Positions 1 through 64,000 of a stretch of DNA of 64,000 nucleotides are shown piece after piece. Source of the DNA: a virus (taxonomy: Duplodnaviria; Caudoviricetes); the IMG/VR virus record IMGVR_UViG_2974529611_000001, positions 3,486 through 67,485 of that record; one strand, given 5' to 3'. Every line of letters begins with the position of its first letter. Within the stretch, counting starts at the first letter, position 1. The position numbers were made by a program, and so were the translations under genes. The notes beneath the pieces were generated by a model. It did not search any database and was not told where the DNA came from. It saw only the letters and a list, made by a program, of their open reading frames with translations.

Positions 1-2
1 GG

Positions 3-1319
3 TCCATTCCTGAATCAGCGTTCACTGGCTCACAGCTCACGCAGCTGAATGTTGACTCCAACTTCTTGCTTGGGCAATCAAGTGGCCCAAGGGTGAAGCC
101 TTTCAAGGCTGATTCCATCAATGGACCAGATGCTTACCTCAAGGCCATGCAGGATACGCTGGCCGCGTCGGAGGCCATCCAGGCCGCCATTCCTGGGCGG
201 CTCTCGGCATCTACTCTTGATGATGCTTATGGTCTTAGACCAGAGGCTGTTTTTGATGCTTCCGACAAGGCCAATGGTTCGCTACCGTCTGTCGCAGACA
301 CTGGCCAGTCGATGACGGTGTTTGGTAATTCGCCGTTTTCCATCTCGAATGGCAAGATGGTTCATACCCCTTCCGTTGCTAACAACAATGCCGCATATGC
401 CCAGATTGAGCTTCCGACGAATGTCGAGGAGGTTGTCGTCGATGCAGAGTTTCCATCTAATTCAACTGGCGCCATAGCCATTGTTGTTCCATCTGACGCA
501 TGGGCTAATGGTAGCTTAAGTGCTGCGGGAGTTCATTTCGTTTTGTATGGCAATGGCAACTGGAACATGGGGTATTGGACTGGCTCCGGGGTAACGGGAA
601 CAAAGGTCGGTCGTGTTGGAGACATGAAAGATGGAAAACCAAAACAGATCACCCTCAGAATTGATCGGGCAAACTCAACTGTTTACATCATGGCCCCCAC
701 TGGCGAGGTGATCATCTACACTGCCGCCACTGTGCCTTCTCAATCTTCCAGATGGGCAATTGTGGAGCTTTATGAAGGCGTTCAGGCTGATGTCCCTGCG
801 AAGATTCTTCGTTTCTCAGCGCGGTCTTCTCTTCCTAACAGGTTTTTTGTTTCGACGGGTGATCTAGCCCAACGTTTGGGGCGGGGCCTTTATTTGGCAA
901 CATCTACGGTTGCTGAACTGACTTCGGAAACAGCCAACGGCGTTGACATAATTGATTCTTACAACTCGACAATCAGAGCCACTGTTGACCGTCCGCCAAG
1001 CGGACGGGTAGCGGTCCGGCTTGAGGCTCACCTTAACATCACAAGCGCCACGAGGGTGTTCTTCCGCTGTGGCCAAGACATTGTTGGTGGATCATCGGCT
1101 GGCGTAGATGGAAGTACGGAAGAGCTTGAGGCGTATGTCTCCACAGCAATTAATGGCCGAAGGTCAGCGATGGGAATTGTTAATATTCCCAATGGTGTGG
1201 GTCGTTGCGACATTGTGGGAAGCATCAGTCGTTATGGTGGGTCAGTTGGTTCAGCGAAGTACATGTTGGAAAATGCCACTGGACGAAAAGTCAGAATGAT
1301 CGTTACCCCGATCAATTAA
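3..1319 (+). CDS. Fibre/spike-like structural protein, 5'-truncated; putative beta-sandwich (lectin-like) C-terminal region
   Basis: The frame is open from position 3 (SIPESAFTGSQLTQLNVDSNFLLGQ) and matches the N-terminus of the next gene, so the true start lies upstream of the window. Shares an IPGRLS motif with 1359..2975. Beta-rich, with A/T-richer codons. Confidence 0.6.
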   Translation, partial: SIPESAFTGSQLTQLNVDSNFLLGQSSGPRVKPFKADSINGPDAYLKAMQDTLAASEAIQAAIPGRLSASTLDDAYGLRPEAVFDASDKANGSLPSVADTGQSMTVFGNSPFSISNGKMVHTPSVANNNAAYAQIELPTNVEEVVVDAEFPSNSTGAIAIVVPSDAWANGSLSAAGVHFVLYGNGNWNMGYWTGSGVTGTKVGRVGDMKDGKPKQITLRIDRANSTVYIMAPTGEVIIYTAATVPSQSSRWAIVELYEGVQADVPAKILRFSARSSLPNRFFVSTGDLAQRLGRGLYLATSTVAELTSETANGVDIIDSYNSTIRATVDRPPSGRVAVRLEAHLNITSATRVFFRCGQDIVGGSSAGVDGSTEELEAYVSTAINGRRSAMGIVNIPNGVGRCDIVGSISRYGGSVGSAKYMLENATGRKVRMIVTPIN

Positions 1320-1358
1320 ACGGAAGCCCAGGAGACTCCTGAAGAGAAAGAGTAGGCA

Positions 1359-2975
1359 ATGGCCAACGTCTGGTATATCGGAGACGCCCAGGAGCGCACC
1401 GTCACCTTTAGCGGATCCACGTTCTCCTGGAATATCTGGAATGGGTGGAGCATTCCGGAGTCCGCATTCAACGCTGGCCAGTTGGCCGAGCTGGATGCAG
1501 ACCCGGGTTTCTTATTGGGGCAAACTGGCCAACGGGTAAATCCCCCGTGGACCCCAGATGGGGTAGTTGGGCGCGATGCGGCCATCCTCGCCAAAATGCT
1601 TGATATTTACAATGAGATTCCTGGGCGCCTGAGTGAAGCCTCGATGAAGGCAGCTTTCCCTCGGGTGATCAAACGTCCAGATTGGATGCCGTGGGATTAC
1701 GGATTTACGATTCTGTTTGATGGCACCAGGTTCTTCACGAATTACGACGTGTCGGTGAAGAAGAATCGCACCACTCAGATCGTGTATGTCCATACCGTTC
1801 AGGGTGACAACACGACCGGCAACGGAACTCCGCTCAAGCCCTACAGGTCAATCAATCGTGGTGTAACAGCGGTGTCAGACGGTGGCACCGTCATTGTCAT
1901 GAATGGAGACCCGATCTATCGGGCGACCAACATCGACACAACTGCGGATTGCACCAAGTCGGTCAACATCATCTTCGCTGATCCTGAGACTAAGGTGGTC
2001 GCAGCTGACGCGCTCACGTACACGCTTTCATCAGGGCAAACCAACGTCTATGAGGCAGCTCGTACCAACGTCCTCAAGGTGATCGACACCTCGGTCGACC
2101 CGGAAGGCGTTGAGTACGCGAGGGTCGCCGACATCGCCACATGCGAGGCGACTGATGGAAGTTGGTTCCAGGCCGCAAATGGTACCGGACCCCTGTACGT
2201 GAATCCGATTGGCAGCGGCGCACCGGCTGCCGGAAAGGTGTTCGCCCTTCTTCAGGACGCCTGTCTGCGATTCGCGACCACAGGACGTTCATCGGCGATG
2301 AATGTGTACATCGAGGGTGGCCGTTTCTTCGGTGGAACGATCGGAGTCCTCAATGCCTACTCGATCAACGCCCACAAGCTGACGATCACCACGAAGAACT
2401 CCAAGTTCTTGCATGGAGGATATGGAAACGTGGGGGTCTCATCGCCGTCGGGACTCTACAATGGCCTGGTAATCCTAGGGAATGTGGAGTACTGGGGCCA
2501 AAAGACCGTAGTTGCCCATTCTGGACTCGACGGATTTAACTACCACGCCCAGGGTGGATACATCCCCAAGTTCGTGGAAATTGACTGCGAGGCTCACGAC
2601 TGCGGAACCGGACCAATCTCGGTCGCCGCAGGGGTTGGCAATACCCAAAATGGTAGCACAGCTCATGACGGAATCGTTGGCGTTCGGGTAGGCGGAAAGT
2701 ATTGGAAGACTTTTGGTGCTCCGCTTGCCGACGTCCAAGAAGGAACGGTCACGCTGAACTTCTCGTGTGAATCAGGGTACTCAACCGACCCAGGTGGAAA
2801 CAATGCTTCATTCTGTGCGCAGCAAGCTGGTGCAATCATGGGCGTATTTGGATGTGTGGCATGGGGGACAACGTGGCATCTGTATGCCGTAACGGGTGCC
2901 ACGATCTACTACGATTCGTTGACCAAGTTCTCAACCGTCCAAGGCGGGGGAACAAGGCAGTTGGTTGAGCTGTAG
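1359..2975 (+). CDS. Fibre/tailspike-like protein with putative right-handed beta-helix (pectin-lyase-like) domain
   Basis: 538-aa ORF with an AGTAGG RBS. The motif VYVHTVQGDNTTGNGTPLKPYRSI is typical of beta-helix N-caps, followed by a Gly/Asn-rich beta-repeat region. Confidence 0.6.
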   Translation: MANVWYIGDAQERTVTFSGSTFSWNIWNGWSIPESAFNAGQLAELDADPGFLLGQTGQRVNPPWTPDGVVGRDAAILAKMLDIYNEIPGRLSEASMKAAFPRVIKRPDWMPWDYGFTILFDGTRFFTNYDVSVKKNRTTQIVYVHTVQGDNTTGNGTPLKPYRSINRGVTAVSDGGTVIVMNGDPIYRATNIDTTADCTKSVNIIFADPETKVVAADALTYTLSSGQTNVYEAARTNVLKVIDTSVDPEGVEYARVADIATCEATDGSWFQAANGTGPLYVNPIGSGAPAAGKVFALLQDACLRFATTGRSSAMNVYIEGGRFFGGTIGVLNAYSINAHKLTITTKNSKFLHGGYGNVGVSSPSGLYNGLVILGNVEYWGQKTVVAHSGLDGFNYHAQGGYIPKFVEIDCEAHDCGTGPISVAAGVGNTQNGSTAHDGIVGVRVGGKYWKTFGAPLADVQEGTVTLNFSCESGYSTDPGGNNASFCAQQAGAIMGVFGCVAWGTTWHLYAVTGATIYYDSLTKFSTVQGGGTRQLVEL

Positions 2976-3007
2976 GCCACATGCTGAATGAGTCTGACGC
3001 GGCACGC

Positions 3008-3013
3008 TATAAT
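3008..3013 (+). promoter_or_regulatory. Consensus -10 hexamer (TATAAT) upstream of the basic-protein cluster
   Basis: Perfect TATAAT in the 2976-3107 intergenic gap; the -35 region is weak. Confidence 0.5.
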
Positions 3014-3107
3014 CGAGGCAGACGACCGGCCCGCCCCATGAAAGGCGTGGCATCGAGTCGGGTAGCCCGGAGGGCGATCACAGGCCGACGCAAGCGAAAG
3101 TGATCTG

Positions 3108-3410
3108 ATGCCAGACTACGGTTCGACACCCAAGGTGCCGAAGCGTCGTCAACGGCCCAAGATGCGACAGCAGCGTCGAGACTACAAACGGAAGCGTGAC
3201 CGTGAAGGTCGCTTCGCTTCCACAGATCGTTCAGTGTCGTCTCGCCGGTATATCAGGGAACTTCGCCGAAAGTCCAAGAACCCCCGCCGTACCCGTAATA
3301 CGTCCAAGAACATCTACAACGAACGTGGCGGACTCAAGTCCGCAAGTGCCAAAAGAGCGGGGAAGCGCCGAGGTACTGCTAGGAATAATTCCAAGCGAAC
3401 TCGGAGGTAG
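3108..3410 (+). CDS. Highly basic (Arg/Lys-rich) protein 1
   Basis: 100 aa, roughly 35-40% K+R, with an RDREGRFA motif. First gene after the TATAAT promoter. Confidence 0.75.
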   Translation: MPDYGSTPKVPKRRQRPKMRQQRRDYKRKRDREGRFASTDRSVSSRRYIRELRRKSKNPRRTRNTSKNIYNERGGLKSASAKRAGKRRGTARNNSKRTRR

Positions 3411-3412
3411 AA

Positions 3413-4066
3413 GTGGCCAAGCGGAAGCGCAAGGCGGTACGGAAGACGCTGAAGTCTGCATCTGCCCGTGGCCGGATTCCTCGCGACAAGAATGGCAAGT
3501 TCGTCAATGCCTCGGGACGTAACAAGTCCAAGGGTGCCAACGTTCAGAACCTGAAGCGCGGTGGGGGAGGCGGTGGTCGCCGTAAGGCCAGCTCTTCGAG
3601 CCGGACTGCATCCAACCGACCAGCGGCCCGCAAGACTGCATCCAATAAGCCGCCGATCACCGGGCAGCCGAAGAAGTCCAGCAGCAAGGCTGGCAAGCCG
3701 CAGACCGGCAAGACGGTCAACAAGCGCAAGCCAATGTCCAGGAAGAAGCGGGCAGCTATTGGCGCAGCAATTGGAGCTGGCACATATATTGCAGCGACCG
3801 GCGCATTCCATGCGGCGGGGAAGATCGGTGAGCACCGGGCCAGGAAGGCCCAGGCCGAGTACTACCGTCGCGAAGACCAGAGAGTCGGGGGATACGCAGC
3901 GGCTCGGAACTACGCCAAGATGGCCTACAATGGACACTCGGTGAAGGCAGGACAGTGGTATCGCCCGACTGAATCGAAGTACACCAAGCCCAAGACGAAG
4001 CGATCTTCCCAGCGGGCGTTGGGCTCGGGTACGCGGGCGTTGGCGGGCACGAGAGCGAGGCGATAA
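3413..4066 (+). CDS. Highly basic protein 2 with a Gly/Ala hydrophobic segment
   Basis: GGAGG RBS and GTG start. RDKNGKFV motif and AAIGAAIGAGTYIAATGAF segment. TAATG-coupled to the next gene. Confidence 0.8.
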   Translation: MAKRKRKAVRKTLKSASARGRIPRDKNGKFVNASGRNKSKGANVQNLKRGGGGGGRRKASSSSRTASNRPAARKTASNKPPITGQPKKSSSKAGKPQTGKTVNKRKPMSRKKRAAIGAAIGAGTYIAATGAFHAAGKIGEHRARKAQAEYYRREDQRVGGYAAARNYAKMAYNGHSVKAGQWYRPTESKYTKPKTKRSSQRALGSGTRALAGTRARR

Positions 4067-5181
4067 TGGCCAAGAAGCGGTACAAGAAGTACCGTCGCCG
4101 TGTTGGTGGCAATCGTGCCTGGGGCAACGCGCTTGGCGGATACCGGACCCAAGCCCGAGTCGATGGACAGTTTGCCTCTGGCAAGGGTGGCAATCGAAAG
4201 TCCGCGTCGGCACGCCGCGCTGAGGGGTACCGCAAGAAGCAGGCCAAGGATCGCAAGCGTCGCAATCGTCGGAATGCCACGGTTGGCGCTGCGGTCGGCG
4301 CCACCATCGTAGTCGGTGCCGGAGCTTACGCTGTCCACAAGAGTCGGCAGTCGAAGGCATCGGCCACCAACGGTGTCCAGATGAAGACCTTCCGCAGTGT
4401 CCAGCGTCGGCCCAAGAAGATCGTTCCGGTCAGCGTTCCCAAGCCTGTGCCTACGGTCGGGAAGACGTCGACGGGGCGAAAGGACTTGCCCAAGAGGCCA
4501 GTCCCGCCGAAGAGCATCGTTGAGCAGGCTCGTGATATCCAGGGGCAGCGTGCGGCATCGAACGAGCGCATGGGAACGTTCAAGTACCGGGGCAACAAGG
4601 GCGAATGGCGCGACCCCAACAACAAGAACAAGCAGCACGGCACCCTGAAGCCGGGGTCGCAGACGAACGGGTCTCAGGACATATTCACCGGCGTCATGCC
4701 TCGGTCAACTGGGCGCTTGAGGGCCCCAGATGCCAACGCACTGAACGCTGCCATGGAGGACTTCGCCAAGTCCCAGGGTGTCCAGCTCGGCGTGACTGCT
4801 CGGAAGACGGTTCGGCGTACTCCGAAGATGACTAAGGGCCAGTTGGCTGGTGCCCTGCGGAAGGATCGCGCTCGGCACTCTCAGCGCGCCCTCAACAATG
4901 GTCGTGCCCTTTGGCACGGCGTCCAGACCGGACAGATCAAGACGGTGCCTGGTACCGGATCAATCAAGGGGATGGCTGGTAAGAAGGCGTTGGCCAATGG
5001 CCAGGACCTCTTCTACCATGGGCCAGGTAGCCACAGTCGAATTGGCATGTCGGGTAGCCACGCGGCAAACCGTGCAATCCAAAACGGTGAGAAGATGTTT
5101 GATGCCCTCTACTACGTTCGGGGCAAGAAACAGTACGCATACCTGGCCGCTAAGAAGAGGAAGAACCCCAAGAAGTATTAA
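4066..5181 (+). CDS. Highly basic protein 3 with a hydrophobic segment
   Basis: GGNRAWGNALGG-x-R-x-Q-x-R-VDGQFA motif shared with 5442..6314, plus ATVGAAVGATIVVGAGAYAV. Confidence 0.8.
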   Translation: MAKKRYKKYRRRVGGNRAWGNALGGYRTQARVDGQFASGKGGNRKSASARRAEGYRKKQAKDRKRRNRRNATVGAAVGATIVVGAGAYAVHKSRQSKASATNGVQMKTFRSVQRRPKKIVPVSVPKPVPTVGKTSTGRKDLPKRPVPPKSIVEQARDIQGQRAASNERMGTFKYRGNKGEWRDPNNKNKQHGTLKPGSQTNGSQDIFTGVMPRSTGRLRAPDANALNAAMEDFAKSQGVQLGVTARKTVRRTPKMTKGQLAGALRKDRARHSQRALNNGRALWHGVQTGQIKTVPGTGSIKGMAGKKALANGQDLFYHGPGSHSRIGMSGSHAANRAIQNGEKMFDALYYVRGKKQYAYLAAKKRKNPKKY

Positions 5182-5184
5182 GGA

Positions 5185-5442
5185 GTGATGGCAATGGCAG
5201 TCAGCCGCATGCCGCCACAGCTTCAAAAGAGCTACCTCACTGGCAAGGTCGCGAAGCGAATCAGGTGGGGAACGCCAGGCGACTATCGTAGATGCCGGAG
5301 GCAGGCTCTCAAGCATGGGATGACTCCGCATCAAGCAGCAGGAGTATGTCAGACGCTACACAAGAAGGCCACTGGTATGTACACTGGTGATCGTCGTCAC
5401 CTTGGCAAGAAGGCCAAGAGAGGCAGAAAGAAGAGGCGATAA
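5185..5442 (+). CDS. Small basic head-associated protein (RWGTPGD..RC..C..LH..ATG type)
   Basis: AAGGAG RBS. The motif IRWGTPGDYRRC...GVCQTLHKKATG resembles one I recall from actinophage head-morphogenesis proteins (unverified). Confidence 0.7.
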   Translation: MMAMAVSRMPPQLQKSYLTGKVAKRIRWGTPGDYRRCRRQALKHGMTPHQAAGVCQTLHKKATGMYTGDRRHLGKKAKRGRKKRR

Positions 5443-6314
5443 TGGCCATCCGGCGTATCAGCGTCCCGAAGATTGGCGGAGGGCGCGCTTGGGGCAATGC
5501 CCTTGGTGGCTTCCGATTCCAGCATCGGAACCGTCTCGGTGAGTTCGCACTGTCTGGGCAGAAGACGAACCGGGAACGGTACCTGGACGCCATCGCCAAG
5601 TCCCGTCGCCGGGGCAAGGTGGCCGCTGCCCGCAAGATCAAGAACCCGAATGCCACGACTCCTCACGGCAAGGCCGCGATGAAGTCGGCGGCGGCGCGGG
5701 CAACGAACGGAACCAAGATCAAGGCGGGCATTGGCATTGCCGGTGGCACCGTAGCGGCCATCGGAATCATCCGGACCGTCTCTGGTCTGTCGCCGTTCTT
5801 TGACATCAGCCGAAAGAACTTCCGTATTGGCGTCAAGCCGTCGGTTGATCTGGGGCGCAACTTCAAGTTGAGCACCGTTCACTCCATCGGTATCGAGCGG
5901 ACTGGCGATGACCTCTTCGACAAGGCCATCAAGCGTGGTCAGGAGGGCGTCTCGATTGGTACTCGCCGAGCCTTTGGCAATGGATCTCGGGGAGACTTGG
6001 CAGTTGGCATCGCCGATAACATCACTGGTCGTCAGACGCAGCTGAAGGTCGCTGGTGTCAAGCTCACCCAGGAAGGCGGCGGTGCCGGATCGGCACGACG
6101 TTGGCGCTACAGCGGTGGCAACAGCAGCGGCAAGGCTGCGGTACCAGGAGCGCCCGCCTCTGCGAAGAATGCCAAGAGTAAGCGCAAGCCTGGCAAGGGT
6201 GCCCACACCGTGACCACCACTGCCAAGGGCAAGCCTGCCGTTCGGGGCCAGCGCCGCAAGAAGAAGGCAAAGGCCGCCAGCCAGAAGCGCCGGGGTCGAA
6301 GCTACACCAAGTGA
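5442..6314 (+). CDS. Highly basic protein 4, paralogous N-terminus with 4066..5181
   Basis: GGGRAWGNALGGFRFQHRNRLGEFA motif, hydrophobic AGIGIAGGTVAAIGII segment, TAATG coupling. Confidence 0.8.
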   Translation: MAIRRISVPKIGGGRAWGNALGGFRFQHRNRLGEFALSGQKTNRERYLDAIAKSRRRGKVAAARKIKNPNATTPHGKAAMKSAAARATNGTKIKAGIGIAGGTVAAIGIIRTVSGLSPFFDISRKNFRIGVKPSVDLGRNFKLSTVHSIGIERTGDDLFDKAIKRGQEGVSIGTRRAFGNGSRGDLAVGIADNITGRQTQLKVAGVKLTQEGGGAGSARRWRYSGGNSSGKAAVPGAPASAKNAKSKRKPGKGAHTVTTTAKGKPAVRGQRRKKKAKAASQKRRGRSYTK

Positions 6315-6355
6315 TCCAGCAGGTATACTAGGTGAGAACCTAGTAGGAGGATACC

Positions 6356-6805
6356 ATGGAGTACATGCCTGCTGATCTGGCCAAGACGCTATCTGCGATG
6401 GCCAGGGGCACCCACAACGAGATTTGTGGATTCATCTTGGATGACTGGACGTTAATCTCTGTCCGGAATGTCGCCCAGTTGCCAACCATAAGCTTTGAGA
6501 TGAGCATGAATGCCATCCTCGGAGCTGTGGAGATGGCCGCAGCATCTGGCCGGGAGATTCTGGGCACCTACCACAGCCACCCTGGCGGATCAACCGAGCC
6601 CAGCGAAACCGACCTTCATGGCTGGCCTCGATTCATTGATGGATCATACGCTCGGTACTGGGTTGTAACTGGCGATACCGTTCGGGAGTTCGAGCGCACC
6701 GGGGAAGGATCAGAGATTGGCTTCCAGCTCATTCATTCTATCGGAATCGGGGTCGTCGTCAAAAGACCCGAAGAAGGTATGGATCAATCGGTACCTGAGG
6801 ATTGA
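6356..6805 (+). CDS. JAB/MPN (JAMM) Zn-metalloprotease
   Basis: Complete JAMM signature: E22 ... HSH-PGGSTEP-S-ET-D (ExnHxHx7Sx2D). AGGAGG RBS. Confidence 0.85.
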   Translation: MEYMPADLAKTLSAMARGTHNEICGFILDDWTLISVRNVAQLPTISFEMSMNAILGAVEMAAASGREILGTYHSHPGGSTEPSETDLHGWPRFIDGSYARYWVVTGDTVREFERTGEGSEIGFQLIHSIGIGVVVKRPEEGMDQSVPED

Positions 6806-7664
6806 TCGTGAGTTCAACAAGGAACTCAATGAAGCACTTGTTCAAGCTGCCGAAGATGTTGAGCGGGAAGTTGCTGAGCTCTTCGCCAAAGCTGGCGTGG
6901 GAGCCACTGTCCGCCGCGCTCAGCTCACAGGAGCTTCAGGAGTTATCACAAAAGTCCTCCATGCTCTATTTCTTTCCTCGGGAACACTCATTGGAACGTA
7001 CCGAGCGAAAGCCGCGACCGAATCCGTCAAGGCCGCCAATGTCTGGGATGATGAGGTACTCAAAGCCCTCATACCGGACCCGGCGAAGCGAAAGGTCTTC
7101 AAGTCCAGTCTTGAGCTTACCGCATCACGCAATGTGGAGGCCATGGTCAAGCGAGTCACCGGTGACACGGTCACTCTGAGCCGGAGGGTATACCGAAGTG
7201 AAGCGTTGGCTCGTGGGCAGATTGACCGTGTCATCAACTCCAGCTTGGCTAAAGGCGACAGTGCTGCTGAGCTCGCACGCAAGGCGAGAGCCTTTATCCA
7301 CCCTTCTACTCCTGGTGGAGCTTCTTACGCTGCTAAGCGCCTTGGTCGTACTGAGATCAATAATGCGTTTCATGCCCAGGCAATCGCCACCAATCAGAAC
7401 CGACCTTGGGTTAGCCAAATCAGGTGGCACCTCAGCGGTAGCCACACACCACGACCTGGTGATCCATGTGAACGGTACCACCGACAGGGAGTATTCCCTG
7501 TGGGATCAACTCCAAAGAAGCCACACCCACAGTGCCTCTGTTACATCACTCCAGAAGTACCGCCAATCGAGGTGATCCTCCAGCAGTACGAGTCGGGGAT
7601 ATATGACCAATGGTTGGCAGATAACAAGCTCGAACGTGACAGTAGGGTATTATCACCTGCGTAA
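6717..7664 (+). CDS. MuF-like minor head morphogenesis protein (start uncertain)
   Basis: AKRLGRTEINNAFH, WHLSGSH...PC and PHPQCLCY are typical MuF C-terminal motifs. Lies just before the scaffold. Confidence 0.8.
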   Translation: MASSSFILSESGSSSKDPKKVWINRYLRIDREFNKELNEALVQAAEDVEREVAELFAKAGVGATVRRAQLTGASGVITKVLHALFLSSGTLIGTYRAKAATESVKAANVWDDEVLKALIPDPAKRKVFKSSLELTASRNVEAMVKRVTGDTVTLSRRVYRSEALARGQIDRVINSSLAKGDSAAELARKARAFIHPSTPGGASYAAKRLGRTEINNAFHAQAIATNQNRPWVSQIRWHLSGSHTPRPGDPCERYHRQGVFPVGSTPKKPHPQCLCYITPEVPPIEVILQQYESGIYDQWLADNKLERDSRVLSPA

Positions 7665-7689
7665 AGGGATCAACGAACCGGAGGTTCAC

Positions 7690-8478
7690 ATGTACGGCTT
7701 GAAGCCACTGAAGGCGCTCTCGGAAGCCACTGCCATTCCATTCTGGTCGCTCAGCATCTACGGTGCTGAGGGCGAAGATGGTGGCGACGGTGGCGACAGC
7801 CAGGGCGGCGGCGATGACGACGGCGGCGACGACGATGGTGGTGACGATGAAGGCGGCGACGACAAGACCGACTTCTCGGCCATCAGCGACCCCAAGGAGC
7901 GCCGCATCGCCGAGCTGAGCGACGAGGCTGCCAAGGCCCGCATCGCCAAGCGGGAGATGAAGAAGCAGCACACCGCTGAGCTCAATGATCTCAACAAGCG
8001 GATCAAGGACCTGGAGAAGGCTGCCAAGGGCGGCGAGGGTGGCCCCGAGATCACCGACGAGATTCGGGCCGAGATCGAGCAGCCCTACGTTGAGAAGATC
8101 GGCCATCTGGAGAAGTTCGCCTACCGGCAGGCCATCGAGAATGCCATCCTCAAGGAGTCCGTGGCGGACGGGGCCGCTCGCCGGGTTTGGTTCGACACCT
8201 CCGACGTGATCGCCAATCTCGACATGGATGCAATCGACTTCGACCTCGAATCAGGTAGTATCGACGGTATCGCGGACGAGCTGAACCGCATCGCCTCAGC
8301 CAAGCCCCATCTCGTGAAGGAGAAGGGCAAGGTCAAGAAGAAGGAAGATGATGGCCAGCAGAGCCGTAGGGGAGCTTCTGGGAGACAACCTGGCGGTGCC
8401 GGGGCCCAAATCCATGGTATGGATAAGTCACGAAGAGATGAACTGGGCGCCAAGTACCCGGTTCTGAATCGCCGCTAG
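7690..8478 (+). CDS. Capsid scaffolding protein
   Basis: GGAGG RBS before ATG 7690. Acidic Gly/Asp linker and coiled coil, directly upstream of the capsid genes. Confidence 0.75.
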   Translation: MYGLKPLKALSEATAIPFWSLSIYGAEGEDGGDGGDSQGGGDDDGGDDDGGDDEGGDDKTDFSAISDPKERRIAELSDEAAKARIAKREMKKQHTAELNDLNKRIKDLEKAAKGGEGGPEITDEIRAEIEQPYVEKIGHLEKFAYRQAIENAILKESVADGAARRVWFDTSDVIANLDMDAIDFDLESGSIDGIADELNRIASAKPHLVKEKGKVKKKEDDGQQSRRGASGRQPGGAGAQIHGMDKSRRDELGAKYPVLNRR

Positions 8479-8498
8479 TCCAAGAAAGGTAGTAGACT

Positions 8499-8888
8499 GT
8501 GAGCGCAGACTACGACAAGTACGAGCCGTACTCCAACGGCTTTCGTGCGATCCTCAACGCTGACTTCACGGATGACACCAAGTTCGGTGTCCCCCTGGGT
8601 GTTGGCCTGAACGCCAACGGTCTCCTCGTCATCGGTGCCGGTCAGACCGGCATCGTGGGCGTGATGATTCTCGGCAAGAAGAAGAAGGCTGGCGCCGCAG
8701 TCGACACCATGACGTCCGGTGAGATCACCGGCTTCGCGGGCGCTGCTGGCACCAAGTACTTCGCCGATGCATCCACCGGAGAGATCAGCGCCACCGATGG
8801 CGCGGGCAAGACGTTCGTCGGATTCACCGCCGAGGCTGACCGTCTGATCGTTCGCACCGGCTCCAACTACAAGACCCCCACGGTCTGA
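8499..8888 (+). CDS. Capsid decoration/cement protein
   Basis: 129 aa, Gly/Ala-rich beta protein between scaffold and major capsid, strong codon bias. Confidence 0.7.
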   Translation: MSADYDKYEPYSNGFRAILNADFTDDTKFGVPLGVGLNANGLLVIGAGQTGIVGVMILGKKKKAGAAVDTMTSGEITGFAGAAGTKYFADASTGEISATDGAGKTFVGFTAEADRLIVRTGSNYKTPTV

Positions 8889-8902
8889 GAGGAACCAGAA
8901 CA

Positions 8903-10090
8903 ATGAGCGCAATGAACATGTTGCTCCTGGCTCCGATCTATGGAGCTGAGCGTCGCAACGGTTACCTGACCGAAGCTGACATCGTCCGGACCACCATCGA
9001 CGGCGTTGACCTCAACGCCCTGTGGCAGGACTTCCAGGACTCGGTGAACATCATCAACGAGCACCTGGGTCGACTCGTGGAGCTGCTGACCTTCCCGGTC
9101 ACCAACCCCATCGAGACCGTTCCGCAGGTCGGTGCCACCGAGTTCGAGCTGGCTACCGAGTTCGGTATCCCTCGGTCGCGCAAGGTTGAGGTCGACTACT
9201 TCCACCTCGGCTACGACTTCGATGACTACGATGGTCGTATCGCATACACGTGGAAGTTCCTGCGTGATGCGGATGCCCGTCAGGTCGAGGCCGTCCACCA
9301 GAAGAACCTTGAGGCCGATGGTCGCCTGGTCTTCCGCAAGGTCATGGAAGCCATCTTCGACAACCGGAACCGTGAGGCGGACATTCGTGACCGCCCGTAC
9401 ACGGTCTACCCGTTGTACAACGGTGATGGCACCGTGCCGCCGAGCTACAAGGGCGTCACCTTCGACGGCACCCACTCGCACTACTTGGTCTCGGGCGCTG
9501 CGGCGATCGACTCCAAGGACGTCGAGGACATGTACGACCACATCGCCGAGCATGGCTATGGCATCGAGAATGGCACCACGTTCATCCTCTTCGTCAACAA
9601 GCAGCAGCTCAACGCGATCCGCACCTGGCGTCGCGGCGTGACCAACGCCAACGGTGCAGTGGCAACGTACGACTACATCCCGTCGCCCACTCGCCCGGCC
9701 ATGTTCCTGCCCAACGCCGAGGGCCTGCTGGGCTCCCAGCCGCCTGCGGCATGGAATGGTCTGCCGGTGGACGGATCGTACGGTGACATCCTGATCATCG
9801 AAGAGCCGATGGTTCCGGCCAACTACCTCTTCATGTTCGGAACTGGCGGAGCGGGAAACCTCCAGAACGTCGTGGGCATCCGTGAGCACGAGGCCGAAGC
9901 CTACCGTGGCCTTCGCCTCATGCCGGGCAACCAGGCTCGGTACCCGCTCGTGGACTCGTACTACGGTCGGTCGTTCGGTACCGGCGTTCGTCAGCGTGCT
10001 GGCGCTGCGGTCATGCAGATCAAGGCCAGCGGCACGTACGACATTCCCAACCAGTACAAGCGTGGCACCGGCCTGACCGTGGGAGTCTGA
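8903..10090 (+). CDS. Major capsid protein (HK97 fold inferred)
   Basis: 395 aa, very strong C/G third-position bias, GAGGA RBS, canonical position after scaffold and decoration genes. Confidence 0.85.
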   Translation: MSAMNMLLLAPIYGAERRNGYLTEADIVRTTIDGVDLNALWQDFQDSVNIINEHLGRLVELLTFPVTNPIETVPQVGATEFELATEFGIPRSRKVEVDYFHLGYDFDDYDGRIAYTWKFLRDADARQVEAVHQKNLEADGRLVFRKVMEAIFDNRNREADIRDRPYTVYPLYNGDGTVPPSYKGVTFDGTHSHYLVSGAAAIDSKDVEDMYDHIAEHGYGIENGTTFILFVNKQQLNAIRTWRRGVTNANGAVATYDYIPSPTRPAMFLPNAEGLLGSQPPAAWNGLPVDGSYGDILIIEEPMVPANYLFMFGTGGAGNLQNVVGIREHEAEAYRGLRLMPGNQARYPLVDSYYGRSFGTGVRQRAGAAVMQIKASGTYDIPNQYKRGTGLTVGV

Positions 10091-10091
10091 C

Positions 10092-10493
10092 ATGAGTCGA
10101 TTCATCGATGACAACAAGCCATTCACCGAGGAGGACATTGAGTACCTCCAGACTCGGCCGGATGGCGAGTACCGGATCAGCCTGAACCAGGCTCGGTTCG
10201 GTGACCTCTCGGACGAAGAGAAGTCGGAGGTGGCATCCCAGAAGGATGCTGACGACGAGTTCGACGCCCAGGAGGAAGCCCAGATCGAAGAGGCCATCGC
10301 CGAGTCGGAGCTGGACTTCGATGACGATGTGATCGCCAAGGTCGAACCGCTCTCCTACAATGAGCTTCGCCAAGCGGCGAAGAAGCACGACCTGGATGCC
10401 AGTGGCACCAAGGAAGAGCTTCAGGACCGCATGCTGGAGTTCTACCAGGAGCAGAAGGAAGCGTCGACCACCGTACCGGTGATCAACGACTGA
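10092..10493 (+). CDS. Acidic protein with C-terminal SAP/HeH-like motif
   Basis: LSYNELRQAAKKHDLDASGTKEELQDRM fits the SAP/HeH pattern; the rest is D/E-rich. Confidence 0.6.
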   Translation: MSRFIDDNKPFTEEDIEYLQTRPDGEYRISLNQARFGDLSDEEKSEVASQKDADDEFDAQEEAQIEEAIAESELDFDDDVIAKVEPLSYNELRQAAKKHDLDASGTKEELQDRMLEFYQEQKEASTTVPVIND

Positions 10494-10506
10494 CCTCCGC
10501 AAGGGC

Positions 10507-10545
10507 GATGGAGGGGAGGCTGGCAATGCTGGTCTCCCCTTCGTC
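10507..10545 (+). terminator. GC-rich stem-loop after the capsid genes
   Basis: GGGGAGGCTGGC-AAT-GCTGGTCTCCCC stem with G-U pairs in the intergenic gap; no strong U-tract. Confidence 0.45.
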
Positions 10546-10624
10546 GTACTTGAATCCGGATGAGGGGAACTCTCCCCTCCCCTACCCTTCAAAATACGCA
10601 CCCGGCAGGATGAGGTGGCTCTGA

Positions 10625-10936
10625 ATGGCGCTGATAGACGACGTTAAGGCGGCGCTCCCCGGCGATATGCCGAACTGGACCGACCAGTACATCGAAGAGC
10701 AGATCGCAGATGGCAAGACTCTGGCCGGAATGCTGGCTTCGGCTTGGCAGCAGAAGGCAACCAAGCTCTATGCGCTCGTGGATGTTGCCGAGTCTGGTTC
10801 CAGCCGCAACATGTCCGGCGTGTACAAGAACGCCCTTGAGCTGGCTCGGTACTGGAAAGAGATCGCCGACAAGGAAGAGGATCGGGCCACTGTAGGCCGA
10901 CCCCGTTCCCGAGTCCACAAGGCAGTCCGAGTATGA
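10625..10936 (+). CDS. Head-to-tail adaptor (putative)
   Basis: 103-aa helical protein; position and size fit. Confidence 0.6.
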   Translation: MALIDDVKAALPGDMPNWTDQYIEEQIADGKTLAGMLASAWQQKATKLYALVDVAESGSSRNMSGVYKNALELARYWKEIADKEEDRATVGRPRSRVHKAVRV

Positions 10937-11310
10937 CCGATCTCAACTTGGATCTGCTACGGCAGCAGACCGTTGACTTCATCAATACTGACCCGACCCC
11001 CATCACGCTCAAGACCACCACCATGTCCCGCTTGCCTGGCGGAGGATACAAGAAACTTGGCGACATTGACCGTGAGCCGCAGGTATTCAAGTTGATCTGG
11101 CAGGGTGGCAGCGGTTCGGTCACGTCAGATGATGGCGTGGACTCGCAGTATGACATGATCCTGCTAGGGGCGCATGACGCCGAGATGGAGATTGGTGACT
11201 ACTGGACGCTTGATGGCGTCAAGTACGTGATCCAAGAGTTCCTTCCTGGCAGTGGATACCAGCGCAAGGCCAAAGTCAAGGCGTTTGGAGCGAAGCCAAT
11301 TGGGGGCTAA
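10933..11310 (+). CDS. Head-to-tail stopper (putative)
   Basis: 125-aa beta-rich protein, ATGA overlap, canonical position. Confidence 0.55.
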   Translation: MTDLNLDLLRQQTVDFINTDPTPITLKTTTMSRLPGGGYKKLGDIDREPQVFKLIWQGGSGSVTSDDGVDSQYDMILLGAHDAEMEIGDYWTLDGVKYVIQEFLPGSGYQRKAKVKAFGAKPIGG

Positions 11311-11653
11311 GTTCAAGTACAACGACGGAGAGATTCGTCGTGGGGCCAGGAATCTTGATCGCAAGTTGGAGAATGCGGTTGAGCTGATCATTGACGCCGG
11401 GGCAACCCGAGGCGAAGCCTACATGAAGAACAATGCCCCTTGGACTGACCGAACAGGTGCCGCCAGGTCTGGTCTTACGACCATGACACACCACGAATCA
11501 GATCAGAGCACCGTGGTCTTTGCCCATGCGGTAGACTACGGTATATGGCTTGAGGTCAAGAATGACGGAGAGTACGAAGTGATCATGCCGTCGGTGCTGC
11601 ACACCGGCAAGGAAATCATGGATGACTTCCGAAATCTGTTCGAGAGGCTGTGA
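11300..11653 (+). CDS. HK97 gp10-like neck/tail completion protein
   Basis: Probable TTG start at 11300; APWTDRTGAARSGL and YGIWLEV motifs. Confidence 0.65.
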   Translation: MGAKFKYNDGEIRRGARNLDRKLENAVELIIDAGATRGEAYMKNNAPWTDRTGAARSGLTTMTHHESDQSTVVFAHAVDYGIWLEVKNDGEYEVIMPSVLHTGKEIMDDFRNLFERL

Positions 11654-12081
11654 TGATCGAGGCACTGTATGACCTTCTGGTCAATGATGGCGACCTGGCG
11701 GACGAGGGATTTGACGATGGGTCCATCTTCCCTAATTTCACCATCCACAATGAAGGCCCGATCACGAGTCCTCGTGACAAGATGTTCATCACTGTCAAGT
11801 ACGGGGAGCAGGCAGTCCGCAGTAACGTGATGCGCCGTGGCCCAGAAGTGATCCAATTCAACGTGCATCGTCCGGTTGAACTCGGGCCAGATTACAGGGC
11901 CATTCGAGATGTTCTGGATATCATCATCGCCATCATGGCTGAGGCTGAGAACTTCACATTCCAGAAGTATCGAATCACCAGCACCCGGTTCATGGGGCTT
12001 GGTGCAGACTTGCGCGATCCTGGGTTCAATACCTTTACCAAAGGTGTTGGATTCGAGATTCTTTCTCATCGCGTAGGGTAA
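11650..12081 (+). CDS. Tail terminator (putative)
   Basis: 143 aa, upstream of the major tail gene, alternating hydrophobic beta pattern. Confidence 0.55.
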   Translation: MMIEALYDLLVNDGDLADEGFDDGSIFPNFTIHNEGPITSPRDKMFITVKYGEQAVRSNVMRRGPEVIQFNVHRPVELGPDYRAIRDVLDIIIAIMAEAENFTFQKYRITSTRFMGLGADLRDPGFNTFTKGVGFEILSHRVG

Positions 12082-12089
12082 GATAGTCC

Positions 12090-12539
12090 GTGAACGAGAG
12101 GATCAGAAAAGTGCCCCGAGCGAAGAGCAGCCAGAACCCAGTGGAGACCGACGAGTCCGCTGCCTCCATCGAGAACACCGAGGGCTTTGACGAGACTCTT
12201 CACAACGCCGACAATCTCGACGTTGAGAAGGTCATCAAGGCCAACAAGGGTGAACTCGATGAGGGTGAGCAGGGCGAGGTCGCCACTCGTAAGGTCGAGT
12301 TCGTCAAGTACGTTGGAAAGGCTACCCACCGGACCATTGAGTCCGGAACGTGGCCGACTGGAGTCAAGAATCAGGACCTGACCGCTGAGTGGGGGTTCTT
12401 CAATGGCTTCAAGATTCCGGCGGCGTCGTTCACCGACGATCAGCTCCACTACCTGCTGGAGGCAGTGGACCAGGAAGGCAAGCGCCTTGATCCTGGCTTC
12501 GAGCTGGTCGAGGAAGACGTGACGATCTCAGGTGCCTGA
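12090..12539 (+). CDS. Hypothetical acidic protein (possibly leaderless mRNA)
   Basis: GTG start 6 nt after a GG-TAAGAT -10-like box (12079-12084). Confidence 0.55.
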   Translation: MNERIRKVPRAKSSQNPVETDESAASIENTEGFDETLHNADNLDVEKVIKANKGELDEGEQGEVATRKVEFVKYVGKATHRTIESGTWPTGVKNQDLTAEWGFFNGFKIPAASFTDDQLHYLLEAVDQEGKRLDPGFELVEEDVTISGA

Positions 12540-12720
12540 TCTGAGGTGCGAGAATAAATTGCATGGGGTGGCCTTGCCCAATGGGCAAATCGAAGTCGCA
12601 TGCAATTCTCGATACTGTGGTAAAGGCCCCGGTGTAACGGTGTTGCATCGGTTTGATCCAGAGAGTGGTGCTCTCCTGGAGACGAAACGATTCAAGACCC
12701 CAGGAAAGGGAACCCAATGA
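12532..12720 (+). CDS. Small Cys/His (Zn-ribbon-like) protein
   Basis: RCENKLHG...ACNSRYC; overlaps both neighbouring genes. Confidence 0.6.
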   Translation: MPDLRCENKLHGVALPNGQIEVACNSRYCGKGPGVTVLHRFDPESGALLETKRFKTPGKGTQ

Positions 12721-13574
12721 CCAGTCCCATGCCGGTCGCTCTGCCGTATGGCATCCGTGATTGCAAGCTCACCCCCTACTCGGATTCGAGTGGAACCGTC
12801 CTCGGCAACACCTCCATCGACCTGCCCTACATGCAGACCTTCAGCTTCTCGGAGACTGAGGAGTTCCAGGAACTGCGAGGCGATGACAAGGTCATCACCA
12901 CTCGTGGCCAGGGCGCACAGGTCGAATGGTCGCTGGAGTCGGGTGGCATCTCGCTGAAGGCGTGGGCCGTCTTCACTGGTGGAACCGTCACCGAGTCGGG
13001 CACCACTCCGAACCGCAAGGTCACCCTGCGCAAGCTCGCGACGGCCAACCGTCCGTACTTCCGCATCGAGGGCCAGGCCATCTCCGATTCGGGTGGCGAC
13101 CTTCACGCCATCGTCTACCGTTGCCGCTGCAACGACACCATCGAGGGCGAGTTCGCCGATGGCGAGTTCTTCGTGACCTCGGTGTCCGGTCTGGGCCTTC
13201 CGCTGCTGGACAGCGACTTCGATCTCCTGTACGATTTCGTCCAGAACGAAACCCTTCAGGCGATCTCGTCCACCCCGGCTGCCAACCCGTTCGGACCGCC
13301 CAGCGGCCTGACCAACGGTGCGGTCACCTCTACCAGCGTCGTGCTCAACTGGGCCGAAGTCCCCGGTGCCAGCGGCTACAAGGTCGAGAAGTCGTCCGAT
13401 GGTGGCTCCACCTGGTCGAGCGCCGGTACCGATCCCGCGACGGGTTCGACCACCACGCTCACCGCGTCCACTCTCACCGCGTCGACGACCTACCTGTTCC
13501 GCATCTCCACCAAGAAGAACGGAACCACTTCGTCGCCGTCCGCTCCGATCAGCGTGACCACCCCGGCCACCTGA
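12717..13574 (+). CDS. Major tail protein with C-terminal fibronectin type III domain
   Basis: Tail-tube-like N-terminus (LPYGIRDCKL...ELRGDD) and an FN3 pattern (PSGLT...SVVLNW..VPGASGYKV...TTYLFRI). Strong codon bias. Confidence 0.85.
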   Translation: MTSPMPVALPYGIRDCKLTPYSDSSGTVLGNTSIDLPYMQTFSFSETEEFQELRGDDKVITTRGQGAQVEWSLESGGISLKAWAVFTGGTVTESGTTPNRKVTLRKLATANRPYFRIEGQAISDSGGDLHAIVYRCRCNDTIEGEFADGEFFVTSVSGLGLPLLDSDFDLLYDFVQNETLQAISSTPAANPFGPPSGLTNGAVTSTSVVLNWAEVPGASGYKVEKSSDGGSTWSSAGTDPATGSTTTLTASTLTASTTYLFRISTKKNGTTSSPSAPISVTTPAT

Positions 13575-13617
13575 TCCTGATCAACAGACAACGGTTTAGG
13601 AATCCAAGGAGATCCCA

Positions 13618-14094
13618 ATGTCCAAGTATGAACCCACAGCCTGGGGACAGTCTGACGACCTGATTGACATTCCCCTCCCATCGGGCCAGCTGTGCCAGGC
13701 GCGAACTCTGGAGATGGAAGATATCATCCGTCTCGGCCTGATCAATGATCTCGACACCTTCTCGTCTGCATTTGGCGACGACAACGAGGATCGAGATGGT
13801 ATCGAGTTCCTCAAGTCGGTCACCGACAGCGGTGCCTTCGACAAGCTGACCCGTACGCTCAACATCGTCGTGGTGGACCGTGTGGTCCAGCCGAAGGTCT
13901 ATGCCGTTCCTGACCAGAAGAAGGAGCGAAAGGCCGACCGAATCTACATCGACCAGATCAAGTTCACCGACAAGATGGCCATCTTCAGCGTGGTCTTCAA
14001 GGGTCTCGGTGATATGGGCGACTTTCGCGAAGAATCGGGAGATGGTGTGGGAGCTGTGGAATCGAAGCCAATCGTTGAGGGTGCGCCCCTCTGA
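13618..14094 (+). CDS. Tail assembly chaperone (short form)
   Basis: Between major tail and tape measure; AAGGAG RBS. Confidence 0.8.
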   Translation: MSKYEPTAWGQSDDLIDIPLPSGQLCQARTLEMEDIIRLGLINDLDTFSSAFGDDNEDRDGIEFLKSVTDSGAFDKLTRTLNIVVVDRVVQPKVYAVPDQKKERKADRIYIDQIKFTDKMAIFSVVFKGLGDMGDFREESGDGVGAVESKPIVEGAPL

Positions 14095-14419
14095 TCTAGT
14101 CGGCTTCACCGACTCCATCAAGCGATTCTACTTTGACCGGGGCGTCTGGCTATTTGGCACCAAGGTCGAAGCGGCACTTCAGCAAGCTGAGCAACAGGCA
14201 CGGAAGAATAAAAAGAAAACATCTCAAGCAGCTGTGAACATGGCCCGGCAACAGGTCTTGGACAAGATGCTTAAGATACCGGCTGAACGACGAGCCAAGA
14301 GGTTCAAGGACCCAGCCATCCAGTTTCAAGGTCCCGCAAGCGGGAAGTCCGGTGGACAAAAGATAGCCATGTCGGATAATCGCAACGAGATTGAACTGGG
14401 GGCGGGATTCCTTGCCTGA
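13618..14419 (+). CDS. Tail assembly chaperone, long form via probable +1 frameshift at TTT-C (14023-14026)
   Basis: The +1 frame (VWELWNRSQSLRVRPSDLVGF...FYFDRGVWLFG) has no good start of its own and reads like a chaperone extension. GAC TTT CGC lies where the plausible coding begins. Confidence 0.65.
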
Positions 14420-17400
14420 TTATGATCTTGGTAGGGCGCATGGCGAAATCGTCATTGACCATGACGAGCGCGCCAACAAGGCCACCGAGCGCGCCCTACG
14501 GGAACTCCGCGATGACATTCGGGCACTTGATCGACAGATCAAGGACCTCAATGACACGATGCGTCGGCAAGCCGCCCATCTTCACGCCTCTAGTCGTGCC
14601 GCTGATCATGCCGCTGCATCAACGAACCGGCTGACCGCTGCTCAACGGCGCAATGCCGTAGCCGCTCGGACCATGACAGCGGCGAACGTAACTCTGGGCA
14701 GGTCTCTTCGGAGTACTGGCAATCTTGCCACTGGAGCCGTACAGAGCCTGGCGGAGTTCGGTGCCAGCTATGTGGGAATCAAGAACGTTTCGTTCGCCGC
14801 CAAGGACATGGGCGAGAACATGGTCCGCCTTGGGGCTACGCTCAAGCGAGTCAGCTACCGTCTGGACCCGTACCTCAGTGCCGTTCAGAACGTCAACATC
14901 GGTCTGAAGTGGACCGCCATGCGGTCGGCGCAAGCATCGGCTGGACTTGCTAAGTTTGGCAACTCGGTTGGCATCGTCAGCCGTAACCTACGTGACAGCG
15001 CAGCTGCATTCCGTGATAGCCAGAAGGCCGCATACGCCCATGCGGAAACTATGTCCAACACGTACCGGAACATTCGGGTGTTGGGCTCGGAGATCCAAAA
15101 CGAATACGTCAACATCGGTGCCCGGTTCGTCAAGAGCCTGGGGCGAATGACCCTGACGGTCGGCGGACTCCGAAAGGCTCTGGCAGAGATGCCGCCTGCC
15201 ATGAAGGCCATTTACAGCGCATCAATGGCAGTGGTTACCGTTGCCAATGCCCTGGACAGTATTGCCACGAAGGTCAAGACTGTCGGTGCGGCTTTGGGCT
15301 CTCTGGCCAGCGCAGGTTTTGCCAAGGCTACGGATGCGGCAAAGGCGATGGTGGCCTCTACCACTGCCGCCGTAGCTTCCCTTGCCAACGTCACCAAGGG
15401 GTTCGTCGCCGCTCGGATCGCCGCTCTGAAGTACGCCGCAGGAGCGGCACAGGCTGCCGCTGCCAATCTGCTAATCTCCAATACTTCTCGACGTACGCGG
15501 CTCATGATGGCCCAGTGGGCAGGGATTCTCACTAACAACGCCAAGGCCGCAACCAATTTCGTTCGTAGCACGAGCGGCTTCCAGGCCAGCGCCCGTGGTA
15601 TTCGCCGAGTGGCCACCGCCTTCACCTTGTTTGGTGGATCAGTCGCAGGGGCCATGACCCGAGTCGGCGGACTCAATATTCTCCAAAACCTAACGGTCCC
15701 CTTGAAGGGGTTGGCCCGAAACTTCATTGAGACGAACTCTCATGTCCAGGCATTCCGAAAGCGTCTCACTGACGCTGGAGTGAGCACCGCCCGCTTTGGC
15801 CGGACACTCGGCGGCATGGGCGCAGGTGTCACGAAGATGGCCAGCGGCATGCTAACCGCTGTGAGCGGCGCGGCGATGCTCCGACGAGCACTCACCGGCT
15901 TCAAGCCGCTCATGAACAAGATCGTCTTTGGCCTACAGGCCATTGTGCTCGCTGCGGTGGCAGTCGGCGCAGCTGGCGGGCTGATCATGGGGCTGGGCAA
16001 TGCCCTCAAGCAGCTTTCTGGCATTGTTGGCATTCTGCCCGGTGCCATCTCTGCCGCTGCACTCGCTCTTGGCCCGCTGATCATCGGCTTCATGGGACTT
16101 GCCAAGGCCATTGGCGCAGGCACCAAGGAAGGCGAAGAGTTCACCAAGGCAATCGAGGGCATGTCGCCTGAGATGAAGAAGGTGGCCTTTGCGGTCAAGG
16201 ACGTCAAGGGTGAGTGGAAAGAGCTCAAGGAGATCACCACTGACACCATCTTCAAGGACTTTGATCAGGAAGTCCGAGGAATCACCAAGGATGTTCTGCC
16301 TTCTCTGAAGGTCGGCCTGAAGCAGGTCTCGGGTGGCCTCAATGATTTCATCCAGCAGATCACCAGCCACCTTCGTGAGCCGGAAACGATCCACAAGCTC
16401 AACGCCGCCTTCACCGACACTGCGAACCTGACGACCAACCTTGGTCGAGCATTCGGTCCGCTGCTTGACGGCATGCGAGAGTTTGGCACCGAGGGCTTGT
16501 CTATCCTGGCTCGAATGAGTCGGTCGGCATCCAACATGACTTCGGTGTTCGCGGTATGGGCAAAGTCCATGACAGTGAAGGATGCCGAGACCGGAATGAG
16601 TCGACTGGACGCCATTGTCCAGCGAAGCATTCGAGGTTGGGGTCAGCTCGGCTCTATCGTCAAGGACGCCTTTGGCATCGTGGGAGACTTCTTCCATGCC
16701 ATCGGTCGGTCCGGAACCAACGCTCTTGATCGTTGGTCCCGTAGCATTGCTGAGGCTCGCCAGAGTCTCCAAGAGATGTACTCCGATGGCGGAATCAAGA
16801 CGATGACCGCCGCATTCACGACGCTTGCTGGACACATGCAGCAGGCTCTGAAGATCGTGGTTGATGGCTTCCGTGACCTCGGCCAGAGCATTGGACCAGA
16901 GCTTGCTGACATTACCCAGGCATTCTCTGTGGGCTTTGTCAATGGCGTCCGCAAGGCCGTGGAGATCATCGGTAGCTTCATCAAGTTGGTTGCGAACATC
17001 CCTGGTGTTGATTCGATCATCGGTATCGCTGCCAGCATGGTGACTCTGTTCAAGGCCACTCAGTTGGTCTTCGGCATGTTCTCCAAGCTAGTGGCCATCC
17101 TGGTTGCTCCGATCATGCTGTTCAAGGGGCTCACGACTTCCATCGTCGGCTACATTGCAGCAGTCAAGGCTGGCACTACTGGCACCGCCTTCATGGCTCG
17201 TGCATTGGACCGCCTGAAGATTTCCGCAGTTGGTGCCCAGATTGCCCTCGGCGCAATTGGTGCAGCCCTCGGCATCGCCTTGGTGGCATTTGCAAGTTGG
17301 GCATACTTCTCTGAGAAGAGTCGCCAGAAGAATGCTGAAGTCGAAGCCAGCATCAAGAAGACCACGGAAGGTCTGCATGACTTCCGTGATGCGGTCTACG

Positions 17401-20400
17401 AGGCCAACGGTGCCATCGACACCAAGGCAATGGATGCGCTCGCCGTGTCCATTGAGGGCATGTACGAGCAGCTCACCCAGAAGGCGAACTCCGACGCCAC
17501 TGGAATCAAGGAGTTTGCTCGACAGGTTGACAACATCAGCCAGATCGTTACCTTTGGCATGGCTGGTCGAGATGACCACGAAAAGGAAGCCAACCGGATT
17601 GACGATGTGGCTCGGGCTGCTGAGAGGGGTAAGCAGAAGCTAGACTCCTATGGCATGTCCATGGCTGACATTGGCAAGGTTGCCTCTGGCTCCGAATCTG
17701 ACTTCCTGGCCTTCCGCCAGGCGTTCGTCAACATGGGCAAGGATGGTGCCGATGTTGTCCAGCTGCTAGACAATGCTCGGGCCAAGGTCACGGCGGTCAC
17801 CGACGCCGCGAAGGCCATGGGGCCAGGTGCGCTCAACATTTCCAATGGCCTGCGGAAGATGGGCGAGGAAGGCGCGTCCACCACCGACAAGCTCGAAGGT
17901 CTCAAGCAGGTCTTGCAGGGGCTTGGTCTGATCCAGACGTCTGCCGAACAGCAGATGTTCGAGTACCAGGAAGAGCTGAAGAAGCTCGGCGATACGAGCC
18001 AGTACGTCGTTGACCAGAATGCCAAGCTTGGCAAGGCGATGACCGATGCCAACGGCAAGCTGGACCCGCGCAACTCGAATGCCCAAGAGCTCAACAAGGT
18101 TCTCCAGGGAATCTCTGACAAGTTCCTGGCGAACGCGGCAGCGGGCAACGATGCTGGTCAGATGTACAAGGACCTCCTGCCCCAGATTCGCAAGGTTGGA
18201 GAAGCCTACGGATTCCAGGGCGACGAGATTCTTGAGGTTATCAAGAACTACGGTATTGTTCCTGCCGAGGTCAGCACCATCATGGCGCTGGTTGGTGCCG
18301 ATTCGATTGAGCGGGACATTGCTGGTCTGCTCTTGCAGATTGACCAGCTCACCAACAAGCCGAAGACCATTAGCATCGAAAGCCAGGCGGCAGTTGATCA
18401 GCTGAAGGCCCTCGGGGTTGCGGTCGGCAACTTCAATGCAGAGACCAAGACTGCGGAGGTCTCGCTCAAGCCCGGCCAGAATGCCGAGCAGGTGGCAGCC
18501 GCTCTCACTGCCTGGCTCAGCCAAAACGTAGAGATTGACCCGAAGCTCAAGCCTGGCTTTCAGCAGAACCTCAAGAAGGAGCTGTCGGGCCAGCCTCCTG
18601 TTGAGGTGCCAGTTAAGCCCGGCGTTGCCAAGCAGGAGCGCATACCAGCTAACGCAGGCGCTGGCGGGGCATCCATCCCGACCCCGACTCCGCAGGCACC
18701 TTCAAACCCTCTTCAGCCAGTAGAGCAAAGTGCCAACCAGGCCAAGTCTGGCGTCGACAACCTCAAGAAGGCCATGGAGGGCCTCAAGGACGTTGTTGTC
18801 ACCGTCAAGGTCTTCGGAACCAACGAAGCCGCAGTTGGCGCTGAGCGACTCCGTGCCGCATTGGATGCGGTGCGTGAGAAGGTCGTCAATGTCAAGGTCT
18901 ATGGCACGAACGAGGCTGCTGGGCCTGCCGAGCGACTGCGGGCTGCTCTCGATGCCATCAAGGACGTAACGGCTACCGTCCACATCGAGGGCCTGGTCGA
19001 GATGAACGAAGCGATGCTTCGTACCATCGAGCTTCTGGACGCCGTTGGCAATTCAGCCGAGAAGGCAGCGACCAAGGTCTCTGAAGCCTTCAAGTCCATG
19101 AAGACGGCGGCTGATGAGTTCAAGACTCTCGTAGCTACGATCAACGCCCAGCTGGTCACCCTTGCCAACTCGGGATTCACTCGTGGACAGACTCTGGGCC
19201 AGGGCTTCGCAAATGGCATCCTGAGCAAGGTTGAAGCCGTCCACGAAGCGGCCACTGAGCTGGCAAAGGCTGCGTCCCAGCCACTTCCGAACTCACCGGC
19301 TAAGACTGGCCCGTTCTCTGGTCGAGGATGGACTCCTTACCGAGGCAAGGCTCTGGCCAAGGGGTTTGCTGACGGTATCGCGGCGGGAACGGGCAGCGTC
19401 CAGTCGGTGTCACTTGATCTGGCACGGGCAGTTGCCTCAGCGATTGACGAGATCAACGTTGCATGGAGCGGTGTCGACACCAACTTCGACGCCAACCGTG
19501 ACATTCCGGGCGCCAAGAAGTACTACCGTGATCCGGAAATCTCGAAGGCTGAACTGGAGAAGGCACGACGGGAGCGGGCCGAGGAAGAGGCCCAGCAGGC
19601 CAAGGATGATGCATACCGTGCCTCCAAGAAGGCTGGCGAAGACCTGCCTGAGCAGGAGTCCAAGGTCAAGGACGCTGAACAGAAGGTCCGTGACGCTGAG
19701 AAGGAACTCAAGGAAGCCAAGGACAACGAGGATATCAAGCGGGCCAAGGACCGGCTTGCCGAGGCTCAGGTTGACCTCAAGGACCAGCAGGACGAGCTGA
19801 AGCGGATCAAGGACCAGGCGGCAAGCAATCCTGGTGCCGCTGCCTCTGGCGCAGCCGCAGCCGGAACGAAGGGTGGCCTACGGCCCAACCCGAACCGGAC
19901 CGACTACCTGGCCGCGATGAGCGACATTGCTAGCCGATTCAACCTCCAGCTGACCTCGGGGATGCGCGACGAGCCGGGAAGTTTCCACAGCACCGGCCAG
20001 GCTGGCGACTTCTCTAATGGCGTTCGCACGCCAGAGATGCTGGCCTTCGCCAACTTCATCGCCGACAACTTCCGTCCGTGGACCAAGGAACTCATCTACG
20101 ATGATCCTCGGTTTGACCGCCAGATTGACGAAGGCAAGTTCGTTGGAGGCGGTGGAGGTTCCAGCGGCTTCTTCGCCGGATCAGGCGACCACTCGAACCA
20201 CGTTCACTGGGCGGTCAGCGAGGCACCGGAATGGACCGGCGCAATTGGCAAGGCCGTCACGGACTCTATCAACCAGGGCGCGGCGGATGGCGCCAACAAG
20301 GCCAAGCCCAAGGTTGCCGACGCCGTATCTGGCGGAGTGCTCACCGTTCCGCTGGTGCAGAATCCTGACGGTACCTGGTCCTCGACGGACAAGGCTTGGG

Positions 20401-21623
20401 ACCACCTGATCCAGCGAGAGTCTGGTGGCAACCCTAAGATCAGGCAGGGTATTGTCGATGCCAACAGCGGCGGTAACGAGGCCGAAGGTCTCTTCCAGAT
20501 TGCCAGGGGAACCTGGGAAGGCAACGGTGGCAAGGACTTTGCCGAGACAGCTGGACAGGCCACGGCTGAGCAGCAGGCGATCATCGCCGCTCGCATCTTC
20601 CAGAAGTCCGGCGGTTCCCCCTGGGGCGCTGGCATGCCTGGTCGCGAGTCTGAAGAGGAGCTTAGGGCCGGTCTCGTACGGTCGGGAGCGGCACCGCAGT
20701 CGAGCGGTACCTACGGGAGCGCGACTGAAGACACGGCAGCGCAGCAGCTAGAAGCTCTTCGGGCTCAGAATCAGACGCTTGACCAGACGATCAAGACTCT
20801 CCAGAATCCGGACTCTACCGACGAGCAAATCATCGGTGGCCTTCAGGACCTGGACACTACGATCAAGAACACCGAAGACCCTGACATCCGCGAGCAGCTG
20901 GAACAGATTCGTGACAACACGATGACGGACCGTGGCATCAAGGAGTACGACCCTGAAGAGGGCAAGTCAGAGGACCCGATTGGCGACACCATCGGCATCG
21001 CCCAGAATGTTCTTGGCATCTACAATGCCATGTCGTCGGGCTTCCAGAATGCTGGCCAGCTGTTCGAGATGATGGTCCGAGGCATCGAGAATACCAAGGA
21101 CATCAACGACATGGTTGATGGTGTTCAGTCGATTGTCTCGACCATCACAGGTATCGTTGATACCGTGGTCTCCGTGGCAGGTACCGTGGCCAGCCTCGCA
21201 GCGTTGGCAGGCGCGGCAGTCCCCGGTGTGGGCCAGGCTCTGGCAGCCGTATCAGCTGTGACCGGCGGCATTGGACAGGTCCAGTCGGTCGTTGACTTGA
21301 TCCAGGATGCATTCTCCATCGTGGGTCGTTGGGTTGGCTCGGCACTCAGCTGGCTCGTCGGCGGCGGGCAGGGTCCGCTCAAGGGTGACGTCAAGGCGCT
21401 CCTCGACACCAACAACCAGACGCTCAAGTTCTGGTCCAGCGACAATGCCCTCAACAAGAGTTCGTTCAACCTGGACCCGTTCAACATGTTCCAGGATCGC
21501 GAAACGGGAATGACCACGAACCAGTACAATATCTACGCCAACCCGAACGCTCCCGCCAGCGAGATCGTCAATGAGTTGGGCTACGCAATGAGGGTCAACG
21601 GAACAGGAGCGTACCAGGAATGA
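14412..21623 (+). CDS. Tape measure protein (~2400 aa) with embedded peptidoglycan-hydrolase-like domains
   Basis: Probable TTG start at 14412; Ala/Gly helical repeats. M15-like motif LTSGMR...SFHSTGQAGD (~19950-20210) and Rpf/lysozyme-like motif IQRESGGN...GLFQI...ATAEQQ (~20400-20630). Confidence 0.92.
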   Translation: MPDYDLGRAHGEIVIDHDERANKATERALRELRDDIRALDRQIKDLNDTMRRQAAHLHASSRAADHAAASTNRLTAAQRRNAVAARTMTAANVTLGRSLRSTGNLATGAVQSLAEFGASYVGIKNVSFAAKDMGENMVRLGATLKRVSYRLDPYLSAVQNVNIGLKWTAMRSAQASAGLAKFGNSVGIVSRNLRDSAAAFRDSQKAAYAHAETMSNTYRNIRVLGSEIQNEYVNIGARFVKSLGRMTLTVGGLRKALAEMPPAMKAIYSASMAVVTVANALDSIATKVKTVGAALGSLASAGFAKATDAAKAMVASTTAAVASLANVTKGFVAARIAALKYAAGAAQAAAANLLISNTSRRTRLMMAQWAGILTNNAKAATNFVRSTSGFQASARGIRRVATAFTLFGGSVAGAMTRVGGLNILQNLTVPLKGLARNFIETNSHVQAFRKRLTDAGVSTARFGRTLGGMGAGVTKMASGMLTAVSGAAMLRRALTGFKPLMNKIVFGLQAIVLAAVAVGAAGGLIMGLGNALKQLSGIVGILPGAISAAALALGPLIIGFMGLAKAIGAGTKEGEEFTKAIEGMSPEMKKVAFAVKDVKGEWKELKEITTDTIFKDFDQEVRGITKDVLPSLKVGLKQVSGGLNDFIQQITSHLREPETIHKLNAAFTDTANLTTNLGRAFGPLLDGMREFGTEGLSILARMSRSASNMTSVFAVWAKSMTVKDAETGMSRLDAIVQRSIRGWGQLGSIVKDAFGIVGDFFHAIGRSGTNALDRWSRSIAEARQSLQEMYSDGGIKTMTAAFTTLAGHMQQALKIVVDGFRDLGQSIGPELADITQAFSVGFVNGVRKAVEIIGSFIKLVANIPGVDSIIGIAASMVTLFKATQLVFGMFSKLVAILVAPIMLFKGLTTSIVGYIAAVKAGTTGTAFMARALDRLKISAVGAQIALGAIGAALGIALVAFASWAYFSEKSRQKNAEVEASIKKTTEGLHDFRDAVYEANGAIDTKAMDALAVSIEGMYEQLTQKANSDATGIKEFARQVDNISQIVTFGMAGRDDHEKEANRIDDVARAAERGKQKLDSYGMSMADIGKVASGSESDFLAFRQAFVNMGKDGADVVQLLDNARAKVTAVTDAAKAMGPGALNISNGLRKMGEEGASTTDKLEGLKQVLQGLGLIQTSAEQQMFEYQEELKKLGDTSQYVVDQNAKLGKAMTDANGKLDPRNSNAQELNKVLQGISDKFLANAAAGNDAGQMYKDLLPQIRKVGEAYGFQGDEILEVIKNYGIVPAEVSTIMALVGADSIERDIAGLLLQIDQLTNKPKTISIESQAAVDQLKALGVAVGNFNAETKTAEVSLKPGQNAEQVAAALTAWLSQNVEIDPKLKPGFQQNLKKELSGQPPVEVPVKPGVAKQERIPANAGAGGASIPTPTPQAPSNPLQPVEQSANQAKSGVDNLKKAMEGLKDVVVTVKVFGTNEAAVGAERLRAALDAVREKVVNVKVYGTNEAAGPAERLRAALDAIKDVTATVHIEGLVEMNEAMLRTIELLDAVGNSAEKAATKVSEAFKSMKTAADEFKTLVATINAQLVTLANSGFTRGQTLGQGFANGILSKVEAVHEAATELAKAASQPLPNSPAKTGPFSGRGWTPYRGKALAKGFADGIAAGTGSVQSVSLDLARAVASAIDEINVAWSGVDTNFDANRDIPGAKKYYRDPEISKAELEKARRERAEEEAQQAKDDAYRASKKAGEDLPEQESKVKDAEQKVRDAEKELKEAKDNEDIKRAKDRLAEAQVDLKDQQDELKRIKDQAASNPGAAASGAAAAGTKGGLRPNPNRTDYLAAMSDIASRFNLQLTSGMRDEPGSFHSTGQAGDFSNGVRTPEMLAFANFIADNFRPWTKELIYDDPRFDRQIDEGKFVGGGGGSSGFFAGSGDHSNHVHWAVSEAPEWTGAIGKAVTDSINQGAADGANKAKPKVADAVSGGVLTVPLVQNPDGTWSSTDKAWDHLIQRESGGNPKIRQGIVDANSGGNEAEGLFQIARGTWEGNGGKDFAETAGQATAEQQAIIAARIFQKSGGSPWGAGMPGRESEEELRAGLVRSGAAPQSSGTYGSATEDTAAQQLEALRAQNQTLDQTIKTLQNPDSTDEQIIGGLQDLDTTIKNTEDPDIREQLEQIRDNTMTDRGIKEYDPEEGKSEDPIGDTIGIAQNVLGIYNAMSSGFQNAGQLFEMMVRGIENTKDINDMVDGVQSIVSTITGIVDTVVSVAGTVASLAALAGAAVPGVGQALAAVSAVTGGIGQVQSVVDLIQDAFSIVGRWVGSALSWLVGGGQGPLKGDVKALLDTNNQTLKFWSSDNALNKSSFNLDPFNMFQDRETGMTTNQYNIYANPNAPASEIVNELGYAMRVNGTGAYQE

Positions 21624-22483
21624 CTCGCCTACAGGAGGGCCAGTACAAGCTTGGTGATCTGGTGTTCGGGGCAGGAACTCCGATCCAGATCACCAAGTTC
21701 GAGCCCCAAGGCTTTGATGCCAACGTCAATGACCTGCCCAAGGAGCAGGTTGACGAGGTGTCATTTGGCTTCGACTCGTACTCGCCGAAGCCCGTGGCCA
21801 TTGAGGGCGGTATCCTCAACCAGTTCGACGTGTTCCGTGGACCGGGCCACCTCCTCCCTGGCGGAATCTCCGGCCAAGACCTCCAGGAGATGTTCTTCAA
21901 AGAGTGGCGAGCCGACGAAGTTCGTCGCGTATGGAATGCAATGAAGCCATTGCACTACAAGAAGGGTGGTCCGCAGAAGATTCTGTTTGGTCGCCCTCGG
22001 AAGATCAACATGATCCCGGCTCGCCGTGGCGCTGACTTCATTCCATTCGTTGCAGAGTACATGCCAGCTGACGTTCTGGCCTATTCATACGAGGAGCATT
22101 CGACACCTGAGGTCTCCCCGACGACTGCCGGGACTAAGCCGTACTCTCTCACCCGCTTCGAGGGCACGGCAGACGCCTGGTTCAGGGCCGTCATTACCGG
22201 CCCCGCGAATCAGCCGACGATTGAGTTCGGCAACTGGATGGTCAAGGTTGACCACAACTTGGGCGCTGGCAAGCTCATGGAGATCAGCGCCCAGCCTTGG
22301 CTGCGTCGAGTGATCAATTCTGATTCGCTGAACCTGTCTGCTAAGCTAATAGGTGATTCGGCGTACTTGAATGAGATGAAGATTCCCCCGAAGGCTACAA
22401 CCAACTGGGGATTCTCCTGCACTGGTTCAACAAGCGCCACCAAGTGTTTCCTCACTTGGCGAGATGCGTACGTCTCATACTGA
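21620..22483 (+). CDS. Minor tail protein (distal tail-like)
   Basis: First gene after the tape measure, ATGA overlap, 287 aa. Confidence 0.75.
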   Translation: MTRLQEGQYKLGDLVFGAGTPIQITKFEPQGFDANVNDLPKEQVDEVSFGFDSYSPKPVAIEGGILNQFDVFRGPGHLLPGGISGQDLQEMFFKEWRADEVRRVWNAMKPLHYKKGGPQKILFGRPRKINMIPARRGADFIPFVAEYMPADVLAYSYEEHSTPEVSPTTAGTKPYSLTRFEGTADAWFRAVITGPANQPTIEFGNWMVKVDHNLGAGKLMEISAQPWLRRVINSDSLNLSAKLIGDSAYLNEMKIPPKATTNWGFSCTGSTSATKCFLTWRDAYVSY

Positions 22484-22498
22484 GTCCAAGGAGACCGA

Positions 22499-23623
22499 AT
22501 GAGATTGATTGTGGAGCATGCTACCACGCGGGAGATACTCACGCGTGACCTTGACGTGGCCGAGGCCAACTTCAGCAAGATGCTATCCGGACCTTGCCAA
22601 ATCCAGGCTAAGATTCCGTGGAAGGGCCTGAACAACGACTTCATCAAGTTCAAGCCGTATGGGCACTTGATCCATGTCGAAGAAACCATCAATGGTACCC
22701 GCAAGATTCTTGGCAGTGGCATTGTGCAGCCATCCGAAGTCGATGACCAGACTGGCGACCTCGATCTCGTGGCAGAGGGGTTCAGCAATTACCCCAAGGG
22801 CATTCCGTGGTTGCAGAACTGGAACCCCATTACGGTGGACCCGTTCGAGATATTCCACAAGGCTTGGCAGCATATCCAGAGCTACCCGACTGGTAATTTG
22901 AACGTCACCATCACGCCAGAGTCCTCTGGAACCTACATGCTGCCAGGCTTTAGCTTTGATGGCTCTGAATTCATCCTGGACTTCTTCGCATTCTTCCTGC
23001 GCTCCGCTGACATGCGGGACATTGCCGAGACGCTCAATGCCTTGGCCCGCGACATTCCATTCGACTACCTTGAGAGGTCGCAGTGGAACTCCAATCGTAC
23101 TCAGATCGACAAGAGCATCCTGTTGGGCTACCCGAACTTCGGCGTCCATCAGGAGGCTATGGTCTTTAGATTCGGAGAGAACGCGCTGGCAGGCAAGCCA
23201 AAGCCAGAGGCCGAGATCGAGTGGTCCAGCGAGATCATTATCAAGGGCTGGTTCCCTGGAAAGGTCTACAGCTCAGACTTCAAGAACGACGACAGTGACC
23301 GCCTTCGTCGAGTGATCAAGGAGGAGGATGCCCAGATCAACTCGAAGGAACGGGCCAAGGCTTGGGCCAAGCGCAAGCTGACTCGCCGCCAGGTGCCGGA
23401 CTACTGGGAAGAGTTGACCGTCGATGCCAATCACCCGAATGCTCCGTTTGGCCAGTGGGACCTGGGAGACGAGATCAAGGTTGAGGGAATCATGCCATGG
23501 GTTGGCAAGGTCTCCGCTCCTCACCGGATCATCGGCTATACCTGGGATGGCAGTGGCACCTCCACGCTCCGCATGAAGCACGAGGGCGCGTTCAACTATG
23601 ATCCCGTCGAGTACGAAAGCTGA
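22499..23623 (+). CDS. Minor tail protein (baseplate hub/Tal-like)
   Basis: 374 aa; position; C-terminal WDLGDEI.V...RIIG pattern. Confidence 0.75.
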   Translation: MRLIVEHATTREILTRDLDVAEANFSKMLSGPCQIQAKIPWKGLNNDFIKFKPYGHLIHVEETINGTRKILGSGIVQPSEVDDQTGDLDLVAEGFSNYPKGIPWLQNWNPITVDPFEIFHKAWQHIQSYPTGNLNVTITPESSGTYMLPGFSFDGSEFILDFFAFFLRSADMRDIAETLNALARDIPFDYLERSQWNSNRTQIDKSILLGYPNFGVHQEAMVFRFGENALAGKPKPEAEIEWSSEIIIKGWFPGKVYSSDFKNDDSDRLRRVIKEEDAQINSKERAKAWAKRKLTRRQVPDYWEELTVDANHPNAPFGQWDLGDEIKVEGIMPWVGKVSAPHRIIGYTWDGSGTSTLRMKHEGAFNYDPVEYES

Positions 23624-23625
23624 CC

Positions 23626-25626
23626 ATGGGCTGGAACGATTACGAGTCAAAGCAGGTTCGGGCACTTCGTGGCATCTCCACTCGCTCTGAGAAGCCCAAC
23701 AAAGACCTTGAGACGAACATCCGCAATCTGAACAACTCGGTGCGGTACATGTCTTCGATGATGGGGATCATGCAGGAGGGCATCGACGATGCCAACCGTG
23801 ACATCCTCCAGCAGTTCAGTGACGCGATCCAAGACCTGATGATCATCTTCAACCTTGGCGGAGGTGGCGACACGCTCAACCTCGATTGGGGTGATCTGGG
23901 TGTCGTTCTCAAGAACATCTCGTCCATCTTCAGGTTTGACTTCTTCAACCTTGATCTTCCAGACATTGATCTTCTCGGTTGGGCACAGGAGTTCTGGGAC
24001 AACACCTTTGGCAACCTGGACATTTTGAACTTTGAGCGGCTCAAAGAGGCATTCAACGGCGAGTACGTCGGCCCCGACATTGCTCTCAATATCATCCAGA
24101 ATGTAATCCGGACGATCAAGCGCCTGGCCAGCGGCATCATTGCCCCGTGGCGACTTCCGCAGATCAGCGTCAGCTCGATCACTAATGAGCCTGGCCCCAA
24201 CTTGCTATCGAGCTTCGGCGGCTTCAACGCTGCCGAGGACATAGCTGGTGATGGCATCTGGGTCTTTGATCCTGATGTTGGCAAGACTGCCCCTGGATCG
24301 GCCCGTACCGATGCGAATGGAACTCTAAAGGTTCTGTCGTCAGAGGCCATCGCTGTTTCCGCTGGCCAGACACTCCAAGTTGGCGGATGGGTCAAGTGGC
24401 AGGGTGCCGTGGCAACAGGTTCTGCCTTCCGTATCTTGGTGGTGCCGTACATTGGCAGTCTTGCCCAGACCCCGGTTCAGATCAGCACTCTGAACAACCC
24501 AGCGGCCAACGGTGAGAATACGTTCCCGATGACCGACTGGACTGTTCCTGCCAGCGTTGACGCGGTCCGCGTTCGTGTGACCGTGGAGGCTTCTGTCACA
24601 TCGGGAACCGTGTGGTGGGATGACCTGGTTCTTCGTAAAGCTGGCTCCACACTTCCGCAAAGCTTCATTGGTGGCCTTGGGCAGCGGTTGCAGGACCTCG
24701 ATGACAATGATACTGGGCTCGATGATGCCATCGGTAAGTTGGCTGGCAATATCAACAACGCGATCAGCGCAACCGTCGAAGACGTTGGTGAGGGCGTCGG
24801 TGACATCCTCGAAGCGTTCAACACCATCTTCAACCTCAACCGTCAGTCAAAGGCCGCTGAGGCTGCTGCCCTCGAAGCCAAGCAGATGCTCGCCGCAATG
24901 AACAACCAGGAGGAAACCGGCGGCGATGGCATGGCCTGGTCTGTGGACTTCCCTAACGGCAACAACGATCCTCTGCCATCAGGCGATTGGCAGAACGTCA
25001 ACAACATCGTACTTCGTACCGAGGGTGGAGCAGGTGTTGTCGGCTCAGGAGGGGCGACCCCCGCCTGGGCGGCGACGACTCGAACTACAAACACCGACTC
25101 GCAGAAGTGTTCTTTCATTATTTCGTTCATCAACGGCTCCGACCAGGAGTCGGGTGTCTTTATTCGGGCGACAAGCGACCTGTCGTCTGGCGTTCTGTGT
25201 ACGGTGACTGAGAGTGGCAAGCTCTTCCTGACTCGTGCTTCGGTCTCTGGTGGAACGGTCAGCATCGTTGGCACTGCCTTCCTGAATGTTACCCATGCCG
25301 CTGGATTCAAGGTCGGAGACCAGATCGAGGTTCGCTGTAATGGTACTTACTACTACATCTACAAGAACGGCAAGCAGATCTACTCGTACAACGACACTGG
25401 CAACGTGGTTCCAGTCGGAGAATCCAACCGCTACTGCGGTATGTACATGGAGCGCGAGCAGGTCTTTATCACTCTCTACACTTCGCCACGCTTCGCTTCG
25501 TTCTACATGTCGGACTGGTACATTCCGCCAGGCGGTCCGGTCAACGGATTCTGGCAAGGTTCACTGGTTCAGTACAACGCCCTGACCACCAAGCTTGACA
25601 CGGTCGCCTACTTCATTACACCATAA
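23626..25626 (+). CDS. Minor tail protein with carbohydrate-binding-like domains
   Basis: 666 aa; PWRLPQISVSSI followed by a CBM-like region (VGGWVKW...VRVRVTV...VWWDD), a coiled coil and a lectin-like C-terminus. Confidence 0.75.
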   Translation: MGWNDYESKQVRALRGISTRSEKPNKDLETNIRNLNNSVRYMSSMMGIMQEGIDDANRDILQQFSDAIQDLMIIFNLGGGGDTLNLDWGDLGVVLKNISSIFRFDFFNLDLPDIDLLGWAQEFWDNTFGNLDILNFERLKEAFNGEYVGPDIALNIIQNVIRTIKRLASGIIAPWRLPQISVSSITNEPGPNLLSSFGGFNAAEDIAGDGIWVFDPDVGKTAPGSARTDANGTLKVLSSEAIAVSAGQTLQVGGWVKWQGAVATGSAFRILVVPYIGSLAQTPVQISTLNNPAANGENTFPMTDWTVPASVDAVRVRVTVEASVTSGTVWWDDLVLRKAGSTLPQSFIGGLGQRLQDLDDNDTGLDDAIGKLAGNINNAISATVEDVGEGVGDILEAFNTIFNLNRQSKAAEAAALEAKQMLAAMNNQEETGGDGMAWSVDFPNGNNDPLPSGDWQNVNNIVLRTEGGAGVVGSGGATPAWAATTRTTNTDSQKCSFIISFINGSDQESGVFIRATSDLSSGVLCTVTESGKLFLTRASVSGGTVSIVGTAFLNVTHAAGFKVGDQIEVRCNGTYYYIYKNGKQIYSYNDTGNVVPVGESNRYCGMYMEREQVFITLYTSPRFASFYMSDWYIPPGGPVNGFWQGSLVQYNALTTKLDTVAYFITP

Positions 25627-26219
25627 TGGCAGAACCACTAGAGACCGGGTCACGAACAACATCAGGGGAATACTCCCTGGTGGTTCCGAGCTGGGCTGAT
25701 GTAATGGACTATGTAATTGTCGGCGGCGGCGGGCCAGGCAGCGACGGAAGCACATGGGGAATGGGCTCGCCAGGTGTTGATGGCGAAGTGGTATTCGATT
25801 CGGTGAGGGTTCGCCCTGGATCGACGCTTGCCTGCTCCGTGGCAACCAACAGCTCGAGCAGTAGCACTACAATCAACTTCACGTCATACACTGCCACCTC
25901 GGCCATCGGGCCAAGAAAGTCCAGCAGCACCGTCAACGTTACCCCAGTCATCGAGGGCGAGCCAGTATCTGGGGCCTGGGCATGCGACATTGGCTCACGA
26001 GGTAACGGCGGCGCTGGCGGATCGAGCGGCGGCGGCAATCCCGACAATGCCGGAAGTGGAAAGCCCGGCACCGGCGGCGGTCTGTTTTGGCGATTCCGGA
26101 AGGCCGCCCAGACACCGCGACTTGGAACCAAGCGAGCGCAGGATGTGAAGATTGGCAGCAAACAAGTTCAGGCCATCTACATTGGCACCAAGAAGGTTTG
26201 GGACAAGTCCGTTAACTAG
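25626..26219 (+). CDS. Glycine-rich minor tail protein
   Basis: VPSWADVMDYVIVGGGG and GNGGAGG repeats; TAATG coupling. Confidence 0.7.
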   Translation: MAEPLETGSRTTSGEYSLVVPSWADVMDYVIVGGGGPGSDGSTWGMGSPGVDGEVVFDSVRVRPGSTLACSVATNSSSSSTTINFTSYTATSAIGPRKSSSTVNVTPVIEGEPVSGAWACDIGSRGNGGAGGSSGGGNPDNAGSGKPGTGGGLFWRFRKAAQTPRLGTKRAQDVKIGSKQVQAIYIGTKKVWDKSVN

Positions 26220-26228
26220 GAGGAAATC

Positions 26229-26396
26229 ATGGCAGATGTCACAATCACCCACCCTGATGCACCTGGGGTGACATTCACCCTCAGCTCATCGGGAACCGGC
26301 GCAGACATGTTCACGCTACGCGCCCACAGCGACGACATGCAAGACGAGCTGGGTAACCCCAAGCTCCTGACCGAGGTAGGATTCCCCAGGCCATGA
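26229..26396 (+). CDS. 55-aa protein not in the ORF track (MADVTITHPDAPGVTF...)
   Basis: GGAGGA RBS, ATG at 26229, and a TGA overlapping the next ATG (ATGA). Confidence 0.7.
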   Translation: MADVTITHPDAPGVTFTLSSSGTGADMFTLRAHSDDMQDELGNPKLLTEVGFPRP

Positions 26397-27449
26397 GCGG
26401 CTGGTCTCCAGAAGGACCCCCAGTAGAAAGTGGTGGGGCACTGTGGTCATCGGGAGATGGCCCGCCAACCATTGCCTGGGGCTCCTTCTGGGGTAACGTT
26501 CCGGTCTTGACCGGGGTCGGATCGGCACTGGCCCAGGACAAGGCAGCTTTGAAGTACAAGGCCAACGTCCTGTCCAGTGCCCAGGCTGATGATGAACTGT
26601 ACGTGGGGCTCGATCCCATGCAGGACTTCGAGGTTAGGATCAAGCCTCGGGAGAATGCCGGGGGGCAATGATCAACTCGGCATGTCGATTGACGCGATCC
26701 TGCGGGACTCAGCCGGGGCCGTCGACCTTTCCCGGCTCGGCTTGAAGGGCAGAGACAACGGGGCAGGCTCCGACTTCGGCCTCAATAAACCGAAAGTCCC
26801 TGGCCGTGATAGTGGTGCAGCAGATGGCCCATCGCTGGTCAACTTGGCATCTTCAGCCCGCGAAGCTGGCGGAGGAGAAGACCTGGCCAGCAATAGATTC
26901 ACACCAGTGTCGCCACTATCTTCAGTTTACAGTACCGTTGGCACATTCTCATACACCATCCCAGTATGGTCAAGTGCCATTGAGATTGTCTGCCTTGGCG
27001 GAGGAGCAGGCGGTAACGGTGGTGGTAGCTTTGCCGGTGACGGCGGCAAAGCCTCAACTTGGGCCTGGGGAACATTCGTGCGGGGAGTCCATATACCATG
27101 GACTGAAATTAACCTGTCGGTTGTAGTCGGCGCGGGCGGGGGTGGGGGTGGCGGCGGAGCGTTCGGCGGCACGGGTGGAAATGGATCACCCAGCTACGTC
27201 CAACGATCTGGGAATGATATTCTTCGTTCTCACGGGGCTGTCGCAGTCGGCGGAACCGGCATCAACCGAACTGGTGACGCCGTATCTCCAGCTACGTTCG
27301 AGCTAAATGGCGTGACGTATAATGGTGGTGCGGCTTCAACGACTGATACCGCCAGCGTTCCTGGCTCAGGTGGTCGTGGTGGAGGTTCGCTTCAGGCCGG
27401 TAAGGCTGGTGGCCGGGGGCAGATTTGGATAAGGGCAATACAGTACTGA
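26393..27449 (+). CDS. Glycine-rich minor tail/fibre protein split into two frames at a G6 run (26660-26665)
   Basis: ORF 26393..26671 and ORF 26655..27449 join into one 351-aa frame if one G is removed. R[DE]xxxxxD-like repeats continue across the junction. Confidence 0.65.
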
Positions 27450-27464
27450 TGGAAGGCAATTGAA

Positions 27465-27830
27465 ATGGCAGCAACATACCAGGATGCTCACCTCCTGGCA
27501 GCAACGAACGCGATCACTGCCCTGGGAAACAGGATCGGCCTGTACGTCGGCGGCACTCGTGTTGGTACCGTGTACGCTGACACGACCTGGGGCGGTGCGG
27601 TGAAGGTCAACGAAGATGGCTTCACCTGGGGCAAGTCGACTGGCTCGGCGGCAACGATCACCGTGCCAGGCGGAACCCTGTCGAATGGAGCGGTGATTGA
27701 TCGCTACGGAATCCTCAATGGTACCACGCTGTTGCGGACCGAGGCTCTTCCGGTCGCCCTGACCATCAATGATGCCAGCCAAGCATTCAGCGTGGACGTC
27801 ACGCCGATCTTCCGATACCGAGGAGTGTAA
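27465..27830 (+). CDS. Minor tail protein
   Basis: GGAAGG RBS; 121-aa beta protein in the tail cluster. Confidence 0.65.
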   Translation: MAATYQDAHLLAATNAITALGNRIGLYVGGTRVGTVYADTTWGGAVKVNEDGFTWGKSTGSAATITVPGGTLSNGAVIDRYGILNGTTLLRTEALPVALTINDASQAFSVDVTPIFRYRGV

Positions 27831-27832
27831 CA

Positions 27833-28066
27833 ATGATCAATCCACTGGAAACCGAAGCCGAGAAGGACGTTTACATCGCCATTCTGGAGCGACAGCTCTT
27901 GGGTGCCACCGTTGAGAGCCTGCGCCTGGCGGCCCTCATGGAGATCAAGGACGCTGACTCCAGCGTTCACGATGATGAGCTTCTGGATTGGGCAAAGAAG
28001 CGGGCTGAAGAACGGCTGGGCGGGTATCGGAATGACGTGAAGAAGATGGCGCAACGGTCATTCTGA
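27833..28066 (+). CDS. Hypothetical protein
   Basis: GAGGAG RBS; fills the gap between the tail genes and the lysin. Confidence 0.6.
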   Translation: MINPLETEAEKDVYIAILERQLLGATVESLRLAALMEIKDADSSVHDDELLDWAKKRAEERLGGYRNDVKKMAQRSF

Positions 28067-28105
28067 CTGAGCGGGTATACTAGGGGGTATACTCGGGAGG
28101 TAATA

Positions 28106-29212
28106 ATGGGTGATGTCGTCTGGCTTGAAAAGGCTTTCAGGAATGCTGGCCTACCAATTGAAGTATTCCCTGGCGCGTATCAACGCGGCCATGGAGACCT
28201 CATCGGCGACAAGCCATTCATGCATCACACTGGCAGCTTCAACGAGACGGCCAACGGCATCGCCAACCACCCAAGCCTCGGGCTGTGCAGCCAGCTGTTC
28301 CTCAAGAAGGGTAAGTTCACCCTTTGTGGAGTCGGAGTCGCCTACCATGCTGGAATGGGAAGTGGCTTCGGCCTCCCCACAAACAACGGCAACTGGCACT
28401 CCATCGGCATCGAGGCCGCCCACGATGGCAGGGCCAAGTGGGACACCTACCATCTGAACAACTACCTTGAGGGCATCCGGGTCATCAACCGGCACCGGGG
28501 CAAGCCGCTCAACGACGTGGTGGCACACAAGGAGTACGGGGCCATCCAGGGCAAGTGGGACCCAGGCAACCTCGACATGAAGTGGGTCCGCCAGGTTCTG
28601 CTGGAAGAGAAGAAGCCAGCCCAGGCCGTGGTCATCAACATGATCGAGCTGGAGGCCAAGGAGAACCCTTGGGTCGGCAAGCGTCTGGCCAAGCCCGGTG
28701 CCGAGGGCGAGATGAAGGTCGGCCACAAGCTCCAGGGGCGTCTGGTGGAATACGAGAACGCCCACATCTACTTCCACCCATCTTGCGGAGCCCATGCCAT
28801 CCCTCATGGTGGGCTGTTCGAGGCTTACGCCAACTTTGGTTTCGAGAAGGGTCCGCTGGGATACCCCGTCCGAGACTTCACCAAGCTCCCTGAGGGTGCC
28901 GTCATGGCATTCCAGGGTGCCGTCCTTTACAAGAAGGATGGCAAGGATGCCCAGTACGTCAAGGGCGTCATTGGGCAGCGCTGGGCCAAGGAGGGTTACG
29001 AGAAGGGGCCGCTGGGTTGGGCCACCTCTCTCGAAATCCCGAATGGCACTGGCGGAGTTATCCAGTACTTTGAAAATGGCTCTCTGGAGTGGGACCCGAG
29101 CGGTGCGGTCGAGAAGATTGGCCAGTTCGCAGTTCGTGATCTCTCCATCGTCAACGAGAAGACTGGTCTGCCGTTGGCTGTAGACGCAGTCAACTTGTCC
29201 ACCGCAGCATAG
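28106..29212 (+). CDS. lysA: Endolysin (lysin A): N-acetylmuramoyl-L-alanine amidase plus LGFP repeats
   Basis: Amidase_2 motifs (MHHTG, YHAG, SIGIE, VAHKE...KWDPG) and LGFP-like repeats (GPLGYP, GPLGWA). Confidence 0.9.
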   Translation: MGDVVWLEKAFRNAGLPIEVFPGAYQRGHGDLIGDKPFMHHTGSFNETANGIANHPSLGLCSQLFLKKGKFTLCGVGVAYHAGMGSGFGLPTNNGNWHSIGIEAAHDGRAKWDTYHLNNYLEGIRVINRHRGKPLNDVVAHKEYGAIQGKWDPGNLDMKWVRQVLLEEKKPAQAVVINMIELEAKENPWVGKRLAKPGAEGEMKVGHKLQGRLVEYENAHIYFHPSCGAHAIPHGGLFEAYANFGFEKGPLGYPVRDFTKLPEGAVMAFQGAVLYKKDGKDAQYVKGVIGQRWAKEGYEKGPLGWATSLEIPNGTGGVIQYFENGSLEWDPSGAVEKIGQFAVRDLSIVNEKTGLPLAVDAVNLSTAA

Positions 29213-29222
29213 GAGTTTTGGA

Positions 29223-29492
29223 ATGGCTGACACCGTACTTGAAGAGGAAGCCACCTGGGGTGACCGTGTTGGTCAGTACTCCAAGGCCATCGTGGCAACC
29301 GTGACCCCCGCAGTGTTCCTTGGTGGAGCATTGGCGCTCGTCCTTCCGGCAGAACAGGCGGCGTCCATCACCGCCGCTGTTGCCAGTGTGACGGGATTCC
29401 TGACCTGGCTGGCTGGGAATACTGAGATTCTCAAGCGCCAGGCAGACGAGGCCGAAGAGGCCATCGAAGACGCCATCGGTCGCGAAATCTGA
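29223..29492 (+). CDS. Holin (putative, 2 TM)
   Basis: Two hydrophobic helices and a charged C-terminus, directly after the lysin. Confidence 0.65.
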   Translation: MADTVLEEEATWGDRVGQYSKAIVATVTPAVFLGGALALVLPAEQAASITAAVASVTGFLTWLAGNTEILKRQADEAEEAIEDAIGREI

Positions 29493-29764
29493 TGTTGGCC
29501 GTCGCCCTGGCTGAAGAGCTGGGCGGGGGCTTTACGTGGTCTGATCTATCAGCGGGTGCATTGGTGGCGATCATCGTCATGCTCATCTTGCTGGGCAGAT
29601 TGGTGCCAAAGTCTTCGCTGATCAAGTCAGAGAAGGAAGCCGAGTACTGGCGCGAAGCTGCGATGAAGGCTTTGAACCAGAACACGGAATTGATCAACGC
29701 AGCTCGATCTGGAACCCAGGTGGCAGCATACGTGCAGCAACTGGCGGAAGGAGCTGATTCCTAA
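29492..29764 (+). CDS. Lysis-cassette membrane protein (1 TM plus coiled coil)
   Basis: LSAGALVAIIVMLILLG segment; TGATG coupling. Confidence 0.65.
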   Translation: MLAVALAEELGGGFTWSDLSAGALVAIIVMLILLGRLVPKSSLIKSEKEAEYWREAAMKALNQNTELINAARSGTQVAAYVQQLAEGADS

Positions 29765-29958
29765 TGCATTGGTGGCCATGGGGGAGGGGCACTACTCGGG
29801 ATGCTGAGGCTGGGGCCAAGGAGGCCCAAGGCTACATCAGCAGGCTAGATGGCCAGGAGGGTGAAGTGAAGCAGCTGGCGGAACGGGGTCGGACCCAGCA
29901 GCTTCACAATCACTTTGGAGAGGGAATTGAGCTGGCCATGAAACGGAGGTATGCGTGA
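29764..29958 (+). CDS. Small lysis-cassette protein
   Basis: TAATG coupling, 64 aa. Confidence 0.6.
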   Translation: MHWWPWGRGTTRDAEAGAKEAQGYISRLDGQEGEVKQLAERGRTQQLHNHFGEGIELAMKRRYA

Positions 29959-30350
29959 AACAGGCTGCCATCAGCGCCTCAGCAACGACGGCAGTTGGCT
30001 CTTGTATTTATCTGGGAGTAGTGTATGGCCTGGGAGCCGATCCTGTATTTGCAGCCAACATCCTTCTGACCCTAATGTGCGGGTTCTCTTGGGTCTTTAC
30101 TTTCTTGTATGGATTCAGATCACAATGGAACCTGACGGGGGCTGGGCGCACTCTCATGTACCTTTCCTTGTCATTCTCACTAGTCTTAACGCAGACCATG
30201 GCGTCCGTTTGGTCTCATTCGGAGTATCCCGCCAGGGAAATCATCAGATTCATAGTCTACTTTGTCTTGACCGCAGCCCTGCTCAATATGGTGCGCCGCG
30301 TCTTGATTGAGCAGGCTCTGGACGAGTACGACAAGAATCGGATCAGCTAA
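29955..30350 (+). CDS. Multi-pass membrane protein (about 4 TM), holin-like
   Basis: Four hydrophobic segments; last gene before the terminator. Confidence 0.65.
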   Translation: MKQAAISASATTAVGSCIYLGVVYGLGADPVFAANILLTLMCGFSWVFTFLYGFRSQWNLTGAGRTLMYLSLSFSLVLTQTMASVWSHSEYPAREIIRFIVYFVLTAALLNMVRRVLIEQALDEYDKNRIS

Positions 30351-30386
30351 CTAAATATCGCACCAAGCGGGAGCCCGCTGGAGCGT

Positions 30387-30425
30387 GGGGAACTATCCCA
30401 CCCTCTGGTGGGTTCCCCCTTTTTA
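30387..30425 (+). terminator. Rho-independent terminator ending the late operon
   Basis: GGGGAA..CCCACC-CTCT-GGTGGG-TTCCCC followed by CTTTTTAT. Confidence 0.75.
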
Positions 30426-30650
30426 TCTGCACGCCCGTCCAAGGGAAACAGGAGGGAGTAATCCCTCCCTGATGGGTAGGGTTTCCCTTCCCATCTTTGA
30501 TCGCCCGCAGGGCTTGGTGCGCGGCGGCGGTGGTAAAGGGTAATCGGGCATCGAACGTACGTTCGTATTACCGGGTTCCGTCCCTACGCGTATAGAGTCG
30601 GAATCGACCGAGGGCAGACGACCCCCGGCACGAACCGAAGGAACGAACCG

Positions 30651-31103
30651 ATGCACGCATACGACCTCACCGCAATTGCCGACGCGATCGCCGCGCTTGC
30701 CGACGACGACACCCTCACCGCTGCACGCACGAAGGCAGCAAACCTCCCGAACGTTGCTCCGAGCGACGTCCACGAGCTGCACGCGGCAGTGGCAACGGTC
30801 CTCACCGGTATCGAGGTTGACCCGAAGGTGGTGCAGGTGATCCTGTCGCTTCACGGCAACGTGCAGCGATCGGCACTGAACCGGGATAAGTCGCTCCGTC
30901 CCACCTACCGGGGGCGTACCGTGGCTTCGCTTCGCAAAGGTGCTGAGACTCTTCGGGAGAACCTGGAGACGGTTCCGGCAGAACTGCCGGGAGCAATGGC
31001 CGCCCGACGGAAGCTGATGGAGTCCGCCCCGGTGGAGGCACCGAAGACGACGCCGACCACGAAGGCCCGCCGGACCCGGAAGGCTCCTGCAACCACGAAG
31101 TGA
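30651..31103 (+). CDS. Hypothetical early protein with basic C-terminal tail
   Basis: GAAGGA RBS, 150 aa, followed by a hairpin. Confidence 0.7.
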   Translation: MHAYDLTAIADAIAALADDDTLTAARTKAANLPNVAPSDVHELHAAVATVLTGIEVDPKVVQVILSLHGNVQRSALNRDKSLRPTYRGRTVASLRKGAETLRENLETVPAELPGAMAARRKLMESAPVEAPKTTPTTKARRTRKAPATTK

Positions 31104-31107
31104 TCCG

Positions 31108-31140
31108 AAGGCCCCGCACCATCCCGGTGCGGGGCCTTTC
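31108..31140 (+). terminator. Stem-loop/terminator
   Basis: Perfect 13-bp stem AAGGCCCCGCACC-ATCCC-GGTGCGGGGCCTT. Confidence 0.6.
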
Positions 31141-31234
31141 CCCATCGCGCGGCTGCGCACACCAAAAAAAGTTCTCGGGGGAGAACCCAAAAAGGGTAGA
31201 AAGTTCTCCCACTGCGCACGAAAGGATCATCAAA

Positions 31235-31576
31235 ATGCCTAAGATCCACAGGGGTTCGCACGCACCATACGAGGCAGTCGTCGGCATCGTTGGGCACGGA
31301 CTCGGCAAGCTCCACTACGCCTACCGCGACCAGTGCTACGGAGGCGAAGAGCTCCAATTTCGGGTTCGCACTGCGAAGCATCGGTACTCTCCACTAGGGG
31401 ACGGTGGTGCGAACGCCGAGCTTCGGAAGCTCGGCATCACCGGCCCGAAGCGTCCAGCGTGCCCGACCTGCTGGACCGAGGTCTCGCGCAATGGAAAGTG
31501 CGAGTGCAGCGATGGTAATAACTTCGCGCATACCACGAAGTTCGGCGACGGACGGGTTTACACCAAAGCCGTGTAG
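31235..31576 (+). CDS. Hypothetical protein with Zn-ribbon (CPTC...CEC)
   Basis: GAAAGGA RBS before ATG 31235. Confidence 0.7.
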   Translation: MPKIHRGSHAPYEAVVGIVGHGLGKLHYAYRDQCYGGEELQFRVRTAKHRYSPLGDGGANAELRKLGITGPKRPACPTCWTEVSRNGKCECSDGNNFAHTTKFGDGRVYTKAV

Positions 31577-31672
31577 CTAGCTCGGTAGCAGATCGTCCAG
31601 TCGGAACGATCTGCTACCCTACTAGGTACGCGGAGCGAGAGCCGCTCCACCTAATGATAGAAAGGCAATACC

Positions 31673-32065
31673 ATGCGATTCCAGCTTATCGAGCAGAGCG
31701 TCGACGGACACCAGACCTGCGACTACGAACTGGAGCCGAGCTACGTCTGTGGTCGCGAAGCGAACCACGAGGTGCGGCACTTCGAGTCGGACCAGGACGG
31801 AGACTTCCAGTGGTGCGAATACCGCTGCCCGCTCCACGCCGTCGAGGCATTCCAGCCGGGAACCGAAGGTACCATTGAGAAGCTCGACGACGGAGAGACC
31901 ATTTACGTCCAGTCGTTCGTCGCCTATGGATGGCGGAGAGACTGGGGCTACGTGGTGTGGCGTGGAGATTCTCGCGAAGGCGGATGGGTTGCCGTGAAGG
32001 ACCCGATGGACCTCGATACTGCCGTGGACCTCCTCGGAGGCATCGAACGCCTCATGGGAGTCTAG
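31673..32065 (+). CDS. Hypothetical Cys/His-containing protein
   Basis: GAAAGG RBS, 130 aa. Confidence 0.7.
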   Translation: MRFQLIEQSVDGHQTCDYELEPSYVCGREANHEVRHFESDQDGDFQWCEYRCPLHAVEAFQPGTEGTIEKLDDGETIYVQSFVAYGWRRDWGYVVWRGDSREGGWVAVKDPMDLDTAVDLLGGIERLMGV

Positions 32066-32162
32066 GCTACCAAGCCGGGTGCTCGAACTTTATCCAGTAA
32101 AGTTCGAGCACCCTATTGGAAGTCTAGCGCAGAGCGCGCTATCCAATGGGAAGAGAGAACCA

Positions 32163-32600
32163 ATGAGCAACCAAATGCCGATGCCCTACGAGGGTGATCT
32201 GAGGAACGTAGAGTGGGACCACGTTGGTCGTTCCGACTCTGAAACCTATGGTGTGGAAGGGGCGATCAACACGTCCACCGCAGGAGTCTTCATCACGCGG
32301 GAAGCACTGGATCGACTCGGTGAAATCCCGTCCAATGCCGGAGAGGCATTGGAGAAGCTCGCACGCATCGGAACCGAATGGACCGAGCAGCCCGATGGAA
32401 CGTGGGCACCAACCGGCGAGGCAATCGTGGTCTCGGGATGGACTCCGGATGGAAAGTTCTACGAGTTCTCCACGATCTCCGACTTCTCCAGCTTCCGAGC
32501 CGTGTACTCGGTGGAGCACGACGCAATGGATGACGCGGTAACGATCCACGGAAGCGGCCTGCTCGATCTCGACGGGGAACCCACCTCGAACTTCGGCTGA
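32163..32600 (+). CDS. Hypothetical acidic protein
   Basis: ATG at 32163 (MSNQMP) after a purine-rich RBS. Confidence 0.65.
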   Translation: MSNQMPMPYEGDLRNVEWDHVGRSDSETYGVEGAINTSTAGVFITREALDRLGEIPSNAGEALEKLARIGTEWTEQPDGTWAPTGEAIVVSGWTPDGKFYEFSTISDFSSFRAVYSVEHDAMDDAVTIHGSGLLDLDGEPTSNFG

Positions 32601-32688
32601 ACCCAAATCTAGGTCGCTACCCTGATCCGTACCTACTAGGGTAGGATAAGGGTAGCGACCTACCCGACTCAACCAGTTAGGATACCAA

Positions 32689-32832
32689 ATGCCGTACGAA
32701 CCTTCCGCCATCAGCCAGGGGCTTGGCATCTTTGCCTTCATCATTCTGGTCGTTGTCGCTGGCTGGACCTGGGAGAAGATCAGCAGTTACGTTCTCCAGA
32801 CCAGGGGAACCCGAGAGAGGATTGGCAAGTGA
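32689..32832 (+). CDS. 47-aa single-TM membrane protein not in the ORF track
   Basis: MPYEPSAISQGLGIFAFIILVVVAGWTWEK...; TAGGA RBS and GTGA overlap with the next gene. Confidence 0.65.
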   Translation: MPYEPSAISQGLGIFAFIILVVVAGWTWEKISSYVLQTRGTRERIGK

Positions 32833-33107
32833 TTGAGATGAATGCACTGGACGAGCACGTTGAAGCGAGCGTGAAGTTCGTGAGGTTTTTGAACCGAGAG
32901 TTCAGCACGCTGAATGCCGAGGAGGAATCCACCGCAGCCGTGGACCTCGCGAACACCATTCGGCACCGACTCTCCAAGCACAACCAGTTCCTGTCCAGGA
33001 ATCTCCAACTTCGGGACGTCACCATCTGCCTTCTGATGATGGGGCTGGACATGCCCGTGATCGACTTGCTGAGCAAGCAGACCTTGGAATACCTCCGGAA
33101 GCTCTAG
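32829..33107 (+). CDS. Hypothetical protein
   Basis: Coupled start, 92 aa. Confidence 0.6.
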   Translation: MIEMNALDEHVEASVKFVRFLNREFSTLNAEEESTAAVDLANTIRHRLSKHNQFLSRNLQLRDVTICLLMMGLDMPVIDLLSKQTLEYLRKL

Positions 33108-33150
33108 CCTCCGGATCACCGCAGTACCCAACTAGAAAGTGAGAAATAGA

Positions 33151-33552
33151 ATGAAGAAGCGCATCATTGGCGGAGTCCTCGGGGCCGTGGCAGCCTTCGT
33201 GGCATCGGTTGCCGTTCAGGCTGCTCCGGCCCAGGCCGAAATCGTAGACGAGTACGACGTGGTCAAGCACGTGAACTGTGCTCCGGAACACCTGCCCATC
33301 GAGCTGGAGCGGACGAACCAGTACGGCAATGACGAACGTGAGTTCGTCACCATCACCGGCCCGACCAAGATTCCGGGGTGGAAGTGTGCCACCTGGGAGT
33401 TCATGGCAACCGACAGTATGGGAGGCGTGTCCAACTCGATGAACTCGGATGGGCCGGGCCGTCTATACTGCGCAATCTGGGTGAATGGGCAGATGGTCTC
33501 GGAGAACGAGTCCTACGGTGGTTCCTACGGGGATTACATTTACTGCATCTGA
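33151..33552 (+). CDS. Secreted protein with signal peptide; MmpS-like C-terminus
   Basis: MKKRIIGGVLGAVAAFVASVAVQAAPAQA signal peptide and CAIWVNGQMVSEN motif. Confidence 0.65.
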   Translation: MKKRIIGGVLGAVAAFVASVAVQAAPAQAEIVDEYDVVKHVNCAPEHLPIELERTNQYGNDEREFVTITGPTKIPGWKCATWEFMATDSMGGVSNSMNSDGPGRLYCAIWVNGQMVSENESYGGSYGDYIYCI

Positions 33553-33601
33553 CCTAATTGGGTCCGTTGAGTGCGCCTGGGACTAAGGGGTTGGTCCCAG
33601 G

Positions 33602-33631
33602 TTGCGCTCTGCGCACCTACTAGGGTAGGTT
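33602..33631 (+). promoter_or_regulatory. Putative sigmaA promoter TTGCGC-18-TAGGTT
   Basis: The spacer contains a CCTACTAGG box. Confidence 0.45.
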
Positions 33632-33678
33632 CGATACGAGAGCAGGAGAGCCCTGCTCCAGATTGGTAAGGATAGGGA

Positions 33679-33945
33679 ATGCATATTCCAGAGCAGTTTG
33701 AGGAGTGCCGAATCTACGGCCACGCATGGAAGACTCACGCCATCGGATTCCACCGTGGGTGGATCGAGGAAGAGTTGGAGTGCATTCGGTGCGCCACCAA
33801 GAAGGTCAGCAACCTCCAGCGCAAGACCGGCTTGGTCTTGAAGGTCCGGTACGTCTACCCGCCCAACTACATCCAGAAGGGCGAGAAGTTCGGCCGTCTG
33901 GAACGTGGTTCACTCCGTGTCCGCCATCTCAAGGGAAGGGGCTAA
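33679..33945 (+). CDS. Hypothetical Cys-containing protein
   Basis: ECRIYGHAW...CIRC; 88 aa. Confidence 0.65.
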   Translation: MHIPEQFEECRIYGHAWKTHAIGFHRGWIEEELECIRCATKKVSNLQRKTGLVLKVRYVYPPNYIQKGEKFGRLERGSLRVRHLKGRG

Positions 33946-33949
33946 TCAA

Positions 33950-34810
33950 ATGGCGATCAAGTGCGGCAACTGCAAGCAGTACCACGACACCGTGGATGAC
34001 GTGAAGGCGTGCCACTTTGGTGACGGATTGCTCGCCGATGTGGAAGAAGAGAACAACGCCATCGAAGCCCATCAGTTGGGTATGGCTTACGAGCACGAAG
34101 TCGCTGAAGACCCGTGGGCAGCCGAGCCTGAGGCTCGACGGGTGAACCCGTACGGCATCGGAGCGGTTCAGCAGAGCGGTGAGGGATTCCTCACCGGGCG
34201 CAAGGCCCAGAAGGTCTACCTCAACGTGCCTTTCGTTGAGAAGGGCCGGGCCAAGACCGAGTTCGGTGCCAAGTGGGACGCCAAGGAGAAGAGGTGGTGG
34301 GTCTACGATGATGCCGACTTCGACTCCATGCCGGACAAGTGGTACCTGGCCTCTGGAAGCGACTCGGCTCTGGCGGACAGGCACGCTGCCTCTGCCAACT
34401 CCCGACCGTTCAACACGATCAACGAAGATGGATTCTATCGGGTGAAGGATGAGTTCGTTGGTGTGCTTGAGGCCGAGTTCATCAAGGTCCAGATGAATCG
34501 CGAAAGCTCCAGACTCTACGCCAAGCGTCTCAACAAGAACTACCCTGAGAAGCTGGAGCTGGAGCCCAACCCGAAGAATGCCATCTCCCTGTGGTGCGCC
34601 CAGAATGGAATGGGCAGGCCCATCGAGTGGGAGTTCATCAGCGGGCTCTACTCCAATACAGGTGCCCACATGGTTGAGAAACTGAGCCTGGAGGAAGGCG
34701 AGGCATTTGGACGCCTGTATGGGGTCTGCATGAAATGCGGAGCGTTCCTCACCAACGAAGAGTCCATCGAACGGGGCATGGGCCCCATCTGCGCAGGAAA
34801 GTGGAACTGA
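33950..34810 (+). CDS. Multidomain protein: N-terminal Zn knuckle, DUF5710-like and DUF6011-like domains
   Basis: CGNCKQYH; VYLNVPFVEKGRAK...AKWDAKEKRWWV; CMKCGAFLTNEESIERGMGPIC. Confidence 0.7.
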   Translation: MAIKCGNCKQYHDTVDDVKACHFGDGLLADVEEENNAIEAHQLGMAYEHEVAEDPWAAEPEARRVNPYGIGAVQQSGEGFLTGRKAQKVYLNVPFVEKGRAKTEFGAKWDAKEKRWWVYDDADFDSMPDKWYLASGSDSALADRHAASANSRPFNTINEDGFYRVKDEFVGVLEAEFIKVQMNRESSRLYAKRLNKNYPEKLELEPNPKNAISLWCAQNGMGRPIEWEFISGLYSNTGAHMVEKLSLEEGEAFGRLYGVCMKCGAFLTNEESIERGMGPICAGKWN

Positions 34811-34811
34811 A

Positions 34812-35126
34812 ATGAACATCGACTTCAATCACGAGAGCTACCGTCCGCCCAACAACGAGTCGGTCAGCACCATCCGCGTCTTCAACGTCCACGGCGTGGA
34901 GACCCAACGACTGGAGGATACCGGAGTCGCTGGACTCTACGCCCTGTGCCAGTCGTTCCTGGGTATCGCGAAGACCTGGGGGTGGCAGCTCCACCCCGAT
35001 ATGGCCGAGGCTCTGGAGGGCAATCTCGCCGGGCTCCAGGTTAAGTCGTGGCCCATCGGCACTGCCCAGCAGTGGGAGACTGGTGCTCTCGGAACCGTTC
35101 AATTCGTCGGAAAGTTCAAGCAATGA
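34812..35126 (+). CDS. Hypothetical protein
   Basis: 104 aa within a coupled gene string. Confidence 0.6.
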   Translation: MNIDFNHESYRPPNNESVSTIRVFNVHGVETQRLEDTGVAGLYALCQSFLGIAKTWGWQLHPDMAEALEGNLAGLQVKSWPIGTAQQWETGALGTVQFVGKFKQ

Positions 35127-35530
35127 CCACCAAGAAGACCAACATGTGGTACGTGGCCCAGAAAGAGAATGGCAAGATGACCGGCTTCACCTCCCAGCCC
35201 AAGATGGCGGAGAAGGACGCTGATGGCAATCCCGTGGTGTGCCCCGGTGATATGCGACGGGTCTGGGATGCCGAGTACGCTCGCATCAAGGCGCGTCGCG
35301 AGCGCATCTGGGAGATGCTGCTGGACACGATGGAGGAGAAGTACGAACTCCAGGAGAAGTCCGGCACCATGCCGGACGACCAGAAGATCGTGGATGCCCG
35401 AATCGACGCCTTCCAGTGTGCCCTGGCAGTCCTGGAGCTACCCTTTGGCAAGTACGACCAGGACCCCACTGCCGCCATCCAGACCATCGAAAACAAGGCC
35501 ATCCAGAAGTACGAAGCGGAGGCCGAGTGA
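35123..35530 (+). CDS. Hypothetical protein
   Basis: ATGA overlap at 35123. Confidence 0.65.
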   Translation: MTTKKTNMWYVAQKENGKMTGFTSQPKMAEKDADGNPVVCPGDMRRVWDAEYARIKARRERIWEMLLDTMEEKYELQEKSGTMPDDQKIVDARIDAFQCALAVLELPFGKYDQDPTAAIQTIENKAIQKYEAEAE

Positions 35531-35691
35531 TGAAGGTGCAGAAGCCGATCCCGCTGGACCACGGACTCTACGACTCCATGCGACGTGGCCATCTGATCAG
35601 AACTGGCCATCGTCTCCAGGGTCACCTGGAGAGCGAAGATGGGGAAGTCTGGAAGGTCGTCCGTGAATGCTGCCTCAAGGAGGCCGAGTGA
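35530..35691 (+). CDS. Hypothetical 53-aa protein
   Basis: GGAGG RBS with TGATG coupling at both ends. Confidence 0.6.
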   Translation: MKVQKPIPLDHGLYDSMRRGHLIRTGHRLQGHLESEDGEVWKVVRECCLKEAE

Positions 35692-35900
35692 TGTCCAAGA
35701 TGGAGAAGAAGTTCACCTACAGCCACCTGGACAAGGACGGGCTTCCAGCTCCGAAGACTCCCGAAGAGCGATGCTACCATTACAGGTGGCTCGATCAGCA
35801 CTTTGGAACAGACACCGACTCCCCGCTCCATCACAACCACCGCTGCACCCTCTGTGGCGAGAAGAGAAGAAAGGCCAGGAATGGGCAACATCACCAATGA
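35691..35900 (+). CDS. Hypothetical Cys/His protein
   Basis: GGAGG RBS, coupled start. Confidence 0.6.
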   Translation: MSKMEKKFTYSHLDKDGLPAPKTPEERCYHYRWLDQHFGTDTDSPLHHNHRCTLCGEKRRKARNGQHHQ

Positions 35901-36138
35901 GGTATCGCTGACCTGCGATGGACCGCGATGCCACGAGAAGATCATTTGGGACGGTGACATCAGTGGTCCGGATGATCTCTACTCCGATTGGCTGTCAAGC
36001 CAGATGCGGAAGTCCGCCATCGAGAATGGTTGGTACATCGTGGACCAGGAGATTCTGATGGAGGACGGGTACTACTACGCCTTCCACAACGTGGCATGTC
36101 TGAAGCGGTACTTCAGAGAGCACGCGAAGACCCGCTGA
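35881..36138 (+). CDS. Hypothetical Cys-containing protein
   Basis: ATG at 35881 after AGGA; CDGPRC...HNVAC. Confidence 0.6.
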   Translation: MGNITNEVSLTCDGPRCHEKIIWDGDISGPDDLYSDWLSSQMRKSAIENGWYIVDQEILMEDGYYYAFHNVACLKRYFREHAKTR

Positions 36139-36148
36139 CCCCAACGGG

Positions 36149-36177
36149 TTGCACGTTCGACCCTAGTAGGGTAGGAT
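36149..36177 (+). promoter_or_regulatory. sigmaA-type promoter TTGCAC-17-TAGGAT
   Basis: Canonical spacing; a CCTAGTAGG box lies in the spacer. Confidence 0.65.
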
Positions 36178-36225
36178 GACGGTAGACCGAGGGAGAGCCC
36201 CTTGGCACCAAGATGGAGGACTAGG

Positions 36226-36450
36226 ATGGCACTCAGCAACGAAGACAAGAGGGTGATTGGCGACCTGATCCTGGACGCCGTTGCCCAGCAGCTCGAATAC
36301 TTGGATGATTACGCTCGGGACCACACCGAAGACAGCGCATACGCCAAGGTCCAGAAGATGGACAAGGATGAGGTGTTCACCTTCGTGTCCAAGAAGATGC
36401 AGGCCATCCAGAGCAACATCTGGCCCCACTCATTCGACGAGATCAACTAA
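36226..36450 (+). CDS. Hypothetical protein
   Basis: GGAGGA RBS. Confidence 0.65.
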   Translation: MALSNEDKRVIGDLILDAVAQQLEYLDDYARDHTEDSAYAKVQKMDKDEVFTFVSKKMQAIQSNIWPHSFDEIN

Positions 36451-36462
36451 GGAGCAAGACCA

Positions 36463-36942
36463 ATGACCGAGACCATCACACGCGAGTTCCAGATCGGCGA
36501 TTACGTTCGCATCAGCAAGGACCACATTGCCGAGATTCTGGAAGTGCCGCAGGCAAGCCACGCGGGCCATGTGGGGCAGATCACTGAGCTTCACATGCCG
36601 GGGCCGATCCCGATTGTCCAGTTCTCGCACATTGGTGGCGAGTACAGCTTCAGCCCCAACGAGTTGCAGTTCATCGCCCGACCGCTCTATGAAGTCGCTC
36701 GTGACATCGTTGCCTGCTGGAAGAAGAAGCGACCCAGCCAGGCGACCATCGCTTACGCTGGTCCGTACGTCGAGGCTATCGCTGGACTGCGCAAGCCGTC
36801 TGACTCGTATGGCCTGGAGAGCGGCGACATGATCATCGCCTACCTGCTGAATAACCTCCGCAACTGGCGGGGCGAGGATGCCCGACGCATCAAGGCCGAG
36901 CTGAACCGTGCGCTGGACGCCTACCGGGACGGCTGGCGATGA
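36463..36942 (+). CDS. Hypothetical protein
   Basis: AAGGAG RBS; C-terminal YLLNNLRNWRGEDARRIKAEL. Confidence 0.7.
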   Translation: MTETITREFQIGDYVRISKDHIAEILEVPQASHAGHVGQITELHMPGPIPIVQFSHIGGEYSFSPNELQFIARPLYEVARDIVACWKKKRPSQATIAYAGPYVEAIAGLRKPSDSYGLESGDMIIAYLLNNLRNWRGEDARRIKAELNRALDAYRDGWR

Positions 36943-37094
36943 TGGGTGGCGAGGACGACTTCTTGGAGGCCGCGTACGAGGATCGGAATGGTGGCGCTTT
37001 CGAGCTGCCATCGACCCTCGATGATCTCCTCGATGAGATGACCGAACGTGAGTACGATGACGAAGACGAAGCTGATTGGAGCGGCGACGAATGA
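36942..37094 (+). CDS. 50-aa highly acidic peptide not in the ORF track
   Basis: MGGEDDFLEAAYEDRNGGAFELPSTLDDLLDEMTEREYDDEDEADWSGDE; coupled to both neighbours. Confidence 0.65.
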   Translation: MGGEDDFLEAAYEDRNGGAFELPSTLDDLLDEMTEREYDDEDEADWSGDE

Positions 37095-37684
37095 GCGGGA
37101 TGGACAAGGCGCAGGCATTCGCCGCTGAGGCCCAAGCCAACGGTTGGACCACGAAGATCGAAACCAAGAACGGTGACGAGACTCATGTGGAGGCCGAGCG
37201 CAAGGGTGAACGCATCACGATCTGGTGGCGGGGCAACTCGCTGATCGAGACGCCGTTCCACCACTTCATGGGGCAGGTCAAGTCGCTCCACAACAAGGCG
37301 ACGGCTACCCGCCAGCTTTCGATGAAGCCGAACCCCAAGGGGTTCCGTGGACCGAAGATGGGCGCGAGGTTTGTGGACCTCAAGCTCACCGAGGATGGTG
37401 GTCTGCCGGAAGAAGTGGACCTTGAGTCCATCCGGTACCCGCTGCCCTTCGATCCGAAGGAGTCCACGGACGGGGAGATTCTGAAGGAGATTCGGGGCTC
37501 CACAATCATCTTCGTCAATCGGATCAGCGGCAAGGGCGAGAGCGTCCACGTGGCCCGTTCGCTGAACATGAAGCCAGATAACTTCTATCTGGAGGAGTCG
37601 ACTGAAGGGAAGCTCTACGTCACCTTCCTCTCAGCGACCGGCTTCAGGTCTGTCTACATCGACTCCATCCTGAGGATCATGTAG
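37091..37684 (+). CDS. Hypothetical protein
   Basis: ATGA overlap, 197 aa. Confidence 0.7.
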   Translation: MSGMDKAQAFAAEAQANGWTTKIETKNGDETHVEAERKGERITIWWRGNSLIETPFHHFMGQVKSLHNKATATRQLSMKPNPKGFRGPKMGARFVDLKLTEDGGLPEEVDLESIRYPLPFDPKESTDGEILKEIRGSTIIFVNRISGKGESVHVARSLNMKPDNFYLEESTEGKLYVTFLSATGFRSVYIDSILRIM

Positions 37685-37833
37685 TGAAGTTCGCGCAATG
37701 CACCAAATGCGGTGGGTCCTGTGATCCTGTCTTTGACATGGTTACGGTGCCCACCGCGTTTGGTGAAGTAGAGATTCCAATGTGCTGCGATTGTTACGAG
37801 GAGGTGTATGGTGAAGCGGGTAGTGAGGACTGA
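37684..37833 (+). CDS. 49-aa Cys-rich Zn-finger-like protein not in the ORF track
   Basis: GTG start overlapping the upstream TAG; CTKC...CCDC. Confidence 0.5.
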   Translation: MKFAQCTKCGGSCDPVFDMVTVPTAFGEVEIPMCCDCYEEVYGEAGSED

Positions 37834-39724
37834 GATAGTCGATGGGAAGATCGGCCTGGTCACCGAGGGGATGCACTGGGAGACCGGGCGCGACCTGGCC
37901 AAGATGATCCCCGGCGGACGTTGGAACAAGGCCAAGAAGACCTGGACGTACCCGCTGGACTACCGCATCTGCTTGGAGATTCGGAAGGCGGCCAACAAGT
38001 ACGAAGCCAATGTTGCGATTGGCCCCGAACTGAACGCCTGGGCTCTGGCAGAGAAGGCGCGATTGGCCGACCGTCCCGAGGTCGATAGCATGGAGCTTGT
38101 GGAACTGCCGAAGATTCGGGAACAGTACCCCAACATCTGGGAGGCGATCAGCAGTCGTCCGTTCCAGACTGTGAGCGTCAAGTTCATCTCTCATGGTCGC
38201 TCTGCCGTCCTGGCGGACGACCCTGGCCTGGGAAAGACGCTTCAGTCGATTGCCACCGTGGCCAACAACTACGATGAAGGCATCTTCCTCGTGGTTGCAC
38301 CGAAGTCGGCCGCCAACATCACCTGGCCCAAGGAGATCAGCCGTTGGCTCCCGATGGACACGGTTCACAACCTCGCCAACCTGACCTCGTACTCCACCGC
38401 CAATGGCTCGCGGCAGGAGTTCCTGAAGTCCACCTTCTATGCGTTGGAGACGCAGCCGGGACGGCACTGGGTGATCACCAATGACTACTGGATTCGGATT
38501 CGCGCTGAGAAGGAACGGGGCGAGTTCAAGCGAGATGCCAAGGGCAACGTCATCCAGCACTACAACCTGATCGAGCTGTTCGAGTTCGAGTGGGACGGTG
38601 TGATCGTTGACGAGTCCCACAAGGTGGTCATCGCAAACACCGCGAAGCGGTCCAAGCACACCCAGATGCGCTACGGCCTGGACAGTCTGCCCACGACAGA
38701 CAATGCGCTTCGATTGGCACTGTCTGGTACGCCGATGCGCGGCAAGGCCGAGAACATGTGGGGCACGCTGAACTGGCTGAAGCCGAAGTACTACACCAGC
38801 TACTGGAAGTGGATGGACAAGCACTTCGAGGCGTACGAGTCAGCGGATGGTTACGGCTCTGGCAAGGTGTACGAGGGTCTGAGGGATAAAGCGGCCTTCT
38901 ACGAGGATATGAAGGACCTGTTCATCCGCCGTACGAAGGCTGAGGTAGCCTCTGATCTGCCTCCAAAGATGTACGGCGGCGAGCCGCTGAACCCCGACGA
39001 CCCCGACTCACCGCATGGTGTCTGGCTCGATCTGCTGCCCAAGCAGAAGAAGCAGTATGAGCAGATGGTGAAGGAAGGGGCCACCGACGAGGGCATCATC
39101 GCCAACGGCATTCTGTCCGAATGGACTCGTCTCAAGCAGTTCGCTGGGGCAGTCTGCGAGGTCAGGGCAGATGGTTCAGTCGCCGCAACCACCGAATCCA
39201 ACAAGATCGAGTGGATCGAAGAGTTCCTGGATGACCGAGGCATCTTGGATGACTCTGGCGAGAACAAGGTTATCATCGCCTCCCAGTTCTCGAAGATGGT
39301 AGACGCCATCGGCGAGCGACTGGACAAGCTGAAGGTTCCGTACTTCAAGCTGACTGGTGGCACGAAGACCAACGAACGAGTCGCCATGGCGGATCGGTTC
39401 CAGGAGCCTGGTGGACCGAAGGTGTTCTTGCTGACCACGACCGCAGGTGGCGTCTCGCTGACCCTGGACGCGGCAGATGACGTGGTCATCTGTGACGAGA
39501 CCTGGGTTCCGGATGACCAGTTGCAGGTCGAGGATCGTGCTCACCGTCTGAGCAGAACAGACCACAACGTCACTATCTGGTACCTTCGCAGTCGGGGTAC
39601 AATTGAAGAGGCTATCGCCGCTGTGACCACTGGACGTATGGATGAGACCCTCGGCGTCATGGACGAGTCCCGTGGCGTCGAAATCAAGCGCATTGCACTC
39701 AAGCATGAGGAGATTACCAAATGA
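37808..39724 (+). CDS. SNF2-family (SF2) DNA helicase
   Basis: DDPGLGKT, DESH, LSGTP, GGVSLTL and QVEDRAHR motifs. Confidence 0.9.
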   Translation: MVKRVVRTEIVDGKIGLVTEGMHWETGRDLAKMIPGGRWNKAKKTWTYPLDYRICLEIRKAANKYEANVAIGPELNAWALAEKARLADRPEVDSMELVELPKIREQYPNIWEAISSRPFQTVSVKFISHGRSAVLADDPGLGKTLQSIATVANNYDEGIFLVVAPKSAANITWPKEISRWLPMDTVHNLANLTSYSTANGSRQEFLKSTFYALETQPGRHWVITNDYWIRIRAEKERGEFKRDAKGNVIQHYNLIELFEFEWDGVIVDESHKVVIANTAKRSKHTQMRYGLDSLPTTDNALRLALSGTPMRGKAENMWGTLNWLKPKYYTSYWKWMDKHFEAYESADGYGSGKVYEGLRDKAAFYEDMKDLFIRRTKAEVASDLPPKMYGGEPLNPDDPDSPHGVWLDLLPKQKKQYEQMVKEGATDEGIIANGILSEWTRLKQFAGAVCEVRADGSVAATTESNKIEWIEEFLDDRGILDDSGENKVIIASQFSKMVDAIGERLDKLKVPYFKLTGGTKTNERVAMADRFQEPGGPKVFLLTTTAGGVSLTLDAADDVVICDETWVPDDQLQVEDRAHRLSRTDHNVTIWYLRSRGTIEEAIAAVTTGRMDETLGVMDESRGVEIKRIALKHEEITK

Positions 39725-39888
39725 TCGACGCCAACATTGAACCTGACCGTTGCCTGATCTGCGGCGAGTTCATGGACTACTGCCTGGGGCATGGCCCCGA
39801 CACCGAGCTGGACTTTTGGGACTCCCACGAGGCCGGGGACCACACCCGGTGCAACAAGTTGGCCTGTGAGGAGGCGAACCATGCTTGA
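39721..39888 (+). CDS. 55-aa Cys/His-rich protein not in the ORF track
   Basis: GGAGA RBS; CLIC...YCLGHG...HTRC...C; overlaps both neighbours. Confidence 0.6.
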   Translation: MIDANIEPDRCLICGEFMDYCLGHGPDTELDFWDSHEAGDHTRCNKLACEEANHA

Positions 39889-40141
39889 GTGGTTCATGGC
39901 CCTCGGCTTCTCCGCCACAGGATTCATTGGCGGGTGGTGCCTTGGCTATGCCATGAAGATGGATAAGATCAAGGAGCAGATGGTACAGGAGTACCACGAG
40001 GAGCAGGAGCACCGAAAGAGGCTTCAGCTGGAGCGGAATGGTCGCAACGTTCCCAAGCGGCCTGATGCCGCTCCTGGGGCATCCCGCGTCCATTCAGTCA
40101 AGACTGGCCGCAACACGAAGCCGAGAGGAGGTGGAAGATGA
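39881..40141 (+). CDS. Single-TM membrane protein
   Basis: GAGGAGG RBS; MLEWFMALGFSATGFIGGWCLGY. Confidence 0.6.
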   Translation: MLEWFMALGFSATGFIGGWCLGYAMKMDKIKEQMVQEYHEEQEHRKRLQLERNGRNVPKRPDAAPGASRVHSVKTGRNTKPRGGGR

Positions 40142-40299
40142 GCCAAGAGACCCGACGGCAGAAGGCACTCACCGTGAAGTGCCCCAACTGTGACTCGGAA
40201 CCATGGGAGCGATGCACTCAGCCGACTGATACGGCCCGTAAGCATGTCCGATGGGTTCACCTGGCGCGTGAACACGCGGCTATTGAGGGGCGCAAGTAG
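40138..40299 (+). CDS. 53-aa Zn-finger protein (CPxC...C...H..R), similar to 59640..59882
   Basis: GGAGG RBS; CPNCDSEPWERC...VHLAR. Confidence 0.6.
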   Translation: MSQETRRQKALTVKCPNCDSEPWERCTQPTDTARKHVRWVHLAREHAAIEGRK

Positions 40300-40342
40300 G
40301 TTCAGGCTCAGAAAACTTTTACCTACTTTTTAGCTAGAAACG

Positions 40343-40371
40343 TTGCGTTCTCTACCGTCATCCGGTAGAGT
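40343..40371 (+). promoter_or_regulatory. Strong sigmaA-type promoter TTGCGT-17-TAGAGT
   Basis: Canonical hexamers and spacing, with an AT-rich upstream element. Confidence 0.75.
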
Positions 40372-40430
40372 CGAAGACGTACCGCAGGAATGACCCCGAA
40401 GGGGTCACCATCAACCGAAGGAATGAAGCA

Positions 40431-40910
40431 ATGGCAGAAGAGACCGTGGCCGTCGACACCGAGGCCCAGGAGTCCGAGAAGGTCACCAAGGAGCGCACCC
40501 CGGTGAACCCCTTCGACAAGGAGCCCAGCGCGACCCACCAGTCGCTCGCCAAGTACGTCAGCGAGAACTCGCCGGTGGAGCTCACCCCCGAGCAGGCCCA
40601 GGCCGTCCTGGTGCTGCACGGCCAGTGGCAGGCCAGCCCGGAGCGCAAGGCTGAGCGCGAGGCTGAGAAGGCCGAGAAGGCCAAGGCAGCCGAGGCGGCC
40701 AAGGCCGAGCGTGAGCGCAAGGCCGCTGAGCGGAAGGCCGAGAACGAGCGCAAGGCCGCTGAGAAGAAGGCCAAGGAGGCAGCCAAGGCTGCGGAGGCCA
40801 ACGACGACGACAGCGACCTGGACGCCATCGACAACTCGGACGACGACACCGAGACCGAGGCACCCAAGCCGCGTCGTCGGCGCAAGGCACCGGCGACCGT
40901 CGACGCCTGA
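40431..40910 (+). CDS. Highly expressed Ala/Glu/Lys-rich coiled-coil protein
   Basis: Extreme C/G third-position bias, its own promoter and a downstream hairpin (CCCTGCCG...CGGCAGGG). Confidence 0.75.
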   Translation: MAEETVAVDTEAQESEKVTKERTPVNPFDKEPSATHQSLAKYVSENSPVELTPEQAQAVLVLHGQWQASPERKAEREAEKAEKAKAAEAAKAERERKAAERKAENERKAAEKKAKEAAKAAEANDDDSDLDAIDNSDDDTETEAPKPRRRRKAPATVDA

Positions 40911-41052
40911 TCAACCACGGACTCCCTGCCGTATGGATCGCGGCAGGGGGTTCTGGTGGAGGCTGGGAAAACCGAACCGCCAGTGACGTGCCTAGCCTCC
41001 TCCAGAGCCTTTAACAACATGAGAACGTAGAACAGAGAACAGGACCACTCGG

Positions 41053-42216
41053 ATGGCAGAACTCCAGATGCTTCGCTCTTCGGAGCGGGGCCAATTCAAG
41101 AAGTGCCCGCAGTCATGGTGGTGGGGCTACGTCGAAGGTCTTCGACTGGCAGGCTCTGAGTCCATCCCGCTGTGGTTCGGCACCGGACTCCATCTCGTGT
41201 GGGCCGAATACTACATCCCAGGTTCCAAGCGGGGACGCAACCCGCACGAGACCTGGGATGAGTACTGTGGCGAGGATAACTTCGACGTGGTGAAGATCAT
41301 CACGGACACCGAGGATGGGCACGAAGTGTTCACCGACGCCAAGGAACTCGGCCACATCATGATTGACGAGTACCTGGCCGAGTACAAGGGTGACCCCAAC
41401 TGGTACGTCGTTGCACCGGAGCAGCGCATCAGGGCTATCCTGCCCCACCCCAAGGACCTTACCCGACCGTACGTGGACCTTCGTGGTACCATCGACCTCG
41501 TGGTTCGGGACGAGGCGAAGAATGGCCAGCTGGACCTCGTGGATCACAAGCACATGGCCAAGCTGTCCATTGCGCATCTTCCGATGGATGAGCAGCTGGG
41601 TGGCTACACGACCGTGGCGGAACATGCGCTGAGGTCTGCCGGGTTGATCTCGAAGACCGACACCATCGACACGATCATCTACAATGTCCTGGTGAAGGCG
41701 AAGCCTGATACCCGACCGCGTGATCCTCAGGGCCGCTACCGCAACCAGCCCATCAAGAAGGACTACTTGGAGGCCCTAGTTGCCGAGTTGGAGTACGACG
41801 AGGACGAGCTGAAGGCTCTCCACAAGATGACCCTACCCAAGCTGCAAGCTGAGGCTCAGACCAACGGGGTCAAGGTCTTCGGCGAGATCAGCAAGCGGCA
41901 GGGCACCCGGCACTTCCACCGAGAGGAAGTGTCCCTGACCAAGAAGCGGAAGCGCCGCCAGATTCAGCGCATTGGCGAGGACATGTTTGCCATGAACGCC
42001 GTGCGGAATGGCAAGCTGCCCATCATGAAGTCGCCCGGTGAGCACTGCTCCTGGTGCCAGTTCCGTGAACTCTGCGAGCTGGATGAGTCGGGCGGCGACA
42101 CCGACGAGTTCAAGAAGATGGTCTTCAACCGTGAAGACCCGTACGCCGACCATCGGGAAGGCGCTGAGAACAGCAAGACCACGGTCCTGCTCAAGAGAAA
42201 GACAGGGGTGAGTTGA
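41053..42216 (+). CDS. Cas4/RecB-like PD-(D/E)xK exonuclease
   Basis: N-terminal FKKCP, GTIDLV...LVDHK core and C-terminal HCSWCQFRELC. Confidence 0.85.
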   Translation: MAELQMLRSSERGQFKKCPQSWWWGYVEGLRLAGSESIPLWFGTGLHLVWAEYYIPGSKRGRNPHETWDEYCGEDNFDVVKIITDTEDGHEVFTDAKELGHIMIDEYLAEYKGDPNWYVVAPEQRIRAILPHPKDLTRPYVDLRGTIDLVVRDEAKNGQLDLVDHKHMAKLSIAHLPMDEQLGGYTTVAEHALRSAGLISKTDTIDTIIYNVLVKAKPDTRPRDPQGRYRNQPIKKDYLEALVAELEYDEDELKALHKMTLPKLQAEAQTNGVKVFGEISKRQGTRHFHREEVSLTKKRKRRQIQRIGEDMFAMNAVRNGKLPIMKSPGEHCSWCQFRELCELDESGGDTDEFKKMVFNREDPYADHREGAENSKTTVLLKRKTGVS

Positions 42217-42217
42217 T

Positions 42218-42412
42218 GTGGCGCGTTCCCTCAACACCAAGGGCCGGGAGGAGCTAGCACTGGTCCGGAAGCGGGTGATTCGGCAAGAAGCGTTGGGCCG
42301 AATCTCAGCGTACGACGCCCGCGTTCTCCTGGACAAGATCAACGAACTCGACGCACTGATCATCAAGACCAACGAGCAAGACCAACCAGACAAGGAGACA
42401 TTCAGTGTCTAA
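42218..42412 (+). CDS. Hypothetical protein
   Basis: 64 aa, overlaps the next start. Confidence 0.6.
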   Translation: MARSLNTKGREELALVRKRVIRQEALGRISAYDARVLLDKINELDALIIKTNEQDQPDKETFSV

Positions 42413-43475
42413 CCTCCCAGCTGACATTGTTGACCTTCAGGAGTTCGATGACTCCATCAACCTCGGCATCTACGGACCATCCGGTGTCGGCAAGACCGTC
42501 CTGGCCGGTTCGGATGACAACGTCCTATTCCTCGCTGTGGAGAAGGGCACCGTTTCCGCCAAGCGGCAGGGGTCAAAGGCCAAGGTGTGGCCGATCAAGC
42601 AGTGGAACGATCTGGAGAAGGCGTACAAGTGGCTCGAAGCCAACCCCGACGTCTTCCAGTGGGTCGTCCTCGACTCGGTGACCGAGATGCAGCAGATGGC
42701 CATCCGTGAGATTCTGGCCAAGGCCCACGCCGAGAATGGCAGCCGGGACCTCGACATTCCGGCGATCCAGGACCACCAGAAGTGGCAGAACATCTACAAG
42801 CGGTTCATCAACTACTTCGTGGAGCTGCCCATCGACACCGTGTTCCTGTTCCTGGTTCGCACCGCCGTGGACGAGGACAAGAACGAGTTCCTCACGCCTG
42901 ACATCCAGGGCAAGAACTACCAGCTGTCCCAGTACACCTGCGGCCAGATGAGCGCCTACGGCTACATGTCCAACCGCAAGGTTGCCATGAAGAACGAGAA
43001 GGGCGAGATTCTGGTCGACACTGGCGGAAAGCGCGTCCCCCAGATCATCCGTCGCATCACCTGGATGGACACCGGAACGATCCGTGGCAAGGATCGCTAC
43101 AACATCCTGGAGCCGTACACCGAGGACCTGACCCTCAAGGACATTCGCATGCTGATCGAGGGCGAGGTCACCCGAGAGGACCTGGGTCAGTTCATCCGTC
43201 CGAAGGTCGTCGGCACCAAGGAAGAACTGCTGGCCCAGAAGAAGGCCGAGAAGGCTAAGGCCAACTCGAAGCCCAATCGTCGCAAGGCCGAGCAGGAGGC
43301 CAAGGCAGAAGAGGTGGAGACCGAGGCTGAGGCTGATGACGACGCCGCTGAGGTCGAGACGGCCAAGGCCGATGAGAAGGCCCACAAGGACGAGAAGGCC
43401 GACGAGTCCAAGGACACCGAATCGGATGATGAGTTCGACTTCGAGATGGACGGGGACTTCGACTTCAGCGAGTGA
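42405..43475 (+). CDS. AAA ATPase, Sak4/RecA-like recombination protein
   Basis: YGPSGVGKT Walker A, VVLDSVTE Walker B, acidic tail. Confidence 0.8.
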   Translation: MSNLPADIVDLQEFDDSINLGIYGPSGVGKTVLAGSDDNVLFLAVEKGTVSAKRQGSKAKVWPIKQWNDLEKAYKWLEANPDVFQWVVLDSVTEMQQMAIREILAKAHAENGSRDLDIPAIQDHQKWQNIYKRFINYFVELPIDTVFLFLVRTAVDEDKNEFLTPDIQGKNYQLSQYTCGQMSAYGYMSNRKVAMKNEKGEILVDTGGKRVPQIIRRITWMDTGTIRGKDRYNILEPYTEDLTLKDIRMLIEGEVTREDLGQFIRPKVVGTKEELLAQKKAEKAKANSKPNRRKAEQEAKAEEVETEAEADDDAAEVETAKADEKAHKDEKADESKDTESDDEFDFEMDGDFDFSE

Positions 43476-43549
43476 CAACCCAAGACTACAACTGAATATC
43501 GTCTGTACCTGAACATGTCAACGAAGTAACTGAACGAAACGAGAACACA

Positions 43550-44200
43550 ATGCCCAAGTTCAAGGGTGGATTCGGCATCGACGACGTCAATGAGGCGATC
43601 AACGCCGATGCCGGTGATGCGCAGGTAGGTTACACCGGAGAAGTCCCTCCCAAGGGGGTCTACCGGGGTCGCCTCAAGCGCATGGAGCTGACGAAGACCG
43701 GGGAGCGTTCCAACAACCCCGGTACTCCGATGCTCCGCATGCTGGTGGAGATCGACGAGCCCAAGGGCTCGAAGAAGAGCCAGTACAACGGATATGGCAT
43801 CTGGAACAACCAGACCATCACCAAGAAGTCGACCGGCTTCGTCAACCAGGTTCTGGAGGCCCTGGTCGGGGGCAACGAGCAGAAGGCCAAGGCCGTCAAG
43901 ACCTGGTTCTGGAAGGAGCAGTTGGTCACCGACGAACCCGAAGGTGGGCACATTCTCGCCATCGGCAAGTTCAAGATCAACTCTCCCGAGGCTGACATCG
44001 CCGTCATCGTGGACACGAAGAACAAGCGCACCAACGCCGAGTACCCCGACCCCGGTCTGGAGATCAAGCGGTGGCTGGTTCCGAGTGGCGACTCCGACGA
44101 CGATGACTCGGTGGACGAGGTTGATGACGACCTCGACGCCGACGAGTTGGATGACGAGGACGAGCTGGGTGACGACGACGACCTGGAGGCTGGGTTCTGA
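43550..44200 (+). CDS. ssDNA-binding protein (DUF669-like, putative)
   Basis: VPPKGVYRGRL, OB-like pattern, strongly acidic tail ending EAGF; follows the exonuclease and ATPase. Confidence 0.6.
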   Translation: MPKFKGGFGIDDVNEAINADAGDAQVGYTGEVPPKGVYRGRLKRMELTKTGERSNNPGTPMLRMLVEIDEPKGSKKSQYNGYGIWNNQTITKKSTGFVNQVLEALVGGNEQKAKAVKTWFWKEQLVTDEPEGGHILAIGKFKINSPEADIAVIVDTKNKRTNAEYPDPGLEIKRWLVPSGDSDDDDSVDEVDDDLDADELDDEDELGDDDDLEAGF

Positions 44201-44247
44201 CCAGTTCGGCGTAACCCCCGCTGGTTGGTCTATTTAGACCGTATCTG

Positions 44248-44293
44248 AGGATGACGGGGTCGGTTCGGTATACCGGATCGGCCCCGTCATCCT
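44248..44293 (+). repeat. 46-bp near-perfect palindrome centred on GTATAC
   Basis: 12-bp perfect outer arms; three inner mismatches, all G-U compatible. Confidence 0.85.
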
Positions 44294-44378
44294 GCTTCTA
44301 GGCCGCGTGCCGGTACCGTATACGCGGGTCGGATAGGGTAGAATAATCGGAGTAGAGGAACCCCGAGAGGACAACAAA

Positions 44379-45185
44379 GTGAAAGTATGCGTGATTGGCT
44401 GTGGGCCTACGGGACTCTTGGCATCAGCCGCCGCAATGGAGATGGGACACAAGGTTGAAATCTGGTCCCAGCCGAAGAAGTCAGAACTCTTCGGTGCCCA
44501 GTACCTGCACTGCCAACCGCCGCTCGTCCAGGGCGTTCCTGAGTTCACCGTGAACTACAAGACCTTGGGTGGGGCTGAGGCATATCGGAAGAAGGTCTAT
44601 GGCCCCAGCTGGGATGGAACGGTCAGCCCCGAGGACTTCCAAGAGCCGCATCAGGGTTGGGACATTCGCTTCACCTACGAGATGCTTTGGTCGCTGTTCG
44701 AGGGCAGCATCCATCCGTTCACCATCTCGAACTTCGATGAGGCGAACATGCTGATCGACTTTGACCAGTACGATGTGATCTTCAGCTCGGTGCCTCGCAC
44801 CGTGTGGAAGATGGGCAATGAGGTATTCCTCAGCCAGGACGTGTTGGCAGTCGGCGACACCACCTGGCGGAAGCTGGACGTACCGATCCCACCAAACACC
44901 GTGATCTGCAACGGGCTCAACCGCCCCTCTTGGTACCGAGGTTCACACATCGACGGGTTCAAGACGCTCGAATGGCCGCTGCGTGACAAGTTCGATCGAG
45001 CAATCAAGCCACCCATCCCTGGCGTCGTCAAGGTCAAGAAGCCTTTGGCCTACCGACCTGATCCGAACAAGCCGAACCCGGCTGACCAGAGGTTCCATCA
45101 CATCGGAAGGTATGGAGAGTGGAAGAAGGGCGTTCTGACCAGCGACGCTATCGCCATCGTGAGGGAAGTGTTGGGTGATGGGTAA
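44379..45185 (+). CDS. FAD-dependent oxidoreductase (UDP-galactopyranose mutase-like architecture)
   Basis: VCVIGCGPTGL Rossmann motif, FGAQYLH, YDVIFSSVP and HIGRYGEW. Confidence 0.75.
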   Translation: MKVCVIGCGPTGLLASAAAMEMGHKVEIWSQPKKSELFGAQYLHCQPPLVQGVPEFTVNYKTLGGAEAYRKKVYGPSWDGTVSPEDFQEPHQGWDIRFTYEMLWSLFEGSIHPFTISNFDEANMLIDFDQYDVIFSSVPRTVWKMGNEVFLSQDVLAVGDTTWRKLDVPIPPNTVICNGLNRPSWYRGSHIDGFKTLEWPLRDKFDRAIKPPIPGVVKVKKPLAYRPDPNKPNPADQRFHHIGRYGEWKKGVLTSDAIAIVREVLGDG

Positions 45186-45876
45186 CAATGGATCTCAGGC
45201 GTTCGACAACGGCAAGCCGATCATCGCGCTCGACATTGATGGAACCCTCGGCGACTATCATGGACATTTCCTTCGGTTCGCCGAAGCCTGGTATGGACGG
45301 CCTATGCCTGATCCCAGTGAGATTAATCCTGGGCTCCCGCTGCACAAGTTCATGCAGACGAGCAAGGCCACATATCGGCAATGCAAACTTGCATACCGAC
45401 AAGGTGGTCTCAAAAGAAGTATGCCTGCCTACCCAGGAGCTGCTGGACTTACTCGATATATCCGCCAGAGTCTCGGTGCAGAGGTTTGGATCTGTACTAC
45501 CAGACCTTATCTACGTCTGGACAACATCGACCCAGACACCCGTCACTGGCTCCGTCGGAACAATATCCAATATGATGGCGTCGTGTGGGGGCCGCACAAA
45601 TACCGTGACCTGGCCAAGAGGGTTGGAACGGATCGCATTGTGGCGGTACTGGATGATGAGCTTGGCCTTGTCAAGCAAGCTAGAGAGGTTGGGGTTGAAA
45701 ACGTCTACCTCAGAGACCAACCGTACAATATTTGGTCGGATGCTCTCGGTAGGCCCAATCGCCGAATCATGAAGAAAGATGGGGTCATCCGGATTGACGG
45801 AAACTATGACCGGGGATTGATTCAGAAGTACCTCAGATGGGACGTGGAAGGATGGCACCAAGCAAGAAGCTTGTAG
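45175..45876 (+). CDS. HAD-superfamily phosphatase (5'(3')-deoxyribonucleotidase-like)
   Basis: IALDIDGT, ICTTRP and VLDD motifs. Confidence 0.8.
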   Translation: MMGNNGSQAFDNGKPIIALDIDGTLGDYHGHFLRFAEAWYGRPMPDPSEINPGLPLHKFMQTSKATYRQCKLAYRQGGLKRSMPAYPGAAGLTRYIRQSLGAEVWICTTRPYLRLDNIDPDTRHWLRRNNIQYDGVVWGPHKYRDLAKRVGTDRIVAVLDDELGLVKQAREVGVENVYLRDQPYNIWSDALGRPNRRIMKKDGVIRIDGNYDRGLIQKYLRWDVEGWHQARSL

Positions 45877-46064
45877 ATGAGCTGGCCAACAGCAGCAGTG
45901 GAAAGACACACTGGGCCAAGGACGACGAAGGATCGCCACTCTGTGGCACTTCACTGTGGGGCAGCCTATCAGGAACCATTGATGACCCCGACTACATCAA
46001 CTGCGTGACCTGCAAGACCTGCCTACGAATGATCAAGAAGCGAAAGGAAGAACAACATGGCTGA
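45852..46064 (+). CDS. Small Cys/His protein
   Basis: KTHW...PLCG...VTCKTC. Confidence 0.6.
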   Translation: MAPSKKLVDELANSSSGKTHWAKDDEGSPLCGTSLWGSLSGTIDDPDYINCVTCKTCLRMIKKRKEEQHG

Positions 46065-46515
46065 CGCAATTGTGCTCACCGTCGATTACTACCCTGATCG
46101 GCTGAGCAATCAGGGGCAAGAGATCATGTACGAGATCGCCCCGAAGGTTCTGGAGAACTTCGCTCGGAAGAACGCGGACTACGGCGACACCAGTTTCGAC
46201 CTGGGCATCGCTGGGCAGTACGCCGAACTGTGGCGGAAGGTCGGCAAGCTCAAGGGGCCGATGTGGGAAGGCAAGAGCCTTGAGTTCGAGCAGATGGACG
46301 AGATTCTGCAAGACCTGATCGGTCACTGCCTGCTGTCCCTGTACTTCCTGCGCACCCAGGAGGTAGAGTGCATCACGCCGGTCGCTGCCAAAGTGCTCAA
46401 TTCAGCAATGGGCAATCAACTTCGACACTTACCTGAGGAAGAATGTGGCACCTACTGCAACATCGACGAATCAGGGCGCTGCGAGAATCCTGATCACTAC
46501 GAATTGAAGGCATGA
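46057..46515 (+). CDS. Nmad1/DUF1599-like all-alpha nucleotide pyrophosphohydrolase-fold protein
   Basis: FARKNADYG...ELWRKVGKL...EILQDLIGHCLL pattern. Confidence 0.65.
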   Translation: MADAIVLTVDYYPDRLSNQGQEIMYEIAPKVLENFARKNADYGDTSFDLGIAGQYAELWRKVGKLKGPMWEGKSLEFEQMDEILQDLIGHCLLSLYFLRTQEVECITPVAAKVLNSAMGNQLRHLPEEECGTYCNIDESGRCENPDHYELKA

Positions 46516-46516
46516 G

Positions 46517-47245
46517 ATGAGTGACGAGTTCGGTTGCGACACCGGCGTCCATGGACGCAAAGAGAACAACGACAAGGGCTGGGTCGCCAAGTACGATGCC
46601 CGTGAGAACCCCCAGATGGATGAGCCGCTGAACTTCGCACTGTTTGGCCTAGCTCGCCAGCAGGAGTTCCTGGACATGCAGTGGCGCGAAGTCGACTGGG
46701 ACCTTCCCGTTCTGGACCTCGGACCGGGAAACAAGATCATCCCCGGTGCGGTCCGGTGCGAGTACCCTGAGTACAACTTTGAGTCACCAGACTTCCTGCC
46801 CACGGCTCAGACGTCTACATCATTCAAGTTCCTCAGCTCGGATGACGTTCTGGATGGGAAGTTCGGGTACACTGACGCCTACTCCATGTACCGATGCACG
46901 TTGCCCTACCCGGACAACAGCGTGGGTGGCATCTTCGCGGTCAACATCCTCGAACACCTCTGGGACCCGAGGCCGATCATGGAGGAGTGCGCGAGGGTCT
47001 TGGCACCGGGTTGCCCGCTGAATATCGTTGTGCCGCATGCACATTCGGTGATCTACTCGCAGGACCTGGACCACAAGAAGGAGTTCGTTCTGGACTCCTT
47101 CAAGAACTGGCTCAACAACCAGTACTGGGGTCCGGACCGGACCGCGTTGAGGCTGCGGGTCGGCACCCTGTTCAAGTTTTCCATCAAGGAGGGCAACGAG
47201 AACATCCAGTGCCAGCTCGTGAAGAAGTTCGATTCGGAGGAGTGA
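46517..47245 (+). CDS. Class I SAM-dependent methyltransferase (type 11-like)
   Basis: VLDLGPG, LPYPDNSV, ILEHL, ECARVLAPG and QDLDH motifs. Confidence 0.8.
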   Translation: MSDEFGCDTGVHGRKENNDKGWVAKYDARENPQMDEPLNFALFGLARQQEFLDMQWREVDWDLPVLDLGPGNKIIPGAVRCEYPEYNFESPDFLPTAQTSTSFKFLSSDDVLDGKFGYTDAYSMYRCTLPYPDNSVGGIFAVNILEHLWDPRPIMEECARVLAPGCPLNIVVPHAHSVIYSQDLDHKKEFVLDSFKNWLNNQYWGPDRTALRLRVGTLFKFSIKEGNENIQCQLVKKFDSEE

Positions 47246-47706
47246 TGGCTGGCAAGAACGTAGTACGGATGCTCAAAGGCACCGTCAACCACATCTGGGC
47301 GATGGTGAACTTTGAGGGTCCGTACGAGGACGATGGTGATCGCAAAACTGACATCGTTGATCTGGGGAGGCAGTCGCCTTCTTCCGCCAACGGGATCAGT
47401 TCGCAGATCCATCCGGACTCCTTCACTGACTGGCGGAAGGGATCGGCAATTCAGTGGCACAAGCCTCTGATTGACATTGACCTTCCGATTGCCGCCGTAC
47501 CATCCACGACCGAGGGCCACTTCCACCTGTTCATCGACAAGGAGCTGACCTGGGAAGAGTACAAGACCCTGCTGAAGGTTCTCCGTGACCTGAAGATCAT
47601 TGAGGACGGGTACTACCAAGCGTCACTGCGACGCGGGGCCACATGGGTGAGGGCACCGTGGTGCAAGAAGCCACCCGAAGAGATCATAGAAGAGGAGCCA
47701 TCCTGA
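47245..47706 (+). CDS. Hypothetical protein with AEP-like DID / STxxGHxH motifs
   Basis: GGAGGAG RBS and TGATG coupling; LIDIDL...PSTTEGHFHLFI. Confidence 0.65.
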   Translation: MAGKNVVRMLKGTVNHIWAMVNFEGPYEDDGDRKTDIVDLGRQSPSSANGISSQIHPDSFTDWRKGSAIQWHKPLIDIDLPIAAVPSTTEGHFHLFIDKELTWEEYKTLLKVLRDLKIIEDGYYQASLRRGATWVRAPWCKKPPEEIIEEEPS

Positions 47707-48398
47707 TGAGCTACCTGGTACTAGGAGGTAAGGACGGCGGTGTGGGAATGGCCGTCGTTGACCTCCTCAAGGAGATGGGCCATACGGTCTTTGCCACCGA
47801 TGCCAAGGTTGATGTGCGATCGGCTGCCATCATTGATGAGGTTGCGATCTCGTTGACCAAGATGGAGCCGAAGCTCGAAGGCGTGGTCTACTGCGCCGGA
47901 GTCAACCACCTGAGCTGGTTGGGGCAGATGGAGCGGAGCGGCCTGCAAGATGCAGCCAACATGTTCGCGATCAACTCGCTTGGCTTCCTATCGGTAATGG
48001 ACTCGTTCGTTCGGCACTACGACCGACCTCTGAGTATCGTTGCCATCAGCTCTGACGCTGCGGAGCGCCCGTTGAGGACTTCCTCGGCGTACTGCGCAAG
48101 CAAGGCCGCGCTCAACATGCTCGTGAGAGTCGCTGCTCGGGAGCTGGGGCCGAAAGGGTGGCGCGTGAACGCGGTCGCACCGGGCATGCTGGATGGGACC
48201 GGAATGTCCAGCCACATGGACACCCAGATTCCCTTGGTTCGCGGGTGGTCCTTGAAGGAGGCGATGGATTACGAGAAGTCCCAGGAGGTCGTACCCGGTC
48301 GCATTCCGCCACGGGAGGTTGCCGAGGTGGTCTTTGACCTCCTGACCGGACCGAAGCACATGAATGGTGAGATTGTCACCCTGAATGGAGGCAGGTAG
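47706..48398 (+). CDS. Short-chain dehydrogenase/reductase (SDR)
   Basis: LVLGGKDGGVG, CAGVN, ISSDAA, YCASK (YxxxK) and VNAVAPG motifs. Confidence 0.85.
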   Translation: MSYLVLGGKDGGVGMAVVDLLKEMGHTVFATDAKVDVRSAAIIDEVAISLTKMEPKLEGVVYCAGVNHLSWLGQMERSGLQDAANMFAINSLGFLSVMDSFVRHYDRPLSIVAISSDAAERPLRTSSAYCASKAALNMLVRVAARELGPKGWRVNAVAPGMLDGTGMSSHMDTQIPLVRGWSLKEAMDYEKSQEVVPGRIPPREVAEVVFDLLTGPKHMNGEIVTLNGGR

Positions 48399-48401
48399 GT
48401 C

Positions 48402-48716
48402 ATGCCTCCCGACTGGCTTATTTGGCTCCTGGTTGCACTGGGCGTCTTTCTGCTGGTCATGATGCTCGCTAGTTTCATTGTCAATGGTATAGACCGAAGC
48501 ATTGACCCCCGGCTGGACGAGAAGATGATCAAGGCCAAGAATGATGCCTTGATGGAGAGTGAGGAGAAAGCATACGCCGAGAAACTTATGGAGGGGTGGC
48601 TCAGCAATCACTGGGAGCCACTTGATGAATGGGTTCCGACACCAGATCAGAAATGGGAAGACAATGCCGATGAGCTACGAAGAGGCCAAAGAGGCCCTTC
48701 ACGAGATGTACGATGA
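48402..48716 (+). CDS. Membrane protein (1 TM)
   Basis: WLIWLLVALGVFLLVMMLASFIV segment. Confidence 0.6.
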   Translation: MPPDWLIWLLVALGVFLLVMMLASFIVNGIDRSIDPRLDEKMIKAKNDALMESEEKAYAEKLMEGWLSNHWEPLDEWVPTPDQKWEDNADELRRGQRGPSRDVR

Positions 48717-48774
48717 CGAGTGGATCGAGCAGAATGGCGAGGAAGAGATGATCGAGGAGCTGATGAAGCTGTGA
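48670..48774 (+). CDS. Tiny acidic protein
   Basis: MSYEEAKEALHEMYDDEWIEQNGEEEMIEELMKL; GTGA coupling downstream. Confidence 0.45.
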   Translation: MSYEEAKEALHEMYDDEWIEQNGEEEMIEELMKL

Positions 48775-48860
48775 GCTGGGAGACATACACCCAAGTACTC
48801 TCGATCATGTTATGGTTCTACATGCTCACCGCCGGACTAGTCAGGGAGATCAAGAAGTAA
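48771..48860 (+). CDS. 29-aa hydrophobic peptide coupled to dnaE
   Basis: GAGGAG RBS and GTG start; its TAA overlaps the dnaE ATG (TAATG). Confidence 0.5.
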   Translation: MSWETYTQVLSIMLWFYMLTAGLVREIKK

Positions 48861-51800
48861 TGCGCTGGGTCAGTCTTCATACGCATTCCACCTTCTCGTA
48901 TGGTGACGGCTACGGGCCGGTGAAAGACCACGTTGCCCGAGTTGAAGAGCTTGGCATGACTGCCATCTGCCTCACCGAGCACGGCCATAACTCTTCTCAC
49001 GTGCAGCTTGAGAAGGCATGCAAGGGCACCAGCATCAAGCCCATGTATGGATGCGAGCTGTACGTTGTCCACGACAACTGGGAAGAGCAGCGACGCAAGT
49101 ACCACCAGATCGCGATTGCCATCAACGAGAAGGGTTACCAGAACCTCAACCGGATCGTCTCAATCGCGAACTCGCCGGAATATCAGTACGACCGTTTCCC
49201 CACCATCCCCAGGCACATCCTGTTTGAGTACTCAGAGGGTCTGGTTGTTACCAGTGGCTGTGCCGACTCGCTGCTGAGCTGCACCCTCCTTGGCGGAAAG
49301 AACATGGGGCCCAAGAGACTGGAATACAATGAAGAGCAATACCGAGAGACTGTCGCACTTGCGGCAGAGTACCAAGAGGTATTCGGACCGCGTTACTTTC
49401 TGGAAGTGCAACGTTTCCCGAGACTGGACCGTACAAGGGTGCTCAATCCGGCCTTCGAGCGGATTGGTGCTGAACTTGGGATTGAGCTCGTTGCCACGGC
49501 GGACGTCCATTACCCTCACCCTGGGGACAACAAGATGCAGCGCATACTCCACGCTGCGAATCGTGGTGGTGGGAAGACGATTGCCCAAGCTGACGCTGAG
49601 TGGGAATACGACATTCTCCTCACTTATCCTGAGTCAGATTCGGAAATCTACCACGACCTTATTGCCACCGGACTCACCCCGAAGGCAGCGAAGAGATCCA
49701 TTCTGAACACTGCGGCCATCGCGAAGCGATGCACCGTAGAGCTTCCCAAGAACGAACCGATCAAGTGGCCCTATCCTGGCAGCGGTCTCCGTGGCGAGGA
49801 TATTGTGGCCGACGTGGAGAAGGAGGGCAACAATGATCCGCAGACTTATTCGAGCATTGAGGAATACACTTGGGCGCGTCTCCGCAAGGGTTGGGCGTTC
49901 CGCATCCAAAGCAATATCCATATGCGGAAGAACAAAGCGCAGTATACTGAGCGTGTCAAGTACGAGATGGAGCGCATCATCCCTCGTGGATTCTGCGACT
50001 ACTTCGGCATGCTCAGCTACCTGGTCACCTGGGCCAAGGACAACAAGATTCCTGTTGGACCTGCTCGCGGAAGTGCTGCTGCTAGCCTGGTTTGTTACCT
50101 GCTCCGCATCACCGAGGTCGACCCACTACAGTTCCCGACGATGATGTTCGAGAGGTTCATCGACCCCAAGCGATTGGACCTCCCAGACGTCGACTTGGAC
50201 TTCGCCGACGACCGACGCGATGAGGTCCGCCAGGAGGCCATTCGGGTCTTCGGAGCTGACCGTGTGGGCAACATCGGTAACTTCACCAGGTACAAGGGCA
50301 AGAACTCGATCACTGACGTGGCGAAGGTCTACGGAATACCCAAGTTCGATACTCAGGTCGTCAAAGACCTGATCATTGAAAGGTCAGGCGGTGACTCTCG
50401 ACAGAACGACACGCTCATGGACACCTTCGAGATGTTCCCTAAGGCACGAGCAGTACTGGACAAGCATCCGGAATTGGAGCTTGCCTCGAAGCTTGAGGGG
50501 AACTACCGGGGCGCAGGGGTTCATGCAGCAGGACTCGTCATATCCAACGCTTCCATCCCGGACACCTGTGCCCTCCACACGCAAGAGTCAGGCGGTCGTG
50601 AGATTACCGCTGTCCCCTACGACAAGAAGGACGCAGAATATCTGGGCATGCTGAAGGCTGACTTCCTTGGCCTGAAGACGATGGGCGAGATCGGGCTCAT
50701 GCTGAACATCATCGGCATGGACCTGGAAGACCTTTACCGCATCCCCCTGGATGACGAGGAGGTGATGGACGCCTTCCAGAGGAACGATGTTCAGGGCATC
50801 TTCCAGTTCGAGGGTCGAGCCACCCGAGTCACCTGTGACCGAGTCAAGCCGGACAACTTCATGGAACTGGCGGATATTAACGCACTGTCCCGACCTGGAC
50901 CGTTGTTCTCTGGCATGACTGATCATTATATCAAGGTCAAGTGGGGCGACATGGAGATTGAGAAGCTCCATCCCATCGTCGATGAGTACACGTCGTTCAC
51001 CAAAGGTCAGATCGTCTATCAGGAGCAGGTTCTTGGAATCATTAAAGACCTGGGTGGATTCCCAGTTCAGCGAGTTGGCGACATTCGGAAGATCATCAGC
51101 CAGAAACTTGGCGAGGCGAGCTTCAACGAGATGTACGAGGAGTTTGAGTCTGGGGCCAAGCGACTTCATAATGTGGAACCTGCCCTCGCTAAGCGAATCT
51201 GGAGCTTCATGGTCACTTCGGCCACCTACAGTTTCAATATCGCTCACTGTGTCTCCTACAGCATGCTCGCTTTCTGGCAGATGTGGCTCAAGATCCATGA
51301 TCCTGTCGCTTTCTACTACGCCAAGCTAGAGAAGACGCCGAACGACAAGAACAACCAGGACAAAATCCGCAAGTACATGAAAGACGCTGTGCGACACGGG
51401 GTTTCAGTTGCCGCACCGCACCTCAACAAGAGCACGAAGTCTTGGGCGTACGACCATTACGTCCCGGCTTCAAAGACGAAGCCAATCACATGGAAGGAGG
51501 GTGATCCGCTGGTCGGCGCTGTCCATGCTGGATTTACCCAGATCAAGGGTATCGGAGACAGCTATGCTGACAATATTCTGGAGTTGCGTGATCGTCTCGG
51601 TGGCTTTGACAGCTGGGAGGATCTACTTGGCGCGAAGGGGATCGGACCAGGACGACTAGAGAAGATCATGGCCTTCGTAGAGAAGGATGATCCCTTTGAC
51701 GTCCGACTGGCCGAGCACATTCTCACCGAGTACCGACGCCGCATCAACTTGGGCATCGACGGATGGGACGAGGTGCTTGAGCCGGACATGACCTCTGACG

Positions 51801-52201
51801 AGGTACCCAAGGACTTCTTCGGAATGTTCACATGGATGGGCATGGTGAAGAAGAAGGAGTTCAAGGACCTGATGGAGGACGAGCGAGCACGATCTGGTCA
51901 GTCGACCGAAGAGATCATGGCCCGACTGAAAGACCCGCACCTCACCAAGAGCTGCACCCTGCACTGTTACGATGATGGTGACGAGGAGATTTACGCTCGC
52001 ATCAGCCGATGGGACTACGAAGCATTGGAGACGCTACTCGAAGAGATCGAACCCAACAAAGACGTAATCGTGATCACTGGCAAGCGCAAGCGGATGTTTG
52101 GTATCTCCGTAGGAGTCAAGAACATCCAGGTGATCGACCCGACCGATGACATCCCTGGCATTCTGGAGAATGCCCGAAAGAAAGCAGCTGGTATACAATG
52201 A
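48860..52201 (+). CDS. dnaE: DNA polymerase III alpha subunit (DnaE-like, C family) with PHP domain
   Basis: SLHTHS, TEHG and ATADVHY (PHP); GPARGSAAASL; PDVDLD catalytic aspartates; GVHAAG; LKADFLGL; FQFE. Confidence 0.95.
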   Translation: MRWVSLHTHSTFSYGDGYGPVKDHVARVEELGMTAICLTEHGHNSSHVQLEKACKGTSIKPMYGCELYVVHDNWEEQRRKYHQIAIAINEKGYQNLNRIVSIANSPEYQYDRFPTIPRHILFEYSEGLVVTSGCADSLLSCTLLGGKNMGPKRLEYNEEQYRETVALAAEYQEVFGPRYFLEVQRFPRLDRTRVLNPAFERIGAELGIELVATADVHYPHPGDNKMQRILHAANRGGGKTIAQADAEWEYDILLTYPESDSEIYHDLIATGLTPKAAKRSILNTAAIAKRCTVELPKNEPIKWPYPGSGLRGEDIVADVEKEGNNDPQTYSSIEEYTWARLRKGWAFRIQSNIHMRKNKAQYTERVKYEMERIIPRGFCDYFGMLSYLVTWAKDNKIPVGPARGSAAASLVCYLLRITEVDPLQFPTMMFERFIDPKRLDLPDVDLDFADDRRDEVRQEAIRVFGADRVGNIGNFTRYKGKNSITDVAKVYGIPKFDTQVVKDLIIERSGGDSRQNDTLMDTFEMFPKARAVLDKHPELELASKLEGNYRGAGVHAAGLVISNASIPDTCALHTQESGGREITAVPYDKKDAEYLGMLKADFLGLKTMGEIGLMLNIIGMDLEDLYRIPLDDEEVMDAFQRNDVQGIFQFEGRATRVTCDRVKPDNFMELADINALSRPGPLFSGMTDHYIKVKWGDMEIEKLHPIVDEYTSFTKGQIVYQEQVLGIIKDLGGFPVQRVGDIRKIISQKLGEASFNEMYEEFESGAKRLHNVEPALAKRIWSFMVTSATYSFNIAHCVSYSMLAFWQMWLKIHDPVAFYYAKLEKTPNDKNNQDKIRKYMKDAVRHGVSVAAPHLNKSTKSWAYDHYVPASKTKPITWKEGDPLVGAVHAGFTQIKGIGDSYADNILELRDRLGGFDSWEDLLGAKGIGPGRLEKIMAFVEKDDPFDVRLAEHILTEYRRRINLGIDGWDEVLEPDMTSDEVPKDFFGMFTWMGMVKKKEFKDLMEDERARSGQSTEEIMARLKDPHLTKSCTLHCYDDGDEEIYARISRWDYEALETLLEEIEPNKDVIVITGKRKRMFGISVGVKNIQVIDPTDDIPGILENARKKAAGIQ

Positions 52202-52830
52202 CGCTCAACCATCGCCAGGCCGTTCGCGGCACCGCAGAGTTCAACGACCGTGAGCTCAACTTCCTGGATGATCGCTACCAGGACAATACCTTGATCTCCG
52301 CCATCTTCGAGTTCATGAAGGTTGGCAAGCAGCTCAAGGACGACCGGGGCAAGTACATTCGATTCGGCGACGACCCCAAGGCACCCCACCGCAAGCGTCG
52401 TCGCTCCTGGTTGGCAAGTGCAAATGACGGCGAGGTTGGTGAGTTCCTGGACGCCGACTTCCAGAATGATCTGATCGAGTACATCGACGGGGCCATCGAC
52501 GTGGCCTACATCGCCCTTGGCGGACTCATCGAAGCCAGTGAGGGAAGTGAGATCGTGGCCCAGGCTCTCCTCAAGGAGGTGCTGCGATCCAACGAGACCA
52601 AGCTGGTCGACTGCGAGGTTCGGGACGATGGCAAGGTGGTGAAGGGGCCGTACTACGAGCCGCCCAGGATCGAAGCCATCCTCACCTACTTCGCCGTGCG
52701 TATCCCTGACCGGGGCGCGTCAGGGTCCGTCGTCGCTATCCCCGCTGCGACGGGGCCGAACCTGACGGCAGTGCCGGACCCCGAACCTACCGAAGTCGGC
52801 GTCAACTTTCTCGGAGAGGACAACAACTGA
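52198..52830 (+). CDS. MazG-like / PRA-PH-like NTP pyrophosphohydrolase
   Basis: E.GEFL...IDGAIDVAYIALG...EVLRSNETK...DGKVVKGPYYEPP. Confidence 0.75.
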   Translation: MTLNHRQAVRGTAEFNDRELNFLDDRYQDNTLISAIFEFMKVGKQLKDDRGKYIRFGDDPKAPHRKRRRSWLASANDGEVGEFLDADFQNDLIEYIDGAIDVAYIALGGLIEASEGSEIVAQALLKEVLRSNETKLVDCEVRDDGKVVKGPYYEPPRIEAILTYFAVRIPDRGASGSVVAIPAATGPNLTAVPDPEPTEVGVNFLGEDNN

Positions 52831-53138
52831 TGGCTGAGCTGAACCCCGAGCAGATTCAGACCCTGCTCGGCTTCATGGACCGCATGGCGACCGGCCTTGA
52901 GAAGATGGTGGTCGCAACGAAGAAGACCAACGAGTTGCTGTTCAAGACCCTGAGCACCATGGAGGCCAACGGGGAGAACGGCAGCGACCTCGTGGAGCTG
53001 TTGGCATCGTGGCCGATCATCATCCCCAGCACCGACCACAATGATCCCGATGGGATCACCATCGCACCCGTCGCCCAGATCATCGAGATGATGGCCGAGG
53101 ATGAAGAGGAGGATGAGGATGGACCCCAAGAAGGCTGA
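52830..53138 (+). CDS. Hypothetical acidic protein
   Basis: GGAGAGG RBS, TGATG coupling. Confidence 0.65.
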   Translation: MAELNPEQIQTLLGFMDRMATGLEKMVVATKKTNELLFKTLSTMEANGENGSDLVELLASWPIIIPSTDHNDPDGITIAPVAQIIEMMAEDEEEDEDGPQEG

Positions 53139-53379
53139 CAACGGGCCTCGTCTGGGGCAGATTGGCAGCTCAGAGTTCCGAACTCTGGACAAGATCATCC
53201 TAGACACCGGGGTCAGCAGCGTCATTGACAAGCTGACTGCTCCACCAGAGACCGTGCGGCAGCACCTGGACCGGATCGGCGTTGGCTTCAAGGTCCCGAT
53301 GGTCAATGGCCGTCTCGTAATCGAAATTGATGTGGCGGAACTGGAAGCCGCCGAGAACCCCAAGGAGGGTCAGAAATGA
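53119..53379 (+). CDS. Hypothetical protein
   Basis: GAGG RBS, ATGA coupling to the thyX-like gene. Confidence 0.6.
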   Translation: MDPKKADNGPRLGQIGSSEFRTLDKIILDTGVSSVIDKLTAPPETVRQHLDRIGVGFKVPMVNGRLVIEIDVAELEAAENPKEGQK

Positions 53380-54473
53380 GCAGCAAGGAAGTTCGCAAGT
53401 GGGTGGACCCATTCATGTTTGAAGCGGAGGAGATCAATGAAGATACAGGTCCCGAGGTCTACCTCCTGGCCGGTAATCCTGATCCACTGGGGAGCATTGC
53501 GGCTGCCGCGAAAGCATACATGGGTGAGTTTGTGGGTTCGCTGTCCGAAGTCACTGATGCGGAACGGCGCCACTATCTCACCGAGATCCAGAAGACTGCC
53601 TTGGCGATGCCCCTGGAAGCGGTACAGTTCCATTTTCGTATCAAGGGTGTCACTCGGGGATTCACCCACCAGATGGTACGTCAACGTACGGCTGCATACA
53701 GCCAGGAGTCCACACGATTTGCCGTCAAGTCTGGAGTTCCAGTGGGCCGACCGCCCTCACTCGACGGAACTCTGAGCGAACAAGAATGGTGGGAAGCCGA
53801 AGGACCTATCGTGCCAAGCAACCATATTTCCAAGGAGGAGTACGTGGAACGCTATGCCACCAAGGAGCAGCGTTGGCGGTTCAAGTGGGACGAGATAAAC
53901 GCCCAGATCGCAGCGTTCTACAACGGCGTTGTGGCTGATGGGATGCCTGCTGAGGATGCTCGGGGAATCCTGCCGACGAACCTTCTGACTCAGCTGAACT
54001 ACATCACGAACCTTCGGAACCTCCAGGTGGAGGGCGGTAAGCGACTCTGCACCCAGGCGCAGTTCGAGTGGCGGATTGTGTGGGCGAAGATGGTCGAGGC
54101 AATCCGGGAGTATGGATCACGGCAGAGCTACCTGAAGCCTGACCCAAATGGACCGGACCATCCCCCGCTGCTCCGACCTTCGGCCTGGCAGTTCGAGGAG
54201 CTGGCCAAGATTTTTAAGCCGGTCTGCTACCTGGAAGGGTCCTGCCCGTTCAACGCCAGCTTCGACCGTAAGTGCTCCATCCGGAGTCGAGTCGAGCAGA
54301 ACGCCGCAGCCAACCGACCTTCGACCGAGTGGGCCAAGCCCCACTACGTGTCCAACGGTGATTGCACCGACGAGGACGAGATGAGGCAAGGGGTCTATCA
54401 CAAGGGATGGGACCTCGGCATCGAGCCCATCCACCCGGCTGAGTGGCTGCTGGACCCGAAGGCGGCGCGATAA
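53376..54473 (+). CDS. thyX: ThyX-like flavin-dependent thymidylate synthase, variant motif RQR-x7-S-x-R
   Basis: GVTRGFTHQMVRQRTAAYSQESTRF and EDARGILP...TNLRNL; 365 aa. Confidence 0.8.
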   Translation: MSSKEVRKWVDPFMFEAEEINEDTGPEVYLLAGNPDPLGSIAAAAKAYMGEFVGSLSEVTDAERRHYLTEIQKTALAMPLEAVQFHFRIKGVTRGFTHQMVRQRTAAYSQESTRFAVKSGVPVGRPPSLDGTLSEQEWWEAEGPIVPSNHISKEEYVERYATKEQRWRFKWDEINAQIAAFYNGVVADGMPAEDARGILPTNLLTQLNYITNLRNLQVEGGKRLCTQAQFEWRIVWAKMVEAIREYGSRQSYLKPDPNGPDHPPLLRPSAWQFEELAKIFKPVCYLEGSCPFNASFDRKCSIRSRVEQNAAANRPSTEWAKPHYVSNGDCTDEDEMRQGVYHKGWDLGIEPIHPAEWLLDPKAAR

Positions 54474-54631
54474 TGGCAATGGTCTGTGGAATCTGCGCCG
54501 ATGGTCTCTGCGAGAACCATGAAGAAGATTGCGTCACCGATGGCACCATCATCGAGACAATCGGCGGAAAGTGCAACTGCCCCAATCTGGAGGAGAATGA
54601 TGAAGCCGAGTCCAGCACCGGACCTGAGTGA
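54473..54631 (+). CDS. Small Cys-rich protein
   Basis: TAATG coupling; CGICADGLC...CNC. Confidence 0.55.
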   Translation: MAMVCGICADGLCENHEEDCVTDGTIIETIGGKCNCPNLEENDEAESSTGPE

Positions 54632-54638
54632 AGGCAGG

Positions 54639-55274
54639 ATGGAGCGGGCTAAGAAGCCCAACCCCAAGAGCCTTCCGAAGTTCGTCACCGTCATCGCCAT
54701 CGACCCTGGTGAGACGACGGGCTGGGCACTGTGGAATCTGTATCCGGAGGTCCTGGTCTATGACGACGAGAAGATCAGCGACAACATCCAGATGTGGACC
54801 CATGGCCAGGTTGAGTGCGTAAGCCGGTTTGAGGATGAGGACTTCGAGGACCTGGGCATCGCCTTCGTCAACGAGTCGGAGGCTATCGGCGTTGCCGAGT
54901 TGGTTGGCCTTCTTCGCTCGTGGGACGGCGCTGCCGTGGTCATCGAGTCCTTCATCCTCCGCCAGCAGCGCAAGGATGCCAGCCTGCTCAGCCCCGTTCG
55001 GATCACCGCAGCACTGAGCCAGTGGTTGTGGCAGCAACGTCGGCTGTACTTCGTTCAGCAACCGTCGATGGCCAAGACGACCGTCACCGATGCACGCCTC
55101 AAGACTTGGGGCTTCTACGAGCGGTCTGGCGGAATGCAGCATGCCAGGGATGCTGACCGTCATGCCATCACCTTCTTGAGACGGTGCAAGGGCAGCAATC
55201 CAGCAGCAGCAAAGCTGCGCCACAAGGCGTGGCCCCACATTTTTGATGAAAAGGGTGACTACCGTTATGGATAA
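54639..55274 (+). CDS. RuvC-like Holliday junction resolvase
   Basis: VIAIDPGETTGW, VVIESF and HARDA motifs. Confidence 0.8.
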   Translation: MERAKKPNPKSLPKFVTVIAIDPGETTGWALWNLYPEVLVYDDEKISDNIQMWTHGQVECVSRFEDEDFEDLGIAFVNESEAIGVAELVGLLRSWDGAAVVIESFILRQQRKDASLLSPVRITAALSQWLWQQRRLYFVQQPSMAKTTVTDARLKTWGFYERSGGMQHARDADRHAITFLRRCKGSNPAAAKLRHKAWPHIFDEKGDYRYG

Positions 55275-56115
55275 AGTGAGCAGGATTGTGATCCTCGTGG
55301 CCCGAGGTATCGGCGAGAAGGTGGACCAGAACATCCCCATGCAAGTGGCCTACAGGGCCAGAGCTGACATCGGTGCGAGCTTCATCTTCAAAGCGATGGT
55401 CAAGGAGCTGCGCTGGCCCGCAGAATATGGGCCATTCCCCAAGCCGCACTCCAAGGTCAGTTTCAACGACTCCCTTGAAACTCTTCACTCCATGCTCAAC
55501 ATGGAGGTCTTCGATGATGGCCACACCATGTACTTCCTCGTGGGGTACTCTGGTGGAGCCGCAGGGATCGGCGACTGGCTGGCCCAGGCATCACAGAAGC
55601 AGAAGGATTTGGTGCTCGGCTCGGTGCTGATCGCTGATCCGTCGACGCCCAAGGGCATCATCCCGAACGATCCGATACTGGGTGAGGCACGGTATGGCAT
55701 CCGAGGAAGCCGTCCCATTGACCACCACACCGTCAGGTGGATCTGCAATCCCGACGACGTGATCTGCTCTTGCCCCGAGAACAGCCCGCTTCGGCTGATC
55801 GCGTCGGCGACGCCGAACGCCGCCCTGGCGGACATGGCAAGCTGGGGCACCGTTCTCAACCAGATGGCTATTCGGCAGGCCAGCCAGATAGCAAGGGGGC
55901 AGTTCACCAACATGATGAACAAGAAGAGTGCCCAGGAACAGGTTGATGCCATCCGAAAGCAGTTTGACGTGGCATTCAGGGATGCCTACGGCTACATTGC
56001 TGGGGATGACCACGTGGCTTATACAGTGCGCGGCGAGAAGAAGTTCCACCCAACATGGTCGGAAACGGCGTCGAACTTCATCAGTCTGAAGGTGCTCAGC
56101 ACCTTCCGACGGTGA
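55267..56115 (+). CDS. lysB: Cutinase-like alpha/beta hydrolase (lysin B-like)
   Basis: ARGIGE, VGYSGGA nucleophile elbow, LIADP, DDVIC and DDH. Confidence 0.75.
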   Translation: MDKVSRIVILVARGIGEKVDQNIPMQVAYRARADIGASFIFKAMVKELRWPAEYGPFPKPHSKVSFNDSLETLHSMLNMEVFDDGHTMYFLVGYSGGAAGIGDWLAQASQKQKDLVLGSVLIADPSTPKGIIPNDPILGEARYGIRGSRPIDHHTVRWICNPDDVICSCPENSPLRLIASATPNAALADMASWGTVLNQMAIRQASQIARGQFTNMMNKKSAQEQVDAIRKQFDVAFRDAYGYIAGDDHVAYTVRGEKKFHPTWSETASNFISLKVLSTFRR

Positions 56116-56256
56116 CCTCAGCCATATCGGCTGAAACGGAGATAGTACCCTAATCGGGTAGGCTAGACCTGAGGGCGGATACCGGATGGACCGGGTTGGA
56201 ACGACCTGCGGCACACTTGCCAGCAACTTGCAGGCCCCGGTATTCGCCCTCTTCCA

Positions 56257-56532
56257 TTGAGCAGGCATAGAATGGGAGCAATAATGTACCTTCCTCGAAG
56301 TATCCAATTTCCAGACAGCAAGCGAGCGCCGCGTGGTGAGGGCGAAGCGAAGAAGCCCCTCAAGGTGTGGATGAGCCCCGAGATGGAAGAGACCGTCAAC
56401 CAGTGGTCGCATGACCTCAACTGTGCACCGGGCGTGATCGGCCGATGGCTCATGGGCATTGGTGCAGAGCATCTGAAAGCGGAGATCGAGCGAGAGCTTG
56501 GCGAAGAGTACGCCAACCGCCTCGTCAGTTGA
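56257..56532 (+). CDS. Putative ribbon-helix-helix DNA-binding protein
   Basis: LKVWMSPEMEETVNQWSHDL...VIGRWLM strand-helix-helix pattern upstream of the primase. Confidence 0.45.
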   Translation: MSRHRMGAIMYLPRSIQFPDSKRAPRGEGEAKKPLKVWMSPEMEETVNQWSHDLNCAPGVIGRWLMGIGAEHLKAEIERELGEEYANRLVS

Positions 56533-56625
56533 TCACCATCAGAACCCCCGGAGGGTCTCACCAGGCTACGCCGACCCCGTAGCCGTTTTGTCATGCCCAT
56601 CGTAGGGTAAGAAAGCGATCACCCA

Positions 56626-59397
56626 ATGGCAGAACCTGCTCGTGACATCAACTCGTCTCGGCCATTCCACCGTACGGCTCAGGCGTGGCTGGACAAGGGG
56701 CACCTTCCCTTCCCTTTGAAGCCAAAGGGTAAGAATCCCCTGGAGAAGGATGCCTATACTGGCAAGAAGAATCCATTCCCGAAGGACCCACAACAGTTCG
56801 TTGAGGCCCAGCTAGCTAAGGCACCGCAACGAGCCAACATTGGCATCTGGGTCGGCCCTGATATCATCTGTCTTGACATCGACCACTACGTCAAGGATGA
56901 GGGCGCCGACAAGGAGAAGCGATACGTTGGCCACGACGAGTACCTGAAGCTGGCGGAAGAACTCGGGCCGCTTCCAGACACGTACATCACCACCGCACGC
57001 TCCGATGGTAAGAGTGGCATCCATTGGTACCGGATGCCCGAGAAGTACATCAACCGTGAGACGCTGAACAACACCATCAACCTGTCTGGCAAGGCAGCGA
57101 GCAACATTGATGTTGTCCACCGTGGTTATCGTTTCGCTGTCGTCGGCCCTTCCATTCACCCTGAGACCGACTCACCATATCGAACCTACGCCCCTGGTGT
57201 GGCACCGGATGGTAAGTCCTTCGAGGCCACCGATCCCTTCTCCACCGAAGACCTGCCGTACCTGCCTGAACCGTGGATCAAGTTCCTTTCCAAGGACTAC
57301 ACCGAGTACAGCGAAGTCGACATGGACATGTCGATGCAGTCCGACAAGATCATCGACTGGTACCGGGACCGTATGCCCAAGGGCAAACCTTGTGCTCAGG
57401 TCAAGAAGTCCTTGAAATACGCTCTCAAGGAATTGAGTGAGCGAGCCGATGGACACGAAGTGCTCACCGCAGCTGACTGGAATCTCTTGAGCCTTGGCTC
57501 CGAGGGCCACCCTGGGGCATTGGCTGGGGCGAAGTACTTTGAGAAGCAGTACTTCGAGTCCATGGTGAAGCGAGGCAAGCGTTCACCGTCTGAGGTGAAG
57601 CGGGAAATCTTTCGGTCCAGGACCAACGCCATCCGTAAGATCAAGGCCCACGTCGATAAGATGGAGGACGAGGGCATCGACGTGGTGGGGAAGTCTTGCA
57701 CCTGCGTCGACTTGAGCGAAATCGTTAGGGCGCAGTCGGAGGAACTAGCCTCAATTATCTCCCTCGTGCCGCTCGACGCCGGGAAGGCCGAGACGAAGGG
57801 CGGGGGTACCGTTCGGAGTCCCGAGGACTACTCGATGGACGATGATGGAAATGCTGAGTTCCTCTACGACCTCACCGGCCATGACAATCTCAAGTACGTC
57901 AAGGGGGTGAACAAGTTCATCCTGTGGAATGGTAAGCGGTGGAAGCAGGATGACGAGCTTCACTCGTTGACTCGAATCGTCTACCAGAAGGTGAAGGAAC
58001 GACAGCAGACCTACGCCAACTCATTGAAGGATGCCGTCACCGAAGCAGCCAGCGGACTTCAAGAGGCTCGGAACGAGCAAGCCAAAGACGGCTCGGTGTC
58101 TTCAGCGACCGAGGATTACAACACGGCCAAGAAGAAGTACAACGAGTGGCTGAGGTGGGCCCAGAGGTCCGGCAATGTACTCCATATCAAGAATGCACTC
58201 ACCGCATATCAATCAACTAGCTTCGAGTCCACCATTGATTCGGGCGACCTTGATGCTAACCGTATGCTACTGGGCGTAAAGAATGGAGTACTTGAGCTTC
58301 GTGAGGACCGGGTGGTGTTCCGCCAGGCGAAGTACAGTGACTTCGTCACCTTGAACACTGGCATCGAGTATTTCGAGGGTGGCATTGCTGAGGCGGCACG
58401 GAAGGGTGGAGACCTGGCTGAGTCGGCGATCATGTGGGAGAACTACCTCAACAAGGTCCTGCCGGACCTGGAGCTGAGGGAGTTCGTCCAGCGAGCATTC
58501 GGTGCAGCACTGGGTGGACCAGGCAAAGAGCGGCTGATGTACTTCCTCTATGGACCGAGCACGACTGGTAAGTCGACCATGATTCGGCTCATTGAGGAGG
58601 CATTGGGGGACTACTCGATGCCCATCAACCTCAACATCTTCAAGAATGCCAAGCTCAATCCTGCACTCGGAGAGGCCATGGACCGTCGAGTTGTGGTGGC
58701 AAGCGAGGTCTCGCTAGAGACCGGGATGGATGAAGGGATTGTCAAGCAGATCACCGGCAACGATCCGCTCTCCGTTGAGTACAAGAACTCAAACCACATG
58801 AAGCGGGGCATCTTCAAGGCGACCGTAGCCATTGCCACGAACGTTCCACCGAGGATCAAGGGGGCCGATGATGCGCTGTATCGACGGCTCTGCGTCATGC
58901 CATTCAATGAACGGCTGACCAGCGAGAACCCTAACTTCGTGGATGACTTCGTTCGTAAGAACGGGCTCACCATGGTCTTCCACTGGATGGTCGACGGCTA
59001 CCAGGCATACACCAAGAAGGGGTTGCATCGTGGCACTTGGCCGGAACGGGTGAAGCTAGCCACCTTGGAGTTCGGCCACGGCATGAGTGATATCGGCGAG
59101 TTCTTGGAGGCAACCGTAGTAGAAGTGCCCTTCAACGGTGAGACTGTCGAGACTCGCAGCTCTACTGCTCTGGAATGCAAGTCGGTCTACAAGGCATACG
59201 AGTCGTGGTGTACCAAGCAGAAGATACCAGACGGAGACCGTCTGACCTTGAACGGATTCGGTCGGCAAATGAAGGCCCAGGGGTACCGAAGCCATGCCGT
59301 AAGGATGGTGAAGGGCAATCCGCCAGTCAAAGTTTACGAGGGAATCCAGTTCGTAGAGAGCTATGGCTCCACGCCGCAGTTCAAGGATGGAAGTTAG
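56626..59397 (+). CDS. Bifunctional primase-polymerase fused to D5/P4-type SF3 helicase
   Basis: FPLKPKGKNP, CLDID, SGIHWY and GFAVVGPS-like prim-pol motifs; DDDGNA; GPSTTGKST Walker A; RLCVMPF. Confidence 0.9.
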   Translation: MAEPARDINSSRPFHRTAQAWLDKGHLPFPLKPKGKNPLEKDAYTGKKNPFPKDPQQFVEAQLAKAPQRANIGIWVGPDIICLDIDHYVKDEGADKEKRYVGHDEYLKLAEELGPLPDTYITTARSDGKSGIHWYRMPEKYINRETLNNTINLSGKAASNIDVVHRGYRFAVVGPSIHPETDSPYRTYAPGVAPDGKSFEATDPFSTEDLPYLPEPWIKFLSKDYTEYSEVDMDMSMQSDKIIDWYRDRMPKGKPCAQVKKSLKYALKELSERADGHEVLTAADWNLLSLGSEGHPGALAGAKYFEKQYFESMVKRGKRSPSEVKREIFRSRTNAIRKIKAHVDKMEDEGIDVVGKSCTCVDLSEIVRAQSEELASIISLVPLDAGKAETKGGGTVRSPEDYSMDDDGNAEFLYDLTGHDNLKYVKGVNKFILWNGKRWKQDDELHSLTRIVYQKVKERQQTYANSLKDAVTEAASGLQEARNEQAKDGSVSSATEDYNTAKKKYNEWLRWAQRSGNVLHIKNALTAYQSTSFESTIDSGDLDANRMLLGVKNGVLELREDRVVFRQAKYSDFVTLNTGIEYFEGGIAEAARKGGDLAESAIMWENYLNKVLPDLELREFVQRAFGAALGGPGKERLMYFLYGPSTTGKSTMIRLIEEALGDYSMPINLNIFKNAKLNPALGEAMDRRVVVASEVSLETGMDEGIVKQITGNDPLSVEYKNSNHMKRGIFKATVAIATNVPPRIKGADDALYRRLCVMPFNERLTSENPNFVDDFVRKNGLTMVFHWMVDGYQAYTKKGLHRGTWPERVKLATLEFGHGMSDIGEFLEATVVEVPFNGETVETRSSTALECKSVYKAYESWCTKQKIPDGDRLTLNGFGRQMKAQGYRSHAVRMVKGNPPVKVYEGIQFVESYGSTPQFKDGS

Positions 59398-59405
59398 CAC
59401 CATCG

Positions 59406-59620
59406 GACTTCCCTCTACTTTTTACCTAGAAAGTAGAGGGAAGTCGGGGGAATCCTATGCTGACCTGCATAGAAATCGACGGGGCGTTACCGGGGGCCGA
59501 GAAACGGTTACGGTGAATAACCGCAGGTCGGAGCAGGTTTCTGAGGGCGGGAAAAGTGCAGGTCGGAGGGGGTAAAAACCGTAACCTCGATCGGTTACGG
59601 TGCGGTTACGCGGTTACGGT
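59406..59620. repeat. Putative replication origin: 16-bp inverted repeat plus iterons
   Basis: GACTTCCCTCTACTTT / AAAGTAGAGGGAAGTC; CGGTTACG x4 plus an inverted copy; GCAGGTCGGAG x2. Non-coding, directly after the primase-helicase. Confidence 0.6.
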
Positions 59621-59639
59621 TTTCGAGAGAGGAAATACC

Positions 59640-59882
59640 ATGCAGAAAGATGTGATTAACGTCACCTGTCCACGATGCAAGGCTCGGCCAGGAGAGCAGT
59701 GTGGCGGAAAGGCTCAGCCAGACAGTGCCGGTAATCGAGTCCATATACCACGGGTGGATCGGTACATCAAGGTTAGTAACCTTGCCACCGAAGCGTGGGA
59801 TCATTTGCAGACCGATGCCAGCAGTGAGTACCACCGGGAGCAGTTCTCGAAGAAGATGGATAAGGTCAGAGCATTAATTTGA
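59640..59882 (+). CDS. Zn-finger protein (CPRCKARPGEQC...H..R)
   Basis: GAGAGGA RBS before ATG 59640. Confidence 0.65.
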   Translation: MQKDVINVTCPRCKARPGEQCGGKAQPDSAGNRVHIPRVDRYIKVSNLATEAWDHLQTDASSEYHREQFSKKMDKVRALI

Positions 59883-59963
59883 TATAGTCACCCAAAGCGA
59901 GAGGGGTTCGAGACCGCCCTCGGACCGGCGTACCCTCGTAGGAGACCCACCCAGGAGGTAGCA

Positions 59964-60575
59964 ATGCCAGGACGACCAAGGGGTCGGCTCGCCAATGGGC
60001 CAACTCCATCAGAGATGAGCCATGGCCGGGGTACCCGCCCTTCGGTGGACCTGTTCCCCCAGCCAGACATGGACTATGACATCCTCGCTTATAAGCGAGC
60101 GGTGATGCAGACCGACCCCACTGTGGCTGATGCCGAGCTGGACTTCTACGGTGACATCGTGAACTACGATGAGTATGGCCGAGCACTGCCCACCTTGCGT
60201 GAGCGGGGCCATACTCCCATCGTGCGGGAACGTGGCCGAGGTGATATGGATGATCGCCTCGATCCGACCAACCCCTACCTGTACGAGCAGCGGGAAGGTG
60301 AACCAGGAGCCGACCCGAATGAAGCCTGGTGGAAGGGCGAGGTATCCGATCCACTACGTGTGGGTTGGGAAGAGGGCAACTATGACCCTGAGGCCAATGC
60401 CAAGACCGCAGCCTATAAGGCTGGTACCGGAGAGCAAGCCTGGATCAGCAACGCTGCCACTTCCATGCGAGACCGAAACGTACGGAAGATCAAGCGTGTC
60501 GGTGGCCCTCCGCAGCAGCACTACAACCCCAAAGGGGAGGCTGATCCCCGACGAGAGGAACAGCCTTGGACCTGA
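59964..60575 (+). CDS. Hypothetical protein
   Basis: AGGAGG RBS, 203 aa. Confidence 0.7.
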   Translation: MPGRPRGRLANGPTPSEMSHGRGTRPSVDLFPQPDMDYDILAYKRAVMQTDPTVADAELDFYGDIVNYDEYGRALPTLRERGHTPIVRERGRGDMDDRLDPTNPYLYEQREGEPGADPNEAWWKGEVSDPLRVGWEEGNYDPEANAKTAAYKAGTGEQAWISNAATSMRDRNVRKIKRVGGPPQQHYNPKGEADPRREEQPWT

Positions 60576-60766
60576 CCCTGAGTTGCAATGGCAGGCATCG
60601 GCAGTGCAGCCGATACCATGCCGACCTGGTAGCAAGCTACCGAGCAGAGCGGGAACGCCAAGAGTTAACCCTCGAAGGCATGGAGTACCAGAGCCGAGAG
60701 GACCACAATCGAGCATCACTCATCACCTTCGGTGAGTGGTTGAGAGGTAACAGGGTATATGGCTGA
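60566..60766 (+). CDS. Hypothetical protein
   Basis: GAGGA RBS, TTG start. Confidence 0.55.
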   Translation: MDLTLSCNGRHRQCSRYHADLVASYRAERERQELTLEGMEYQSREDHNRASLITFGEWLRGNRVYG

Positions 60767-61061
60767 GGCATTCGAGTCCGACCCCACAGACCAGCGGCAA
60801 TTGGCTGGATTGCAGAAGATCGAAGAGGGCATCATGGAGGTCAGCACCGCCCTCTTCGAGGACGAAGACATAGATCACATGATGCCAGTTTGCTGGGGAG
60901 TAGGCGTCGAACTCATCGGCTATAGTCGAGAGGGGCACCGGGTGCGACGGATCGAAACCCTGATGCCTGTGGGGCAGGGATTCTCCGCAACGCGGGGCAT
61001 CCTGGAGAATGCCGCTGAGGGCGCAGCCGATGCGTTCTTCAATGGCACCGAAGACGAATGA
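60759..61061 (+). CDS. Hypothetical acidic protein
   Basis: 100 aa, overlapping start. Confidence 0.65.
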   Translation: MAEAFESDPTDQRQLAGLQKIEEGIMEVSTALFEDEDIDHMMPVCWGVGVELIGYSREGHRVRRIETLMPVGQGFSATRGILENAAEGAADAFFNGTEDE

Positions 61062-61067
61062 AAGAAG

Positions 61068-61541
61068 ATGGAGCGCATGGACGCCAGCAAGATTGAGATT
61101 TACACCGACATTGGGGGTCGAGTCTACGTCAACCCAGAGGGCAAGGGGTTCCCCTGGATGATTGTCGAAGAGGGCGAAGAGCCTGGTTCAATCCGACTCA
61201 CCTCCAGGGCAATTGATGCTGATACCAAGGCCACCCTCACGAGGTGGGAGGCCGTGGGCAAGTATGACCCGCTGCTGCCAACTCAGAAGTCCCTGGTGCG
61301 ATTCCGAGATCAAGTGGCCGAGGCACTGGGCTATGACGTGGAAGAGGGCCGGTACTCTCTCCGAACGCTTCTGGATAGCATCCGGTTCCTCCACGACACA
61401 TCGCTGAAGACCACGATTGACAATCCGCCAACCAAGTCCTTGGGTAAGACCCAGGAGCCAAGTGCCATCGACCTCCTCAAGCACATCGTTGCCACCCAAG
61501 CCCAGATCATCGCCGACCTCACCGAACGGATCAGCAAGTGA
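61068..61541 (+). CDS. Hypothetical protein
   Basis: 157 aa, GTGA coupling. Confidence 0.65.
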   Translation: MERMDASKIEIYTDIGGRVYVNPEGKGFPWMIVEEGEEPGSIRLTSRAIDADTKATLTRWEAVGKYDPLLPTQKSLVRFRDQVAEALGYDVEEGRYSLRTLLDSIRFLHDTSLKTTIDNPPTKSLGKTQEPSAIDLLKHIVATQAQIIADLTERISK

Positions 61542-62047
61542 CCGAGAACCACGTCAGCCAGACGCTCGCTGCCAAGGCAGCCATTGAGCAGGCCAAGGTC
61601 AAGAAGCAGACCGAGAAGTCCATGTCCATGTACGCCGATGCCGACTCCATTGGCAAGGTGTGCCGCTACCTGGCAGGCTTCGCCTCTGTGGCATGGAGCA
61701 AGCCGCCGACTGGTGAGTTCGATCCGGACACTGCCAACATGGCAGCGTACCTGGCCGAGAAGCGCCTGGAAGAGATCATCCGAGATCGTATCTCAGAGGT
61801 CATCAACGGCCAGGTGGCGGACATGCTCGAACAGGCCCAGGCCAAGATCAACGCCTTCCCTGATCTGGGTGAGGACCCATACCTGTTCTTCAAGGTGGGG
61901 ATGCGAGTTCGGCTGGCTGAAAGCGATGAGCCGATCTTTGGCACGGTTACCGCCCGCAACCCCAACTCGCCGACGATGGTGAATGTTGAGTGGGATGACG
62001 AAGCCACCAACAGCGTCCTTCGACCCCGAGACCTCGTGGTGCTCTAG
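61538..62047 (+). CDS. Hypothetical protein with SH3/KOW-like C-terminus
   Basis: FKVGMRVRL...GTVT...VNVEWDD pattern. Confidence 0.65.
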   Translation: MTENHVSQTLAAKAAIEQAKVKKQTEKSMSMYADADSIGKVCRYLAGFASVAWSKPPTGEFDPDTANMAAYLAEKRLEEIIRDRISEVINGQVADMLEQAQAKINAFPDLGEDPYLFFKVGMRVRLAESDEPIFGTVTARNPNSPTMVNVEWDDEATNSVLRPRDLVVL

Positions 62048-63393
62048 TGGGTACCACTAGGGCTCGGAACATTGGGGTTGCCGACACGGTTGAGAACCGC
62101 TCTCTCAATCTGATCGGCAAGCCCGATGGGCCGATGAAGTACATTGATGAGTTCGGCTTTGAGGTTGGCACATTCACCAATCCGCGAACCGACCTGTACC
62201 GAGCCAAGGCTCGTACTGAGTTTGGCACCCTGATGCACCACGTCCCGCCCAGCAAGCGGGGCTACTACCGGCCAGAGCAGTGTGCCGACTACGATCCAGA
62301 TGAGTTCGAGTACATCGTGGACCAGAAGGGCTATGCCCTCTGCACTCGGAAGACCAAATCAGGCAAAGCCTGTGCCAGCCGAGCACTCCACATGAGCTGG
62401 GTCTGCACTGCCCATGGTGGTGCTCTGCACCCCCTGGACAAGGCCATCTCTGAGGAGCGAGCATTGATGCCCACCAAGGATGGCGTCAGGCATGGCAACC
62501 AGTACCTGCCCGATGAGTTGGTGGGCCGCATGACTCGGTACCAGAAACTGGTCCACGGCATCATCACAGTCGAAGACCTGGATGACGAAGAGTTGGCCCG
62601 AGGCCAGTGCCGAGACGAAAATGGTCGCTTCAGCGGAAAGCCACCCAAGGCTATCCCCAAGGACATTCATGATGCCCTGGTGCGACGGCTCTTTGAGCGA
62701 GCACGCGAAGCGTTCCAGGCCGAGCTGCTCCCTGCGATCCAGACGCTCGGAGAGCTGGCACGGAGCGATGCTGTGGAACCGGCAGACCGGATCAAGGCCG
62801 CATCCCTGGTCATTGACCGGGTGATGGGCAAGAACGCCGAGGTCATCGTCCACAAGCAGGATGCCCCTTGGGAAGTGGCCCTCAAGACCATCACTGGCGG
62901 AAGTCGCGCCGAGTCCAGACGGGCTCGAGGTCTTGATCCAGAAACAGGCGAACCGATGGTTGACGCCGAGATCATTGATGAGGAGGACGAATATGTTGAG
63001 CTACCTGTTGACGCTGATGGAGATGCATCGGCATCTGGCGTAGGTGAAGACTGGGACCAGGACGAAGACGTACCTGTGGTACGTGGGACTCCTGTCGTTG
63101 AGGACGAGGAGGACGACTACACCACAGTCGGTGCTGCCATTGGCATCGACGAAGAGATACCAGGCGAAGCCGAAGCTAGGAAGGCCGAGGAGACCAAGAA
63201 CCTGCGAGACCGCCTCAAAGAGGCGCGTCGGCAACGGTACTCGGCACGCAATCGTGGGCTGGACTCGGTTGAGGACCTGCCCTACACCATGAAGTCCAAG
63301 AAGAACCCAGATGGTGAGGGGTACCTCATCACTCTGACGCTCGATCTGGACAAAGACCCAGGAAGGAAGCGTCAGAGTGGAGACTTTGGCTGA
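62047..63393 (+). CDS. Probable terminase small subunit
   Basis: CTRKTKSGKAC...CTAHGG (HGG-type motif), RDENGRF, DRIKAASLVIDRVMGK and an acidic tail. Confidence 0.6.
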   Translation: MGTTRARNIGVADTVENRSLNLIGKPDGPMKYIDEFGFEVGTFTNPRTDLYRAKARTEFGTLMHHVPPSKRGYYRPEQCADYDPDEFEYIVDQKGYALCTRKTKSGKACASRALHMSWVCTAHGGALHPLDKAISEERALMPTKDGVRHGNQYLPDELVGRMTRYQKLVHGIITVEDLDDEELARGQCRDENGRFSGKPPKAIPKDIHDALVRRLFERAREAFQAELLPAIQTLGELARSDAVEPADRIKAASLVIDRVMGKNAEVIVHKQDAPWEVALKTITGGSRAESRRARGLDPETGEPMVDAEIIDEEDEYVELPVDADGDASASGVGEDWDQDEDVPVVRGTPVVEDEEDDYTTVGAAIGIDEEIPGEAEARKAEETKNLRDRLKEARRQRYSARNRGLDSVEDLPYTMKSKKNPDGEGYLITLTLDLDKDPGRKRQSGDFG

Positions 63394-63586
63394 GCCAAAG
63401 AATGGCTATGTGGTACGGACAGATGGGCCGAAGGCCATCTGCATCCATTGTGGAGAGCCCATCTATAAGTACAATGTACCAATCCGTCCTGCGGAGACAG
63501 GATGGGCGCATAGCCGGACCTTCATGGTTGGCTGTCAGCCTTTCAGCACCCCGCGACCGACTCAGGTAGAATCGACGGCAGACTAA
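63377..63586 (+). CDS. Small Cys/His protein
   Basis: CIHCGEPI...WAH...C. Confidence 0.55.
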   Translation: METLAEPKNGYVVRTDGPKAICIHCGEPIYKYNVPIRPAETGWAHSRTFMVGCQPFSTPRPTQVESTAD

Positions 63587-63596
63587 GGAGGCCCCC

Positions 63597-63845
63597 ATGG
63601 GAATGACCCGCCTGCGCAACATCCTCACCGGAAGCCACAAGTTCACGCCCATCAAGCGTGAGATCGGCTTCGCCGAGCGACTGGGCGCATTCAAGATGGC
63701 AGAACGGGCCGCGCTCGAACAGCGCACCATGCCCCAGCTGCCGCCCACCCCGCACGTCAACGTGCCGGGTGTCAGCGGTGTCAAGGCCAAGCCGGGCCTC
63801 GGTGGCGGAGTCATCAACCCGCTCTCCAACCGCAAGGCCAAGTAA
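63597..63845 (+). CDS. Small, apparently highly expressed basic protein
   Basis: AAGGAGG RBS and capsid-like C/G codon bias. Confidence 0.7.
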   Translation: MGMTRLRNILTGSHKFTPIKREIGFAERLGAFKMAERAALEQRTMPQLPPTPHVNVPGVSGVKAKPGLGGGVINPLSNRKAK

Positions 63846-63943
63846 GCCTCGCTGGGCCCAACCCCCCAATCCCTGGACGGGTCCAGCAGGACGGTGGCTT
63901 GAGCGCCCGGTGGAGTCGGACCACGTCAGGAAAGCTCGCCCCG

Positions 63944-63977
63944 TGGGGCCCAGGTCACGTCACTGGCCTGGGCCCCA
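63944..63977 (+). other. Strong stem-loop before the RBS of a gene beyond the window
   Basis: GGGGCCCAGGTCA-CGTCAC-TGGCCTGGGCCCC, then AAAA and AGGAGG at ~63990. Confidence 0.6.
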
Positions 63978-64000
63978 AAACTTATCTCTAGGAGGACCAC

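Follow-up and report, generated by a model that had tools for sequence, protein, structure and literature searches.

A block of polycationic genes in the head module of a Gordonia phage and its probable role as packaged head cargo

Why does a tailed phage carry five genes for extremely basic proteins between its portal gene and its head-assembly genes? This question is raised by genes A to E on the plus strand at positions 3108-6314 of the window, i.e., the 64,000 nucleotides of viral DNA analysed here, which represent a Lambovirus (Gordonia phage). According to the general view, tailed phages package their DNA almost free of proteins, and the internal proteins of T4 are the textbook exception. 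A sequence-only reading of the window had suggested that the products are virion cargo located in the head, and this idea emerges as the most likely one from the position of the block between portal and JAMM genes and from the detection of the products of the equivalent Patience slot in particles. With a probability of roughly 0.6, we consider A, B, C and E to be packaged, largely disordered polycationic head cargo, which is loaded via an N-terminal tag, binds DNA and leaves the head together with it.

Gene anatomy of the basic block

The products of the five genes show pI values of 11.7-12.0 and net charges of +22 to +67, compared to pI values of 4.7-5.1 for the neighbouring JAMM, scaffold and major capsid protein (MCP), and the genes are tightly coupled, so that the initial description as five coupled K/R-rich genes holds. 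Protein A (3108..3410, 100 aa, pI 12, +32) and protein B (3413..4066, 217 aa, +53) are encoded with a gap of only 2 nt, featuring a GGAGG, and are followed by protein C (4066..5181, 371 aa, +67), protein D (82 aa when starting at 5194 and ending at 5442, or 85 aa from a GTG at 5185; +22) and protein E (5442..6314, 290 aa, +51). For D, the ATG at 5194 is probably the start, as annotated in relatives. The B/C and D/E junctions are ATAATG overlaps, both of which lie inside the identical 12-nt string GCGATAATGGCC. In comparison to LuckyLeo, DumpTruck and Genamy16, dN/dS of the block genes amounts to 0.03-0.29 (A, 0.10-0.15; D, 0.03-0.08), which is comparable to JAMM, scaffold and MCP; all five genes are consequently real and under purifying selection. 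A-like first genes are also found in the lineages L006, L014 and further ones, B occurs in 0 to 2 copies among relatives, and the gene of E is always located directly upstream of the JAMM gene in the relatives and lineages compared.

Directly 5' of the block, a small basic ORF of 40 aa (2981..3103, plus strand) is of uncertain block membership; longer annotated forms are LuckyLeo gp4 (65 aa) and Ranch gp6. It contains the TATAAT hexamer at 3008-3013 that had been taken for the block's own promoter. The hexamer is indeed present, but it is at most a candidate promoter, since a scan revealed no -35 element and the surrounding ORF, which is annotated in some relatives, may be coding.

Neither Pfam nor PHROGs contained a family for A, B, C or E at E 0.1, including those of the T4 internal proteins, to which no sequence relation was found. 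The ESM Atlas held no look-alikes of C or E, a fold search with E gave a best PDB Z of 4.8 on helical pieces only, and neither a tblastn search of 50,697 phage records with C and E nor a word-indexed search of E led beyond Lambovirus; the wider family described below was found only by a tag-based search or by anchoring on the JAMM gene. Structural models reached a pLDDT of 0.44 for C (ESM Atlas) and of 54.6 for E (AF2), the latter with disordered termini, a central alpha/beta domain at about residues 103-224 and a basic C-tail with an R-x-Q-R-R motif. Such low-confidence models of C and E would fit proteins that have to pass a narrow channel.

Unlike these four, D is a separate folded and widely distributed domain. 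It matches phrog_6439 (E 2.9e-17, profile positions 13-80 of 82; 699 representatives matched in the representative library), carries no tag and is modelled as a four-helix domain (AF2 pLDDT 72), for which no PDB match with E below 2.5 emerged from Foldseek. Fusions of this domain to MuF/portal, ADP-ribosyltransferase or 2H domains exist in hundreds of other phages, and MuF fusions of this kind have been proposed to be packaged and injected (PMC5512222; PMC5576092).

A shared N-terminal tag

As noted earlier from the sequence, four of the five genes share a motif, R[DNV]x(1-2)GxF, which starts at residues 30, 24, 31 and 29 of A, B, C and E, respectively, and is missing from D. Its occurrence in at least three proteins was reached in 0 of 20,000 composition-preserving shuffles, with a regular expression that was fitted after the fact. 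A (RDREGRFA, residues 30-37, nt 3195-3218) and B (RDKNGKFV, residues 24-31, nt 3482-3505) contain only the RDxxG[RK]F core of a tag of about 22 residues, WGNALGG-[YWF]-[KR]-x-Q-x-R-x(2-4)-G-x-F, which is present in full in C (AWGNALGGYRTQARVDGQFA, nt 4117-4176) and E (AWGNALGGFRFQHRNRLGEFA, nt 5487-5549). The nonapeptide RAWGNALGG at 4114-4140 and 5484-5510 is identical in both despite six synonymous differences, precisely as first observed.

The idea of a shared targeting motif appears plausible and gains strength beyond the initial proposal from its strict position in the database. At least 119 tagged polybasic phage proteins were found, and the tag is located at the N-terminus, within the first 34 residues, in 119 of 121 proteins, with the Trp at median residue 10. 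These 119 proteins have a median pI of 11.7, range from 127 to 741 aa and are unrelated in their remainders, one of them featuring a GNAT domain; an alignment of 11 tags from 5 lineages contains 12 invariant residues. The core is also linked to the head module, as N-terminal RDxxG[RK][FW] was counted in 33 of the 800 ORFs located 5' of head JAMM genes and in 1 of the 1073 located 3' of them (p 9e-12). Looser forms of RDxxG[RK][FW] appear in other actinophage lineages and within MuF-type head fusion proteins, including 16 of 150 MuF/portal fusion proteins with the domain of D (1.5 expected). The gene of one tagged protein lies in an integrase island of Tsukamurella that lacks head genes, which counts against a role in head cargo. 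No paper on RDxxGxF or WGNALGG motifs was found in the literature.

By analogy to T4, whose internal proteins bear a capsid targeting sequence, the tag probably serves as a loading signal. Like the tagged set, IPI, IPII and IPIII of T4 are diverse packaged proteins that share a short N-terminal signal and are accompanied by a protease of the head module, and they reside in about 1000 copies among the DNA, their lysines contacting DNA phosphates (PMC3012670). The window phage differs from T4 in being a siphovirus with an HK97-type supersized T=7 capsid, its candidate protease is a JAMM metalloenzyme rather than a gp21-type serine protease, and the block proteins are far more basic and disordered.

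Similar strings elsewhere were set aside. Strings resembling AWGNALGG that lie close to the C-terminus of Gly/Gln-rich proteins in unrelated metagenomic phages, as well as WGNAFGG outside genes (in L012, L016, L019, L027 and L028), were judged to be due to chance or unrelated. Also the TerS-like protein of the window (62047-63393, phrog_10899) had been listed as a carrier of the motif; it does contain RDENGRFS, but relatives keep this string only in part (RASNGSF, RGKDGRF, RNDDGRP), and it was not retained as the same motif.

Particle association and alternative roles

The three small-residue hydrophobic stretches described earlier are located within the polycationic sequence of B (residues 114-132, nt 3752-3808), C (72-90, nt 4279-4335) and E (95-113, nt 5724-5780). 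These Gly/Ala-rich segments consist of 58-74% small residues and show Kyte-Doolittle 19-residue means of 1.39, 1.68 and 1.59, respectively, so that only C attains 1.6; Pfam profiles of the Gly-zipper_Omp/YMGG type gave no match at E 0.1. Similar segments are found in gp11, gp13, gp14, gp15 and gp17 of Patience, and also in L046, P0199, P0215 and P0225.

An alternative option, which we regard as unlikely, is that these segments mark pilot or ejectosome proteins with ejection instead of DNA packing as their main job. After exit from the capsid, their Gly-zipper helices would oligomerise and insert into the host cytoplasmic membrane, or span the mycolic envelope, so as to form or line a DNA conduit, with the basic regions holding the DNA. 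The recurrence of a small-residue-rich segment between polybasic runs in B, C, E, Patience and the others named above is consistent with such a function, as is the finding that the isolated array-carrying phages all infect Gordonia or Mycobacterium. The internal proteins of P22 and T7, which exit together with the DNA and feature membrane-active segments, provide a precedent for ejected, membrane-inserting proteins. However, hydropathy values of 1.39-1.68 are borderline for a membrane helix, the strongly cationic flanks on both sides are contrary to ordinary topology rules, and A and the A-like proteins lack a hydrophobic segment altogether. Moreover, the AF2 model of E packs the helix against its own alpha/beta domain, and in siphophages the conduit role is already filled by the tape measure protein. 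P22 gp7, gp16 and gp20 and T7 gp14-16 are podovirus proteins, which are not polybasic and gave no sequence or fold match.

Packaging of A, B, C and E as head cargo is, in turn, supported by the conserved gene slot. The order portal, (variable fibre genes), basic block, JAMM, (MuF), scaffold, MCP is kept in 29 Lambovirus genomes, Terapinvirus, three metagenomic lineages and the Mycobacterium phages Patience and Barnyard. In the window, the block is followed on the plus strand by a stand-alone JAMM/Prok-JAB gene (6356..6805), a gene for a MuF-like minor head protein (6717..7664; phrog_17987, E 2e-74) and the scaffolding protein gene (7687..8478; PF06810, phrog_4866). Identity to Patience amounts to 57% for MCP, 38% for MuF (Patience gp20) and 31% for JAMM, which places the block in the same gene slot of a homologous head module. 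This slot is occupied in Patience by gp111 and gp10-gp18, most of which are polybasic (computed pI 11.4-12 and net charge +20 to +49 for gp10-gp15, gp17 and gp18) and several of which contain a Gly/Ala segment. By LC-MS/MS of purified particles, the products of the genes between portal gp8 and protease gp19 were, except for gp9, particle-associated, and gp15 was assigned to one of three major virion bands, an assignment worded as "likely" (PMC4324244). The claim that no characterised system of this kind exists is nearly right, the exception being the analogous virion proteins listed in the Patience study, in which their charge and function were left undiscussed (PMC4324244).

The Patience evidence transfers by synteny and likeness rather than by proven orthology, as the homology of A, B, C and E to Patience and Barnyard proteins is marginal. 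Using hhalign, the E groups aligned in the N-terminal motif alone (E 0.085, marginal), an HMM of the basic region plus hydrophobic segment of C gave marginal hits to Patience gp13/gp14 (E 0.012) and L046 (E 0.004) among 2417 ORFs, and Foldseek against BFVD returned weak matches of low TM to Barnyard gp16 (E 3e-4) and Patience gp18 (E 1e-3). Furthermore, the N-terminal motif of the Patience proteins, TPARRAALxKAQxxSARKRR, is unlike RDxxGxF, and the RDxxGxF tag itself is consequently not tied to packaging by the Patience data. High-resolution maps of the Patience capsid contain MCP, the minor capsid protein and gp4 as the only shell proteins (PMC11965321), and the slot proteins are thus not ordered shell components. 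Particle association could also be compatible with sites in neck or tail, and the location inside the head of the window phage is suggested by analogy; no paper on Lambovirus virions was found in the literature.

Very basic proteins readily co-purify with DNA-filled particles, and the block proteins might accordingly be assembly factors of the infected cell, which nucleate procapsids or compact host or phage DNA and are present in particles only adventitiously. Potential partners for the polycations are the acidic C-tail of the portal and the N-terminal poly-Asp/Gly run of the scaffold, a possible electrostatic counterpart that resembles acidic runs in Suzy gp10 and the L014 scaffold. Also the variable copy number of B suggests dispensability. 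We consider such a role quite improbable, as the inserted-gene products of Patience (bar gp9) are found in particles, with gp15 assigned to a major gel band, the domain of D forms one polypeptide with MuF head proteins in other phages, and a strictly conserved N-terminal tag that heads otherwise unrelated proteins, one of them with an enzyme domain, is a better fit to delivery than to scaffolding. Structural neck or tail parts or external decoration proteins are highly improbable: many relatives have fibre-like and esterase genes between portal and block, and PHROGs label the JAMM family "tail protein", but in Genamy16 and L006 no fibre genes intervene and the block directly follows the portal, the proteins have a pI of 12 and are for the most part predicted as disordered, the Patience shell maps contain no such component, and the tail genes cluster separately downstream.

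Proposed cargo loading and the predicted JAMM metalloprotease

If A, B, C and E are head cargo, these late polycations would be built into the procapsid via the tag and finally reside next to the DNA in the head; D is a small helical domain which other phages carry on their MuF head protein. In the head, the cargo may run alongside the DNA and offset some of its charge. During infection, it would exit through portal and tail together with the genome, after which the host membrane or the cytoplasm may be the site of action of its Gly/Ala-rich helix and its variable C-terminal parts. Condensation of the DNA and shielding of the incoming DNA, as proposed in the sequence-only reading, are likewise putative roles. 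That cargo is packaged in the head and injected is an idea shared with the MuF toxins and polyvalent proteins (PMC5576092; PMC5512222), and the domain of D and RDxxG[RK]F occur inside MuF/portal fusions. In contrast to these, MuF is encoded by a separate gene in the window, A to E show no MuF match and most are devoid of an enzyme domain. Polycations that neutralise genome charge inside a capsid are also represented by the adenovirus proteins VII, V and mu, which are processed by adenain, and by the arginine-rich capsid tails of RNA viruses and HBV; these viruses are unrelated and serve as analogy only.

The product of 6356-6805 is a predicted JAMM metalloprotease (PF14464, E 2.5e-12, 47.1 bits with a cut-off of 25). 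Its E...HxHx7SxxD motif is intact, E22, H73, H75 and D86 being invariant in 18 homologues and S83 being present in the window. The gene is found 3' of the basic block in every lineage examined. Co-occurrence with both JAMM and MuF had been expected; as Terapinvirus possesses tagged proteins and JAMM and lacks MuF and D, the constant partner is JAMM and not MuF. The enzyme probably acts on the cargo set, possibly by trimming of the tag. Hypothetically, LGG of the tag could be the cut site, but cleavage at this position is weakened by the absence of Gly-Gly from the motif of most other JAMM-linked lineages (NPxQxRDxxGRW, HPRDxxGKF), and the sole mapped cut in this phage group, in the MCP of Patience, occurs after Gln (VVQ|IGE). 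A literature search retrieved no paper on JAMM as prohead protease.

More tentatively, and with considerable doubt, the Patience-like actinophages might share one single system of tag-directed loading of polycations and enzymes, JAMM processing and MCP cutting, a phage "protamine" and injection. In Lambovirus, Terapinvirus, cluster H, Patience and many uncultured relatives, a tag of about 22 residues would then send swappable disordered polycations and occasional enzymes (GNAT) into the procapsid. The JAMM of the head module would process this cargo and may be the long-missing prohead protease that cuts MCP after Gln, and the "protamine" would allow 65-70 kb to fit into a T=7 shell before being injected with the DNA. 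If true, this bears on the management of charge and pressure in supersized T=7 capsids, on what accompanies the genome into mycobacteria and their relatives and on the role of the JAMM protease in the head module, and the tag might be used to load foreign proteins into capsids of mycobacteriophages and Gordonia phages. It also offers clues to the function of a dozen "hypothetical" genes in the genomes of Patience, cluster H, Lambovirus and Terapinvirus. In Hawkeye (cluster D), the head JAMM is accompanied by a single small basic gene, which indicates that JAMM is independent of the array.

A coupled polybasic block in the head module

Five plus-strand genes, here called A to E, precede a JAMM gene (6356-6805) at 3108-6314 of the window: A (3108-3410, net charge +32), B (3413-4066, +53), C (4066-5181, +67), D (5185/5194-5442, +22) and E (5442-6314, +51). 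As the sequence-only reading had stated, these genes are coupled and rich in lysine and arginine: the computed isoelectric points are 11.7-12.0, Lys and Arg make up 22-39% of the residues, and the B/C and D/E junctions share an ATAATG overlap, each time within the same 12-nt string. The flanking JAMM, scaffold and major capsid protein (MCP) are acidic. Against three relatives, the block genes show dN/dS values of 0.03-0.29, similar to those of the adjoining head genes, and so encode real proteins.

The two junctions (4055-4069 and 5431-5445), in which stop and start overlap, have GCGATAATGGCC in common, which hints that the heads of genes C and E arose by duplication. A promoter scan marks the first of these strings (4055-4069) as a -10-like GATAAT. 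The TATAAT promoter formerly assigned to the block did not hold up, as the hexamer at 3008 has no -35 element and falls within a short basic ORF annotated in some relatives.

The proposed shared motif, R[DNV]x(1-2)GxF, is present at residues 24-31 in A, B, C and E and missing from D; none of 20,000 shuffles placed it in at least three proteins, with the caveat that the expression was fitted after the fact. RAWGNALGG is indeed identical in C and E despite six synonymous differences, and the small-residue hydrophobic stretches were recovered as one Gly/Ala-rich segment each in B, C and E, with borderline hydropathy (1.39-1.68). C was modelled in the ESM Atlas at a pLDDT of 0.44. For E, AF2 with a 14-row alignment (mean pLDDT 54.6) gave disordered termini around a moderately confident alpha/beta domain (residues 103-224) that includes the hydrophobic helix, and no PDB chain reached a Z of 5 or more.

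The full genome comprises 67,485 bp, of which the window spans bases 3486-67485, and the block is 90-95% identical in most of 29 Lambovirus phages of Gordonia rubripertincta/terrae (e.g., Lila22, Ranch and Lambo). Their gene order runs from terminase and portal over variable fibre-, esterase- or hydrolase-like genes to the basic block, followed by a 'metalloprotease', a MuF-like minor capsid protein, the scaffold, a minor capsid protein and the MCP; in Genamy16, nothing separates the block from the portal. B varies in copy number and is predicted to be dispensable; E is conserved. A 448-aa protein (62047-63393) matches phrog_10899 (terminase small subunit, E = 8e-83) and is encoded at the right genome end, with the large terminase far off at the left end; it is kept in two uncultured lineages, L006 and L014, and as Barnyard gp2. 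The motif RDENGRFS, previously noted in this TerS-like protein, is only partly conserved.

The N-terminal tag and its link to JAMM

In C and E, RAWGNALGG and RxxxGxF form one contiguous module, a tag of about 22 residues at the N-terminus. Scanning IMG/VR with the back-translated peptide, plus follow-up of one distant C homologue, traced the module to Terapinvirus (Gordonia phages Suzy, Terapin and LilyPad) and to three uncultured lineages (L006, L013 and L014). The 11 proteins aligned, from five lineages, share an unchanging W-G-N-A-L-G-G, Q, R, G and F and diverge everywhere downstream. When a profile built from this alignment was run against 5.8 billion proteins, it retrieved at least 165 clusters, and the full module occurs in 119 of the 121 proteins inspected, its Trp lying at median residue 10 and no later than residue 30 in 117 of them. 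The inspected proteins have a median pI of 11.7, lengths of 127-741 aa and unrelated C-terminal parts, and those with a name are all called 'hypothetical protein'. A frequent layout is tag, basic linker, Gly/Ala hydrophobic segment with an aromatic end, and variable body.

In P0225, an ENA metagenome protein of 471 aa, a GNAT acetyltransferase domain (PF00583) sits between tag and Gly/Ala segment, so that an enzyme is carried on the tag common to the polycations. A tagged basic protein of 165 aa on a 396-kb contig of Tsukamurella strandjordii (L112:8001-8498) adjoins integrase and resolvase genes, with no recognisable head genes; possibly, this locus is left over from a phage or some other element. 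AWGNA[LF]GG also appears in ORFs rich in Gly, Gln and Ala from unrelated uncultured phages (IMG/VR metagenome contigs L012, L015, L016, L018-L020 and L025), within or close to the C-terminal part, e.g., as …GKAWGNALGGFGSLMGQQ and …ANAWGNALGGAANTW…; these strings were treated as chance or unrelated occurrences.

The tagged proteins stop directly before a Prok-JAB gene in all lineages examined; this gene stands alone and has an intact E...HxHx7SxxD signature. Co-occurrence of the motifs with both JAMM and MuF had been proposed as a check; it was borne out for JAMM in all of these lineages and failed for MuF in Terapinvirus, which lacks both MuF and D, leaving JAMM as the tightest link. When ORFs were compared around JAMM genes, an N-terminal R[DGNV]x(2-3)G[RKQE][FWY] was found in 33 of 800 within 4.5 kb upstream vs. 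1 of 1073 downstream (p = 9e-12). At the start of the protein directly upstream of JAMM there is almost always a variant of this motif, e.g., MAFNPRQPRDRHGRW, MAYNPLQARDRKGRW (Barnyard gp16) or MAGRWVEALHPRDSRGRF, and in a joint alignment the core Q/H-x-R-D-x-x-G-[RK]-[FW] matches E residues 27-35, WGNALGG being a lineage-specific extension. A second N-terminal motif, TPARRAALxKAQxxSARKRR, is found on other array members in Patience, Barnyard, L036 and L046 and on one L013 protein, and the N-terminus of B (…RKTLKSASARGRIPRDKNGKF), judged by eye, looks like a blend of this and the RDxxGxF type. The N-terminal tag is conserved on diverse polycations, which have a fixed place between portal and JAMM and are under purifying selection.

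Barnyard gp16 (BFVD Q856F6, 211 aa) is E-like and polybasic and bears the UniProt name 'Capsid maturation protease', which is probably a misplaced annotation: gp16 contains no protease motif, and the next gene, gp17, encodes JAMM. The cluster D phage Hawkeye has JAMM with just one small basic gene, indicating that the array is an add-on and not a requirement of this capsid type. That sole gene belongs to a small family around an unannotated, very basic 59-aa ORF (…SKKQWRWAFANKKSWARRHAHRTPGG…) of Suzy, located between the annotated gp7 and gp8 (L105:4916-5095); Patience gp10 and Barnyard gp9 are members, L033 and L046 have copies too, and the block of the window has none.

Virion counterparts in Patience and the affiliation of D

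The mycobacteriophage Patience, whose head proteins share 57% (MCP), 38% (MuF) and 31% (JAMM) identity with those of the window, carries gp111 and gp9-gp18 in the corresponding slot. LC-MS/MS showed that every gene inserted into its structural operon, except gp9, has a particle-associated product; Table 1 of that study labels these genes 'Virion protein', and gp15 is the 'likely' assignment for a virion band that ranks among the three most abundant (PMC4324244). The word 'basic' is absent from that paper; our calculations give gp10-gp15, gp17 and gp18 a pI of 11.4-12 and net charges of +20 to +49, and gp11, gp13, gp14, gp15 and gp17 contain a Gly/Ala segment resembling those in B and C. Capsid maps of Patience describe a supersized T=7 shell that measures 63 nm on the inside, for 70.5 kb of DNA, in which high resolution shows only MCP, a trimeric minor protein and gp4 (PMC11965321), so the slot proteins are not ordered parts of the shell.

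When profiles of Lambovirus E and of the Barnyard, Patience and Suzy proteins at the same position were compared, the N-terminal motif alone aligned (E = 0.085). An HMM of the basic-plus-hydrophobic segment of C matched Patience gp13/gp14 (E = 0.012) and L046 (E = 0.004) as the sole non-self matches among 2417 ORFs, and Foldseek against BFVD returned Barnyard gp16 (E = 3e-4) and Patience gp18 (E = 1e-3), both at low TM. As these matches are marginal, we call the window proteins counterparts of the Patience and Barnyard slot proteins by position and composition; homology is possible. Such counterparts of the block are present in Patience virions.

D is affiliated with head proteins. It matches phrog_6439, for which an exhaustive HMMER search yielded 699 representatives, and this domain often forms the C- or N-terminal end, or an inner part, of proteins that are 350-2100 aa long. 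These long proteins are portal/MuF-type head proteins by PHROGs (phrog_859, 18402 and 29860), and some of them also have ADP-ribosyltransferase or 2H/RNA-ligase-like domains. Among the matches listed, 16 of 150 contain RDxxG[RK]F[AST] (1.5 expected from shuffles), with YTPEERSxNASxQxRDxxGRFA and W[DN]ExK[HY]xRDxxGKF as recurring contexts. Packaging and injection have been proposed for MuF fusions of this kind (PMC5512222; PMC5576092), neither paper mentioning the RDxxG[RK]F motif. AF2 models D as a four-helix domain (pLDDT 72, core about 80) with no match in the PDB.

Polycation loading and processing as a working model

The nearest working model is provided by the T4 internal proteins, a diverse cargo with a common N-terminal capsid targeting sequence, present at about 1000 copies among the DNA with lysines on phosphates (PMC3012670). 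In contrast to T4, with which there is no sequence relationship, the candidate protease here (JAMM) is of a different class, and unlike in MuF polymorphic toxins the cargo is separate from MuF, which is sometimes absent. Our literature search found no paper on the tag, on the polybasic arrays or on what JAMM does in a head module.

By analogy, the tag could load the polycations into the procapsid, where two acidic features, the poly-Asp/Gly run of the scaffold and the tail of the portal, might hold them until DNA displaces the scaffold. Both are possible electrostatic partners. The scaffold (7687-8478) has a long acidic run at its N-terminus (GEDGGDGGDSQGGGDDDGGDDDGGDDEGGDD), similar in Suzy gp10 and the L014 scaffold, and the portal, encoded outside the window (C1:1709-3331 of the full genome), ends in an acidic tail (…EVDEGEEPVDDEEPVA). 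Inside the head, the polycations would neutralise DNA charge and later exit together with the DNA. One copy of each of the five sums to +225 vs. about 135,000 phosphates; by calculation, ~60 copies of each offset 10%.

JAMM, the sole protease-like gene of a head module with no classical prohead protease gene, may trim the polycations. A cut after LGG would fit JAMM chemistry, but Gly-Gly is missing from the motif in most other lineages. The invariant Gln of the tag, two residues before the invariant Arg, is a candidate cleavage site, which we regard as a lead and nothing more. The sole cut mapped in this phage group lies after Gln (VVQ↓IGE), in the Patience MCP after Gln82 (PMC4324244). This site (…PVVQ↓IGETTF) is kept as VPQ↓VGA after Q75 (…TVPQ↓VGATEF) in the window MCP (8903-10090), which is thus probably processed proteolytically as well.

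Follow-up and report, generated by a model that had tools for sequence, protein, structure and literature searches.

A stand-alone JAMM/MPN+ metalloprotease of a Lambovirus-like Gordonia phage as a probable head-assembly protease

Head module of the phage genome

The window analysed, 64,000 nucleotides of a 67,485-bp genome (IMGVR_UViG_2974529611_000001, positions 3,486 to 67,485), belongs to a Lambovirus-like phage of Gordonia, close to phage Gibbin (~96%). All genes described below are located on the plus strand. The space between the portal gene and the JAMM metalloprotease gene is occupied by a block of basic genes: two very basic ones without the NALGG leader described below (3108..4066; 100 and 217 aa, pI 12), a gene for a 371-aa protein with a pI of 11.7 (4066..5181), a small one of 85 aa (5185..5442; phrog_6439) with an RWGTPGDYRRC motif and no GG motif, which is conserved in the metagenomic relative L098, and a gene for a 290-aa protein with a pI of 12 (5442..6314), located directly upstream of the JAMM gene (6356..6805). 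Counterparts of this block in Mycobacterium phage Patience, genes 10-18, encode virion proteins (PMC4324244).

Downstream, a gene with a TTG start (6717..7664), overlapping the JAMM gene by 89 nt, encodes a MuF-like minor capsid protein (phrog_17987, E 2e-74; a weak match to Pfam Phage_Mu_F; annotated as MuF-like in Gibbin). A frameshift fusion of JAMM and MuF was considered and rejected, since the frames differ by +1, the genes are separate in relatives and the Terapin-type JAMM occurs without a detectable MuF. The label of protease, given to MuF in some GenBank/RefSeq records, was also rejected: the phrog_17987 match covers the MuF part only, and no protease domain was found in the MuF protein with Pfam and PHROG profiles. 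The next gene (7690..8478) encodes a scaffolding protein of 262 aa (Pfam Phage_scaffold, E 9.5e-12; phrog_4866); its start was placed at the ATG at 7690, as in the annotation of relatives, with a GGAGG site upstream. It is followed by the gene of a minor capsid (trimer/decoration) protein (8499..8888; phrog_5042), annotated as minor capsid protein in relatives, and by that of the major capsid protein (MCP) of 395 aa (8903..10090; phrog_3990, E 2e-170), which has a Patience-like HK97 fold (PDB 8GIU, the Patience capsid, E 1.7e-144).

The order portal, basic proteins, JAMM, MuF, scaffold, minor capsid protein and MCP is conserved in Lambovirus, in Mycobacterium clusters U, H, D and R, in Fowlmouth, Terapinvirus and Nocardia phage P3.1, the synteny covering 11 annotated phages. 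No MuF gene was identified in the head modules of Terapinvirus and P3.1, although the JAMM is kept there. Of 54 IMG/VR metagenomic loci that extend 700 nt or more beyond the upstream end of MuF, 53 carry the JAMM, and it was also found in further metagenomic relatives. One locus, L070, carries the leader motif described below, yet has no JAMM between portal and MuF. With 53 of 54 loci and 11 phages, the gene shows the head-module location and the conservation alongside MCP and scaffold that are looked for in a prohead protease.

The JAMM protein

The JAMM gene starts with ATG, is preceded by a GGAGG ribosome-binding site and encodes a stand-alone protein of 149 aa with a pI of 4.7. Three properties expected of the class, a Prok-JAB profile score above the curated threshold, the catalytic motif and the MPN fold, were all found. 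The Pfam Prok-JAB profile (PF14464) matched with an E value of 2.5e-12 and 47.1 bits against a cut-off of 25. The signature is complete (E22 ... H73-S-H75-x7-S83-x2-D86): the codon of Glu22, the predicted general base, which aligns with the corresponding Glu of PfJAMM1, lies at 6419..6421, and the zinc-binding and catalytic block, read as H73-S-H75-PGGSTEP-S83-ET-D86, at 6572..6613. Across 72 relatives no change is seen at E22, H73, H75 and D86, and S83 is almost invariant. The AF2 model (pLDDT 93) comprises a folded domain of residues 1-130 and an acidic C-terminal tail (131-149) modelled with low confidence. Its top Foldseek matches in the PDB were Pyrococcus furiosus JAMM1 (5LD9/5LDA, E 4e-8, TM 0.75), with Rpn11, AMSH, CSN5 and Cap3 ranked lower. 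The first-pass annotation, which had placed a complete JAMM motif in a gene between the basic proteins and MuF, is thus confirmed by the reading frame, the profile match and the fold. The protein is a stand-alone, intact JAMM/MPN+ enzyme as judged from its sequence and model, and its activity is predicted.

Names given to this family vary. The gene is annotated as metalloprotease in Gibbin and Lila22; its orthologues in the same module are labelled "protease" (Patience gp19) and "capsid maturation protease" or "JAB/MPN domain protein" (cluster D gp11), the protease role there being an annotation guess. Word-indexed searches for close homologues with the JAMM and with the protein encoded at 5442 returned nothing beyond near-identical proteins of Gordonia phages.

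Other proteases and ubiquitin-like partners

In the complete 67,485-bp genome, profile searches gave no match at E <= 0.1 for Peptidase_S78, S78_2, S49 and ClpP, nor for S77, the S77 search being run without a positive control. Ubiquitin-like (Ubl) partners were sought with the ThiS, Prok_Ub and Lambda_tail_I profiles over the same genome, and none matched. The head-module JAMM is its only JAB gene, and the annotation of Gibbin lists no protease besides the JAMM. The earlier statement that the window holds neither an HK97-type protease nor a Ubl therefore extends, by profile searches, to the complete genome, and a canonical protease beyond the window, named at that stage, together with a dispensable JAMM, as counting against a maturation role, was not matched there.

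Leader motif common to the scaffold and the MCP

A short N-terminal motif, hydrophobic-Gly-(Gly/Ala/Ser), is common to scaffold and MCP within each phage and co-varies between phages. The predicted scaffold leader comprises residues 1-26 (7690..7767) and ends in SIYGA (IYGA at 7756-7767), with a predicted cut at A26↓E27. The predicted MCP propeptide comprises residues 1-15, MSAMNMLLLAPIYGA (8903..8947; IYGA at 8936-8947), with a predicted cut at A15↓E16. The former is homologous to PIFGG↓T of Patience gp21, and the latter aligns with VFPIFGG↓T20 of the Patience MCP. In the six-frame translation of the window IYGAE occurs twice, in the scaffold and the MCP only.

The pairs are SIYGA↓E (scaffold) and PIYGA↓E (MCP) in this phage, and SIFGA↓E and PIFGA↓E in DumpTruck. 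Scaffold and MCP share the same motif in Patience and Cborch11 (PIFGG), in Riparian (PFGG↓E), in Terapin (KFFAFGG↓DGG) and in the metagenomic loci L047, L085 and L090 ((L/I)WGGDG), L097 (PIFGA) and L098 (IFGS). The best 6-mer score between scaffold and MCP had a median of 25 versus 18 for the best control from the same phage; of the 41 non-redundant loci, 38 scored above every control (Wilcoxon p = 3e-8). This co-variation is new in the present analysis. The P1 position is loose, being Gly, Ala or Ser, with single cases of Cys, Asn or Phe; deviating sites are LSG in cluster D and F(K/R)G in locus L021.

Published N-termini of Patience and Adjutor proteins

Processing at this motif is known only from published data on Patience and Adjutor, and in our phage it is predicted from the sequence. 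The N-terminal peptide of the scaffold-like gp21 of Patience, detected by mass spectrometry, begins at residue 35, after a Gly, corresponding to PIFGG↓T (PMC4324244). In the 2.4 Å capsid model of Patience the MCP begins at Thr20, directly after PIFGG, and the Adjutor MCP model begins at Asn28, three residues past VVGLSG (PMC11965321). An N-terminal gap in a capsid model is missing density and not proof of cleavage. A cut of the Patience MCP at 82/83, proposed in 2014 (PMC4324244), was rejected here, as residues 20-82 are built in the 2.4 Å model; Glu26, Asp40, Val58 and Val73 of this protein are discussed in the structure paper (PMC11965321).

The minor capsid homologues of Patience and Adjutor retain the N-terminal Met in the capsid structures (PMC11965321). 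That of Adjutor does so while containing PYGGG, so the motif alone is not sufficient for cutting. The minor capsid protein of our phage has no leader motif and is predicted to remain unprocessed.

Basic proteins and the NALGG motif

The LGG motif that had been noticed in proteins neighbouring the JAMM is real and is found in the proteins encoded at 4066 and 5442. In the former, RAWGNALGG occupies residues 17-25 (nt 4114-4140) and in the latter residues 15-23 (nt 5484-5510), which gives candidate leaders of residues 1-25 (nt 4066-4140), ending RAWGNALGG↓Y, and 1-23 (nt 5442-5510), ending RAWGNALGG↓F. Between the two copies the DNA differs by six synonymous third-position changes, which leave the protein sequence the same, and WGNALGG is absent elsewhere in the six-frame translation of the window. 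The leader recurs in three basic proteins of Terapinvirus, so that WGNALGG(Y/F/W) is found in five proteins of two genera, always in the first ~25 residues and under purifying selection. The relatives L097 and L098 have a basic protein at the same place with the leader WGNQLT(G/Q)G↓Y, which in L098 reads LTQG rather than GG. The motif is limited to Lambovirus, Terapinvirus and, in varied form, these two close metagenomic relatives. Basic proteins of other clusters have leaders such as RRRAALKKAQ or NPRQPRDxxGRW, without GG, and cluster D has a single small basic protein. NALGG resembles the MCP and scaffold site, and on sequence grounds cutting after it by the JAMM is plausible. Since the motif is found in few genera and the JAMM is far more widespread, such cutting is not the conserved role of the enzyme.

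Proposed role of the JAMM and alternative explanations

Within the Patience-like head module of actinophages, the JAMM probably serves as the head-assembly (prohead-type) protease, removing the leaders of MCP and scaffold. It would bind the short N-terminal leader in the way that JAMM deubiquitinases hold the ...Leu-Arg-Gly-Gly tail of a ubiquitin-like protein, and would cut an ordinary peptide bond after the hydrophobic-Gly-(Gly/Ala/Ser) signal. In this phage residues 1-15 of the MCP (...LLLAPIYGA↓ERRNGY) and 1-26 of the scaffold (...FWSLSIYGA↓EGEDGG) are predicted to be removed in this way, and as a lineage-specific extension the enzyme would probably also cut the leaders of the basic, presumably internal, proteins (...RAWGNALGG↓Y/F). 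That the same cuts are made here, that the JAMM makes them and that the basic proteins are further substrates are points which we infer. "Ubl-like processing without a Ubl", as the first-pass annotation put it, describes the proposed mechanism fairly. That annotation had offered two roles, maturation of the basic proteins after NALGG or of the head; the latter is better supported, by the 53 of 54 loci, the co-varying leaders and the Patience N-termini, whereas NALGG does not explain the conservation of the enzyme.

The proposal may reach further. The Patience-like capsid lineage includes 155 sequenced phages, with Mycobacterium, Gordonia and Microbacterium among their hosts, and many metagenomic contigs, and we put at about even the chance that this whole HK97-fold actinophage lineage uses a JAMM for capsid maturation instead of serine proteases of the herpesvirus-fold or ClpP type, reading ubiquitin-tail-like leaders on MCP, scaffold and, in Lambovirus and Terapinvirus, very basic internal proteins. 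In the literature searched, no paper was found that describes a JAMM as a capsid-maturation protease, or that ties Patience gp19 or cluster D gp11 to the cleavage motif or the observed N-termini.

Another agent might remove the leaders, either a host peptidase or the MCP itself, by autoprocessing through its His/His/Glu/His metal site, leaving the JAMM with a different task, such as freeing virion proteins from ubiquitin-like or Pup-like conjugates of the host as counter-defence or acting on MuF. The metal-binding residues of the Patience MCP, H198/H200/E223/H224 (PMC11965321), are conserved here as H191, H193, E216 and H217, but a site with four ligands suggests a structural role more than a catalytic one. 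Conjugate-removal systems with JAB enzymes are known, Cap3 being one of the fold matches. The JAMM, however, keeps its place beside the head genes in phages of three host genera, so a role in assembly fits better than host-specific counter-defence; cutting after Gly-Gly is the hallmark specificity of JAMM enzymes, and the searches of the complete genome for S78, S78_2, S77, S49 and ClpP were empty, with the reservation on S77 given above. Some relatives of the same MCP family have no head-module JAMM, which is in line with another agent. These are the Krampusvirus phages of Microbacterium, with a sub-threshold JAB-like ORF upstream of the terminase (18 bits versus the cut-off of 25), in which the loop of the active site is shorter by one residue, and Arthrobacter phage Wollypog, whose sole JAB is RadC-like and outside the head module; in both, the sharing of the motif between MCP and scaffold is weak. 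As co-occurrence of the JAMM is almost universal, the family offers no natural knock-out test. On balance an agent other than the JAMM seems unlikely.

More doubtful still is a JAMM dedicated to the basic proteins, removing the ~23-25-residue RAWGNALGG leaders of the 4066 and 5442 products like a capsid-targeting sequence and having no role in MCP or scaffold processing. NALGG does end in Leu-Gly-Gly like Ubl tails, is N-terminal and kept identical in the two paralogs despite the synonymous changes, and recurs in Terapinvirus, and the 5442 gene immediately precedes that of the JAMM. But the motif is confined to two genera and close relatives, of which L097 and L098 vary it and L098 loses the GG, the JAMM is kept in clusters with unlike, GG-free basic leaders and in cluster D with its single small protein, and the co-varying MCP/scaffold motif and the Patience N-termini would be left unexplained.

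A catalytically silent MPN scaffold, merely binding head proteins, is very improbable: inactive MPN- proteins are common partners in eukaryotic complexes, but they lose the residues E22, H73, H75, S83 and D86, which are present here and conserved in the 72 relatives. Least credible is a tail-assembly protein similar to lambda gpK, as implied by the "tail protein" labels of PHROG and RefSeq (phrog_5556, E 1e-22, and phrog_30) and by distant tblastn matches to gpK of Burkholderia and Erwinia phages (28-32% identity), given that the product is a 149-aa single domain without the NlpC/P60 half of gpK, its gene is found between those of portal and MuF, with the tape measure gene ~8 kb further downstream, and the genome has no Lambda_tail_I (Ubl) partner; the label was transferred through the common JAB domain only.

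Comparison with known systems

The nearest matches in sequence and structure are PfJAMM1, HvJAMM1 and AfJAMM (MEROPS M67, Prok-JAB), which have the same fold, size and E...HxH-x7-S-x2-D zinc site. Stand-alone JAMMs cut after a C-terminal Gly-Gly, including the ordinary peptide bonds of linear fusions, and PfJAMM1 is a desampylase acting after Gly-Gly (SAMP2). To our knowledge, classical JAMM pockets take Gly-Gly only. Archaeal and bacterial JAMMs recognise a folded Ubl (SAMP, ThiS/MoaD-like), whereas no Ubl was found in this genome, which therefore lacks the partner expected in Ubl-JAMM systems of the SAMP/ThiS/MoaD or gpI-gpK type. The proposed "tail" here is a capsid-protein leader of 15-26 residues, with Ala or Ser tolerated at P1, unlike the substrates of stand-alone JAMMs. 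Lambda gpK has the JAB domain in common with the JAMM and gives weak sequence matches, but it is a tail-module protein with an NlpC/P60 fusion and gpI (a Ubl) as its partner, none of which is true of the JAMM. If the proposed role is correct, a bare leader peptide can replace a folded Ubl as substrate of a JAMM enzyme, which would bear on the evolution of Ubl-protease specificity.

The canonical prohead proteases, HK97 gp4 (S78), T4 gp21 (S77) and lambda C (ClpP/S49), have the same proposed job and the same position between portal and MCP, and they too recognise a short motif common to several head proteins and cut there; T4 gp21 cuts the MCP, the scaffold core and the leaders of internal proteins. 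They are, however, serine enzymes of herpesvirus-protease or ClpP fold, and the JAMM is a zinc enzyme of unrelated fold and chemistry; also unlike those systems, the propeptides predicted here are short (15-26 aa) and the scaffold stays a separate protein. If the proposal is true, the JAMM metalloproteases would be a fourth, mechanistically unrelated class of prohead protease. Such a role would explain why the N-terminus of Patience gp21 is non-tryptic and why the first 19 (Patience) and 27 (Adjutor) MCP residues are missing from the capsid structures, would correct the 82/83 cleavage, and would provide a rule for where the mature MCP and scaffold begin in over 150 genomes of actinophages, along with a correction of the "tail protein" labels.

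Adenain, pS273R of African swine fever virus (ASFV) and I7L of vaccinia virus mature capsids or cores as descendants of Ubl proteases, and the JAMM would work in a similar way. Adenain-type Ulp1-like enzymes have cut sites of the form (M/I/L)-x-G-G↓x, G-G↓x or A-G↓x, found in several structural precursors; very basic core proteins that condense DNA, e.g. pVII and pre-mu, are cut in this way in their N-terminal leaders. These enzymes are clan CE cysteine proteases of another virus realm, and the resemblance to the JAMM would be convergent. If the proposal holds, the JAMM would be a bacterial-virus counterpart, independently reached, of the GG↓X precursor cutting performed by Ulp1-like maturation enzymes in adenoviruses, asfarviruses and poxviruses.

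The JAMM protein and its genome

The window represents almost the entire genome of a Lambovirus-group phage of Gordonia (source record of 67,485 bp, graded complete), and nucleotides 3000-10100 are 96-97% identical to Gordonia phages BirthdayBoy, Lila22 and Gibbin. Its first position lies directly 3' of the portal gene. Two big acidic genes (3-1319 and 1359-2975), which have an N-terminal segment in common, are located between the portal gene and the block of basic genes; they differ between close relatives, being annotated as 'esterase' in Gibbin and DumpTruck and as hypothetical in Lila22, and form a variable cassette within the head region.

The gene at 6356-6805 (plus strand), preceded by a GGAGG site, encodes a protein of 149 aa that is matched by the Pfam Prok-JAB profile (E 2.5e-12, 47 bits against a cut-off of 25) and carries the entire JAMM signature (E22, H73-S-H75, x7, S83, x2, D86). 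When 1.8 billion representative proteins were scanned in full, 403 relatives reached E <= 0.001; among the 72 that were aligned, E22, H73, H75 and D86 were invariant and S83 nearly so. The AlphaFold model (pLDDT 93) was closest to Pyrococcus furiosus JAMM1, both free and in complex with SAMP2, a ubiquitin-like protein (TM 0.75), followed in order by Rpn11, AMSH, CSN5 and Cap3, and PfJAMM1 was likewise the top sequence match in the PDB. Motif, profile and fold all place the protein among the Prok-JAB / M67 JAMM proteases, confirming the complete JAMM motif that the first-pass annotation had recognised in this head-module gene. A CCTAGTAGG box is found at 6335-6355, just 5' of the gene and overlapping its GGAGG ribosome site (GAACCTAGTAGGAGGATACCATG).

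This is the only JAB gene of the genome and the sole protease-like gene of both the head region and the genome as a whole. Family profile searches of the genome gave no match to the HK97, T4, ClpP and S49 prohead proteases, nor to ThiS, Prok_Ub or lambda gpI-type ubiquitin-like (Ubl) proteins, so that the lack of an HK97-type protease and of a ubiquitin-like gene, noted earlier for the window, holds genome-wide. JAMM belongs to none of the canonical prohead protease families; its function would resemble theirs. Its reading as a gpK-type tail protein was rejected, given the wrong module and the lack of NlpC/P60 and of a Ubl.

A conserved head module

Tblastn with JAMM retrieved records of 39 Gordonia, 68 Mycobacterium and one Nocardia phage, together with distant lambda gpK-type tail proteins. 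In the annotated phages compared (Patience of cluster U; Cborch11 and Barnyard of H; Delton, Adjutor and Hawkeye of D; Riparian of R; Fowlmouth, Terapin/Suzy and Nocardia phage P3.1), the gene is always located between the portal and the block of scaffold, minor capsid and major capsid (MCP) genes, usually directly 5' of MuF and directly 3' of a run of proteins of pI 12, which is a hallmark of the module. The same order surrounds the metagenomic relatives. Of eighty IMG/VR loci retrieved via MCP alignment, 54 extended 700 nt or more 5' of MuF, and the JAMM profile matched in all but one of these (53); Terapin-type loci retain JAMM and have no detectable MuF gene. The protein just 5' of JAMM shows C-terminal homology among Patience gp18, Cborch11 gp11, Terapin gp7 and phage P3.1.

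Current annotations of JAMM vary between metalloprotease, protease, capsid maturation protease, tail protein and hypothetical, the label 'tail protein' being due to PHROG families that have nothing but the JAB domain in common with it. In Cborch11 (L005, MH509445), the GenBank product names of genes 11-12 are apparently shifted: a 257-aa protein of pI 12 is named 'capsid maturation protease', the 152-aa JAMM 'major capsid protein', and the true MCP (gene 16) 'hypothetical'.

Matching leader motifs in scaffold and MCP

The scaffolding protein and MCP of one phage carry the same short motif in their N-terminal parts, and it changes in step from lineage to lineage. With the slash marking a predicted or observed cut, the scaffold and MCP read ...FWSLSIYGA/EGED and ...LLLAPIYGA/ERRNGY in the window, SIFGA/E and PIFGA/E in DumpTruck, LPIFGG/T and FPIFGG/T in Patience, WPIFGG/E and FPIFGG/T in Cborch11, and PPFGG/E and LPFGG/E in Riparian. 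Both proteins read KFFAFGG/DGG in Terapin; in Delton and Hawkeye the scaffold has LSG/H and the MCP LSG/H or LSG/R. Among the metagenomic loci, (L/I)WGGDG occurs in both proteins of L047, L085 and L090 and PIFGA in both of L097, and L098 pairs PIFGS in the scaffold with AIFGS in the MCP.

In 41 non-redundant loci the MCP leader was compared with the N-terminus of the scaffold, and the highest score of any ungapped 6-mer (BLOSUM62) served as the measure of motif sharing. The median was 25, against 18 for the highest-scoring control of the same phage (N-termini of MuF, JAMM or minor capsid protein), and the MCP-scaffold score exceeded every control in 38 loci (Wilcoxon p = 3e-8). In the six-frame translation of the window IYGAE occurs twice, exactly at the scaffold and MCP sites. 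That the two proteins, unrelated in other respects, change together points to a single factor reading both. The site is degenerate, with Gly, Ala or Ser at P1, now and then Cys, Asn or Phe, and with LSG and F(K/R)G variants; its context matters, since PYGGG of the Adjutor minor capsid protein is uncut.

Published protein ends fall at the motif. The mature N-terminus of Patience gp21 was explained by neither trypsin nor translation initiation (PMC4324244); residues 30-35 of gp21 are P-I-F-G-G-T, so the observed end lies directly after the motif. In the 2.4 Å Patience capsid, the MCP was built from Thr20, called a well-placed terminus, and its first 19 residues are without density, which is not proof of cleavage (PMC11965321); residues 15-20 are again P-I-F-G-G-T. 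The Adjutor MCP model begins at Asn28, three residues past VVGLSG25, with the same caution that missing density does not prove cleavage, and minor capsid proteins, which have no motif in this register, retain their N-terminal Met (PMC11965321). An earlier suggestion of an MCP cut at 82/83 (PMC4324244) is contradicted by the presence of residues 26, 40, 58 and 73 in the Patience structure (PMC11965321). Neither paper links these ends to JAMM, and literature searches found no paper doing so. Only the N-terminal half of Patience gp24 (L003:13194-13880) was found in virions (PMC4324244); this protein has ...LEYAEGG/FVGY at residues 117-127 of 228, which may be another cut after Gly-Gly.

Proposed mode of action

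The specificity of the JAMM family is compatible with a cut after Gly-Gly. In HvJAMM1, PfJAMM1 and related enzymes, the C-terminal tail of the ubiquitin-like protein (...L-R-G-G in the case of ubiquitin) lies extended in a groove, and the bond after the last Gly is hydrolysed; some of these enzymes cut ordinary peptide bonds of linear precursors. In the phage, the leader would take the role of the Ubl tail, with the mature protein (capsid or scaffold) as the leaving group, and cuts are predicted at A15/E16 of the MCP and A26/E27 of the scaffold. We infer this enzyme-substrate link with moderate confidence: JAMM is probably the enzyme that cuts the MCP and scaffold leaders. Adenovirus, ASFV and vaccinia mature their structural and basic core precursors at xGG/x or AG/x with proteases derived from Ulp1, and these would be the closest to JAMM in this proposed working mode. 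The first-pass annotation had offered two roles for JAMM; that of head maturation protease is favoured, and maturation of the basic proteins after NALGG is less supported.

The basic proteins

The LGG motif reported in proteins neighbouring JAMM is real: RAWGNALGG stands at residues 17-25 of the protein beginning at 4066 (371 aa) and 15-23 of that beginning at 5442 (290 aa), both of pI ~12. The nine codons of the two copies have six synonymous differences, indicating that selection acts on the peptide. A WGNALGG(Y/F/W) leader is present in two Lambovirus and three Terapinvirus proteins, every time within the first ~25 residues, and two metagenomic relatives have LWGNQLT(G/Q)G/YKTQ. Since this leader resembles the hydrophobic-Gly-Gly site of MCP and scaffold, it may reasonably be proposed as a further substrate of the enzyme; it recalls the leaders of T4 internal proteins and of adenovirus pVII and pre-mu. 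Basic proteins of other clusters have quite different leaders, e.g. RRRAALKKAQxASARKRR and NPRQPRDxxGRW, so that NALGG cleavage cannot be the conserved function. The motif also continues onto the primed side as (Y/F/W)-(K/R)-x-Q, and may therefore be a binding or targeting signal, instead of or besides a cleavage site. Cleavage of the 4066 and 5442 proteins after LGG is a tentative proposal, and a rather doubtful one.

In Patience, all but one product of the basic-gene block were found in virions, gp15 being among the three most abundant bands (PMC4324244), and the high-resolution shell accounts for no proteins besides MCP, the minor capsid protein and gp4 (PMC11965321); we infer that the basic proteins are internal to the virion. 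Many of them (window 3108-6314; L003, L005 and L012) contain a Gly/Ala-rich hydrophobic segment and, near the N-terminus, R-D-x-x-G-(R/K)-(F/W), as in PRDKNGKF, RDREGRF and NPRQPRDRFGRW. An 85-aa basic protein (5185-5442, phrog_6439) with a RWGTPGDYRRC...C motif also matches part of the phrog_21406 profile (1668 positions) and is kept beside a basic protein in L098 (445-687). A 120-aa basic paralog, located between the 100-aa and 217-aa basic genes in Gibbin (gene 7, L001:6323-6685), Lila22 and others, is absent from the window (junction 3410-3413), so the copy number of the block differs between near-identical phages.

Relatives without JAMM in the head module

The MCP family comprises 155 phage records. 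No JAMM was found in the head module of the Microbacterium Krampusvirus phages and Arthrobacter phage Wollypog, in which MCP/scaffold motif sharing is weak; the only JAB of Wollypog is RadC-like and distant from the head genes. Haunter and Poultress have a JAB-like ORF 5' of the terminase (L103:753-1184 in Haunter, the same place in Poultress), sub-threshold at 18 bits and divergent, with HSH-x6-S-x2-D, an active-site loop one residue shorter. Their MCP and scaffold have Gln or Arg, not Gly/Ala, before the acidic run (LYGQ/DGG, LQGR/DGE); enzyme and cut site may co-vary here. In the metagenomic locus L070 the leader motif is present, a DUF6527 gene lies alone between portal and MuF with no JAMM there, and a small HExxH protein (SprT-like, weak) is encoded 5' of the terminase; the segments concerned are L070:212-583 and L070:3778-4116. 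Another metalloprotease may have replaced JAMM in this locus, or JAMM may lie off the contig.

The Patience MCP was described with a putative metal-binding site (His198, His200, Glu223 and His224; PMC11965321), which the window MCP (8903-10090) keeps as H191, H193, E216 and H217. Among 11 MCPs the three histidines are invariant and E216 nearly so, and the window MCP has an HxH-like THSHY at this site.

Follow-up and report, generated by a model that had tools for sequence, protein, structure and literature searches.

In phages with hmU or hmC in their DNA, an enzyme of the thymidylate synthase (TS) family works alongside a dNTP pyrophosphatase, a dNMP phosphatase, and a polymerase of the phage's own. 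The gene block analyzed here resembles the hmU- and U-DNA phages (SPO1/SP8-type dUMP hydroxymethylase, dTTPase, and dTMP phosphatase; PBS2) in combining a TS-type enzyme with dNTP pyrophosphatase-like and dNMP phosphatase-like proteins and a polymerase. Those phages use the ThyA fold, whereas the block has a ThyX fold and no dNMP kinase or dCMP deaminase is annotated.

The window, by which we mean the whole stretch of 64,000 nucleotides that was analyzed, is nearly the entire genome of a cluster DV Gordonia phage (Lambovirus) and is 96% identical to Lila22 and Gibbin. The first-pass annotation had described positions 44379-54473 as one tightly coupled gene string, and this is what is found: every gene is on the + strand, neighbors overlap or abut by 1-40 nt, the sole bigger spacing is 95 nt directly 5' of DnaE, and there is no excess of promoters or terminators within the block. 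Seven of the nine protein identities proposed there hold (UGM-like flavoprotein, NT5C-like HAD phosphatase, SAM methyltransferase, SDR, DnaE, MazG-like protein, and ThyX); the Nmad1-like assignment is kept as a lead only, and the AEP-like one is unsupported. The features of the block, which would be the nucleotide-metabolism half of the phage replication operon, are as follows.

44379..45185, +, FADox (P0001, 268 aa), minimal two-domain flavoprotein with a UGM-like fold; phrog_8720
45175..45876, +, HAD phosphatase (P0002, 233 aa), candidate NT5C-like 5'-deoxyribonucleotidase with a DIDGT motif
45837..46064, +, 75-aa ORF without a family, found in cluster DV only
46057..46515, +, P3 (P0003, 152 aa), helical-bundle protein, Nmad1/DUF1599-like by language-model features only
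46517..47245, +, class I SAM methyltransferase of the Methyltransf_11 type
47242..47706, +, P4 (P0004, 154 aa), no family match
47706..48398, +, SDR, classical, FabG-like, with Ser-Tyr-Lys
48402..48716, +, 104-aa ORF, 95% conserved in Lila22 and unannotated there; uncertain gene
48812..52201, +, DnaE-like DNA polymerase III alpha (PHP, NTPase, finger, and HhH domains matched)
52198..52830, +, MazG-like nucleotide pyrophosphohydrolase, marginal Pfam and clear PHROG match
52830..53138, +, 102-aa ORF with no assigned function
53101..53379, +, ORF of about 90 aa with no assigned function
53376..54473, +, ThyX-like flavin-dependent thymidylate synthase (365 aa), Thy1, long form with a Cys-rich C-terminal part

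FADox belongs to a family, phrog_8720, with members in phages only, and to the amine-oxidase/UGM/monooxygenase fold group. It has an AF2 model with pLDDT 94.8. The top structural match of this model is the UDP-galactopyranose mutase (UGM) of T. cruzi (4dsg; Z 13.8, rmsd 4.2, 258 residues aligned (VIA)), with class A flavin monooxygenases ranking next (Z about 12, up to 12.3). FADox has GxGxxG, ST.P, and C-terminal GR..E(Y/W)K motifs like those of UGM (Glf; 4dsg, 1i8t), and its C-terminal GRYGEWKKG, compared by eye, resembles GRLAEYKYY of E. coli Glf. These features bear out the earlier call of an FAD oxidoreductase with UGM-like motifs. However, the mutases, with a three-domain fold that includes a helical UDP-binding domain, are longer (367-470 aa; E. 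coli Glf 367 aa, ∼100 residues more than FADox), and the sequence profiles agree at the Rossmann motif only: hhalign of FADox with E. coli Glf aligned 31 residues there at a probability of 0.6%, and no Pfam or NCBIfam match of FADox extends past this motif.

The HAD phosphatase contains the DIDGT (DxDxT) motif and matches phrog_415 at 8.5e-22, in agreement with its earlier description as deoxyribonucleotidase-like; it scores 22.0 bits against NT5C (PF06941), below the 24.8 cut-off, and its orthologue in metagenome locus L017 is over that cut-off with 30.7 bits. In this same locus, the HAD protein and P3 occur as a natural fusion. P3 has an invariant core, KNADYGD...GQYAELWRKVGKLK...E..DE...DLIGH, and like Nmad1/DUF1599 (PF07659) it is a small helical bundle. 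Its proposed membership in that family is suggested by Atlas features, in which the nearest named clusters are DUF1599 in 28 of 30 cases (top score 0.95), and by a protein in the same position of metagenome locus L014, which matches PF07659 at E 6.7e-4 (20.4 bits, below the 25-bit cut-off) and shares with P3, by eye, the pattern K..YG.[ST] ... K..[KR]L. On the other side, the PF07659 HMM gave no match to P3 and its homologues at E values up to 10 and none in the phage genome or five related phages, and hhalign of P3 with the L014 protein was not significant.

The methyltransferase scores 31.4 bits for Methyltransf_11 (cut-off 21.2), and no DNA-methyltransferase motifs were seen in it by eye; the SDR scores 96 bits. 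For the MazG-like protein the PRA-PH match is marginal (21.6 bits against a cut-off of 21.3), and the match to phrog_671 is clear (6e-20). P4 had been called a minimal AEP-like protein. It has no Pfam or other family match, and BLASTP against the window's own prim-pol gave an E value of 0.28, which leaves the AEP-like call unsupported. The C-terminal 75-aa domain of P4 is very widespread; within this block it occurs in cluster DV only.

The ThyX-like protein is a clear member of Thy1 (PF02511; 100.8 bits, gathering score 24.8) that falls below the cut-off of the NCBIfam equivalog TIGR02170 (77.4 against 87.9 bits). Its residues were assigned from an alignment to T. maritima ThyX chains and from a ten-sequence phage alignment. 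It shares with the T. maritima enzyme (1kq4) the Thy1 domain and the equivalents of Q75, R78, R80, E86, S88, R90, R147, and R174, the dUMP/FAD-contacting residues, whereas it has ∼115 extra residues (an insertion and the Cys-rich C-terminal part) and does not match the motif RHR-x7-S-x-R: the sequence is RQRTAAYSQESTR, with Gln for His, giving RQR. His53 of T. maritima ThyX, which stacks on folate and NADPH, aligns with Leu, His59 aligns with Ala, and His79 is lost too. The enzyme is thus non-canonical, as had been noticed, in both its RQR and its Leu at the His53 position. The RQR is no peculiarity of this locus, since RxR is found in 10 of 10 phage ThyX-like proteins aligned, those of PB1-like and Wifcevirus phages included, and therefore marks no special chemistry here.

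Co-occurrence across phage genomes had been proposed as a check on the block, and its genes do co-occur as a unit. We counted 46 IMG/VR loci that extend 9.5 kb or more downstream of FADox and sought the other genes within 10 kb. DnaE was present in all 46, ThyX and P3 in 42 each, the HAD gene in 40, the SDR in 29, and the methyltransferase in 9. FADox is present in 120 and P3 in 116 actinophage records from six host genera; the counts are equal for Gordonia, Mycobacterium, Streptomyces, Arthrobacter, and Nocardia, and 36 and 32, respectively, for Microbacterium. The two proteins are thus distributed alike despite identities of 29-45%. The conserved order is Cas4 - RecA-like - [flavoprotein - HAD phosphatase - P3 - (methyltransferase) - (SDR)] - DnaE - (MazG) - ThyX - RuvC, and it recurs in the cluster D mycobacteriophage Adjutor, in Leopard, in Microbacterium EF phages, in Terapin, Yara, and Wollypog, and on five metagenome contigs. 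FADox, ThyX, and P3 are adjacent genes in the Microbacterium EF phages. The position of the SDR gene varies yet remains inside the block: it adjoins ThyX in L014, and in ECML-117 it lies two genes from ThyX, after the HAD gene. The methyltransferase and SDR are missing from many lineages that retain the core.

These data demonstrate that the block genes co-occur far above chance, that the block is old and conserved, and that the UGM-like flavoprotein is, by co-occurrence, an obligate partner of the phage-type ThyX and of P3, with the methyltransferase and SDR as lineage-variable accessories. The ThyX-centered enzyme set is real and has so far been uncharacterized. Its enzymes are of the nucleotide type, to judge from the phosphatase (NT5C-like), the MazG-like protein, ThyX, and, as a lead, the Nmad1-like P3.

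As a separate lead only, look-alike gene sets lie beside ThyX in unrelated PB1-like Pseudomonas phages and in E. coli Wifcevirus.

The first-pass annotation had suggested a modified pyrimidine for restriction evasion. In the window, 21 of 45 six-base palindromes have an observed-to-expected ratio (O/E) below 0.5, compared with 1.9% of non-palindromes; among those containing A/T, the ratio is below 0.5 in 16 of 38 and below 0.1 in 9 of 38, and both T-containing and GC-only sites are avoided. Strong site avoidance is unexpected where the DNA of a phage is protected against restriction: in coliphages, 2.4% of host sites are avoided by those with hmC and 55.8% by relatives lacking it (PMC6286503). 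The avoidance in the window, T sites included, therefore argues against restriction-resistant virion DNA, although not decisively, because some palindromes (7 of 39) are avoided in the control, the hmU phage SPO1, too, if less strongly than in the window genome; the cluster D phage Adjutor avoids 1 of 37 A/T-containing ones. In the PB1-like phage JG024, SacII fragments of the DNA are close to prediction (PMC3008698); the SacII site consists of C and G only. The earlier reading had recognized no known hypermodification toolkit, and none is annotated: neither the Lila22 annotation nor the Pfam matches of the block include a glycosyltransferase (as had been noted), aGPT-Pplase/AADT, 5-hmU DNA kinase, TET/JBP, DpdA, or PurZ, and no kinase, RNR, or DNA-acting modifier is annotated in Lila22. 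Restriction evasion through a modified pyrimidine is so far unsupported.

Based on these results, our best explanation, to which we give a little short of an even chance, is that the block is a conserved thymidylate and dNTP-pool module with a flavoprotein partner of no assigned chemistry. Most likely it would serve the phage's own polymerase by supplying pyrimidine deoxynucleotides and conditioning their pool. To judge from its conserved residues, the ThyX-like enzyme would bind dUMP and FAD and make dTMP. P3, the HAD phosphatase, and the MazG-like protein would hydrolyze nucleotides from dNTP to dNMP to nucleoside, as family likeness and the HAD::P3 fusion suggest. The flavoprotein might give reducing equivalents or a one-carbon unit, a guess prompted by a ThyX that lacks the folate/NADPH-stacking His. 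The virion DNA would be canonical or at least not broadly restriction-protected. This supply role is favored by the gene order kept in many phages together with the FADox/P3 co-distribution and the HAD::P3 fusion, by the retained dUMP-binding residues of ThyX, by the strong palindrome avoidance, and by the lack of an annotated RNR, kinase, glycosyltransferase, or DNA modifier in Lila22. Counting against it, a 5'-nucleotidase beside a thymidylate synthase seems self-defeating if plain dTMP supply is the aim, and we know of no role in textbook dTMP synthesis for a methyltransferase, an SDR, or a dedicated flavoprotein. In addition, P3 is similar to a domain that owes its name to a link with nucleotide modification, ThyX lacks His53 and His79 and misses the TIGR02170 cut-off, and the palindrome argument is indirect, given the values for SPO1 and Adjutor. 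The assignment as a supply module is drawn from the genes, with enzyme activities that are predicted.

The block could instead make a non-canonical pyrimidine deoxynucleotide, which we consider unlikely. ThyX would then add one carbon to dUMP or dCMP to give a product other than dTMP (e.g. hydroxymethyl or further tailored); canonical dNTP and dNMP would be cleared by P3, MazG, and HAD; tailoring of the nucleotide would fall to the flavoprotein, methyltransferase, and SDR; and DnaE would incorporate the product. The enzyme cast mirrors the logic of hmU/hmC phages, and the strong conservation of the unit, the Nmad1-like features of P3 and the PF07659 match of its syntenic L014 protein, the loss of both His residues in ThyX, and the near lack of palindrome avoidance in Adjutor all fit, as do the precedents of TS homologues with new chemistry and of a UGM encoded within a phage gene cluster for DNA glycosylation (PMC13326640). 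Against this product stand the avoidance of T-containing and GC-only palindromes in the window, the generic RxR of the phage ThyX proteins examined, the near-predicted cutting of JG024 DNA by SacII at its C/G-only site, the lack of an annotated nucleotide kinase, glycosyltransferase, aGPT-Pplase, or DNA-acting enzyme, and the many core-keeping lineages without methyltransferase and SDR. We also found no literature report of odd DNA in these much-sequenced phages, which is absence of evidence only. Equally unlikely in our view is that the substrates of the flavoprotein, methyltransferase, SDR, and phosphatase are not deoxynucleotides on their way into DNA but a cofactor, some other small molecule, or RNA. 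The target might, for example, be a flavin/folate-type cofactor, or formaldehyde from an N-methyl amine serving as one-carbon donor, that the variant ThyX needs. The small-molecule type of the methyltransferase, the fold group of the flavoprotein, the SDR that moves but stays in the block close to ThyX in L014 and ECML-117, and the missing folate-stacking His would suit such a role; its chemistry is pure inference, however, no specific family match links the genes to any cofactor pathway, and the methyltransferase is present in 9 of 46 loci only.

Linkage by itself could keep the gene order, since Cas4, RecA-like, DnaE, and RuvC genes are syntenic in the same phages, and the block genes might be neighbors through shared descent of a replication module with no common pathway. 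We regard this as very unlikely: despite the mosaic nature of actinophage genomes, FADox and P3 are co-distributed at 29-45% identity, the SDR shifts position without leaving the block, one lineage has HAD and P3 as a fusion, and a look-alike cast occurs beside ThyX in unrelated E. coli and Pseudomonas phages (a lead only). The suggestion that the sugar-type enzymes (UGM-like flavoprotein, SDR, and methyltransferase) modify virion or host glycans draws on UGM as the top fold match and on how common SDRs and methyltransferases are in sugar pathways. It is extremely improbable, given that no glycosyltransferase is annotated, that FADox is ∼100 residues shorter than Glf and agrees with it in profile at the Rossmann motif only, and that the genes lie within the replication operon and not beside structural genes. 

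The quartet of UGM-like flavoprotein, Nmad1-like P3, NT5C-like phosphatase, and RxR ThyX, joined in some lineages by the methyltransferase and SDR, may even constitute a new ThyX-based pathway, although the chances are low; it would yield either a non-canonical pyrimidine in virion DNA or thymidylate from a non-folate one-carbon donor via the flavoprotein. If so, one of these two outcomes would apply to over 100 cultured actinophages, from clusters DV, D, and EF and their relatives, and with the look-alike sets of PB1-like Pseudomonas phages and of E. coli Wifcevirus the invention would be general among phages. The described hypermodification clusters (RB69, DLP3, RL38J1; M6, ViI, PaMx11) have glycosyltransferases or aGPT-Pplase/AADT, DNA or nucleotide kinases, and ThyA-fold enzymes, none of which is annotated in the block; what the block has in common with them is a TS-family enzyme beside flavin, sugar-type, or tailoring enzymes (PMC13326640, PMC8989533).

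The window covers bases 3486-67485 of the 67,485-base virus record, and its 10-kb stretch of nucleotide-enzyme genes (44379-54473) is 93-98% identical to the corresponding region of 27 cluster DV Gordonia rubripertincta phages, including Lila22, Gibbin, and Lambo (Lambovirus). The genes of this block are as follows.

44379-45185, + strand, FADox, a flavoprotein with a UDP-galactopyranose mutase (UGM)-like model and a Rossmann motif
45175-45876, + strand, HAD phosphatase with DIDGT, just below the NT5C cut-off
46057-46515, + strand, P3, a small protein with a helical-bundle model and an Nmad1-like lead
46517-47245, + strand, SAM methyltransferase of the small-molecule type
47242-47706, + strand, P4, no family match
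47706-48398, + strand, classical SDR
48812-52201, + strand, DnaE
52198-52830, + strand, MazG-like protein
53376-54473, + strand, ThyX

All of these genes lie on one strand and overlap or abut their neighbors, with the exception of a 95-nt gap before DnaE, and a scan of the stretch found no excess of promoter-like or terminator-like sites compared with shuffled sequence, so that "one tightly coupled operon," the wording of the first-pass annotation, is a fair description. The identities it gave to the SDR, DnaE, MazG-like protein, SAM methyltransferase, and HAD phosphatase were borne out; when four of these proteins (the methyltransferase, HAD, SDR, and MazG-like protein) were searched against PDB sequences, the matches pointed to no particular substrate. 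Gene prediction is uncertain in the interval from the SDR to DnaE: a 104-aa ORF (48402-48716) is 95% conserved in Lila22, where the annotation places two much smaller genes.

P4 had been called AEP-like, a label that we found to be unsupported, as the protein matches no family and bears no likeness to the prim-pol encoded by the window itself. Its C-terminal 75-aa domain (residues 65-145; LIDIDLP...EGHFHLFID...) has matches in 2617 representative protein clusters at an E threshold of 0.001, many of them with 50-60% identity and some located within proteins of 300-470 aa. Among the 13 proteins with this domain that were scanned, 10 of them longer proteins, no Pfam family scored above cut-off; one of the longer proteins gave a weak YppF match below cut-off. 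This is a very common phage domain without a name.

The genes of the block co-occur strongly as a unit, a check that the first-pass annotation had proposed. Counts by phage record are 120 for FADox and 116 for P3, distributed by host (FADox/P3) as Gordonia 40/40, Mycobacterium 32/32, Microbacterium 36/32, Streptomyces 9/9, Arthrobacter 2/2, and Nocardia 1/1. Seven cultured lineages and five metagenome contigs share the order Cas4 - RecA-like - FADox - (HAD) - P3 - (MTase) - (SDR) - DnaE - ... - ThyX - RuvC; the SDR lies before or after DnaE according to lineage, always inside the block, and Microbacterium EF phages have FADox, ThyX, and P3 as direct neighbors. Among IMG/VR loci, 46 extend 9.5 kb or more past FADox, and profile searches of these detected DnaE in 46, ThyX in 42, P3 in 42, HAD in 40, and SDR in 29, with the methyltransferase in 9, MazG in 6, and P4 in 2. 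From these counts and the synteny, we conclude that the core consists of FADox, P3, ThyX, and DnaE, usually with HAD and frequently with the SDR, and that the methyltransferase, MazG, P4, and small ORFs are lineage-specific. In one metagenomic actinophage (L017), a HAD domain (NT5C, 30.7 bits, above cut-off) is fused in frame to P3, which ties HAD and P3 to one pathway. In some relatives of the block, additional genes of DNA-repair or modification type lie next to FADox, namely those for a UDG-family protein and for one resembling Asn_synthase (L014:6352-7822), a pyrimidine-dimer glycosylase (Pyr_excise, L016:7311-7856), and a gene with a weak match to TAGT, the TET-associated glycosyltransferase (L013:2892-3770).

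FADox had been described as an FAD oxidoreductase with UGM-like motifs. Its structural model, built from a 34-sequence alignment (pLDDT 94.8), agrees with this, since the best match is Trypanosoma cruzi UGM (Z 13.8, 258 residues aligned), with class A flavin monooxygenases close behind (Z about 12); in Foldseek, UGM, D-amino-acid oxidase, and VioD ranked alongside one another. On visual comparison, the FADox segments DVIFSSVP and GRYGEWKKG resemble IIYTGP and GRLAEYKYY of Glf, the Escherichia coli UGM, although FADox is ∼100 residues shorter. At the sequence level the likeness does not extend further: sequence searches returned the Rossmann motif only, and profile comparisons with E. coli Glf and with PDB sequences gave matches limited to that same motif. 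FADox belongs to a new flavoprotein family confined to phages (phrog_8720, annotated as of unknown function).

P3 has a very strongly conserved core of 75 residues. Its proposed likeness to Nmad1 is a reasonable lead, as DUF1599/Nmad1 accounts for 28 of the 30 named Atlas clusters nearest to P3 and a metagenome protein in the same position (L014) matches PF07659 with an E value of 6.7e-4, but membership was not demonstrated: P3 matches no Pfam family, PF07659 included, and PF07659 had no match in the window, the phage genome, or five related phages. When the helical-bundle model was compared with the PDB by Foldseek, only weak MazG-like rows were returned (E about 1), and a VIA-wide structural search gave helical-hairpin noise (Z <8), the sole near full-length row being 2p06 (Z 6.9). 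A relationship between P3 and the MazG-like protein of the window was considered and rejected, as hhalign showed none. P3 is only 75% identical to its Lila22 counterpart, and the differences sit in the tail.

ThyX is a drug target and the only known flavin-based thymidylate synthase. The first-pass description of the window ThyX as non-canonical is accurate in that it has RQR in place of the canonical RHR, has Leu and Ala aligned to His53 and His59 of the Thermotoga maritima enzyme, and scores below the TIGR02170 cut-off. It retains the equivalents of Q75, R78, R80, E86, S88, R90, R147, and R174, which contact dUMP and FAD in T. maritima ThyX, making dUMP binding likely. The altered signature is not special to this locus, however: the His is absent (RQR, RTR, or RSR) in all 10 phage ThyX-like proteins aligned, including those of PB1-like Pseudomonas phage F8, E. 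coli phage ECML-117, Streptomyces phage Yara, and mycobacteriophage Leopard, and tblastn placed the altered-signature subfamily in 478 phage records. This signature marks a large phage subfamily. A long form of ThyX, which has an insertion as well as a tail rich in Cys, reached at least 80% query coverage in 107 records, which by genus are largely the same phage groups as the FADox carriers. A conserved Cys set (54100-54330, residues about 224-312; RLC, PVCY, GSCPF, and KCS) may be a metal site; it is common to the ThyX-like proteins of F8, ECML-117, Adjutor, and Terapin and is lost in AnnaSerena and Wollypog. The window and Lila22 ThyX proteins (the latter at L001:14983-16179) share only 69% identity, with the middle and C-terminal segments (about residues 120-170 and 250-345) exchanged, although the two phages show 100% identity in DnaE, FADox, and HAD.

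A possible extension beyond actinophages came from searching BFVD with the FADox model, which matched a protein of 280 aa from the PB1-like phage PA5 (E 3e-9, TM 0.52). The F8 protein ORF065, a Rossmann flavoprotein carrying the motifs IISTAP and GRFATWRN, is encoded upstream of ThyX; after ThyX come a HAD_PNKP phosphatase, whose C-terminal domain is helical (weak DUF6378 match), and then DNA polymerase. The order in ECML-117 is gp80 (motifs as in ORF065) - gp79 - ThyX - gp77 - FabG-like SDR, where gp77 is a HAD_PNKP phosphatase whose C-terminal FRERNAVYGDN can be set beside FARKNADYGDT of P3. Fusions of HAD to helical domains resembling P3 or DUF6378 lie at L017:8783-9829, L012:3819-4691 (ECML-117), and L011:3964-5028 (F8). 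Hhalign comparisons of the FADox profile with ORF065 and gp80, and of P3 with the C-terminal domains of gp057 (F8) and gp77 (ECML-117), gave nothing significant past short motifs, so that for Gram-negative phages this extension is no more than a lead. DNA of the PB1-like phage JG024 is cut by SacII, whose site contains C and G only, into fragments near prediction (PMC3008698).

At the level of sequence, nothing shows that the DNA of this phage is modified. As had been stated, no known hypermodification toolkit is apparent: the annotation of the near-identical Lila22 lists no glycosyltransferase, nucleotide/DNA kinase, aGPT-Pplase, TET/JBP, or DpdA. Literature searches on DNA modification in cluster D/DV phages, or on ThyX-based modification, found nothing relevant. 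Six-base palindromes are unusually strongly depleted in the window, with an observed/expected ratio <0.5 in 21/45 and <0.1 in 12/45, compared with 1.9 and 0.03% of non-palindromes, respectively. Avoidance affects 5/7 GC-only and 16/38 A/T-containing sites (observed versus expected: CTCGAG, 2 versus 27; GCCGGC, 0 versus 19; AGGCCT, 0 versus 19.5; ATCGAT, 1 versus 20; TTCGAA, 0 versus 18). GCCGGC, AGGCCT, TTCGAA, and CTGCAG are absent from the whole 64 kb (13-20 expected each), and GGTACC is over-represented (33 versus 21). Because cytosine-hydroxymethylating coliphages rarely avoid host sites (2.4%, versus 55.8% in relatives without this modification; PMC6286503), the depletion argues that the window DNA is open to attack by restriction enzymes. 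This argument falls short of being decisive, since the hmU control SPO1 avoids 7/39 palindromes and Adjutor, a cluster D phage with the same block, avoids only 1/37 A/T-containing palindromes. With 4/8 GC-only sites avoided, the Adjutor pattern is unlike that of the DV window, a contrast that could reflect host restriction repertoire or T/A-directed protection. The ThyX-based non-canonical base originally proposed is considered unlikely.

The block is real, conserved, and uncharacterized, and the first-pass observation was largely right. Our best reading, held tentatively, is a thymidylate/dNTP-pool module centered on ThyX of the phage type, together with a flavoprotein as obligate companion and a partner resembling Nmad1. 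We consider it as unlikely as the non-canonical base that the block instead serves cofactor or one-carbon supply, and quite improbable that its genes share descent and no common pathway, given the HAD-P3 fusion. The glycan role offered earlier as an alternative is extremely unlikely, even with UGM as the top structural match of FADox. Overall, the results indicate a phage-specific subtype of ThyX whose constant companions are a dedicated new-family flavoprotein and a small Nmad1-like protein. If these partners alter the ThyX product or carbon donor, this would be new nucleotide chemistry; if all they do is adjust dNTP pools, the block still accounts for a conserved "oxidoreductase/hypothetical protein" set present in >100 archived, culturable SEA-PHAGES isolates, so the question is directly testable.

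In known systems, ThyA homologs produce 5-hydroxy-dCMP, a full-length phage UGM lies within a DNA glycosylation cluster (PMC13326640), and flavin enzymes take part in thymidine hypermodification (PMC8989533). Thymidylate synthase-family enzymes can be capable of unexpected chemistry. All of those systems also have glycosyltransferases or amino-acid:DNA transferases along with kinases, whereas no such gene is annotated for this phage.
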